From the sequence record SRR9188677_180: DNA of 35,865 nt. The stretch is one strand, 5' to 3'. Position numbers and translations under genes: made by a program. A model generated the notes under the pieces. It ran no database searches and was not told the origin of the DNA. It saw only the letters and a list, made by a program, of their open reading frames with translations. Positions 1 to 35,865 of this stretch are shown here, one piece after another; within the stretch, counting starts at the first letter, position 1; each line of letters begins with the position of its first letter.

Positions 1-1
1 A

Positions 2-23
2 ACATTGGCGAGGACGCCAACGT
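2..23. repeat. short GC-rich REP-like hairpin (TTGGCG-AGGA-CGCCAA)
   Basis: Perfect 6-bp inverted repeat with a 4-nt loop at 5-20, imperfectly extendable to 2-23. It sits at the window edge, so any partner copy is not visible. Confidence 0.35.
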
Positions 24-30
24 GAGAAGA

Positions 31-86
31 AAAGAGCAAAGAGTAAGGAGCTAAGATATTTGACCTTATTTATTGCTCCTTTTTTA
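31..86 (+). repeat. short heptamer run (AAAGAGC AAAGAGT AAGGAGC TAAGATA) merging into a terminator-like hairpin
   Basis: Four 7-nt units at 31-58. AAGGAGC (45-51) pairs with GCTCCTT (75-81), which runs into a T tract. Confidence 0.4.
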
Positions 87-168
87 TTGCTTAATATGTT
101 AAGAAATAGTTTAGTAGGATAATTAAAGTAAGTTTTAGGTATCACTACAATATTAACTTGTTAAATAG

Positions 169-405
169 CTAGTAATCGTCTACAGCACTGTCATCTGCGG
201 CTAAAAAGGTTTCAATTTCTGGTACGTCTTTTTCAAACACATGCAACTGTATCCCGCTGATAGAAGAATCAAAAAGTGGGCGTAAACCAGCTGTGTTTTC
301 GCCTGTTAAAAAACACTGAAAACCAGCATCCTGCAATTTAGTTAGGATAATATTTGCCTCAATTGGGTTCTGGAAAGTTGTGTATACTGTTATTTTATCG
401 TCCAT
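169..405 (-). CDS. DUF2007-like small putative signal-transducing protein
   Basis: 78 aa with the pattern 'F.NPIEANII..KL..AG..CFL..EN...GI.L.V.E.D', typical of DUF2007 proteins. Confidence 0.75.
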   Translation of the reverse strand: MDDKITVYTTFQNPIEANIILTKLQDAGFQCFLTGENTAGLRPLFDSSISGIQLHVFEKDVPEIETFLAADDSAVDDY

Positions 406-488
406 ATGGTAAATGTAGTAAACAAATTAATGATATAGATGAGGTTATCATTTTATAAATTATTATGACAAAAATATTTTTAAACTAG

Positions 489-2309
489 CTACGCTTCATC
501 AATACTTAAACCTATTTCTTGCAACAAAATGGCCGCATTAAAAGTTTGGCAAGGTCCATTTTTAATTTTATAGTCGAATTCCATTTCTCCGTGATTAATT
601 TGGATATCGAAATGAAAATTACGCACTGTCTCTGGATACACACTTTGCAATTCAGAAAGCTGCAAATCATGTGTCGCAAATAGCGTAGGTGTACCTACTT
701 TAATTAGCTTTTCAATAAATACTTTAGAGCCTAAAAATTTATCCCTACTGTTTGTACCGCGAAGCATTTCGTCTATTAAAACTAACGAATTTTGGTTTTC
801 CTGTACTTTTGCCAAAATCATTTTTAGGCGGTTCAGCTCTGCTTTAAATGTTGAGGTACGTTCATTCAATGAATCTTTAATCCGCATGTAAGTAAGGATA
901 TCAAAAATAGACAAGCGCATTTCTTTTGCACAAACTGGCGCACCAGCATAAGCTAAAATCGTGTTAATGCCCAAGGTGCGCAAAAATGTACTTTTCCCCG
1001 CCATATTAGATCCCGTTACAATATCTACTGTCGGCTTTGCCAGCAAATGATAATTATTGTTTATGCGCTTTTCGGAAGGAATAAGTGGATGGCCCATTTC
1101 TTTGGTTTGCAAGCAAAAATCGCTTACAACTTCTGGGAAAACCCAAGCAGGTTGATTGTAACTTAATGTGGCAAATGAAATTAATTCTTCGAAATAACTG
1201 ATCCGGTTTAATCCATTCTCTACATTTTTGGAAGAGGTTTGATGCCACTCGCTAAGTTTTAAACAACATTTTAAATCCCACAACAGTGTGAAGTTCAATA
1301 CTCCTCCAACCAATAAATTAAGCCGAGCGTCAAAAGCCTGAATAATTTTAGCCAACTTCTTCATGTCGGCACTTACCTTTTCATCCGAAGTAAAAAAATT
1401 TTTGATATAAGAGCTTTTCCATTCGATGTCTTCGGTCCACTTTATGGCAGTTGCAAAGTTTGCCAATAGCACAGCACTTTTACCAAAACCATCATAAACT
1501 AAGTTAATTTTCTTCATTTGGAAGAAAGTTAAACTTGCATTAAAAAGTAATACTAGCAACAAAAAACTATAAACCTTACCTCCAAAAATTATTGTACTTA
1601 CAATAAAAAGAGGCATTAAATAAGGCAGCATTTTAATGTAGAAACTTAAAACAGACTGACGAGTTAAAAATAACTGATTGGGCAGCTGATTGTTGAGCTT
1701 ATGCTTAAGCTGTTCTAATCCATTTTTATCATTATCCTTTAAAATAGCCCTATAAACAAAGCTGTCATCAATTTTTGCTGCAAGTTCTTTTATACCTTCT
1801 TGCCTTAAACCTATGTCGTGTTTTGTATTAGGTAAGGCTAAGCGATTAGCTAAAAGTTGAATGCCGTTTTGTGTATTGCACCTATTGATGAGCGAAAAAA
1901 GTGATGCTTTTCCAAAAACATCTAAATCTGATAAATAAGGATGATCCTCATCTTCAAATGCTTGTCCATCATCATAGCCATTCTGCTGTAAGGTAAGCAC
2001 ATTAATCTCATTTTGATACACCCATAATAAGCGCTGTAAATAACTTTCTTGCTTGGTAAATAAATTTTGTTTTTTTACTACAGCCACAAAAATTAAAATA
2101 GGCAATAACATGGCAAAGCCGATAATTAAAACTGCCAATTCTGCACTAACGCTAACAAAAAGTATAAAAAGGCATACCTCAACCAATAATAGAGCGACCC
2201 TAAGGATAGAAAATTTATTGATTTTAGCTTTAATTGCGGCTAGTTCCTGAGCTGTATCTTTAGTTGCATCCTGATACCTTAATAAAACCTGCTGGGCTGT
2301 TTGTTGCAT
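489..2309 (-). CDS. membrane-anchored MutS-family ATPase (MutS domain V; not canonical MutS1)
   Basis: Walker A 'VTGSNMAGKSTFLR', 'STFKAEL', Walker B 'VLIDEMLRGTNS' and 'FATHD'. Two hydrophobic hairpins in the N-terminal half; no mismatch-binding domain I. Confidence 0.9.
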   Translation of the reverse strand: MQQTAQQVLLRYQDATKDTAQELAAIKAKINKFSILRVALLLVEVCLFILFVSVSAELAVLIIGFAMLLPILIFVAVVKKQNLFTKQESYLQRLLWVYQNEINVLTLQQNGYDDGQAFEDEDHPYLSDLDVFGKASLFSLINRCNTQNGIQLLANRLALPNTKHDIGLRQEGIKELAAKIDDSFVYRAILKDNDKNGLEQLKHKLNNQLPNQLFLTRQSVLSFYIKMLPYLMPLFIVSTIIFGGKVYSFLLLVLLFNASLTFFQMKKINLVYDGFGKSAVLLANFATAIKWTEDIEWKSSYIKNFFTSDEKVSADMKKLAKIIQAFDARLNLLVGGVLNFTLLWDLKCCLKLSEWHQTSSKNVENGLNRISYFEELISFATLSYNQPAWVFPEVVSDFCLQTKEMGHPLIPSEKRINNNYHLLAKPTVDIVTGSNMAGKSTFLRTLGINTILAYAGAPVCAKEMRLSIFDILTYMRIKDSLNERTSTFKAELNRLKMILAKVQENQNSLVLIDEMLRGTNSRDKFLGSKVFIEKLIKVGTPTLFATHDLQLSELQSVYPETVRNFHFDIQINHGEMEFDYKIKNGPCQTFNAAILLQEIGLSIDEA

Positions 2310-2326
2310 TTGATCAATTTAAAACC

Positions 2327-2334
2327 CAAAGCTA
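2327..2334 (-). promoter_or_regulatory. Bacteroidota sigma70 -7 element (TAGCTTTG) for the MutS-like gene
   Basis: Matches the TAnnTTTG consensus 17 nt upstream of the ATG at 2309. Confidence 0.55.
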
Positions 2335-2340
2335 ACCTAA

Positions 2341-3681
2341 TTAAGTTCCATTTAAAAACTCTTGCCACCAATAACCAGAATTTTTAATTATACGCTCTTG
2401 TGTTTTAAAATTGGTGTATACTAACCCGAAACGGGCATCAAAACCCTCAGCCCACTCAAAATTATCAATCAATGTCCAAGCCATGTAGCCCGTAATATTT
2501 ATGCCTTCATTTTTAGCTTTAAGCAAAGCGGATAAATAGGATTGGAAATAAGCTATTCTTTCCTGATCGTTTACTGCCCCATCAATCACTTTATCTTTAA
2601 ACGCCGCCCCGTTTTCTGTAATCATGATATTTTTTACCCCAGAGTATGCTGCAAATTGCTTAATAATGTGATAAAAGCTATCCGCATTAATTTCCCAACC
2701 CATTGCGGTGTGAGGCTTTTTCCTACTTTTTGCTTTTACTTCCCAAGCTTGTATTACAGGGATAAATGCATTGTATTTGATTACCAGAGGGAAATAATTT
2801 TGCAAACCGATAAAGTCAAAATCGAATTGCATCCGCTCTTTATGACGCCATGTTGAGTGGCTGATGGCAAATTTTTCAAGTACATCCCAATCTGCCGTCG
2901 GAAAACCCATACCTAAAGCTGGTTCAATAAACAGTCTGTTCATTAAACAATCAACCCTTTTAGCAGCAAGTTTATCGGTATCACTTTGTGTATATGGTAT
3001 AATTTCTGAACAAGAAAAGGTGGTACCAATAATTGCATTGCTTACCTCGGCCCTTAAAATTTTACCGCCATCTGCCTGGGCAATTGCAGCATGTTGACCC
3101 GCAGCAAAAAAGTTCGTTAATCCTGTTTCACCTGGTGCATGTATGCCAAGCATATAGCCTAAAGAGGTAAAGCCAAAAGGTTCGTTTATTACGATCCAAT
3201 GTTTTACTTTATGCCCATAAGTTTTTGCACAAAGCATTACAAACTCATTAAAATCAGCATTAATGCTAAAGGAAGTCCAACCCCCATGTTTAGCTAATTC
3301 GTCGGGCAAATCCCAATGGTAGAGTGTAACATACGGAATAAGGTTGTGCTTTAAGCATTCGTCTATCACAAGGTGATAAAATGCGATACCCTCTTCATTA
3401 ATCAATCCTTTACCAAGCGGCAAAATCCTAGACCAAGAAATTGAAAACCTAAAAACTTTAAAGCCCAATGTTTTAACCAAGGCAATATCTTGTTGATAGC
3501 GATGATAAAAATCGCAAGCGATACTTGGTTTATGACCGCCCTTTATTTTTCCGTTTCTTTTGGCAAAGCTATCCCATATAGATGGTCCTCTGCCATAATC
3601 GGCTGTGGCACCTTCTATTTGAGCTGCAGCTGTGGCTACTCCCCATAAAAAATCTTTCCCAAAATCATTTGCGCTTATCAT
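2341..3681 (-). CDS. glycoside hydrolase family 1 beta-glucosidase
   Basis: GH1 motifs 'FLWGVATAAAQIEG', 'FRFSISWSRI', 'TLYHWDLP', acid/base 'INEP', nucleophile 'ITENG' and 'DNFEWAEG'. No signal peptide. Confidence 0.95.
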   Translation of the reverse strand: MISANDFGKDFLWGVATAAAQIEGATADYGRGPSIWDSFAKRNGKIKGGHKPSIACDFYHRYQQDIALVKTLGFKVFRFSISWSRILPLGKGLINEEGIAFYHLVIDECLKHNLIPYVTLYHWDLPDELAKHGGWTSFSINADFNEFVMLCAKTYGHKVKHWIVINEPFGFTSLGYMLGIHAPGETGLTNFFAAGQHAAIAQADGGKILRAEVSNAIIGTTFSCSEIIPYTQSDTDKLAAKRVDCLMNRLFIEPALGMGFPTADWDVLEKFAISHSTWRHKERMQFDFDFIGLQNYFPLVIKYNAFIPVIQAWEVKAKSRKKPHTAMGWEINADSFYHIIKQFAAYSGVKNIMITENGAAFKDKVIDGAVNDQERIAYFQSYLSALLKAKNEGINITGYMAWTLIDNFEWAEGFDARFGLVYTNFKTQERIIKNSGYWWQEFLNGT

Positions 3682-3797
3682 ACAGCTAAGGTCTAATGTT
3701 TTTGTTAAGTTATGATTAAGTTTGCTAGTAACTGATCAAATAATTATTTTGAGCTGGCAGACCTAATTCAGTATTTTTGAAGTTTAAATTATTCAAA

Positions 3798-4271
3798 TTG
3801 AAAATCACACTCATCGCCGTTGGCAAAACAGAAGATAAATATTTAATAGAAGGTATAGAAAAATACCTTAACAGGCTAAAACATTATATCAATTTTAACA
3901 TTTTAGTTATCCCTGAATTAAAGAACACTAAAAATTTAACCGAAGCACAGCAGAAGAACAAAGAGGCAGAACTGATCCAAAAGCAAATCAATCCCACAGA
4001 TGTGGTGGTATTATTAGATGAGAAGGGCAAAAAACATACATCAGTTTCCTTTTCTTCTTATATTAACAAACAAATGATTGGCTCGGTACAAAACTTAGTG
4101 TTTATTATTGGTGGGCCATATGGTTTTGATGAGGTAATCTATAAAAGGGCAAACAACAGTTTATCATTATCTGACATGACCTTTTCCCACCAAATGGTTA
4201 GATTATTTTTTGTAGAGCAACTATATAGGGCATTTACCATTTTAAAAAATGAGCCATATCATCATGCTTAA
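3798..4271 (+). CDS. rlmH: 23S rRNA (pseudouridine1915-N3)-methyltransferase RlmH
   Basis: SPOUT motifs 'LLDEKGK', 'FIIGGPYGF', 'LSDMTFSHQMVRLFFVEQLYRA' and 'EPYHH'. The likely start is TTG at 3798 (MKITLIAVGK); the -7 box TATTTTTG at 3772-3779 overlaps the longer ORF start. Confidence 0.95.
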   Translation: MKITLIAVGKTEDKYLIEGIEKYLNRLKHYINFNILVIPELKNTKNLTEAQQKNKEAELIQKQINPTDVVVLLDEKGKKHTSVSFSSYINKQMIGSVQNLVFIIGGPYGFDEVIYKRANNSLSLSDMTFSHQMVRLFFVEQLYRAFTILKNEPYHHA

Positions 4272-4397
4272 GTTGTTTTAATTTCGTTTATGGAAATAAA
4301 ACTACTATCACATCATTTATAAAAAATTTATATGTTACCTAGCGATTATAAAAGAAAGTATAGGTTTAGAACCGATACTACGAAAGAGAAAAAATAT

Positions 4398-4463
4398 ATG
4401 AAAACCGTTTTAATTATCACATTTATCGTGCTAATTGTATTGTGGTATTTCTTTATTAACTAA
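4398..4463 (+). CDS. putative 21-aa single-pass membrane peptide (MKTVLIITFIVLIVLWYFFIN)
   Basis: ATG...TAA read directly from the sequence. A-rich upstream context, an uninterrupted hydrophobic stretch, and a terminator hairpin immediately after the stop. Confidence 0.5.
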   Translation: MKTVLIITFIVLIVLWYFFIN

Positions 4464-4497
4464 AAACACCAGTCTAATTAAAGTACTGGTGTTTTTA
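4461..4497. terminator. bidirectional intrinsic terminator
   Basis: TAAAAACACCAGT-N11-ACTGGTGTTTTTA perfect inverted repeat between convergent genes. Confidence 0.8.
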
Positions 4498-4506
4498 ATA
4501 TTTCAA

Positions 4507-5049
4507 TTACACGCCTTTTTTACTGGTCATGTTTGCTTTTTTGGCAGGGGCCGATGTTTTTACCGTTGGTGCCTTAGCATTTGATGGTTTTGCTTTTGGA
4601 GTTGCTTTAGGTTTTGCTTCAAGTTTATCCTCAGCTTTTGTGCCAGCCTCTTCAGTACCTGGAGCAGCTTCTGTAAACAATGGCAAATCTTTTAACAGAT
4701 GGTACCATGAAAGGATTTTTTTCATGTCAGAAGTATAAACTTTTTCTTGATCATGACCTGGGGCCACGTTTAGGAAAAAGCTTTTCAATGCTTTTGGATC
4801 TGCTTTAGTATCAGGCGCAGTATCTTTTGCCGCATCAATATTTGTTAACACATCAATTAACCTTAATTCTTCATCTTCGCCATAAATGGTTATATCTTCT
4901 AAAGAAGCTAATTTAGTAGTAGAAATATTAGCCACAATTTTTAACTTTTGTGCATCTAAACTCTCTAAAACATAACCCGCTTTATTTTGTCCAACAAGTT
5001 TAAATAAACCTGGTCTTCCTGATACGGCTACAATTCCTCTTAAATTCAT
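4507..5049 (-). CDS. conserved Bacteroidota protein (DUF5606/DUF6852-like) with Lys/Ala/Pro-rich tail
   Basis: N-terminal 'I.AVSGRPGLFKL', 'SLEDITIY' and 'VYTSDMKK...WY' motifs; low-complexity C-terminus. Confidence 0.75.
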   Translation of the reverse strand: MNLRGIVAVSGRPGLFKLVGQNKAGYVLESLDAQKLKIVANISTTKLASLEDITIYGEDEELRLIDVLTNIDAAKDTAPDTKADPKALKSFFLNVAPGHDQEKVYTSDMKKILSWYHLLKDLPLFTEAAPGTEEAGTKAEDKLEAKPKATPKAKPSNAKAPTVKTSAPAKKANMTSKKGV

Positions 5050-5060
5050 ATATTTTTTGT

Positions 5061-5117
5061 TAAGCGGTTAGCGTTAAGCGCTAGCGTATGAAACGCCAAA
5101 CCCAAACGCACTACGCA
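5061..5117. repeat. inverted heptamer tandem array (TAAGCG(G/T/C) arm and AAACGC(C/A) arm)
   Basis: TAAGCGG TTAGCGT TAAGCGC TAGCGT, then AAACGCC AAACCC AAACGCA CTACGCA, filling the intergenic gap. Confidence 0.65.
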
Positions 5118-5119
5118 TA

Positions 5120-5578
5120 TTAATCTTCTAAAACTTCAACAGTTAAAATTTTATCTCCTTGTCTAATATCATCAACAAGATCAACATTTTCTACTACCTT
5201 ACCAAAACAAGTATGGTTACGATCTAAATGTGCAGTATTAGCTCTGCTATGGCAGATGAAAAATTGAGAACCACCAGTGTTGCGACCAGCGTGTGCCATA
5301 GACAATACACCACGATCGTGGTATTGGTTTTCACCATCTAACTCACAATCAATTTGATAACCTGGGCCACCAGTACCTGGCATACCTGTTGCGCCATCTT
5401 TTGAATTTGGACAACCACCTTGTACAACAAAATTAGGGATCACGCGATGAAATCTAACTCCATCATAAAATCCTTCGCTGGCTAATTTTTTAAAATTTGC
5501 AACTGCTTTAGGGGCGTCGTTATCGTAAAATTCAACAGTCATGTTGCCTTTTTCCGTTTTTATTATTGCTTTGCTCAT
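5120..5578 (-). CDS. cyclophilin-type peptidyl-prolyl cis-trans isomerase
   Basis: 'FYDGVRFHRVIPNFVVQGG', 'LSMAHAGRNTGGSQFFI' and 'HLD..HTCFGKV'. -7 box TAAATTTG on the minus strand at 5599-5606. Confidence 0.95.
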   Translation of the reverse strand: MSKAIIKTEKGNMTVEFYDNDAPKAVANFKKLASEGFYDGVRFHRVIPNFVVQGGCPNSKDGATGMPGTGGPGYQIDCELDGENQYHDRGVLSMAHAGRNTGGSQFFICHSRANTAHLDRNHTCFGKVVENVDLVDDIRQGDKILTVEVLED

Positions 5579-5755
5579 TGTATTTTTTTGTGAAGCTACA
5601 AATTTAACAAAATGAACCGATTAGCCATACAAATCCGTTATAATTCCTACAGACAAATGCCAAAACCATAGTAAATAGCAAAATTTAACGTTTTATGTTA
5701 TATATAAATTTTATAATGGTGCTTAAAAAAGATACATTAGCATACTGCATTAATT

Positions 5756-7018
5756 ATGGGCTTTAAAAAATATAGTTTTATAATCATTCTTGTTTACCTA
5801 ACCCTAGGAGCTAGGGCATCATCTATTTTAATTTACATGGATGAGGATCAAAAAAACCATTTAAAAGCTTATGGCTTAGCTTATTGGAGCATTAAGCAAA
5901 ATACTGAAGTAGATTGGCTGTTAAATTACCGAGGCGGAAGCTTTTTAGTTAAATACCTTAAAGCTGTAGAAGACGAGTGCAAAATAAGAGGCGTTTCTTA
6001 TGAAATTTTACCCGATGCCAAAGTCAACTCCATTTTAAATGAGATTAATAATCCGGCAGTAAATATGGAGATGGTTAAACTGGAAAAAACACCAAAAATT
6101 GCTGTCTATTCTCCAAAAAGCAAATTACCTTGGGATGATGCCGTTACCTTGGTTTTAACCTACGCCGAAATACCTTACGACCTGATTTATGATGACGAAG
6201 TTTTAAAAGATAAGCTGAGCAGCTATGACTGGCTACACTTACACCATGAAGATTTTACCGGCCAGTATGGAAGGTTTTGGGCAGCCTATAGAAATGCGAC
6301 TTGGTACCGGGAGGATGTAAAATACCAAGAAGCAGCAGCCAAAAGAAATGGCTTTAAAAAAGTAAGCGAAATGAAGTTGGCAGTAGCCAAACGCATTAAA
6401 GAGTTTTGTGCTGGAGGAGGCTTTTTATTTGCCATGTGCTCTGGTGCTGATAGTTTTGACATAGCGCTTGCTGCCGAAGGTGTAGATATTGCCGAAAGCA
6501 TGTTTGACGGTGATGGCACAGACGCAAACGCACAAAGCAAACTTAACTTTAATAATAGCGTAGCTTTTAAGGATTTTAACATTGATTTAAATCCTGAACA
6601 TTATGAATTTTCTGATATTGATGTTACTGAACGTAGGAATTTTAACGAATCAAATGATTACTTTACCTTATTTGATTTTTCTGCCAAATGGGATTTGGTA
6701 CCAACTATGCTTACCCAAAACCACGATAAAGTGATTAAAGGATTTATGGGGCAAACTACTGCTTTTAAAAGTAGTTTGATTAAACCCAGTGTTACGGTTT
6801 TGGGCGAGAATAAAGCAGGTGCAGAAGTAAGGTATTTACATGGTGAAATTGGTAAAGGACAGTTTACATTTTACGGCGGCCATGATCCTGAAGATTACAG
6901 GCACCAAGTAAATGATCCACCAACAGATTTAAGCTTACACCCAAACTCACCAGGTTACCGTTTGATATTGAATAACGTGCTTTTCCCGGCAGCTAAAAAG
7001 AAACCTCAAAAAACTTAA
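5756..7018 (+). CDS. exported class I glutamine-amidotransferase-like fold protein (conserved in Bacteroidota, often labelled 'asparagine synthetase B')
   Basis: Signal peptide (..GARA-SS), nucleophile-elbow-like 'GGFLFAMCSG' and 'GGHDPE'. No Asn-synthase domain motifs. Confidence 0.7.
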   Translation: MGFKKYSFIIILVYLTLGARASSILIYMDEDQKNHLKAYGLAYWSIKQNTEVDWLLNYRGGSFLVKYLKAVEDECKIRGVSYEILPDAKVNSILNEINNPAVNMEMVKLEKTPKIAVYSPKSKLPWDDAVTLVLTYAEIPYDLIYDDEVLKDKLSSYDWLHLHHEDFTGQYGRFWAAYRNATWYREDVKYQEAAAKRNGFKKVSEMKLAVAKRIKEFCAGGGFLFAMCSGADSFDIALAAEGVDIAESMFDGDGTDANAQSKLNFNNSVAFKDFNIDLNPEHYEFSDIDVTERRNFNESNDYFTLFDFSAKWDLVPTMLTQNHDKVIKGFMGQTTAFKSSLIKPSVTVLGENKAGAEVRYLHGEIGKGQFTFYGGHDPEDYRHQVNDPPTDLSLHPNSPGYRLILNNVLFPAAKKKPQKT

Positions 7019-7045
7019 TTACTGCCATTATCCACTATATCATAC

Positions 7046-7085
7046 AATCTGACATATTTTAATTAATAATTAAAATTGTCAGATT
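7046..7085. promoter_or_regulatory. 40-bp near-perfect palindrome (operator/enhancer or RNA hairpin)
   Basis: AATCTGACA-T-ATTTTAATTA-A-TAATTAAAAT-TGTCAGATT: 19 bp of pairing with one bulge. Confidence 0.6.
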
Positions 7086-7146
7086 AATTAAAAAACAACC
7101 TCTTTATCAACTACATAAACCACCTAAGACTTATAAAATACAGCTT

Positions 7147-7161
7147 TGGCATAGCTTTTGG
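7147..7161 (+). promoter_or_regulatory. putative sigma54 (-24/-12) promoter
   Basis: TGGCATAGCTTTTGG versus consensus TGGCACG-N4-TTGC, with correct spacing, 54 nt upstream of the OMP start. Confidence 0.55.
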
Positions 7162-7215
7162 CAAATGATGTTTATCAAAACAAATTGATACAATCATTTA
7201 CTTTAAAGAAATATT

Positions 7216-7908
7216 ATGAAAAAGTTATTATTAAGTGGTGCAATTGCTTTATTCACTACAGGTGCTTTTGCCCAAACTAACATGACAGGATCTGACGCTA
7301 GAATTGGGATTAAAGCAGGTGTAAACTTGGCCAAAATGCACTATTCTGGTAATTCAAGTTATCTTAACGACTATACAAAAAACAACCTTGGTTATAATTT
7401 TACAGTATTTGGAGATTTTGGCGTAGCAAACAACTTCTTTATCCAGCCAGGTATTTCCTTACAAAATAAAGGGACTAAATTTGAAGGGACATTTACTGAA
7501 GTTGCTAATGTTACAGGTACCGCTAAGGTTGACGTTATGGCTATAGAAATACCTCTTAATGCGGTTTTGCGTATTCCTACTGGAGATGCAGGCGCATTGC
7601 ACATTAGTGCGGGGCCATATGTAGGCTTTAACATTTCTGGTAAAAGAACTACTGATTTAAAAGATGCCAATGGTATGCAGTTAGGCAAAAATGAAAACGA
7701 CCTTAATTTTGGTAGCGAAACTAACGACGATTTAAGCACAACAGATTTTGGTGCAAACTTTGGTTTAGCCTATAGAATAAACAACGGATTAATTTTCGGG
7801 GCAAATTACGGCCTAGGTTTATCAAACTTAACACCTAAAGATAGTAGAGTAAACGATAACAAAGTTACCAACAGAGTGCTTGGTTTTACTATTGGATATT
7901 CTTTCTAA
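7216..7908 (+). CDS. outer-membrane beta-barrel protein (PorT/OMP_b-brl_2-like)
   Basis: Signal peptide (AFA-Q), 'IGIKAGVN', 'IEIPL', 'AGPYVG' and a C-terminal 'IGYSF' BAM signal. Confidence 0.85.
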   Translation: MKKLLLSGAIALFTTGAFAQTNMTGSDARIGIKAGVNLAKMHYSGNSSYLNDYTKNNLGYNFTVFGDFGVANNFFIQPGISLQNKGTKFEGTFTEVANVTGTAKVDVMAIEIPLNAVLRIPTGDAGALHISAGPYVGFNISGKRTTDLKDANGMQLGKNENDLNFGSETNDDLSTTDFGANFGLAYRINNGLIFGANYGLGLSNLTPKDSRVNDNKVTNRVLGFTIGYSF

Positions 7909-7924
7909 GAAACTATATCAATTT

Positions 7925-7963
7925 AATGCCCACAGTAGGTAAACTATTGTGGGCATTTTTTTT
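7925..7963. terminator. intrinsic terminator between convergent genes
   Basis: AATGCCCACAGTAG-GTAAA-CTATTGTGGGCATT followed by a T run. Confidence 0.85.
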
Positions 7964-9962
7964 AATCATAAAAATTCCAGCTTACCCCAAACTTTAAGGC
8001 CCTATCTGGCATTGGATATCTGTTAACTGTATAAAATCCCCTGCTCAACAATCCTTGGTTAGCGTAATCGTATTTTACAAAAAGATTAGCTCTTCTTAAT
8101 CCAGCTTTCACCCAAACATCAACCACAGGCTTACTGCCAAAAACAACGTTTGCACCATTATAAAACTGGCTTGCCGCAGGTGAATATGAAGCAGCATCAA
8201 AAGTGGTATTATACCTGATATCAAATCCGATTTGTGTTTTTAATGCTTTAAAGAAAGTTTGTTCTTTATAAAAACTATTAAAAGTATATACTTCAGGCGT
8301 TCTTAAAACAGCGTTGTTATCTGTTTTTTGATATACCACAAATGCATCTAAATGTAAGGATTTATATCTAAAACGCTTACCAACACTCAACTTTAACATA
8401 TTAATATCACCACTAAACTGAGCAGGCAAAATACTTGTACTTAAAGTAGGGTTTTGTGTGAAATATAAGTAATCGGTAATTAGGTAATAAGCTGCGGTGG
8501 CATCAAAACCATATTTGTCATTGATATAACTGAAAGACAAATTTGCTGTTTTTGTACGATCAAAGCTTTCTTTCCATTGGTAATGGTTACCTTGATAAAG
8601 GTTAAATATTTGTTCTGGAGATTTATTTTGGAGATAAGCCCCTAAAACAACCCTCCCGGCATTCTTACTAAAAAACACATTACTTTTTGCCTCATACAAA
8701 AAATCACCTAAGTTTTCGCCCTGCATAATTTGCTGCAGATCTAAATTAAAATCAACCCTGTTGCTAAAACGATAACCTAAATTACCTAACAAGGTTAAAT
8801 TTTGAAATGTACGCTGCTCATCATAATACCTGCTCAAATCTTTCTTTATACCAAGTTGAGTATAATTATAGAAATCATGCCTTAATCCAGCATCAATTTT
8901 TAACTCATTTTTAATGAATGAACTGCCTTTTGCCCTTAAAAAGAAACTGTAGATAAATTCATTTTGTAAATGCTTAACGTTGGTAGAATCGTTTGTAAAA
9001 ACTGGATCGTTAACACCTTTTGGCAAAACGCTAAAATCATCCGCCTCATCCTTTTTAAAAGAAAAATCACTTTTAGTGTAAATAAGGGTATGTGTTATTT
9101 TGTTCGTTGGCAAAATGTTTTGCGCATTTACTGTGCCTGTACTATCAATACGGCCTACAAAATAACTCTGCTTAAGCATAATTGAATTTTTGCGCCAAAG
9201 CTGTTTTGCAGAATTTAAACGTACGGCTTCTGCTTTTTTATCTACCAATTCTGTTTCACTAGGCTCGAAAATATCTGTTTTTACAATGGATCCATTTTCT
9301 TGCGCTTTCATGGTATTAAACACAACATCAAACCACAAATTATAACGTTTGTTAGGCGCTTGATACCAAGTAAAAATAGCTGCATTTAAAATATCTCCAC
9401 GTTGATGGGTATAATCGCCATTGGCACCAATTCTATTAAAATTTGCGCCGAAATTCCAATTCGGTTTAATATTTTGCGTATGGGTGAGCTTTAAAACCTG
9501 TTCTTTTTCAGATCCATTTACATAATACAAACTGGTAAATGGTGTACGGGCCTTATAAAATTTCACATCGTCATGGTTTAAAATATAATAATCCATACTA
9601 TGGAAGCCTGCATCGAAGCCAATGGTTTTAACAGGCTCGAACAGCAACGGCCTAGCTGCCAAACCTAAAACACCTGTACCAACTGTAGGGCGGCGTGGCT
9701 GGGCCAATACGCTAAAATTCTGTATACCCGTTAAACCAGTATCAATGGGCAAAGTTTGGATACTATCTTTAGTAAGTTTAAGTGTAGTATAGCGAATGTA
9801 TTTAGCGTTAAAAACCACCGAATCTTTTGCACCTTCTTCAAGTTTCCTTAATGAATCTAGTTCTTTATTTTGGGTAACGGTTGTTTTTAAATCTTGCGCC
9901 AGCACTTGGCTACCGCAACATACAATGCAAACCAACCAAATTGAAAATAAAACCTTATACAT
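7962..9962 (-). CDS. putative porin (Bacteroidota Porin_10-like beta-barrel)
   Basis: Signal peptide, 'P.T.L.Y', 'HTQNI', 'ENG' motif, alternating beta-strands and C-terminal 'FGVSWNFYD'. Translationally coupled to the PNP gene. Confidence 0.8.
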   Translation of the reverse strand: MYKVLFSIWLVCIVCCGSQVLAQDLKTTVTQNKELDSLRKLEEGAKDSVVFNAKYIRYTTLKLTKDSIQTLPIDTGLTGIQNFSVLAQPRRPTVGTGVLGLAARPLLFEPVKTIGFDAGFHSMDYYILNHDDVKFYKARTPFTSLYYVNGSEKEQVLKLTHTQNIKPNWNFGANFNRIGANGDYTHQRGDILNAAIFTWYQAPNKRYNLWFDVVFNTMKAQENGSIVKTDIFEPSETELVDKKAEAVRLNSAKQLWRKNSIMLKQSYFVGRIDSTGTVNAQNILPTNKITHTLIYTKSDFSFKKDEADDFSVLPKGVNDPVFTNDSTNVKHLQNEFIYSFFLRAKGSSFIKNELKIDAGLRHDFYNYTQLGIKKDLSRYYDEQRTFQNLTLLGNLGYRFSNRVDFNLDLQQIMQGENLGDFLYEAKSNVFFSKNAGRVVLGAYLQNKSPEQIFNLYQGNHYQWKESFDRTKTANLSFSYINDKYGFDATAAYYLITDYLYFTQNPTLSTSILPAQFSGDINMLKLSVGKRFRYKSLHLDAFVVYQKTDNNAVLRTPEVYTFNSFYKEQTFFKALKTQIGFDIRYNTTFDAASYSPAASQFYNGANVVFGSKPVVDVWVKAGLRRANLFVKYDYANQGLLSRGFYTVNRYPMPDRALKFGVSWNFYD

Positions 9963-10777
9963 TATAATGTAGAAATAAGCTGACTAAGAATTTGCGTCAT
10001 TTTTGGTTCAGCTACCGCAGCTGTTGCTAAAATTTCCTCTAAGCTAAATGGTTGTAACTCTTCCGGAAATCCTTCGTCGGTTAATACTGAAATCGCAAAA
10101 ACAGGCAAACCCATATGGTTGGCAACAATTACTTCAGGCACTGTACTCATTCCTACAGCATCACCACCAATAATTCGTAAATATTTATACTCTGCTTTTG
10201 TTTCTAAATTTGGACCAGTAACAGCAACATAAACCCCTTGGTGGCAAACAATATTAGCCTCTTTTGCAATAGCCAAACCAGCTTTAACCAATGCTTTATT
10301 GTATGGCTGGCTCATGTCAGGAAAACGAGGACCTAAATCTGAATCGTTTAATCCACGCAATGGGCTTTCTGGCTGCAGATTGATGTGATCGCTAATAATC
10401 ATTAAATCACCTTTTTTATAATCTTGATTTAAAGAACCTGCGGCATTACTTACAAACAAATGTTTGATACCCAATGATTTCATTACTCTTATAGGAAAAG
10501 TAATTTGCTGCATAGAGTAGCCCTCGTAATAATGTAAACGGCCTTGCATAGCCACTACTTTTTTACCTTGCAAAGTGCCAAAAATTAATTTGCCCGAATG
10601 GAATTCTAAAGTAGAAATTGGAAAATTGGGAATGCTTGAATACATAATGCTATGCGCAACTTCAATTTCTTTTACTAAGCCACCAAGGCCTGTACCTAAT
10701 ACAATTCCTACTTCTGGTTCGAACTCTCCTATTTTACGTTTTAGGTATTCAACTGATTCTCTTATGGTTTGCAACAT
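9962..10777 (-). CDS. purine-nucleoside phosphorylase (trimeric PNP I / XapA type)
   Basis: 'IVLGTGLG', 'MQGRLHYYEG', 'SNAAG', 'GPNLET.AE' and 'AVGMSTVPEV'. Confidence 0.95.
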   Translation of the reverse strand: MLQTIRESVEYLKRKIGEFEPEVGIVLGTGLGGLVKEIEVAHSIMYSSIPNFPISTLEFHSGKLIFGTLQGKKVVAMQGRLHYYEGYSMQQITFPIRVMKSLGIKHLFVSNAAGSLNQDYKKGDLMIISDHINLQPESPLRGLNDSDLGPRFPDMSQPYNKALVKAGLAIAKEANIVCHQGVYVAVTGPNLETKAEYKYLRIIGGDAVGMSTVPEVIVANHMGLPVFAISVLTDEGFPEELQPFSLEEILATAAVAEPKMTQILSQLISTL

Positions 10778-11801
10778 AGTCTAATATATTTTTATCAAAG
10801 GTATATTTATCTTTTGGCGCCAATGCAATTGTGATTGGCAAATAGTATATCGGCAAATTTAACAGTAAATCTTTTAAATCAGCACTAATTAAACGTTGGC
10901 TATCCTTTTCTGTTGTAACGATTATTTTTTCTTTTGCAGGATGCCTGTTAAACGCTTCAACAAGCTGGGTAATTTCTGTCCTGCTAAATACATGATGATC
11001 TGGAAATTCATGGCTTTCTACACCAATTTCTAACCCATTAATGTACTCTAATAAAGGTTTTGGATTGGCAATTCCAGTTAACAAAAATACCTGCTTTATA
11101 GTTGGTAGCGGAGCAGTTTGCCCGGTAAATAAGTGTACCAAATCTCCATAATCAATACTTGAAAAGGAAATTCTTTGGTCTATCCGAACATCTATTTTTG
11201 TCCTGATTTGAATTTGATCCACCCTGTTTACAACTGCCGGACTTTTGGTGATTAAAACAGCATCTGCCCTATCGTAATTTTTTAAAGGCTCCCTTAAATC
11301 TCCGGCAGGCAATAAAAATTGCATCTTTTGCAACTTGGCAAACTCAAAAAGTAAAATACTAAAGCCTGCTTTTACTGCCCTATGTTGGTAAGCATCATCT
11401 AATAAAATTACCTCGTGGTTAGCTTTTAGCTGATTGATACCAAATACCCTATCCTCACAAACGGCAACCGTAACGTGTTTAAATTTTTTATAATATTGCA
11501 TCGGTTCATCACCTATTGTTTCTGCTGTTGCGCTATCATCGGCCAAAATAAAGCCTTTCGTTTTTCGGCCATAGCCCCTACTTAAAATAGCCACTTTATA
11601 ATTAGAAAGCAGTTTAACCAAATATTCTGTAGTGGGCGTTTTACCCGAACCACCTACAGCCAAATTACCTATGCAAATTACAGGCAAATCAAACTGAGTT
11701 GATTTAAAAATGCCCCAATCATACAGTTTATTCCTTAGCAGAATAATTAAACCATAAATTAAAGAGAATGGCAGTAATACTAATCTTAAATACCTTAACA
11801 T
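10749..11801 (-). CDS. lpxK: tetraacyldisaccharide 4'-kinase
   Basis: 'ICIGNLAVGGSGKTP', 'LSRGYGR', 'GDEP', 'LLDDAYQH', 'LPAGDLRE', 'FPDHH' and 'TTEKD'. Confidence 0.97.
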   Translation of the reverse strand: MLRYLRLVLLPFSLIYGLIILLRNKLYDWGIFKSTQFDLPVICIGNLAVGGSGKTPTTEYLVKLLSNYKVAILSRGYGRKTKGFILADDSATAETIGDEPMQYYKKFKHVTVAVCEDRVFGINQLKANHEVILLDDAYQHRAVKAGFSILLFEFAKLQKMQFLLPAGDLREPLKNYDRADAVLITKSPAVVNRVDQIQIRTKIDVRIDQRISFSSIDYGDLVHLFTGQTAPLPTIKQVFLLTGIANPKPLLEYINGLEIGVESHEFPDHHVFSRTEITQLVEAFNRHPAKEKIIVTTEKDSQRLISADLKDLLLNLPIYYLPITIALAPKDKYTFDKNILDYVANHKRIS

Positions 11802-11808
11802 CTGATTT

Positions 11809-11816
11809 CAAAAATA
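11809..11816 (-). promoter_or_regulatory. -7 element (TATTTTTG) for lpxK
   Basis: TAnnTTTG only 7 nt upstream of the ATG. Confidence 0.5.
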
Positions 11817-11901
11817 AGTATAATTACTGAGATGGTGCTTTACAGCAAATTAATTACACCATTATTACGGCCATTTACCAAGGCAATAAAAGTAAAAAAC
11901 C

Positions 11902-11909
11902 TATCTTTG
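11902..11909 (+). promoter_or_regulatory. -7 element (TATCTTTG) for pruA
   Basis: Canonical Bacteroidota -7 box 20 nt upstream of the ATG at 11930. Confidence 0.65.
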
Positions 11910-11929
11910 TTTAAACAAGAATTTAATTT

Positions 11930-13561
11930 ATGCTTAAAGGATTTTTTAATGTACCAGCTCCTGTTAACGAACCTATTTTGGGTTATGCGCCAGGCAGTAA
12001 AGAACGCGAACTATTAAAAGCAGCATTAGCAGATGCTCGTGGACAAGTAATTGACATCCCGATGTATATTGGTGGTGATGAAGTATATACCGAACAAAAG
12101 GGAAAAGTTACTCCTCCTCATGATCATCAACATGTGTTGGCTAACTATAGCAAAGGAAATAAAAATCACGTAAGCCAAGCTATTGATGCGGCTTTGGCAG
12201 CAAAGGCAGATTGGGAAAATTTAGCATGGGAGCACCGTGCTGCTATATTTTTAAAAGCGGCAGATTTAATTGCTGGGCCATATCGTTATAAACTAAATGC
12301 TGCAACCATGTTGGGGCAGAGTAAAAACGCTTACCAAGCAGAAATTGATTCGGCTTGCGAGCTAATAGATTTCTTGCGTTTTAACGTAAGCTACATGTCT
12401 GAAATTTACAAGCAACAACCACCAGTTTCGCCAAAAGGGAGCTGGAACAGAGTTGAGCAACGCCCATTAGAAGGTTTTGTATTTGCTTTAACCCCATTCA
12501 ATTTTACCGCTATTGCAGGCAACCTACCAACATCTGCAGCGATGATGGGCAATGTGGTTGTTTGGAAACCTGCTAACACCCAAATTTTTGCGGCTAATGT
12601 ATTGATGCAAATTTTCCGCGAAGCGGGATTACCTGATGGTGTTATCAATTTAGTGTATGTTTCTGGGCCAGATGCTGGTGATGTCATTTTCTCTCACCCT
12701 GATTTTGCCGGAATTCACTTTACTGGTTCTACTGGCGTTTTTCAAGATATTTGGAAAACCATAGGTAACAACATTCATAAATTTAAAACTTACCCACGCA
12801 TAGTTGGCGAAACTGGTGGTAAAGATTTTATTTTGGTACACGGTTCTGCCGATGCTGAAGTTTCTAGCACAGCAATTATTCGTGGTGCTTTTGAATACCA
12901 AGGGCAAAAATGCTCTGCTGCTAGTAGGGTTTATATTGCAAAAAGTGTTTGGCCAAAAATTAAAGAATTTATGCTACGCGATTTGGCGACCTTTAAAATG
13001 GGTGGTACCGAAGATTTCAGCAATTTTATTAATGCGGTTATCGACGAAAAGTCTTTCAATAGCCTAGCTAAATATATTGATGCCGCGAAAAAAGACAAAG
13101 GTGTAGAAATTATTGCTGGTGGAAATTATGATAACAGCAAAGGTTATTTTATTGAGCCTACGGTTTTAGTGGTAGACGACCCTAAATACACCACCATGTG
13201 CGAAGAGTTGTTTGGCCCTGTGTTAACCATTTTTGTTTATAACGACGAAGAGTTTGATCAGATTTTAGAGGTGATAGATACTACATCTATTTATGCCTTA
13301 ACAGGAGCTGTTATTGCACAAGATAGATATGCCATTGAAAAAGCTACGCAACGTTTGCGCAATGCGGCTGGTAATTTTTACATTAATGATAAATGTACTG
13401 GCGCTGTTGTAGGGCAACAACCTTTTGGAGGTGCCAGAGGTAGTGGTACTAATGATAAAGCTGGCTCGATGATTAATTTGTTGCGTTGGGTTTCTCCAAG
13501 AACAATTAAAGAAACTTTTGATCCACCTAAAGATTACCGCTATCCGTTTTTAGCAGAATAA
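11930..13561 (+). CDS. pruA: L-glutamate gamma-semialdehyde (1-pyrroline-5-carboxylate) dehydrogenase
   Basis: ALDH4-type motifs 'PFNFTAI', 'FTGST', 'GETGGK', catalytic 'EYQGQKCSA', 'EELFGP' and 'QQPFGGARGSGTNDK'. Confidence 0.95.
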   Translation: MLKGFFNVPAPVNEPILGYAPGSKERELLKAALADARGQVIDIPMYIGGDEVYTEQKGKVTPPHDHQHVLANYSKGNKNHVSQAIDAALAAKADWENLAWEHRAAIFLKAADLIAGPYRYKLNAATMLGQSKNAYQAEIDSACELIDFLRFNVSYMSEIYKQQPPVSPKGSWNRVEQRPLEGFVFALTPFNFTAIAGNLPTSAAMMGNVVVWKPANTQIFAANVLMQIFREAGLPDGVINLVYVSGPDAGDVIFSHPDFAGIHFTGSTGVFQDIWKTIGNNIHKFKTYPRIVGETGGKDFILVHGSADAEVSSTAIIRGAFEYQGQKCSAASRVYIAKSVWPKIKEFMLRDLATFKMGGTEDFSNFINAVIDEKSFNSLAKYIDAAKKDKGVEIIAGGNYDNSKGYFIEPTVLVVDDPKYTTMCEELFGPVLTIFVYNDEEFDQILEVIDTTSIYALTGAVIAQDRYAIEKATQRLRNAAGNFYINDKCTGAVVGQQPFGGARGSGTNDKAGSMINLLRWVSPRTIKETFDPPKDYRYPFLAE

Positions 13562-13568
13562 GTTATCT

Positions 13569-13599
13569 AAAAACCGCTCAAAATTTGAGCGGTTTTTTT
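13569..13599 (+). terminator. intrinsic terminator of pruA
   Basis: AAAAACCGCTCAAA-A-TTTGAGCGGTTTTTTT. Confidence 0.9.
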
Positions 13600-13609
13600 A
13601 TGCAGTTTG

Positions 13610-13726
13610 TTTTTGGAACACTATCCGTTGTAATATAAACCCAATTGTAGCGGGCACGAACGTAGTGAAGTAAAGCGAAAAGTGGGGCTGAAGAGCCGAT
13701 AAAAAACTACCAATCGTTTTCAAAAA
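13610..13726 (-). repeat. interspersed intergenic element, copy A (MITE/ncRNA-like)
   Basis: Imperfect terminal inverted repeats TTTTTGGAAC / GTTTTCAAAAA. Shares three ordered motifs with 23726-23875 in the opposite orientation. Confidence 0.55.
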
Positions 13727-13752
13727 AAAATCCCAAGCTTAAACTTGGGATT
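13722..13752 (-). terminator. intrinsic terminator of the carbonic anhydrase gene
   Basis: AATCCCAAG-N6-CTTGGGATT with an A run on its left, which is a U tract on the minus strand. Confidence 0.8.
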
Positions 13753-13768
13753 AATTACAATTTGTGGT

Positions 13769-14428
13769 TTAGATACTTACCTTGAAAGCAGGAGAAACAT
13801 CATCCAAACTATGGCTGCTCACCTTTAGATCTTTGATGATACCTGTTTTTAAGCTGTATACCCAAGCATGTACAGAAAGCTCTTGCCCTTGAGACCATGC
13901 ATTTTGTACAATTGAAGTATTTACAATATTTGCAGCACCTTCTATTGCATTCAATTCAACCAATCGGTTAAACCTTTGCTCTGGATCTTTCATGGTTTCC
14001 ATTTCTCTTTCGTGCATACGGTACACATCTCTAATGTTTCTTAACCAGTTATCGATAATACCAACTTGCTTATTACCTAGTGCTGCATTAACACCACCGC
14101 AGCCATAATGACCACAAACAATAACATGTTTCACTTTTAACACATTTACCGAATAATCTAGCACACTTAGCATGTTCATATCGGTATGCACTACCACATT
14201 TGCAATATTTCTGTGTACAAAAATATCTCCTGGGTAAGTGTTGGTAATTTGGTTGGCTGGCACACGGCTATCAGAACAGCCTATCCATAATACTGGAGGG
14301 TTTTGGCCAGCAGATAATTTATCAAAATAAGTAGGGTCTGATTTTTTCATTTCCTCTACCCAGTCCATATTGCCTTTTAATAGGCCATCGTATGTAATAT
14401 CTTTAGTTTCTATCGTTTTTGCACACAT
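13769..14428 (-). CDS. can: beta-class carbonic anhydrase
   Basis: Zinc ligands 'GCSDSR' and 'HYGCGG'; also 'FVHRNIAN'. Confidence 0.93.
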   Translation of the reverse strand: MCAKTIETKDITYDGLLKGNMDWVEEMKKSDPTYFDKLSAGQNPPVLWIGCSDSRVPANQITNTYPGDIFVHRNIANVVVHTDMNMLSVLDYSVNVLKVKHVIVCGHYGCGGVNAALGNKQVGIIDNWLRNIRDVYRMHEREMETMKDPEQRFNRLVELNAIEGAANIVNTSIVQNAWSQGQELSVHAWVYSLKTGIIKDLKVSSHSLDDVSPAFKVSI

Positions 14429-14433
14429 AAAAT

Positions 14434-16038
14434 TTAATTATTAATATCGTCAACAATTTTGGTATTTAATTTTGGCACTGCGTAATGTTTTTTAACATTT
14501 TCTAAAGTTACAATTATGCCTTTAGTATACGCATTGTGCTTGTAATTAAAAATGGTTTCTAACACATCTGGGTCTATATACCTAGAATTAGAACCATCAA
14601 TAATCACATTTGTTTCTTTTGGTATGCCTGTTAGCAATACCTGTATGGCCGCTTTATTAAGAAAAGACACTTCTTCTGCCAATTTTATCCTGATGTTCTT
14701 TTTATTTTCTTCTTCTTTTATTTTATAGAAAAACGGATTGCGCATATTGGTACGCAGCAAGTAGAAAATAGAAAATGCCATGCCTACAGCAACGCCTTTT
14801 AATAAATCTGTAAATACTACTGCCAACACTGTAATTACAAAAGGAACAAATTGATCCCAGCCTTTGTGGTACATGTGTTTAAATAGCGAAATGCGTGTGA
14901 GCTTGTATCCGGTTACCAAAAGTATAGATGCCAAGCAGGCCAAAGGGATCATGTTGATAATGCCAGGGATAAATAAAAGGGATAGCAACAACCAAGCACC
15001 ATGAAATATTGATGACATTTTTGTTCTAGCGCCAGAATTTACATTTGCCGAGCTGCGTACAATTACCGATGTCATGGGTAAGCCACCCAACATACCACTA
15101 GCAATATTACCTAAACCTTGTGCCATTAACTCTCTGTTGGTAGGCGTTACGCGTTTGATTGGGTCAATTTTATCAACTGCCTCTACGCCCAATAGTGTTT
15201 CTAAACTAGCTACTATGGCAATGGTACCTCCAACTATCCAAACTTGTTTGTTGGCAATGGCCGAAAAATCTGGGGCTGTGAATAAATTTTTAAATTCATC
15301 CCAACCATTAAACACTGGTATAGCTACTATTTGTTCGGGTTTTAAAGCATAATTAGAGTTCTGAAACAACAAGCTTAAGCCTACGCCCAAAACAACTACT
15401 AATAAAGGTGCTGGCACAACGCTTAATTTTTTAAATCTTGGCCAAAAAACTAAAATTAAAATAGATAGCACACTAATTACTATTGCTGCTAAACTAAACT
15501 TATTTAAGGCATTGCCGATGGCTGAAAAGGTGTTTTGGTTATCACCTTGGAAAAACTCTTCGTCGCCTAAAAAATCGCTATCTACACCTAAGGCATGTGG
15601 CAGTTGTTTTAAAATTAAGATTAACCCAATTGCCGCTAGCATCCCTTCTATAACACTTGAGGGAAAATAGTTACCAATGGTGCCGGCCTTAATTAGGCCA
15701 AGCACCAACTGAAAAACACCTGCCAAAACCACAGCAAGTAAAAATATTTGATAACTACCTAATTGCGCAATTGCGCCTAAAACAATAACTGTTAAGCCCG
15801 CAGCCGGACCACTTACACTTAACTGCGACCCACTTACAAAACCTACAACAATACCACCTACAATACCGGCAATTAAACCTGCAAATAAGGGTGCGCCAGA
15901 GGCCAGGGCAATTCCCAAACATAGTGGCAGTGCTACTAAAAACACAACAACACTAGAAGGAAGGTCTTTCTTTAAATTTTTTGCCAATAAATACTTTTTC
16001 ACATCGAACCTTTGTGAGGTCGATTCATCATTTCTCAT
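14434..16038 (-). CDS. SulP/SLC26 family anion (likely bicarbonate) transporter
   Basis: 'VVFLVALPLCLGIALASG', 'VSGPAAGL', 'NRELMAQG.GN', 'TSVIVRSSAN' and a truncated STAS-like C-terminus. Lies 5 nt upstream of can. Confidence 0.93.
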   Translation of the reverse strand: MRNDESTSQRFDVKKYLLAKNLKKDLPSSVVVFLVALPLCLGIALASGAPLFAGLIAGIVGGIVVGFVSGSQLSVSGPAAGLTVIVLGAIAQLGSYQIFLLAVVLAGVFQLVLGLIKAGTIGNYFPSSVIEGMLAAIGLILILKQLPHALGVDSDFLGDEEFFQGDNQNTFSAIGNALNKFSLAAIVISVLSILILVFWPRFKKLSVVPAPLLVVVLGVGLSLLFQNSNYALKPEQIVAIPVFNGWDEFKNLFTAPDFSAIANKQVWIVGGTIAIVASLETLLGVEAVDKIDPIKRVTPTNRELMAQGLGNIASGMLGGLPMTSVIVRSSANVNSGARTKMSSIFHGAWLLLSLLFIPGIINMIPLACLASILLVTGYKLTRISLFKHMYHKGWDQFVPFVITVLAVVFTDLLKGVAVGMAFSIFYLLRTNMRNPFFYKIKEEENKKNIRIKLAEEVSFLNKAAIQVLLTGIPKETNVIIDGSNSRYIDPDVLETIFNYKHNAYTKGIIVTLENVKKHYAVPKLNTKIVDDINN

Positions 16039-16107
16039 AACTCTATAGTTAAACTTTTAAATCTTAAACAAAATCAGCGCTATGCAAAAAGCAAAGCGTG
16101 TTAAAAT

Positions 16108-16446
16108 TTATGAAAAGTTTGGCGGAGGTGTTGGTACTGATGGATGATAAGGATCTACATATCGCCGAGAATGATCAATAAAACTATTGGTAACGCCCGT
16201 TTCCATTGAAACAGGATGATAGGTAAGCTCATAAAAATGAAACATGAGCTTCTGATCTACAAATTTAATACTGCTTTTGCTGGCATCATCGCCACTATTT
16301 TCAGCCTCCAACTGCATAATTACAGCATTCATTAAGCTTTTATCCAATTGTGCAAAAAATACCGGAGCACCTGAAATCACCATTTTAGACGTAAAAATGC
16401 TCATAAAAGCAATTACAATTAAAATACGGTGTTTTCTTAGTAACAT
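16108..16446 (-). CDS. hypothetical leader-like protein with N-terminal hydrophobic segment and C-terminal 'HPSVPTPPPNFS'
   Basis: Likely start is the ATG at 16446 (MLLRKHRILIVIAF...), because a -33/-7 promoter lies inside the longer ORF-track extension. Confidence 0.7.
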   Translation of the reverse strand: MLLRKHRILIVIAFMSIFTSKMVISGAPVFFAQLDKSLMNAVIMQLEAENSGDDASKSSIKFVDQKLMFHFYELTYHPVSMETGVTNSFIDHSRRYVDPYHPSVPTPPPNFS

Positions 16447-16469
16447 TAATTTTGTTTTACTGTGGTATT

Positions 16470-16502
16470 CAAAAATAGCTCCAAATGTGCTAAACAAACA
16501 AA
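16470..16502 (-). promoter_or_regulatory. sigma70 promoter TTTG-N21-TATTTTTG for the leader-SulP-can operon
   Basis: The + strand shows CAAAAATA at 16470-16477 and CAAA at 16499-16502. Confidence 0.55.
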
Positions 16503-16639
16503 TTTATTAGTAATTAAAATGCAATTTAAATGAATATTTTACAAAACAGATTGAGCCTTAACTACATAAAATGCATTTAAACAATAAAAAATTAAACAGA
16601 TTAAGTGTAATTTAACGCCCTCAAAATAGCTGGTTTTTC

Positions 16640-17875
16640 ATGAAGAAAATTATCCTTATACTGTGCCTCCTTGCCCCCATTTTTGCTTTTGCGCAAAACA
16701 ATAATGCTCCTTCATCTTACGATATCCATGACATTAAAATCACTGGCTATCTACAAACGCAGTATCAAAAGGCACAATCTGCTGGCATAAGTTCTTTTTC
16801 TGGAGGTGATTTTTCAGCAAATAGTGATAGCAGGTTCATGATTAGACGTGGCCGATTAAAGATAGATCGTGTAGATAAATATTCGAATATTGTTTTCCAG
16901 CTAGATGCTACCCAAAATGGGGTAAATTTAATGGATGCCTTTATACAATTGCATGCACCAGACCAAACTGATATTGTATTTACTGCTGGTTTATTTAACA
17001 GGCCATTTGGTTATTCTATAGTGTATTCTTCTGGTTTTAGGGACTTCCCAGAAAGGTCACGCGTTTTTCAAACCTTAATGCCAAGAGAAAGAGATTTAGG
17101 CGCAATGATTACCTACCACCCTAAAAAGATTGCCAAATTTTTAACTGCAGATTTAGCCATGGTTAATGGAAGCGGATTAAGTGCCAGAGATTATGACTCT
17201 AAAAAGGATTTAATTGGTAGCTTAACTTTTAAGTTTGATAGTTTAGCAAATAAAAAAATACACCTAGGCTTTGGAGGCTCGTTTTATAAAGGCACCGTAC
17301 GCAGCAGTACAAATACTTATTATAGCAATGCTGATGTTGGTTTTACTGCCAACACCGCAGCAGATAATGTGAATAAAAATTTAAACAGAGCATATTATGG
17401 CGCAAATTTACAATTACAGTTAGACCATAATTTTGGTACCACAAGCATTAAAACAGAGTATGTTGCTGGTACGCAACCTGGTGTAGCCAATTCTGCTAAT
17501 TTGGCTGGGCCTTATGCAAGTCAAAGTTTTGCTACACAACCTACAACAAATCTCTATCTTCGTAGTTTTGATGGCTACTATATTTGGCTGACGCAACAGA
17601 TTGGTAAAAGTAAATTTTCAGCTTTGCTAGCTTATGATGAGTACGATCCAAATACCAAAGTAAGTGGCGCAACAATTGGCATGGCGAATACCAATACCAC
17701 TGCAGCCGATATTAAATATAGTACTTTAGGCTATGGTGCAACTTGGGCAATAAACTCACGACTTAAGCTAACGGTATACAATGAGCATATACAAAATGAA
17801 AGTACAGCAATAGCTGGATTTGAACATGATTTGAAAGACGATGTATTTACTACACGTTTACAATATAGATGGTAA
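16640..17875 (+). CDS. outer-membrane porin, phosphate/anion-selective porin O/P-like
   Basis: Signal peptide (AFA-Q), 'GYLQTQYQ', 'FMIRRGRLK', 'AGLFNRPFG', 'ER', 'RDLGA' and C-terminal 'RLQYRW'. Confidence 0.75.
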   Translation: MKKIILILCLLAPIFAFAQNNNAPSSYDIHDIKITGYLQTQYQKAQSAGISSFSGGDFSANSDSRFMIRRGRLKIDRVDKYSNIVFQLDATQNGVNLMDAFIQLHAPDQTDIVFTAGLFNRPFGYSIVYSSGFRDFPERSRVFQTLMPRERDLGAMITYHPKKIAKFLTADLAMVNGSGLSARDYDSKKDLIGSLTFKFDSLANKKIHLGFGGSFYKGTVRSSTNTYYSNADVGFTANTAADNVNKNLNRAYYGANLQLQLDHNFGTTSIKTEYVAGTQPGVANSANLAGPYASQSFATQPTTNLYLRSFDGYYIWLTQQIGKSKFSALLAYDEYDPNTKVSGATIGMANTNTTAADIKYSTLGYGATWAINSRLKLTVYNEHIQNESTAIAGFEHDLKDDVFTTRLQYRW

Positions 17876-17900
17876 CCAAATATAGTTTAATTATAATCTG

Positions 17901-19442
17901 ATGAAAAATAAGATCGATATCTTACAAGATAAAATTAACACAGCCCATTTAGGTGGTGGACAAGCGAGAATAGACAGTCAGCATAAAAAAGGTAAATTAA
18001 CTGCCAGAGAGCGTATTCATTTTTTAATGGACGAAGGTAGCTTTGAAGAAATTGGCATGTTGGTAACACACCGCAGCACAGATTTTGGCATGGAAGCCGA
18101 AAAATATTTAGGCGATGGTGTAATTACAGGTTATGGTACGATAAACGGCCGTTTAACTTATGTGTTTTCGCAAGATTTTACAGTTTTTGGTGGCTCTTTG
18201 TCTGAAACACATGCCGAAAAAATTTGCAAAGTAATGGAAATGGCCATGAAAAATGGTGCTCCAATTATTGGGCTAAACGATAGTGGTGGCGCACGTATAC
18301 AAGAAGGCGTTGTTTCTTTAGGTGGGTATGCTGATATTTTTTATCGCAACGTACAAGCCTCTGGTGTTATCCCTCAGCTGTCTGCAATTATGGGCCCCTG
18401 CGCTGGTGGCGCAGTATATTCACCTGCAATTACCGACTTTATTTTGATGGTAGAAAATACTTCATACATGTTTGTTACAGGCCCAAATGTGGTAAAAACA
18501 GTAACACACGAAGAGGTTACCTCTGAAGAACTTGGGGGTGCAAGTACCCATGCAACTAAATCTGGAGTTACACACTTTGCTTGTGCTAATGAGCTTGATG
18601 CCATTAGCCATGTGAAAAAATTACTAAGCTACATGCCGCAAAACTGCGAGGAAACTGCTGCAAGTTTACCTTATGAAATGGCCGAAGAAAGCAGATCAGC
18701 TTTAAATGATTTTTTACCGCAAAATGCTAGTCAGCCCTATGACATTAGGGAGGTGATTACAGCAGTAGCTGATGCCGATAGCTTTTTAGAAGTACATGCA
18801 GCTTATGCAGAAAACATTGTGGTAGGATTTGCCCGTTTGGCAGGCCGTAGCATTGGTATTGTGGCTAACCAGCCAGCTTATTTAGCTGGTGTTTTAGATA
18901 GTAATTCTTCTACTAAAGCCGCTCGTTTTGTACGTTTCTGCGATTGTTTCAATATCCCACTTTTGGTATTTGAAGACGTACCAGGCTTTTTACCAGGAAC
19001 AGACCAAGAATGGAATGGCATTATTACCAATGGCGCTAAATTATTGTATGCATTTAGTGAGGCAACTGTACCACGTATTACCGTAATTACCCGTAAAGCT
19101 TACGGCGGTGCTTATGATGTGATGAATAGCAAACACATTGGTGCCGACATGAACTATGCTTGGCCAAGTGCAGAAATAGCTGTAATGGGCGCTAAAGGTG
19201 CTGCTGAAATTATTTTTAAAAGAGAAATTTCTTCCGCAGAAAACCCACAAGAAAAATGGCTGGAGAAAGAAAAACTATATTCAGACATTTTTGCGAACCC
19301 TTATCGTGCTGCAGAGCGTGGTTTTGTTGACGAGGTAATTGAACCTTCTCAAACTCGTATAAAGCTTATTAAAGCATTTAAAATGTTAGAGAACAAAGTA
19401 GTGAACAATCCACGTAAAAAACACGGCAACATTCCTTTGTAA
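17901..19442 (+). CDS. acyl-CoA (propionyl/methylmalonyl-CoA) carboxylase carboxyltransferase beta subunit
   Basis: 'GKLTARER', 'QDFTVFGGS', '[10 protein letters not shown]', '[12 protein letters not shown]', 'DVPGFLPG' and 'KKHGNIPL'. Confidence 0.95.
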
Positions 19443-19459
19443 AAATACTTGGTATCGAC

Positions 19460-19696
19460 GGAAGAGGTAAGATAGGAAATGGAAGATGGATGGAAAATAT
19501 GAGAGGTAAGGTGGACGTAATATGGAAGAGGTAGGATGGAAGATGGAAAAAAGTGATAAGCGACGAATTAGAAACCAACTATTACTTGCCATTTTACATC
19601 TTCCATTTTCCAACCCCGTAGCTCATAACCCGCAACCCATAACTCACAACTAGTAACCCACAACTCGCAACTCATAACCCGTAACTCAAAACTATG
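19460..19696. repeat. compound heptamer tandem array (GGAAGAT-type arm, inverted ATCTTCC-type arm, then 12 AACYCRY-type units)
   Basis: Units read directly: 19460-19551 purine-rich arm, 19591-19611 inverted arm, 19613-19696 second family. Confidence 0.9.
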
Positions 19697-20851
19697 ACTC
19701 TAAAACGAGCCGACATACTTTTAATGGCCTTTTGTACGGGTTTAATCGTAGCTAACATTTATTATTGCCAACCACTGGTAATTTTAGTAGCTAAAGATTT
19801 TAACCTTACCGAGACTTATGCTGGTCGTATTACTTACATTACGCAGGCTGGTTATGCCATTGGCTTATTTCTTTTGGTTCCATTGGGTGATATGTTTGAG
19901 CGTAAAAAGCAAATTTTGCTCATCACTGGACTTGCCATATTAGCCTTGTTGATAGCCGCGTTTTCACACACTTTTTTCTTATTAGAAGTAGCAAGTTTAT
20001 TAATTGGCGCTTGCTCTATCGTGCCACAGCTTATTTTACCATTGGCTGCAAACTTAAGTAATGATGAAAACCGTGGTCATAATATCGGTATTATTATGAG
20101 CGGACTTTTAGTAGGCATATTAGCCTCTAGGGCAGTAAGCGGAAGTATAGGTTTTTGGTTAGGCTGGCGAGCAGTTTACTTTATGGCGGCCGGAATTTGC
20201 ATTTTGCTCATCGCCTTAATGGCTAAACGATTTCCACAAAGCTATCCATCTTTTAAAGGTAGCTATAAACAGTTAATGACTTCTATGTTTGGCTACATTA
20301 AAACTCAGCCTGTTTTAAGAGAAACTTCTATTATTAATTTTTTAGCATTTGCCATTATCAGTGCCTTTTGGACTACCATGGTTTTGTTTTTAGCCAATCC
20401 ACCTTTTAACTTTCAAACATTACAAATAGGTTTATTTGGTATTGCTGGTGCCGCTGGTGCGCTTGCTGCGCCGCTAGTTGGTAAGCTGAGCGATGGTGGT
20501 AATCCACGTAAAAATTTAATGATTGGGTTTATCCTACAACTCATCAGCGTTGCTTTATTTTACTTTACCGGCAGTTATTTATATCTTTTTGTAATCGGCA
20601 TTGTGCTCATAGATATTGGTCAGCAAGCCATACACGTTACCAACCAAACCCGCATTTATACTTTAATACCCGAAGCCAGAAATAGATTAAATACCATCTT
20701 CATGTCGGTAAGTTTTGTAGGCGCAAGCTGCGGTTCAGCCTTAGGTTTATGGTTATGGGATTTAGGCGGCTGGGCCATGTTTTGTTATGGCATTACAGCT
20801 ATCATCCTACTCAACATGCTCATCTATAAATTGTACTCAAAAAAAATGTAG
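19694..20851 (+). CDS. MFS transporter (YnfM-like)
   Basis: About 12 hydrophobic segments, 'NIYYCQPL', motif-A-like 'PLGDMFERKK' and 'GIIMSGLLVGIL'. Confidence 0.9.
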   Translation: MTLKRADILLMAFCTGLIVANIYYCQPLVILVAKDFNLTETYAGRITYITQAGYAIGLFLLVPLGDMFERKKQILLITGLAILALLIAAFSHTFFLLEVASLLIGACSIVPQLILPLAANLSNDENRGHNIGIIMSGLLVGILASRAVSGSIGFWLGWRAVYFMAAGICILLIALMAKRFPQSYPSFKGSYKQLMTSMFGYIKTQPVLRETSIINFLAFAIISAFWTTMVLFLANPPFNFQTLQIGLFGIAGAAGALAAPLVGKLSDGGNPRKNLMIGFILQLISVALFYFTGSYLYLFVIGIVLIDIGQQAIHVTNQTRIYTLIPEARNRLNTIFMSVSFVGASCGSALGLWLWDLGGWAMFCYGITAIILLNMLIYKLYSKKM

Positions 20852-20852
20852 C

Positions 20853-21263
20853 ATGGCAGTTGTAGAGCAAATATTTCCATCACTTACCTGGCGCATTAGG
20901 CACATTGCAATGTATCCAGATCAACCTTATGATTTTGTAAAGCTAGTTAATGATTTTGATGGCATCCATTTTGGCCTTTATGAAGACTATGAATTAACGG
21001 GCGTAGTTTCTTTGTTTATACAGGGTAATGTAGGGCAATTCAGAAAATTAGCCGTTTTGCCAGTAGCCCAACACAAAGGCTTTGGTACACAATTAATGCA
21101 TTACCTTATCGATTTTTGTAAGGTGCAAAAGCTCACTAAATTACGGTGCAACGCAAGGGTAAATGCCAAAGAATTTTACACTAAACTAGGCTTTTACGAA
21201 ACAACACAAACCTACAGCGCAGACGGTTTCGATTTTGTAATTATGGAGCTAATTATTACTTAA
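20853..21263 (+). CDS. GNAT family N-acetyltransferase
   Basis: 'FRKLAV...QHKGFGT' acetyl-CoA motif A and 'CNAR..A..FY.KLGF'. The likely start is the ATG at 20853, just after the MFS stop. Confidence 0.9.
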   Translation: MAVVEQIFPSLTWRIRHIAMYPDQPYDFVKLVNDFDGIHFGLYEDYELTGVVSLFIQGNVGQFRKLAVLPVAQHKGFGTQLMHYLIDFCKVQKLTKLRCNARVNAKEFYTKLGFYETTQTYSADGFDFVIMELIIT

Positions 21264-21324
21264 TAACCTAAGTTCAATATTAGTCGACTGAATTATTGAA
21301 GTAAGATATCTATTTCTCATTGGG

Positions 21325-21391
21325 TCGTCATGCTGAATTTATTTCAGCATCTATTTAACATGAAAGCTCCTGCAATAATTCAGGGTGACGA
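21325..21391. repeat. CGTC-tagged REP-like dimeric palindrome
   Basis: TCGTCA-TGCTGAA-TTTAT-TTCAGCA-TCT ... CCTGCAATAATTCAGG-G-TGACGA: two hairpins in inverted orientation with complementary ends. Confidence 0.75.
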
Positions 21392-21448
21392 ACAAGCTAA
21401 GCCAAAACTTAGTTTAAAGCTTTAAAACCAAATGTTTATCAACTTAGG

Positions 21449-22414
21449 TTAATTGTATTGTAAGCTATTCAGCAGCATACTTGCATACATATTCTTCTTT
21501 TTCTCGTTAGATATTTTCGCAAAATCCACAGCAGTTGTTTTATTTCCTTTCAGCTCTGCTAAAACAGCTAAATTATAATAGGCTTTATAGGCAATATTGG
21601 CATCGGTACTTTTTGCCAATACGATTAACGCCTTATTTGCCGCATCATAATCGCCTGTTTTTATAGCAGTTGCACTTTCTTTAAACACTTTATCTGTATA
21701 AATAGGTCTATCTAAACTAATCAGCTGACTTTTAAAATATCCTGCCACATTTTTTCCCGCCATCATCGATACTTCCTGTACAAATTTCGTATTGGAACCT
21801 AAAGCTGGGCCAATGGCTAATATGGCACTGACCACTGCTCTTTCAGAATGGTATTTGGCCATATCGCCTCGCAATTGTTTAAACGATAAGCCAGCTTTAT
21901 CGTACAACACCCATGATGATTTAACAGCTAAAGAATACTTGGCCACTTTGCTGGTAGAGCCATCTGTATTTTTAGTTTTGATCACCTCGTCTTGCTCAAA
22001 ACCTGCATCATAATTTTCTAATGCCAAAATGTAATCTGCCTTATATTGCTGGGCCAATTGCTGTATTTCGCCAACGGTTAAAACTGTACTATCTAAATCA
22101 GCCTTTATGTTTCTTGCCATTGTTAAGCTATCCGATTTTTTAATCAATTGAATGCCTTTAATACTTTCCAACTCTGTTAAAACCTGTGCTATTTCAGCAT
22201 TTATTCCGTTGTTAAACACAGCTTTCTTTTTGTCTTTGCGTAGTGTAAAATCAACTTTGTTAACGTCAAACCTATTGATCACTAAAATATGTACCGTGCT
22301 ATCGTTAAAGTTAATTTCTGGCGGTCTATTCGCTGTTAAAGGAATATAACTTACACCACAGCCTAAAAAGCTTACTGTGGCAAAAATAAAGAGAGAAAAT
22401 TTTAAGTATTTCAT
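21449..22414 (-). CDS. lipoprotein, DUF6340-like with C-terminal TPR-like helices
   Basis: Likely start MKYLKF at 22414; lipobox 'FLG-C'; 'PPEI'; C-terminal 'KAYYNLAVLAELKG...A...A'. Confidence 0.7.
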   Translation of the reverse strand: MKYLKFSLFIFATVSFLGCGVSYIPLTANRPPEINFNDSTVHILVINRFDVNKVDFTLRKDKKKAVFNNGINAEIAQVLTELESIKGIQLIKKSDSLTMARNIKADLDSTVLTVGEIQQLAQQYKADYILALENYDAGFEQDEVIKTKNTDGSTSKVAKYSLAVKSSWVLYDKAGLSFKQLRGDMAKYHSERAVVSAILAIGPALGSNTKFVQEVSMMAGKNVAGYFKSQLISLDRPIYTDKVFKESATAIKTGDYDAANKALIVLAKSTDANIAYKAYYNLAVLAELKGNKTTAVDFAKISNEKKKNMYASMLLNSLQYN

Positions 22415-22530
22415 TTGTGAATTTGATGTAAACATTTAATAGACGATAGAAAAGATAAAATAGTTACGACAATATTTTTATTTTTACAAAAATCCACTTA
22501 AACAATATTAATTGGTATCAATTACAAATT

Positions 22531-23649
22531 ATGGCAAAAGATAAAGCAGACGACAAAAAGAAAAAACATATCCCAGTAGTCAATAAAAAATCGCTTCAAT
22601 TTTTCGAAGCTTATATCAATAACCCTGCACCAACGGGTTACGAATGGGAAGGTCAAAAATTATGGTTAGACTACTTAAAACCATACATCGACGAGCATTT
22701 TATAGACAATTATGGTACAGCGGTTGGTGTTATCAATCCAAAAGCTAGTTATAAAGTTGTTATCGAGGCACACGCCGATGAAATTTCATGGTATGTAAAC
22801 TACATTACCAGCGATGGCTTAATTTATGTAATCCGCAACGGTGGTTCTGATCATCAAATTGCACCGTCTAAACGCGTAAATATCCATACCGAAAAAGGAT
22901 TGGTTAAAGCTGTTTTTGGTTGGCCAGCCATCCATACCCGCCATGGCGAAAAGGAAGAAGCACCTCAGTTGAAAAACATCTTTTTAGATTGTGGCTGCAC
23001 TACCAAAGAAGAAGTAGAAGCATTGGGCGTACACGTTGGTTGCGTAATTACTTACGAAGATGAGTTTATGGTGCTTAACGACCGCTATTATGTTGGCCGT
23101 GCGTTAGACAATCGTGCAGGTGGTTTTATGATTGCCGAAGTTGCCCGTTTATTAAAAGAAAACAAACAAAAACTTCCTTTCGGTTTATACATTGTAAACT
23201 CTGTACAAGAAGAAATTGGCTTACGTGGTGCCGAAATGATTGCACAACGCATAAAACCAAACGTAGCTATAGTTACCGATGTAACGCATGATACAACTAC
23301 ACCAATGATCAGCAAAATTACTCAAGGCGATTTAGCTTGCGGTAAAGGCCCGGTAGTTTCTTATGCGCCCGCAGTACAAACCAACTTAAATAAACTGTTA
23401 ATTAAAACTGCCGAGCAAAACAATATTCCATTCCAACGCCAAGCTTCGTCACGCTCAACCGGTACCGATACAGATGCTTTCGCCTACTCAAATGGCGGCG
23501 TACCATCTGCATTAATTTCACTTCCGTTGCGTTACATGCATACCACAGTAGAAATGGTGCACAAAGAAGACGTTGACAACGTAATTAGCTTAATTTACCA
23601 AAGCTTATTAAACATTAAAGCAGATCAAGATTTTCGGGAATTTTCTTAA
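22531..23649 (+). CDS. M42 family metallopeptidase
   Basis: Metal ligands 'AHADE', 'ALDNR', 'QEEIG', 'TDVTH', 'GTDTD' and 'RYMHT'. Confidence 0.95.
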   Translation: MAKDKADDKKKKHIPVVNKKSLQFFEAYINNPAPTGYEWEGQKLWLDYLKPYIDEHFIDNYGTAVGVINPKASYKVVIEAHADEISWYVNYITSDGLIYVIRNGGSDHQIAPSKRVNIHTEKGLVKAVFGWPAIHTRHGEKEEAPQLKNIFLDCGCTTKEEVEALGVHVGCVITYEDEFMVLNDRYYVGRALDNRAGGFMIAEVARLLKENKQKLPFGLYIVNSVQEEIGLRGAEMIAQRIKPNVAIVTDVTHDTTTPMISKITQGDLACGKGPVVSYAPAVQTNLNKLLIKTAEQNNIPFQRQASSRSTGTDTDAFAYSNGGVPSALISLPLRYMHTTVEMVHKEDVDNVISLIYQSLLNIKADQDFREFS

Positions 23650-23670
23650 ACAATCCCTTAAAATATACAG

Positions 23671-23699
23671 GGCTGGTGGGTTTTCCATCAGCTTTTTTT
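23671..23699 (+). terminator. intrinsic terminator
   Basis: GCTGGTGG-GTTTT-CCATCAGC followed by TTTTTTT. Confidence 0.8.
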
Positions 23700-23725
23700 A
23701 TATCCGCTGTTGCGAAATTATTCTT

Positions 23726-23875
23726 TTTTTTGAAAAGCAAAAACAGTGCTGCTATTAACCGAAAGCCCCGCCAATGTTGCTGCCTCCAACGCAATTTCCA
23801 TCGCTGGGCATTCAAGTATATCGGGTTTAGTTTACAAAATTTACTACAACAAAATTTGAAACTCCGGCCGCAAAA
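23726..23875 (+). repeat. interspersed intergenic element, copy B (same family as 13610-13726)
   Basis: TTTTTGAAAA-N27-AGCCCC ... ATCGGGTTTAGTTTACAA, the same motif order and first spacer length as copy A. Confidence 0.55.
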
Positions 23876-23958
23876 CAATAACTTGTAAGTATTAATCAAT
23901 TCATCCCCTTCGAAAAAACTATTTAAACCATTTATCAAATCCTACATCTTAACGCTCA

Positions 23959-24483
23959 ATGATCAACGATGTACAATTTGAAAAGCTATATAAAGCGTAC
24001 AATAAATTAGTGTACAATTTAGCTTTAAGTTATGTGCAAAATACAGCCGATGCTGCAGACATCGTACAAGAAACCTTTGTTAAAATTTACCACAATTACC
24101 AAAGTTTTAACAGTGAAAAATCTAGTTTAAAAACATGGGTTTATCGGATCACCATTAACCAATCGCTCGATTTTCTAAAAGCAAAAAGAACCAAAAAGCG
24201 ATTCGGTTTTAACGTTAGATTGTTTCATAATGAAACAAACGAACCCATCCCAGAAGCCATTTCATTCAATCATCCTGGAGTAGCGCTAGAAGATAAAGAA
24301 GCATTACAGCACTTGTTTCATCTAATCAATCAGTTACCAGACAACCAAAAAACTGCACTTATTTTAACCAAAGTAGAAGATAGGCCACAAAAGGAAGTCG
24401 CCGAGATCATGAATATGAGTGTTAAAGCGGTAGAAAGTCTTTTACAAAGAGCCAAACAAACACTTTCAAAAAAACTAAACTAA
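23959..24483 (+). CDS. ECF-type RNA polymerase sigma factor
   Basis: Region 2 'DAADIVQETFVK...KTWVYRITIN' and region 4 'LPDNQKTALIL....QKEVAEIM..SVKAVESLLQRAK'. Confidence 0.95.
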   Translation: MINDVQFEKLYKAYNKLVYNLALSYVQNTADAADIVQETFVKIYHNYQSFNSEKSSLKTWVYRITINQSLDFLKAKRTKKRFGFNVRLFHNETNEPIPEAISFNHPGVALEDKEALQHLFHLINQLPDNQKTALILTKVEDRPQKEVAEIMNMSVKAVESLLQRAKQTLSKKLN

Positions 24484-24485
24484 AC

Positions 24486-24514
24486 CGAAGGATTTATTTT
24501 TATCCATCGTATAA
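24486..24514 (+). promoter_or_regulatory. possible ECF-sigma-dependent promoter (CGAAGG ... CGTATAA)
   Basis: GAAGG and CGT elements at ECF-like spacing, directly after the sigma gene and before the anti-sigma candidate. Confidence 0.35.
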
Positions 24515-24532
24515 CCATATATCATACCCAAA

Positions 24533-24811
24533 ATGAAAATTGACCAACATTTAGCACCATTAAAAAAAATTACTCAGGTAGAAGCACCAGCGCATTTGTT
24601 TGCACAAATAAAAACGCAGCTTGATCTGTCTAATAAAAAGTTAGAAGCACCAATACAATGGAAGGTAATTTTTGCAGCAGCAGCCTTAATTATTATTTCA
24701 TTAAATGTGATGGCATTTATTAACCTAAATAGCGAAAAAGAAAATACAGCAGTACAACAAATGGCAGAAGTAATGCAACTATCAACCTCTAATAATTTAT
24801 ATAATGAGTAA
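24533..24811 (+). CDS. putative single-pass anti-sigma factor
   Basis: Follows the ECF sigma gene; cytoplasmic 'VEAPAHLFAQI' segment, one TM helix and a short periplasmic tail. Confidence 0.65.
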   Translation: MKIDQHLAPLKKITQVEAPAHLFAQIKTQLDLSNKKLEAPIQWKVIFAAAALIIISLNVMAFINLNSEKENTAVQQMAEVMQLSTSNNLYNE

Positions 24812-25298
24812 GATTAACCTTTTAATTATAGCTGTAGTTAGTTTAGTTGTCATCAATATTTGCTTATTGGGCTATCTATTTTTTTATCAACCAAAAATCG
24901 AAAATAGGCCTCAACAGCTAAATGAGCAGCCTAAAAACATCATCATACAAAAACTAAAATTTGATGACACCCAAATTAAGGCATACCAAGATTTAATTGA
25001 TGAGCACAGGCAAAATGTAAGGGAGTATAACGACGAAATAAGGGAGGTTAAAAATGAACTCTATCTTACCTTAAGCGATAATAACCCAACTAAAGTAAGT
25101 GATTTGCAAAACAGACTTGCACAATTACAAAAGGAGATAGAATTGGTGCACTACAATCATTTTGCAGCGATTAAGAAACTCTGCAAACCTGACCAAATTG
25201 CAGCATTTAATGAGTTAACAGCAGAACTTGCAGCGATATTTGGCAATGATAAAGGCAAACCCCAACAGTCGCCTCCGCCACCCCCACCTCAATTCTAA
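24804..25298 (+). CDS. periplasmic Spy/CpxP/ZraP-like ('heavy-metal sensor') helical protein
   Basis: N-terminal TM anchor, 'L.FDD.Q', coiled coil and an LTxxQ-like 'LCKPDQ'; polyproline tail. Overlaps the upstream gene by 8 nt. Confidence 0.75.
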   Translation: MSKINLLIIAVVSLVVINICLLGYLFFYQPKIENRPQQLNEQPKNIIIQKLKFDDTQIKAYQDLIDEHRQNVREYNDEIREVKNELYLTLSDNNPTKVSDLQNRLAQLQKEIELVHYNHFAAIKKLCKPDQIAAFNELTAELAAIFGNDKGKPQQSPPPPPPQF

Positions 25299-25312
25299 AA
25301 ATTAAAAGAAAT

Positions 25313-26374
25313 ATGAAAAAAACTAAATTAACGATTGCTCTCCTCCTCCCTTTGTTTATATTTCAATATTGTAGCAAAAAAAGCAATAGCGTAAGTGCTG
25401 CAGCAGAACAAACAGCGCCAATTTTACCCACTACAGCTTATAATTATTTAATCGCTTACCCTGCACACATTCAAAATGATTTAACAAGCAACGACAATAC
25501 TCCGGCAGATAATCCTATTACAAATGATGGTGCAACTTTGGGAAGAGTATTATTTTACGATAAGCAATTAAGCAAAAATAACACCATTAGCTGTGGTAGC
25601 TGCCACAAACAAGACCAAGCATTTGATGACAATGCTGCACTAAGCAAAGGTTTTGAAGGTGGTTTAACTACCAGAAATAGCATGGCCATTTTAAATTTGC
25701 GCTTTTACAAAAACGGTAAAATGTTTTGGGATGAAAGAGCAGCAACTTTAGAAAAACAGGTGTTGCAACCAATTCAAAATCATATAGAAATGGGACTAAC
25801 GCTTAATGAGCTAGAAACAAAAGTAAAATCATTAAGTTATTACCCAGCATTATTCCAAAAAGCATTTGGCAGTACCCAGATAGATTCTGTACGTATTGCA
25901 AAATCATTGGCGCAATTTTGCAGAAGCATTGTAACATACCAAGCTAAATATGATAGAGTTAAGCAAGGACAAGAACAATTCAGCCCTGCAGAAGCAGCCG
26001 GAGAACAATTGTTTTTAAATGCAGGTAATGTTACTTGCGCAAGCTGCCATAAACCACCAATGTTTTTAACCAGTACACCAGCACAAGGTTTTGGCTTAGC
26101 TGATAATAGCGATTTAGGTATTAATAACCAAAGAAGATTCAAATCTGGTTCATTAAGAAACATTAGTAATCGCAGCAGTTTATTTCATAATGGCAGTATT
26201 GCAAATGTACAAGCAATGCTAAACGCTGGCGCACCCGGCAGTAATTTACCTGCTATTGCCCAACACTCTGTGGCGCCACAAGATGTACAAAATATTATTG
26301 CATTTATAAATACGCTCACCGATAATACTATTATTTCAGAAGCTCGTTTCTCAAATCCCTTTCAAAATAAGTAG
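25313..26374 (+). CDS. di-heme cytochrome c peroxidase / MauG superfamily protein (probable lipoprotein)
   Basis: Two CxxCH motifs (CGSCH, CASCH), 'LGRVLFYD..LS', 'FWD.RA..LE.Q...PI....EM' and 'FK..SLRNI....FHNG'. Confidence 0.9.
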   Translation: MKKTKLTIALLLPLFIFQYCSKKSNSVSAAAEQTAPILPTTAYNYLIAYPAHIQNDLTSNDNTPADNPITNDGATLGRVLFYDKQLSKNNTISCGSCHKQDQAFDDNAALSKGFEGGLTTRNSMAILNLRFYKNGKMFWDERAATLEKQVLQPIQNHIEMGLTLNELETKVKSLSYYPALFQKAFGSTQIDSVRIAKSLAQFCRSIVTYQAKYDRVKQGQEQFSPAEAAGEQLFLNAGNVTCASCHKPPMFLTSTPAQGFGLADNSDLGINNQRRFKSGSLRNISNRSSLFHNGSIANVQAMLNAGAPGSNLPAIAQHSVAPQDVQNIIAFINTLTDNTIISEARFSNPFQNK

Positions 26375-26501
26375 GGTTGAAGTAGCTTGATTAATGGATG
26401 ATTTTTAATTGTTTAACATTTTAGGCATTAAGTTTGAGTGGCTTTTTTCACTTTTAAAACTTACCTTTACAACCTTTAGTAAATCATCCCAAATTTAACA
26501 T

Positions 26502-27407
26502 ATGAGCACTAAACCTACTTTATTAATCTTAGCAGCTGGAATGGCTAGTCGCTATGGCAGCATGAAACAAATTGATGGTTTTGGTCCGAACGGAGAAACC
26601 ATTATCGATTACTCTATTTACGACGCTATCAAAGCTGGCTTTGGCAAAGTTGTTTTTATCATTAAAGAAGAGTTTGTAGAAAACTTTAGAAATATTTTCG
26701 ATCCAAAGCTTAAAGGAAAAATAGAAGTTGACTATGTTTTTCAAAATTTCGATTTAAAGCAATTTGGCATTGAAGAAGAAATTTTCAGAGAAAAACCTTG
26801 GGGAACAGCACATGCCATTTTATCTGGTAGAAAGGTAGTTAAAGAACCTTTTTGTGTAATTAATGCCGATGACTTCTATGGCTTTGATGCCTTTAAAAAA
26901 ATGGTTGATTTTTTAACTGAAGAAGCTACAGACAGCAATTACTCAATAATTGGTTATCAAATAGGTAAAACTTTATCTGATTTTGGTGCGGTATCTCGTG
27001 GTGTTTGTAAAGTAGATGCGGCTGGCAATTTAGAAGAAATTGTAGAGCGAACCAAAGTTTATCAAGAAGACGGCGTAATTGTGTATGAAGAAGATGAAGA
27101 AAAATTCCCTTTAGCTTTTGAAACACCAGTTTCTATGAATTTTTGGGGCTTTACTCCAGCTGTATTTAAAATTACAGAAGAAATGTTTGTTAAATTCGCT
27201 TTGGAAAATAAGGATAAACCTAAAGCAGAGTTTTTTATTCCTTTGATTGGTGAAAACTTAGTTAAAAGTAATACAGCGACTTTTAAAGTAGTACCAACAT
27301 CAAACCAATGGTTTGGCGTTACTTATAAAGAAGATAAACCTTTTGTGCAAGCCAGTATAGACCAGCTTATTAAAGATGGTGCCTATCCTGAAAAACTATG
27401 GAACTAA
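26502..27407 (+). CDS. sugar-1-phosphate nucleotidyltransferase
   Basis: 'LILAAGMASRYGSMKQ', 'PWGTAHA', 'VINADDFYG', 'SMNFWGF' and 'WFGVTY.ED'. Confidence 0.9.
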   Translation: MSTKPTLLILAAGMASRYGSMKQIDGFGPNGETIIDYSIYDAIKAGFGKVVFIIKEEFVENFRNIFDPKLKGKIEVDYVFQNFDLKQFGIEEEIFREKPWGTAHAILSGRKVVKEPFCVINADDFYGFDAFKKMVDFLTEEATDSNYSIIGYQIGKTLSDFGAVSRGVCKVDAAGNLEEIVERTKVYQEDGVIVYEEDEEKFPLAFETPVSMNFWGFTPAVFKITEEMFVKFALENKDKPKAEFFIPLIGENLVKSNTATFKVVPTSNQWFGVTYKEDKPFVQASIDQLIKDGAYPEKLWN

Positions 27408-28471
27408 AGGTTGCAGAAGAAATACTTAATGCATACGGTTTTTCAACAAATACCGTAACATTAAACCAAATTGGTTCGGGGCATATCAACCGAACCTTTT
27501 TGCTTTCTACCGTTTCCAAAAAGCGGTTTATCCTGCAAAACATCAACACCAAAATTTTTAAGGACCCATTTGCCATAGCCATTAACATCACATTAGTGGC
27601 TAATGAGTTAAGAAATCATCATCCAAATTATCTTTTCCCAGCGCCAATACCCACACGTAATGGCGAACCAATGTTTAACTGGCAGGATGAATATTGGCGC
27701 TTGCTTCCTTTTATTGACAATACTACTGCTTTTAATACGCTGAGCGAACCAAAACAAGCCTATGAAGCTGCCAAACAATTTGGAAAATTAACGAGGTTAT
27801 TAAACAATTTTAACGCTGATCTTTTAAAGCCTACAATTGTAGGATTTCATGATTTGGCATGGAGATACGAACAATTTATTACTGCTTTAGGCAAAGCCGA
27901 TGAAAAGCTAAAAACAAATGCCGCCAAGCAAATCGAAAAAGCAACTAACCTACATTATCTTTTGGTATTTTATCAATCTTACGAAGGCAGTGATGAGTTT
28001 CCTAATAGGGTAATGCACCATGACACTAAAATCAGCAATGTACTACTTAATTCGGTTGATTATACTGGAGTTTGCGTAATTGATTTAGATACCTTAATGC
28101 CAGGCAAGTTTATTTCAGACTTAGGTGATATGATGCGCACTTACCTCTGTGCTTTTGATGAGAACGAAACAGATTCAAGTAAAATAAATATTCGCTTACC
28201 TTATTTTAAAGCTACTATACAAGGCTATCTTTCTGAAATGGCTACTATCTTAACAGCCACAGAAAAAGAGTTGATCTTATTCTCTGGCAAGTATATCATT
28301 TATATGCAGGCCTTACGTTTTTTAACCGACTACCTAAATGGGAATAGCTATTACCCTATCAATTATCCGACTCAAAACCTAGATAGGGCGAAAAACCAAT
28401 TTAAACTACTTCAAGAAATTTTTGCAAACGAGAAAATTTTACAAGATATTATTGAAGATTGTTTATCTTAA
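27398..28471 (+). CDS. APH/choline-kinase-fold sugar kinase (N-acetylhexosamine 1-kinase-like)
   Basis: 'G.GHINRTF', 'FILQNIN..IF', catalytic 'HHDTKISN', 'VIDLDT.MPG....DLGD' and 'RFLTDYLNG..YY'. Overlaps the upstream gene by 10 nt. Confidence 0.85.
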   Translation: MELKVAEEILNAYGFSTNTVTLNQIGSGHINRTFLLSTVSKKRFILQNINTKIFKDPFAIAINITLVANELRNHHPNYLFPAPIPTRNGEPMFNWQDEYWRLLPFIDNTTAFNTLSEPKQAYEAAKQFGKLTRLLNNFNADLLKPTIVGFHDLAWRYEQFITALGKADEKLKTNAAKQIEKATNLHYLLVFYQSYEGSDEFPNRVMHHDTKISNVLLNSVDYTGVCVIDLDTLMPGKFISDLGDMMRTYLCAFDENETDSSKINIRLPYFKATIQGYLSEMATILTATEKELILFSGKYIIYMQALRFLTDYLNGNSYYPINYPTQNLDRAKNQFKLLQEIFANEKILQDIIEDCLS

Positions 28472-28494
28472 TCTTTAAAACTAACAAACAAGCA

Positions 28495-29178
28495 ATGTCC
28501 CAACTAAATAATGAAATTAAAAAGGAGTTTCAGATAGAAAGAATGATCCTTTTTACCGATGCTGTATTTGCAATCGCAATTACACTTTTAGTGATAGAAA
28601 TTAAAGCGCCAGAAATTCATAAAGATTTTACCCATCAACAGATCACAAACCAATTATTGTCGCTCATTCCAAAATTCATTGGCTTTATAGTAAGCTTCTT
28701 TGTAATTGCAATCTACTGGCGATCGCACCACAGGTTGTTTTCATTTTTAAAAAACTATGATGACAAACTAATTTGGCTAAATTTCCTATTCCTTTTTACC
28801 ATCATTTTAATGCCATTTAGCTCGGCGTATTATAGCGAGAACACCAATTACAATTTGCCGCTTTATTTTTACTGTGTTAATGTAGGGGCAACTGGCTTTG
28901 CAAATTACTTGATGTTAAATTACATCATCAAGCATAAAGAACAAATTGCAGAAGGTTTTACAGAACCTAAAGTAAGGCAACTTGCCAGATGGAGAACTTT
29001 AATTGTACCTTTTATTTTCTTAAGTGGAATTTTATTAACGCTCCTTTTACCGAAAGGATATAGCATTTTAAGCAGACTAACGCCAATGTTAATATGGCCA
29101 GCTATGGTAATCTTAAATAAAAGATTTGCAGCAAAAAAAGCTATAGCTGCCAAGCCAATTAAAAAAGAAAAAGTTTAA
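28495..29178 (+). CDS. TMEM175 family (DUF1211) potassium channel
   Basis: 'ERMILFTDAVFAIAITLLVIEI', 'SFFVIAIYW.SHH.LF' and 'LNFLFL..I..MPF'. Likely start is the ATG at 28495. Confidence 0.88.
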   Translation: MSQLNNEIKKEFQIERMILFTDAVFAIAITLLVIEIKAPEIHKDFTHQQITNQLLSLIPKFIGFIVSFFVIAIYWRSHHRLFSFLKNYDDKLIWLNFLFLFTIILMPFSSAYYSENTNYNLPLYFYCVNVGATGFANYLMLNYIIKHKEQIAEGFTEPKVRQLARWRTLIVPFIFLSGILLTLLLPKGYSILSRLTPMLIWPAMVILNKRFAAKKAIAAKPIKKEKV

Positions 29179-29242
29179 AAATTCAGCATAGATTGCCTTG
29201 CTAACTGCAAATAGCTTTGCAAAAACTCACCATTACAATCAC

Positions 29243-29280
29243 AAAAAAAGCGTCACTGAAATTAATCAGCAACGCTTTTT
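29243..29280. terminator. bidirectional terminator between the TMEM175 gene and dnaK
   Basis: AAAAAAAGCGT.CACTGA-AATTAA-TCAGCA.ACGCTTTTT imperfect stem with A and T tracts on both sides. Confidence 0.7.
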
Positions 29281-29289
29281 CTTTACATC

Positions 29290-29319
29290 TTCGGACTTTC
29301 GGTCCTCCGACTTCGGACT
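29290..29319. repeat. short 7/8-mer tandem array (TTCGGACT TTCGGTCC TCCGACT TCGGACT)
   Basis: Four units immediately downstream of the dnaK stop codon. Confidence 0.65.
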
Positions 29320-29324
29320 AAAAA

Positions 29325-31232
29325 CTATTTCTTATCGTCGTCTTTCACTTCTTCAAACTCAACATCAGTAACAGTATCGCCACCTTGTTGTGCATCAGCT
29401 TGTGGAGCACCTTCTGCTGCTTGGCCTTCTTGACCAGCTTTGTACATTTCTTCAGAGGCTACGTTCCAAGCATTTTGCAACTCTTCTTGTGCAGCATCAA
29501 TATCAGCGAAGTTACGAGCAGCGTGAGCCGCTTTTAATTTCTCTAAACCTGCTTCAATAGGCGCTTTTTTATCAGCAGATAATTTATCGCCAAACTCTTT
29601 CAATTGTTTCTCAGTAGAGAAAATCAAAGCGTCTGCACCGTTAATTTTATCAGCCTCTTCTTTAGCTTTAGCATCTGCTTCTGCATTTGCCTCTGCTTCT
29701 TCTTTCATTTTTTTGATTTCTTCTTCTGTTAAACCAGATGAAGCTTCGATACGGATTTTTTGCTCTTTACCAGTAGCTTTATCTTTTGCACTTACGTGTA
29801 AAATACCGTTCGCATCAATATCAAAAGCAACTTCAATTTGAGGCACACCTCTTGGAGCTGGTGGAATACCGTCTAAAATGAAACGACCAATTGTACGGTT
29901 TTGAGCAGCCATTGGGCGCTCTCCTTGTAAAATATGGATCTCAACAGAAGGCTGGTTATCAGCAGCAGTAGAGAAAGTTTCAGCTTTTTTAGAAGGGATA
30001 GTTGTATTAGCTTCAATTAATTTGGTCATTACGCCACCCATAGTTTCAATACCTAATGAAAGTGGAGTAACATCTAATAACAATACATCTTTAACCTCAC
30101 CAGTTAACACACCACCTTGAATAGCAGCACCAATTGCTACAACCTCATCAGGGTTTACACCTTTGCTTGGCTCTTTACCAAAGAAAGCTTTAACCGCATC
30201 TTGAATTGCAGGAATACGAGTAGAACCACCAACTAAGATAATCTCATCAATATCACCAACTTTTAAACCAGCATTTTTCAAAGCAGATTTACAAGGCTCA
30301 ATAGTACGTTTAATCAAATCACCAGCCAGTTGCTCAAATTTAGCACGACTTAAAGTACGTACCAAGTGTTTAGGGCCACTAGCATCAGCAGTAATATACG
30401 GTAAGTTAATTTCTGTAGAAGTTGTGCTAGATAATTCGATTTTAGCTTTCTCAGCAGCTTCTTTTAAACGTTGTAACGCCATCGGATCTTGACTTAAATC
30501 CATTCCGTTTTCGTTTTTAAATTCAGCAGCTAACCAATCGATAATAATGTGGTCAAAGTCATCACCACCTAAATGTGTATCACCATCGGTAGATTTTACT
30601 TCAAAAACACCATCACCTAATTCTAACACAGAAACATCATGTGTACCACCACCACAGTCAAACACAACAATTTTCATGTCTTTGTGTGCTTTATCCAAAC
30701 CATAAGCTAAAGCAGCTGCAGTTGGCTCGTTAATGATACGTTTTACTGTTAAACCAGCAATTTCACCAGCTTCTTTAGTTGCTTGGCGCTGTGCATCGTT
30801 AAAGTAAGCAGGCACTGTAATTACAGCTTCAGTAACTTCTTGTCCCAAGAAATCTTCAGCAGTTTTTTTCATTTTCTGCAAAATCATTGCAGAAATTTCT
30901 TGCGGTGTATATTTTCTATCGTCAATTTCAACACGTGGTGTGCTGTTATCACCTTTAACAACTTTATAAGGCACCCTAGCAATTTCCTTCGCTACCTCAG
31001 CATAGCTGCTGCCCATAAAGCGTTTAATAGAATAAATTGTTTTAGTTGGGTTAGTTATTGCCTGGCGTTTAGCTGGCTCGCCCACTTTACGCTCGCCGTT
31101 TTCTGCAAAAGCAACAATAGATGGCGTAGTACGTTTACCCTCACTGTTGGCTATAACTACAGGTTCGTTACCTTCCATTACAGAAACGCAAGAGTTTGTT
31201 GTTCCTAAGTCTATACCAATTATTTTTCCCAT
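29325..31232 (-). CDS. dnaK: molecular chaperone DnaK (Hsp70)
   Basis: '[11 protein letters not shown]', '[13 protein letters not shown]', 'INEPTAAA', 'LVGGSTRIP' and 'NPDEVVA.GAA'. Confidence 0.99.
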
Positions 31233-31277
31233 TTTATTATATATTATTTTAAATTTTTACTGTTTACATGCTAATTA

Positions 31278-31292
31278 ACAAGCAATGTGCCA
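31278..31292 (-). promoter_or_regulatory. putative sigma54 (-24/-12) promoter of dnaK
   Basis: The minus strand reads TGGCACATTGCTTGT versus consensus TGGCACG-N4-TTGC; it lies 45 nt upstream of the ATG. Confidence 0.65.
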
Positions 31293-31357
31293 ATTGAGTT
31301 TTGGCAGAAATAACATAGAATTGTCTGTAAAAATGTATCAAATATGCGTGATTTAGG

Positions 31358-31372
31358 CTGACACCTTGGCAG
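31358..31372. promoter_or_regulatory. dyad CTGACA-CCT-TGGCAG, candidate activator site for dnaK
   Basis: Near-palindrome CTG(A/C)CA-N3-TG(G/T)CAG about 70-80 bp upstream of the -24 box. An extra TGGCAG half-site lies at 31302-31307. Confidence 0.5.
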
Positions 31373-31607
31373 AATTCAGCGAAATTGTAGCCAATCTACG
31401 ATCTTATTAAATCGCTATAACATATTAATCAGAAATTGAAGAATATTTATTTGTATGCAACTATTTTTAAATTAAAGACAACTTTAAATAAATATTTTTT
31501 TATAAATTTAATGAAGATAACAATCAGTTAATCAAATACCTAAGCTTAAAATAAAACTTAGGAGAATGCTTGTTTGTGAGTATATTTTATTAATTAAACA
31601 ATAATTA

Positions 31608-31682
31608 GGTTGCTTAGGACTGACCATCCAATTTTAGTGACAAATTTCAATGTGGAGTCCTGATACCACAAAAAAACGGGAC
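31608..31682 (+). ncRNA. candidate structured 5' leader RNA (two hairpins plus alternative pseudoknot)
   Basis: GGTTG/TGACC hairpin with loop CTTAGGAC; TGTGG/CCACA hairpin with loop AGTCCTGATA; downstream A6-CGGGAC. A GC-enriched island in a very AT-rich intergenic region. Confidence 0.45.
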
Positions 31683-31724
31683 ATAATCAACAATCCTTAT
31701 CATTAAAACTTAAATTTTATTAAA

Positions 31725-32015
31725 ATGAGTACATTATCAAATACCACTTGGACAATCAATTTAGCATCAACCGGAAGTGTTACCTTTACGTTTAATGAAA
31801 ATGGCACTGCCTCAGCTGGAGGATCAATAGTTTGGTATTGGACCGAAAGTCCGGATGGAAGCTGGATGGTACAGACCTTAAATCCTAGTTTGCAAAATAA
31901 TGTTTCAATGGTCTATTTTGGAAAACATAGTGGTGGACAGGGTAATGGCTATTTCACAAATGGTTGGCAAGGAGCTTTAGCACTTCTACAACCATTCACA
32001 ATGAATAAGAACTAA
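31725..32015 (+). CDS. hypothetical 96-aa beta-rich, Gly/Trp/Asn-rich protein
   Basis: Clean ORF with an A-rich start context and its own terminator. No signal peptide and no family that I recognise. Confidence 0.7.
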   Translation: MSTLSNTTWTINLASTGSVTFTFNENGTASAGGSIVWYWTESPDGSWMVQTLNPSLQNNVSMVYFGKHSGGQGNGYFTNGWQGALALLQPFTMNKN

Positions 32016-32034
32016 TTAACTCAACATTAATTTA

Positions 32035-32061
32035 CAAGGTATTGCGATCGGCAATACCTTG
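32035..32061. terminator. hairpin between convergent genes
   Basis: CAAGGTATTGC-GATCG-GCAATACCTTG, a perfect 11-bp stem. Confidence 0.7.
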
Positions 32062-32066
32062 GCTAG

Positions 32067-33269
32067 CTAAAGTTCCATTAATTTCTCTAAATGATGATAA
32101 CCAATCCCAAAATAAGTTTTTGTTGCTTTAATTTGTTGTAAAATTTCTTTCCTTTTTCCGCTTTCAGCTTTAGTCTTTAAGCTTTCAGCCCTTTTTACTC
32201 CAACAACCAAAACATTCTTCGGCGTATGCGCATCAGATATAAATTCAAATACCTTAGTTTTATAGCCAAAGTATTCTAAAATCAAAGCCCTGATTCCATC
32301 GGTCACCATTTCAGCTTGTCGCTCTAAGAAAATCCCATATTTGGTAAGGAAAGACACATCGTTCTTCACTTTGTGCTTTTCCATTTCTCTTCTGATCTGT
32401 TTATGGCAACAAGGCGCCACAACAATTAACTCGGCACCTGCTTTAATACCTTTAAAAATCGCATCGTCAGTTGCAGTATCACAAGCATGCAGTGCAATCA
32501 ATAAATTAATTTCTTGTACTTTATAATCTTCTATCGTACCTTCTACGAAATGCAATTGTTTAAAATCAGCTTGCTTGGCAATATCATTACACAATTGTAC
32601 CATATCGGCTCTAAACTCAACACCAGTAACAGTTGCTTCTAATTTTAATTGTTGATATAAGTAATCATAAAGTGCAAAGGTCAAATATCCTTTTCCAGAG
32701 CCCATGTCAACAACATTCTTTATCGTTCCAGCTGGCAGCTCTTTAATCAACGAACTTAAAATCTCTACATACTGATTAATCTGCTTGTATTTATCTTGAG
32801 CATTTTTAAATACTTTTCCTTCTGCGTCAGTAATGTTTAGCGAATGTAGATAATTTGCATTAGCAGGTTTAATCAGCCGTTTCTTTTGCTTGTCATGTGA
32901 TAAATCAACCTTTAGTACAGCATTAAGCTGTCGCTCTCTGAGTGTTATTGCATCCTTTTTCTGATGTTCAATAACTACCTCAGTAGCAGTAGTAAAAAGT
33001 GTAGCAATCTTAAAGTCATTACTAATCAAGTTCATTACCAATTGTACACCCTCATTGATCGTAAAATTCTTAAAGATGTCTCTAGTTTTATATCTGTAGT
33101 TAAAAGAAAGCATATCAACACGCTTAATTTTTACAGGTTTAATGTATAAATTTTTAAGCTCCCTATCGTTACCTTGATAATTACCCAATGATAGTTTTAC
33201 CAATTTTTGATTGGTTACCGCTTGATTTAAAACTTCATTAAATTTGGCTAAAGCTTCGCTTGCTGACAT
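32067..33269 (-). CDS. class I SAM-dependent methyltransferase (Methyltransf_32-like)
   Basis: 'K.KQIN', 'VVDMGSGKGYLTF', 'ALHACDTATD', 'APCCH' and 'HTPKN'. Confidence 0.9.
   Translation of the reverse strand: MSASEALAKFNEVLNQAVTNQKLVKLSLGNYQGNDRELKNLYIKPVKIKRVDMLSFNYRYKTRDIFKNFTINEGVQLVMNLISNDFKIATLFTTATEVVIEHQKKDAITLRERQLNAVLKVDLSHDKQKKRLIKPANANYLHSLNITDAEGKVFKNAQDKYKQINQYVEILSSLIKELPAGTIKNVVDMGSGKGYLTFALYDYLYQQLKLEATVTGVEFRADMVQLCNDIAKQADFKQLHFVEGTIEDYKVQEINLLIALHACDTATDDAIFKGIKAGAELIVVAPCCHKQIRREMEKHKVKNDVSFLTKYGIFLERQAEMVTDGIRALILEYFGYKTKVFEFISDAHTPKNVLVVGVKRAESLKTKAESGKRKEILQQIKATKTYFGIGYHHLEKLMEL
32147..32195. repeat. heptamer tandem array inside the methyltransferase CDS
   Basis: CTTTCCT TTTTCCG CTTTCAG CTTTAGT CTTTAAG CTTTCAG CCCTTTT. 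Confidence 0.7.
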
Positions 33270-33306
33270 GTTAAAAAATTTAGTACAATATTACTACTAT
33301 AAAAAC

Positions 33307-33338
33307 AAAAAACCCTTTAGGAAAATCCTAAAGGGTTT
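33307..33338 (-). terminator. intrinsic terminator of the alpha operon
   Basis: AAAAAACCCTTTAGG-AAAAT-CCTAAAGGGTTT; U tract on the minus strand. Confidence 0.9.
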
Positions 33339-33365
33339 ACTATAATAAATCTTTCGATTTAAGTG

Positions 33366-33956
33366 TTATGCTTTTGGAGCTTCCTCGTCAGCGTTAGCTT
33401 CCGGAGTTGATTCTTCAGTAGCAGGAGTTTCTTCTACTGCTGGTGCAGCTTCTTCCTCTACTACAACTGCATCTTCTACAGCAGCCTCAGCTTTTGGAGC
33501 TTTTGCTTCAGCAGCAGGCGCATCAGCTTTTTTAGCTTTGCTTCTACCTCTACGTGTAGTTTTCTTTTCAGCAGCTGCTGTATCCTGACCATAAACTTCG
33601 TTGTAGTCAACAAGTTCAATTAATGCCATTTCAGCATTATCACCTAAACGATTGTTTAATTTGATAATACGAGTATAACCACCTGGACGGTTAGCTACTT
33701 TTGCAGCTACATCGCGGAAAAGCTCAGTAACTGTCTCTTTATCTTGCAAATAAGAGAAAACAATACGACGAGAGTGTGTAGTATCGTTTTTAGATTTTGT
33801 AATAATTGGTTCAACATAAACGCGTAAAGCTTTTGCTTTAGCTAAAGTAGTCGAAATTCTCTTGTGCTTAATTAGAGAAGAAGCCATGTTAGCCAACATC
33901 GCTTTTCTGTGCGAAGTTGTTCTACCTAAATGGTTGTGTTTTTTACCGTGTCTCAT
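33366..33956 (-). CDS. rplQ: 50S ribosomal protein L17 with Ala/Glu-rich C-terminal extension
   Basis: 'MRHGKK...[13 protein letters not shown]', '[10 protein letters not shown]...R.GDNA'; directly downstream of rpoA. Confidence 0.98.
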
Positions 33957-34024
33957 TTTTTGTTTTGTAAAGTGTATACCGTCTCTTTGAACTTAATCTG
34001 AGGGAATTATACACAGTGAATAAT

Positions 34025-34087
34025 TAAAGTTTTACGTTTTAAGTATTAAGTTTTACGTATAACGTACTACTTATAACTTATAACTTT
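34025..34087. repeat. nine-unit inverted heptamer array
   Basis: TAAAGTT TTACGTT TTAAGTA TTAAGTT TTACGTA | TAACGTA CTACTTA TAACTTA TAACTTT, abutting the rpoA stop codon. Confidence 0.8.
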
Positions 34088-35080
34088 TTACTCTTCGTCT
34101 AACTTAAATTTAGAAAGGTTCATTCCAAACGATAATTGTTTAGATTTTACCAATTCTTGAATTTCAGTTAAAGATTTTTTACCGAAGTTTCTGAATTTTA
34201 ACATATCAGCAACATCATAAGAAACTAAATCAGCCAAAGTACGGATATCAGCAGCTTTTAAGCAGTTTAATGCACGTACAGAAAGATCTAGATCTACTAA
34301 TTCGGTTTTTAAGATTTTACGCATGTGTAAAATTTCTTCATCAACTTCTTTAGTTTCTTCTTTAGCTTGAGATTCTAATACTAAATTCTCATCAGAGAAT
34401 AACATAAAGTGTTGGATCAAAATTTTAGCTGCTTCTTTTAAAGCCTCTTCTGGATGGATCGATCCATCAGTAGAGATATCTAAAATTAATTTCTCGTAAT
34501 CTGTTTTTTGTTCAACACGATAGTTTTCAATCGTGTATTTTACATTTTTCATTGGGGTAAAAATCGAATCGATTGCGATTACACCAACTACTGTATCAGT
34601 AATTTTGTTTTCTTCTGCAGGAACATAACCACGTCCTTTATTGATAGTTAATTCTACCTCTAAAGTAACTGATTTTTCCATGTTACAGATTACAAAATCA
34701 GGATTTAAAACTTCAAAATTGTTAGAGAATTTAGTAATATCTCCAGCCAAAAACTGATCTTGGCCATTAACAATGATGAATACTTTTTCTGAATCTCCAG
34801 AATCACCAACTTTCTTAAAACGAACTTGTTTTAAGTTTAAGATAATTTCTGTTAAATCTTCTACAACACCTTTCATGGTAGAAAACTCGTGAGAAACGCC
34901 TGAAAAACGAATACTAGTGATAGCAAAACCTTCTAAAGAAGAAAGTAAAATTCTTCTTAGGGCATTACCAATTGTTACACCGAAACCGGGCTCTAAAGGA
35001 CGAAATTCAAATTGACCATCGAAATCAGTTGATTTCTGCATGATTACCTTATCGGGTTTCTGAAATGCTAAAATTGCCAT
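34088..35080 (-). CDS. rpoA: DNA-directed RNA polymerase subunit alpha
   Basis: '[21 protein letters not shown]', 'HEFST..GVVED' and alpha-CTD '[10 protein letters not shown]...NFGKKSL.EI'. Confidence 0.99.
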
Positions 35081-35119
35081 TTATAATGTTTTTAGATCGT
35101 TATTAATGTTGTGTAACGT

Positions 35120-35149
35120 AAAAAAGTTAAAGCCACAAGGGCTTTAACT
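35120..35149 (-). terminator. terminator-like hairpin between rpsD and rpoA
   Basis: The minus strand reads AGTTAAAGCC-CTTGT-GGCTTTAACT-TTTTT. Confidence 0.55.
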
Positions 35150-35156
35150 AAATCTA

Positions 35157-35765
35157 TTACTTAGAGTATAACTCTACTATAAGGTTCTCTTTAATGTTTT
35201 CTGGGATCTCATCACGTTGAGGATAAGCTAAAAACTTACCCGATAATTCGCTTGCATTCCAATCTAACCAATTAAATTTATTGATTGTTCTTCCTGCAAC
35301 AGAGTTTGTAATTGCTTCTAATGATTTAGATTTATCACGTACTGCAACCACATCACCAGCTCTTAATTGATATGATGGAATATTTACTACCTCACCGTTA
35401 ACAGTTACGTGTTTATGGCTAACCAATTGACGTGCACCTGAACGAGTTGGAGCAATACCTAGTCTGTATACTGTATTATCTAAGCGTGCTTCTAACAATT
35501 GTAATAAGTTATCACCAGTGATACCTTCACGAGATGAAGCTTTAGTAAACAAGTTACGGAATTGTTTTTCTAACACACCATAAGTGTATTTTACTTTTTG
35601 TTTTTCCATTAACTGTACTGCGTACTCAGATTGTTTTCCTCTTCTTTTTGAAGCGCCATGTTGGCCAGGAGGATAATTTTTTCTGTCTAATACTTTGTCA
35701 GGACCAAAAATTGGCTCTCTGAACTTACGGGCGATTTTGGACTTTGGTCCGGTATATCTTGCCAT
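35157..35765 (-). CDS. rpsD: 30S ribosomal protein S4
   Basis: 'MARYTGP', 'PGQHG', 'SEY..QL.EKQK', 'LEARLDN.VYRLG' and 'IVELYSK'. Confidence 0.99.
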
Positions 35766-35837
35766 GCTTTGTTGTTAATTTTAAAGTATCTTACAGCCTG
35801 TAACTGTAGACTCTTAGCTTTAAAAAATGATGATTAA

Positions 35838-35865
35838 TTAAACTCTTCTTTTCTTTGGAGGACGA
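35838..35865 (-). CDS. rpsK: 30S ribosomal protein S11, 3' end (partial)
   Basis: The minus strand encodes ...RPPKKRRV*, the S11 C-terminus, upstream of rpsD. Confidence 0.93.

Follow-up and report, generated by a model that had tools for sequence, protein, structure and literature searches.

A short structured element in front of an orphan gene raises the question of whether it encodes a new RNA switch or a copy of a leader RNA already known from other bacteria. The element lies in the window, by which we mean the whole stretch of 35,865 nucleotides analyzed from sequence record SRR9188677_180. A first-pass annotation had described it as two hairpins, with the loop of hairpin 2 pairing either with the loop of hairpin 1, as a kissing interaction, or with CGGGAC on its 3′ side, and had found in it no recognizable riboswitch or ribozyme consensus. 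All bases and coordinates of that description are correct when checked against the sequence. The element is likewise the GC-enriched island it was said to be, with 41.3% G+C versus 22.5% in the remainder of the 492-nt intergenic region, and 42 nt lie between its end and the ATG at 31725. The features of the region are collected in Table 1.

The claim that no known consensus applies does not hold, since the element matches DUF805 RNA (Rfam RF03081), the sole Rfam match at E ≤ 0.05 in the 35.9-kb window. The match covers hairpin 2, which corresponds to the P1 helix of the family, the A-run and CGGG, and the second helix of the model is flagged as broken. It scores 38.4 bits (E = 4.4e-5 in a local scan and 0.0012 over the whole window) against a gathering score of 51.1, a score reached nowhere in the whole window. 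The supposed novelty thus gives way to a match to a known family, one that stays below the family's gathering threshold. The DUF805 RNA motif was reportedly put forward by Weinberg et al. 2017 as a candidate structured RNA, although DUF805 is not mentioned in the main text of PMC5737381. No functional study of DUF805 RNA was found in the literature searched; the Weinberg 2017 supplements may overlap with the present findings.

Table 1. Features of the leader region and of the gene behind it, in window coordinates.
Feature	Position	Strand	Basis or remark
Hairpin 1 of the first-pass annotation	31608..31625	+	GGTTG 31608-12 / TGACC 31621-25; read from the sequence
Upstream-module core (TAGGACTGACCATCCAAT..GTGACAAA)	31615..31644	+	Profile match; overlaps hairpin 1 and the kissing partner
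Sub-threshold RF03081 match, full extent	31647..31713	+	Rfam scan
P1 hairpin of DUF805-type RNA (hairpin 2 of the first-pass annotation)	31651..31670	+	Rfam alignment
A-rich linker (A6), then conserved CGGG	31671..31680	+	Fits the core pattern of at least 123 genome loci
Possible P2-like hairpin	31679..31696	+	Putative; GGA 31679-81 / TCC 31694-96, 12-nt loop
Degenerate 3′ part and A/U-rich spacer	31681..31724	+	Pseudoknot strands absent; length to ATG retained
96-aa near-orphan ORF behind the leader	31725..32015	+	Protein cluster and Pfam searches

To place the element among its relatives, one genome per prokaryote species was scanned with a core pattern consisting of P1 with its loop, a short gap and AAAACGGG. 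This 30-nt pattern occurs at no fewer than 123 genome loci, and among the matches listed nearly all are labelled Bacteroidota, Ignavibacteria or Kapaibacteria, together with a few metagenome-assembled genomes (MAGs) carrying other labels; named isolates among the matches include Algoriphagus, Rufibacter, Thermonema and Mesohalobacter. When 20 pattern loci were scanned with Rfam, 18 proved to be canonical DUF805 RNAs scoring 66–92 bits. The remaining two are L087, which is cut off at the end of its locus and scores 50.1 bits, and L032, whose 3′ part is degenerate as in the window and which scores 38.5 bits. We regard the window element as very probably homologous to the DUF805-type RNA family. 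The element is real and its kind is already known, namely a variant of a known candidate cis-regulatory RNA.

The canonical fold was examined in an alignment (A1) of 96 sequences comprising the window, 75 diverse pattern loci and 20 array copies. P1, P2 and a pseudoknot are together 92.7% paired in A1, with a covariation score of 0.174 versus 0.108 ± 0.006 for shuffled alignments (none of 500 reaches 0.174) and at most 0.082 with slid partners. The P1 stem, GUGG/CCAC, encloses a near-invariant 10-nt loop, AGWCCRGANA, and is 92.4% paired across the 96 sequences with G-C to A-U changes; its outer pair (column 6:23) is GC in 86, AU in 7 and GU in 2 of the 96. P2 (GGC/GCC) has 3 bp and a loop of about 11 nt, the inner pair being CG in 78 sequences, UA in 7 and UG in 4. 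The pseudoknot joins CCGA in the P2 loop to a downstream UAGG and is 89.6% paired with C-G to U-A changes. Its individual pairs are CG 79/UA 8, then CG 65/UG 18/UA 6, then AU 77 plus four other standard pairs. RF03081 is a nested model lacking this pseudoknot, which the covariation found here supports. An independent mutual-information scan of 119 loci recovers the same pairs, and the array copies carry CCUGC with GCAGG at the pseudoknot site, a fully compensated version. U-G combinations are common in the covariation and C-A combinations almost lacking, which indicates a folded RNA made from one strand.

The position of the fold relative to the gene is similarly constrained. CGGGG is found in 170 of 179 relatives, and the linker before it measures 8–9 nt in 146 of them. 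From the end of the fold (UAGG) to the ATG the median distance is 20 nt (interquartile range 19–22, n = 137), and this spacer is 58% A and 28% U. The fixed spacing of about 20 nt points to an mRNA. Measured from CGGG to the ATG, the family mode is 44–50 nt (119 loci), and the distance in the window is 44 nt.

Closer comparison of the window copy with the family consensus separates a conserved 5′ part from a degraded 3′ part. Identity amounts to 25/31 positions from P1 to CGGG versus 14/27 in the P2 and pseudoknot part, a difference that argues against uniform neutral decay. The P1 stem (TGTGG 31651-55 with CCACA 31666-70, 5 bp) and its conserved 10-nt loop AGTCCTGATA are present with one departure, a T at the R position: T31661 replaces a base that is a purine in 178 of 179 relatives and a T in one. 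The A-run and CGGG are also present, with three G only. In both the Rfam and the MAFFT registers two of the three P2 pairs are broken. The minimum-free-energy (MFE) and centroid folds of 31600-31730 both predict the GGA/TCC helix listed in Table 1, which would give a P2-like hairpin at a shift of 1 nt in register, the run of four G in relatives being one G shorter in the window. In the alignment the pseudoknot strands CCGA and UAGG are absent from the window, and AATCAACAA and CATTAAAA stand at those sites.

Loss of one domain is not peculiar to the window. Copies with the 5′ part only comprise the window, L032, L051, L052 and L067, and copies with the 3′ part only are L170 and L171, so the two domains occur apart. 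On one related-strain contig a loop base on which all 96 rows of A1 agree is changed (A31665G), which hints, on the strength of a single contig, at relaxed constraint. The predicted folding energy of 31600-31730 is ordinary (z = +0.51; 139 of 200 shuffles fold at least as well). What exceeds chance is hairpin 2, as the P1 of an Rfam family with outer pairs that covary in relatives.

The model in the first-pass annotation, a riboswitch or antitermination switch in which the loop of hairpin 2 chooses between its two partners, can be weighed against the same relatives. GTCCTG (31657-62) is indeed complementary to TAGGAC (31615-20) as well as to CGGGAC (31677-82). Both pairings are complete in the window, and the upstream complementarity is really 8 bp, beside 6 bp downstream. 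The helix between the loop and CGGGAC also dominates the predicted fold of the isolated window RNA (−7.1 kcal/mol for the centroid, z = −0.17), and loop lengths of 1 nt, 3 nt and A6 would be sterically compatible with an H-type pseudoknot. An A-rich loop 3 is a feature of small H-type pseudoknot riboswitches such as preQ1-I. Even a minimal version of 2–3 bp could form in relatives, between the near-invariant CC of the loop and their CGG, though in bases that do not vary. Among 5000 dinucleotide shuffles, however, 4.3% contain an 8-bp run upstream, 12% contain at least 6 bp upstream with three or more G-C pairs, and 13% contain at least 6 bp downstream with four or more.

The comparison with relatives also speaks against this switch. 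The window alone has the two tertiary pairings in full. Of the six pairs in the proposed pseudoknot, T61-G78 is formed by a single relative out of 179 and T58-A81 by 63, and the other four involve near-invariant bases. The helix is 72% paired on A1, the window row is the only one with column 15:36 paired, and three of its 3′ alignment columns belong to the 5′ strand of P2, which does covary. The kissing helix fares no better: among the 70 composite loci (those with an additional upstream module, described below), three of its six pairs form in just 4, 12 and 20 and show no covariation. The key upstream base is A in four other loci, and three of these four are mismatched; the upstream GGA covaries, if at all, with the TCC directly 3′ of it. 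Covariation thus backs hairpin 2 itself and neither of its two proposed tertiary partners. Antitermination is without basis because no terminator follows the element, and the diversity of the downstream genes disfavors a metabolite regulon. The broader claim of a leader-type structured RNA is supported, and the alternating switch is very improbable. A pseudoknot specific to the window is physically possible as modelled, and conservation gives it no backing.

Sequence upstream of P1 accounts for the region in which hairpin 1 was drawn. In a subset of DUF805 loci about 100 nt upstream of P1 are conserved too, and this module together with the core occurs at 85 metagenome loci, 65 of them distinct and almost all labelled Bacteroidota or allied groups. 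The dominant form of the module reads GTTATGGGCAAGTTTAAAA, then GGTCTGCGAAAGCC, then AAAGGGCTGACCACCCAATGTGACAAAAAA. We built a profile from 62 other loci, leaving hairpin P1 out, and searched the whole window on both strands. The best match (14.2 bits, E = 0.0011) is the core listed in Table 1, on the right strand and 7 nt before P1, and the next best has E = 0.68. The window thus contains the GGGCTGACCACCCAA..GTGACAAA core that lies 17–45 nt upstream of P1. Its 5′ counterpart GTTATGGGCAAGTTTAAAA was not found upstream of 31608, and a first profile that included this 5′ part gave no window match at E < 1. In the 20 related loci scanned with Rfam, the upstream module matches no family at E ≤ 0.1. 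Given the profile match, hairpin 1 and the kissing partner fall inside a second homologous module. The flagged stretch as a whole is therefore a diverged, partial and pseudoknot-less copy of a known Bacteroidota leader RNA, joined to the core of an upstream module.

Within the upstream module a CTGACCA loop is flanked by three bases on either side, and most loci read GGG/CCC there. The window, L041 and L179 have GGA/TCC, L192 has GGG/TCC and L048 AGG/CCT, and about five loci are mismatched; the GGA/TCC of the window matches the compensatory variants in L041 and L179. In long forms of the module the GG of GGTC pairs with a nearby GCC and not with GACC, with variants GATC..GTT in L182 and L198, ..ATC in L233 and ..GCT in L236. 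Hairpin 1 is for this reason possible only in short forms such as that of the window. It consists of two G-C, one A-U and two G-U pairs, and we regard GGTTG/TGACC as a candidate pairing of the short-form module; its GACC arm cannot show variation, because the search pattern fixes it.

The features just described also bear on whether the window copy is a decaying relic, that is, a DUF805-type leader once complete whose 3′ pseudoknot has eroded, whose remainder is inert and whose extra complementarities are by-products of drift. The lost pseudoknot strands, the poorly matching 3′ part, the T in place of the loop purine, the substitution at an invariant loop base in the related strain (one contig) and the ordinary folding energy all agree with decay, as does an upstream module kept in part, without its GTTATGGGCAAG-type 5′ part. 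A relic would hardly be expected, however, to keep the 5′ module so close to consensus directly beside a 3′ part near background. At least four unrelated loci moreover show the 5′-only architecture before genes, and the window copy still stands at the canonical distance from its ATG. We consider simple decay unlikely as the full account of the locus, though it is by some way the most serious of the rival readings.

Recurrence of the element, proposed as a possibility from this one locus, is borne out. The family precedes accessory or orphan genes at 123 or more genome loci and 85 metagenome loci, almost all in Bacteroidota or allied groups, with diverse downstream genes. Among the loci listed, 47 of 118 downstream proteins have a Pfam family (E ≤ 1e-5), and these are very varied: Lambda_Bor (6), OMP beta-barrel (5), SCO4226-like (4), DUF5684 (4) and Por_Secre_tail (4), followed by TRL, bPH_1, MIP and DUF1761 with two each. 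The DUF805 protein itself lies downstream once in these 118. Genes behind family copies are mostly small, and often they are envelope or orphan genes. Canonical copies number 1–2 per genome in five genomes. A Prevotellaceae-labelled MAG has 25 matches in co-directional arrays on short contigs, and two further genomes have 3 and 2 tandem copies. In some tandem arrays each gene has its own leader copy. No family copy was found in 14 named control genomes, Bacteroides thetaiotaomicron included.

Arrays of this kind suggest a further alternative, in which the leader, and above all its upstream module, is a DNA-level element and not a functional RNA, serving mobile gene cassettes as a boundary or a site for recombination, as in integron-like or recombinase-associated arrays. 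One copy per gene in tandem arrays fits such a role, as does the sharp 5′ boundary of the upstream module at GTTATGGGCAAG, which often follows locus-specific inverted repeats. C-terminal fragments of tyrosine recombinases lie directly upstream in L016 and L129, whose genome contains about a dozen such fragments. At L009 a segment of at least 130 nt is duplicated, and an insert of 1055 bp that starts with the module separates the two copies. This segment consists of the upstream flank and the first 44 nt of a tRNA-Thr gene, and its downstream copy runs into the intact gene. Recombinase-associated arrays with repetitive intergenic sequences have also been described for Bacteroidales by Ross et al. 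(10.1101/471110), as the rAID-1 immunity-gene arrays. The GTTATGGGCAAG 12-mer additionally occurs at a few other intergenic sites that have no DUF805 RNA. ARAGORN places no tRNA next to 18 of 19 loci, the exception being the tRNA-Thr duplication at L009.

Against a role at the DNA level stand the one-stranded fold indicated by the U-G-rich covariation and the fixed spacing to the ATG, which points to mRNA. No array contig of genomes G006, G007 and G008 carries an integrase, an IntI profile gave only sub-cut-off XerC/D-like genes, none of them adjacent, and the window contains no such boundary or repeat. Integrons are, moreover, reported to be rare in Bacteroidetes (PMC9024848). We judge it very unlikely that the leader is a DNA element alone. 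An integron cassette array, considered separately, is not supported as far as an integrase goes: TIGR02249 matches are below cut-off and non-adjacent, and PF00589 has no match on the array contigs.

A broader picture would combine RNA and mobility. DUF805-type RNA would stay constant within a portable modular leader, present singly or in tandem arrays, that accompanies small genes acquired horizontally by Bacteroidota, and its upstream modules would be interchangeable, with a sharp, recombination-like 5′ boundary. The window gene would then be a lone cassette between dnaK and the methyltransferase gene. Its 5′ module (P1, A-run, CGGG) would function autonomously and, having lost the 3′ domain, would have acquired instead a stronger pseudoknot between the loop and the 3′ segment. 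This picture is speculative and, taken as a whole, improbable. If true, it would mean that each incoming gene is given a ready-made signal for translation or expression.

The gene behind the leader in the window is a near-orphan and in keeping with the gene context of the family. For its 96-aa product, 5.8 billion sequences yield only two protein clusters, its own and P0002, the latter 76% identical over the full length. The protein has no Pfam family and no relative among the metagenome contigs searched, and Protein Atlas returns weak leads only, with scores of at most 0.90 (lipocalin-like, 0.85–0.86). A sigma-70 scan remained at shuffle level, with five promoters found and 5.1 expected. The Bacteroidota −7 box was not found in the intergenic region of the window and gave no sharp positional peak across 170 instances. 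With respect to genomic surroundings, the single copy in the window sits between dnaK and a methyltransferase gene. The RpoA of the window is 63–66% identical to those of five named Bacteroidota genomes; its methyltransferase has no match, with the query used, in five other named Bacteroidota genomes.

On balance, we favor the reading in which the 96-aa orphan gene has its 5′ leader at 31608-31724, descended from a DUF805-type leader RNA and now a reduced variant of a cis-acting module. The canonical RNA proceeds from P1 with its near-invariant loop through the A-rich linker and CGGGG to the small P2, whose loop forms an H-type pseudoknot with the downstream UAGG. An unstructured A/U-rich spacer of about 20 nt separates this fold from the AUG. 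Bacteroidota make little use of Shine-Dalgarno pairing. Most likely the family would be a portable expression module, working in cis on its mRNA at the stage of translation initiation or close to it. A compact fold or a binding site for a factor would then lie where the ribosome landing zone begins, at its 5′ edge. In the window copy, taken as a reduced variant, the 5′ module may still function by itself.

These proposals differ in strength. That the family has a cis-acting post-transcriptional role is close to an even proposition, if slightly below it. The idea of a translation module in particular is suggested by position, spacer composition and gene diversity, all read from sequence. Alternatives for the family are a riboswitch responding to a global signal, a processing or stability element and the DNA-level cassette boundary. 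Whether the window copy retains any function is likewise near the balance point, with a slight lean toward none, and the odds are roughly the same that it is a reduced 5′ module still at work or a relic in decay. Counting against the favored leader reading are the sub-gathering score, the absence from the window of the covariation-supported pseudoknot, T31661, A31665G in one contig, the missing −7 box in the intergenic region of the window and the absence of the family from B. thetaiotaomicron, the one named Bacteroidota model genome checked.

Taken alone, the window yields a modest result: the copy before its orphan gene is reduced, and the switch is left unsupported. The family as a whole provides leads on the function of DUF805 RNA, namely the fixed distance of about 20 nt to the start codon and the very diverse small genes behind it. 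Further leads come from the per-gene copies in some arrays, the separable domains and the companion modules without an Rfam match (E ≤ 0.1, 20 loci). If DUF805-type RNA is a portable translation or expression module, it bears on how acquired genes are expressed where Shine-Dalgarno sequences are little used, and on building expression tools for Bacteroidota.

Three known systems offer points of comparison. The first is the repetitive intergenic sequence of the rAID-1 arrays (10.1101/471110), by description the nearest analogue on the side of mobility. DUF805-type loci share with it co-directional arrays of small low-G+C genes with a repeated intergenic sequence before each, and at two DUF805-type loci a tyrosine-recombinase fragment lies upstream in the same orientation. 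They differ in that the DUF805-type array contigs examined carry no recombinase, that the family is absent from the B. thetaiotaomicron control and that the window holds a single copy. With riboswitches of the preQ1-I type the window shares the paper geometry of an H-type pseudoknot, namely a short hairpin, an A-run and a loop-complementary 3′ segment. In contrast, no Rfam riboswitch family matches the window at E ≤ 0.05, the loop-to-3′ helix is not conserved in DUF805-type relatives, and the gene context of DUF805-type RNA forms no coherent regulon.

The closest counterpart is DUF805 RNA itself (RF03081, clan CL00115). The window departs from it in scoring 38.4 bits, under the gathering score of 51.1, in lacking the strands of the pseudoknot between the P2 loop and UAGG, in forming P2, if at all, only with the 1-nt shift and in carrying a T in the loop where relatives carry a purine. 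In common with it the window has P1 with the conserved loop, the A-rich linker and CGGG, a length collinear to the start codon, a position in a 5′ leader and a Bacteroidota-type context. The gene downstream in the window does not encode a DUF805 protein, and among the loci listed the same is true of 117 of 118 relatives.

Many DUF805 RNAs (Rfam RF03081) carry a long conserved non-coding module approximately 100-250 nt 5' of P1, the first hairpin of the family. Within this upstream module, found at related loci L124/L129, L125, L127, L128, L131 and L172-L256, the conserved sequence runs in the order TTGACAGGAAAG..GCTCCGAAATC..GTTATGGGCAAGTTTAAAA..GGTCTGCGAAAGCC..GGGCTGACCACCCAATGTGACAAAAAA, and a second type of module contains ..CGACACAGCGGACAGACAAGAGAACCACCGACA... 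Scanning of 20 loci returned no Rfam match to the upstream module at E values up to 0.1. The 3' pseudoknot domain also occurs by itself, in three copies lacking P1 that score 30-33 bits and keep the family's usual distance to the downstream gene (see table).

Small genes are arranged in co-directional arrays with one DUF805 RNA per gene, reaching 25 matches in one MAG. Among the proteins encoded in the arrays are ones of the DUF805, sulfatase-modifying-factor-like, WG-repeat and RHS-repeat types, and the RNA sequence itself yields spurious ORFs (..VETRDH.KNGA..).

At L009, a duplicated segment of at least 130 nt lies on both sides of a 1055-bp insert; it spans the upstream flank of a tRNA-Thr(TGT) gene and the gene's initial 44 nt. 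The insert opens with the upstream module and contains a 90-aa gene as well as a DUF805 RNA. The segment's downstream copy runs on into the intact tRNA. Genome G004 harbors many short ORFs (86-133 aa) that match tyrosine recombinases at their C-terminal end only, two of them directly 5' of DUF805 leaders at contig ends.

Features of the window and of related loci
Feature	Location	Strand	Description
Upstream ORF	window 31650-31706	+	18 codons, MWSPDTTKKRDIINNPYH
Stem-loop	window 31539-31562		dnaK-orphan intergenic region; 24 nt, 9 pairs, 6-nt loop, CCTAAGCTTAAAATAAAACTTAGG
Perfect hairpin	window 32036-32060		10 bp, 5-nt loop, AAGGTATTGC / GCAATACCTT
3' domain only	L170 (G001:C50); L171 (G003:C74); L032 2389-2456		pseudoknot domain without P1
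Array sites	G006 contigs C317, C181, C513, C158, C497 (L257-L260, L078-L080); G008:C48 (L261)		small genes with DUF805 RNAs
Duplicated segment	L009, -139 to +960 relative to P1		around 1055-bp insert
Recombinase fragments	G004: L016/L124, L129 and about 10 others

In the window, the leader overlaps a short upstream ORF whose start ATG uses the base directly 5' of P1 and whose end lies 18 nt 5' of the main ATG. Because most relatives lack an ATG at the corresponding position, this ORF is probably incidental. The stem-loop between dnaK and the orphan gene, which the terminator scan rated terminator-like for the minus strand, could be part of dnaK regulation or mark the end of an upstream transcript. 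The perfect hairpin, not called in the same scan of the window, falls in the gap where the orphan ORF (stop at 32015) and the methyltransferase gene (stop at 32067) converge, and it resembles a bidirectional terminator lacking a T-run.
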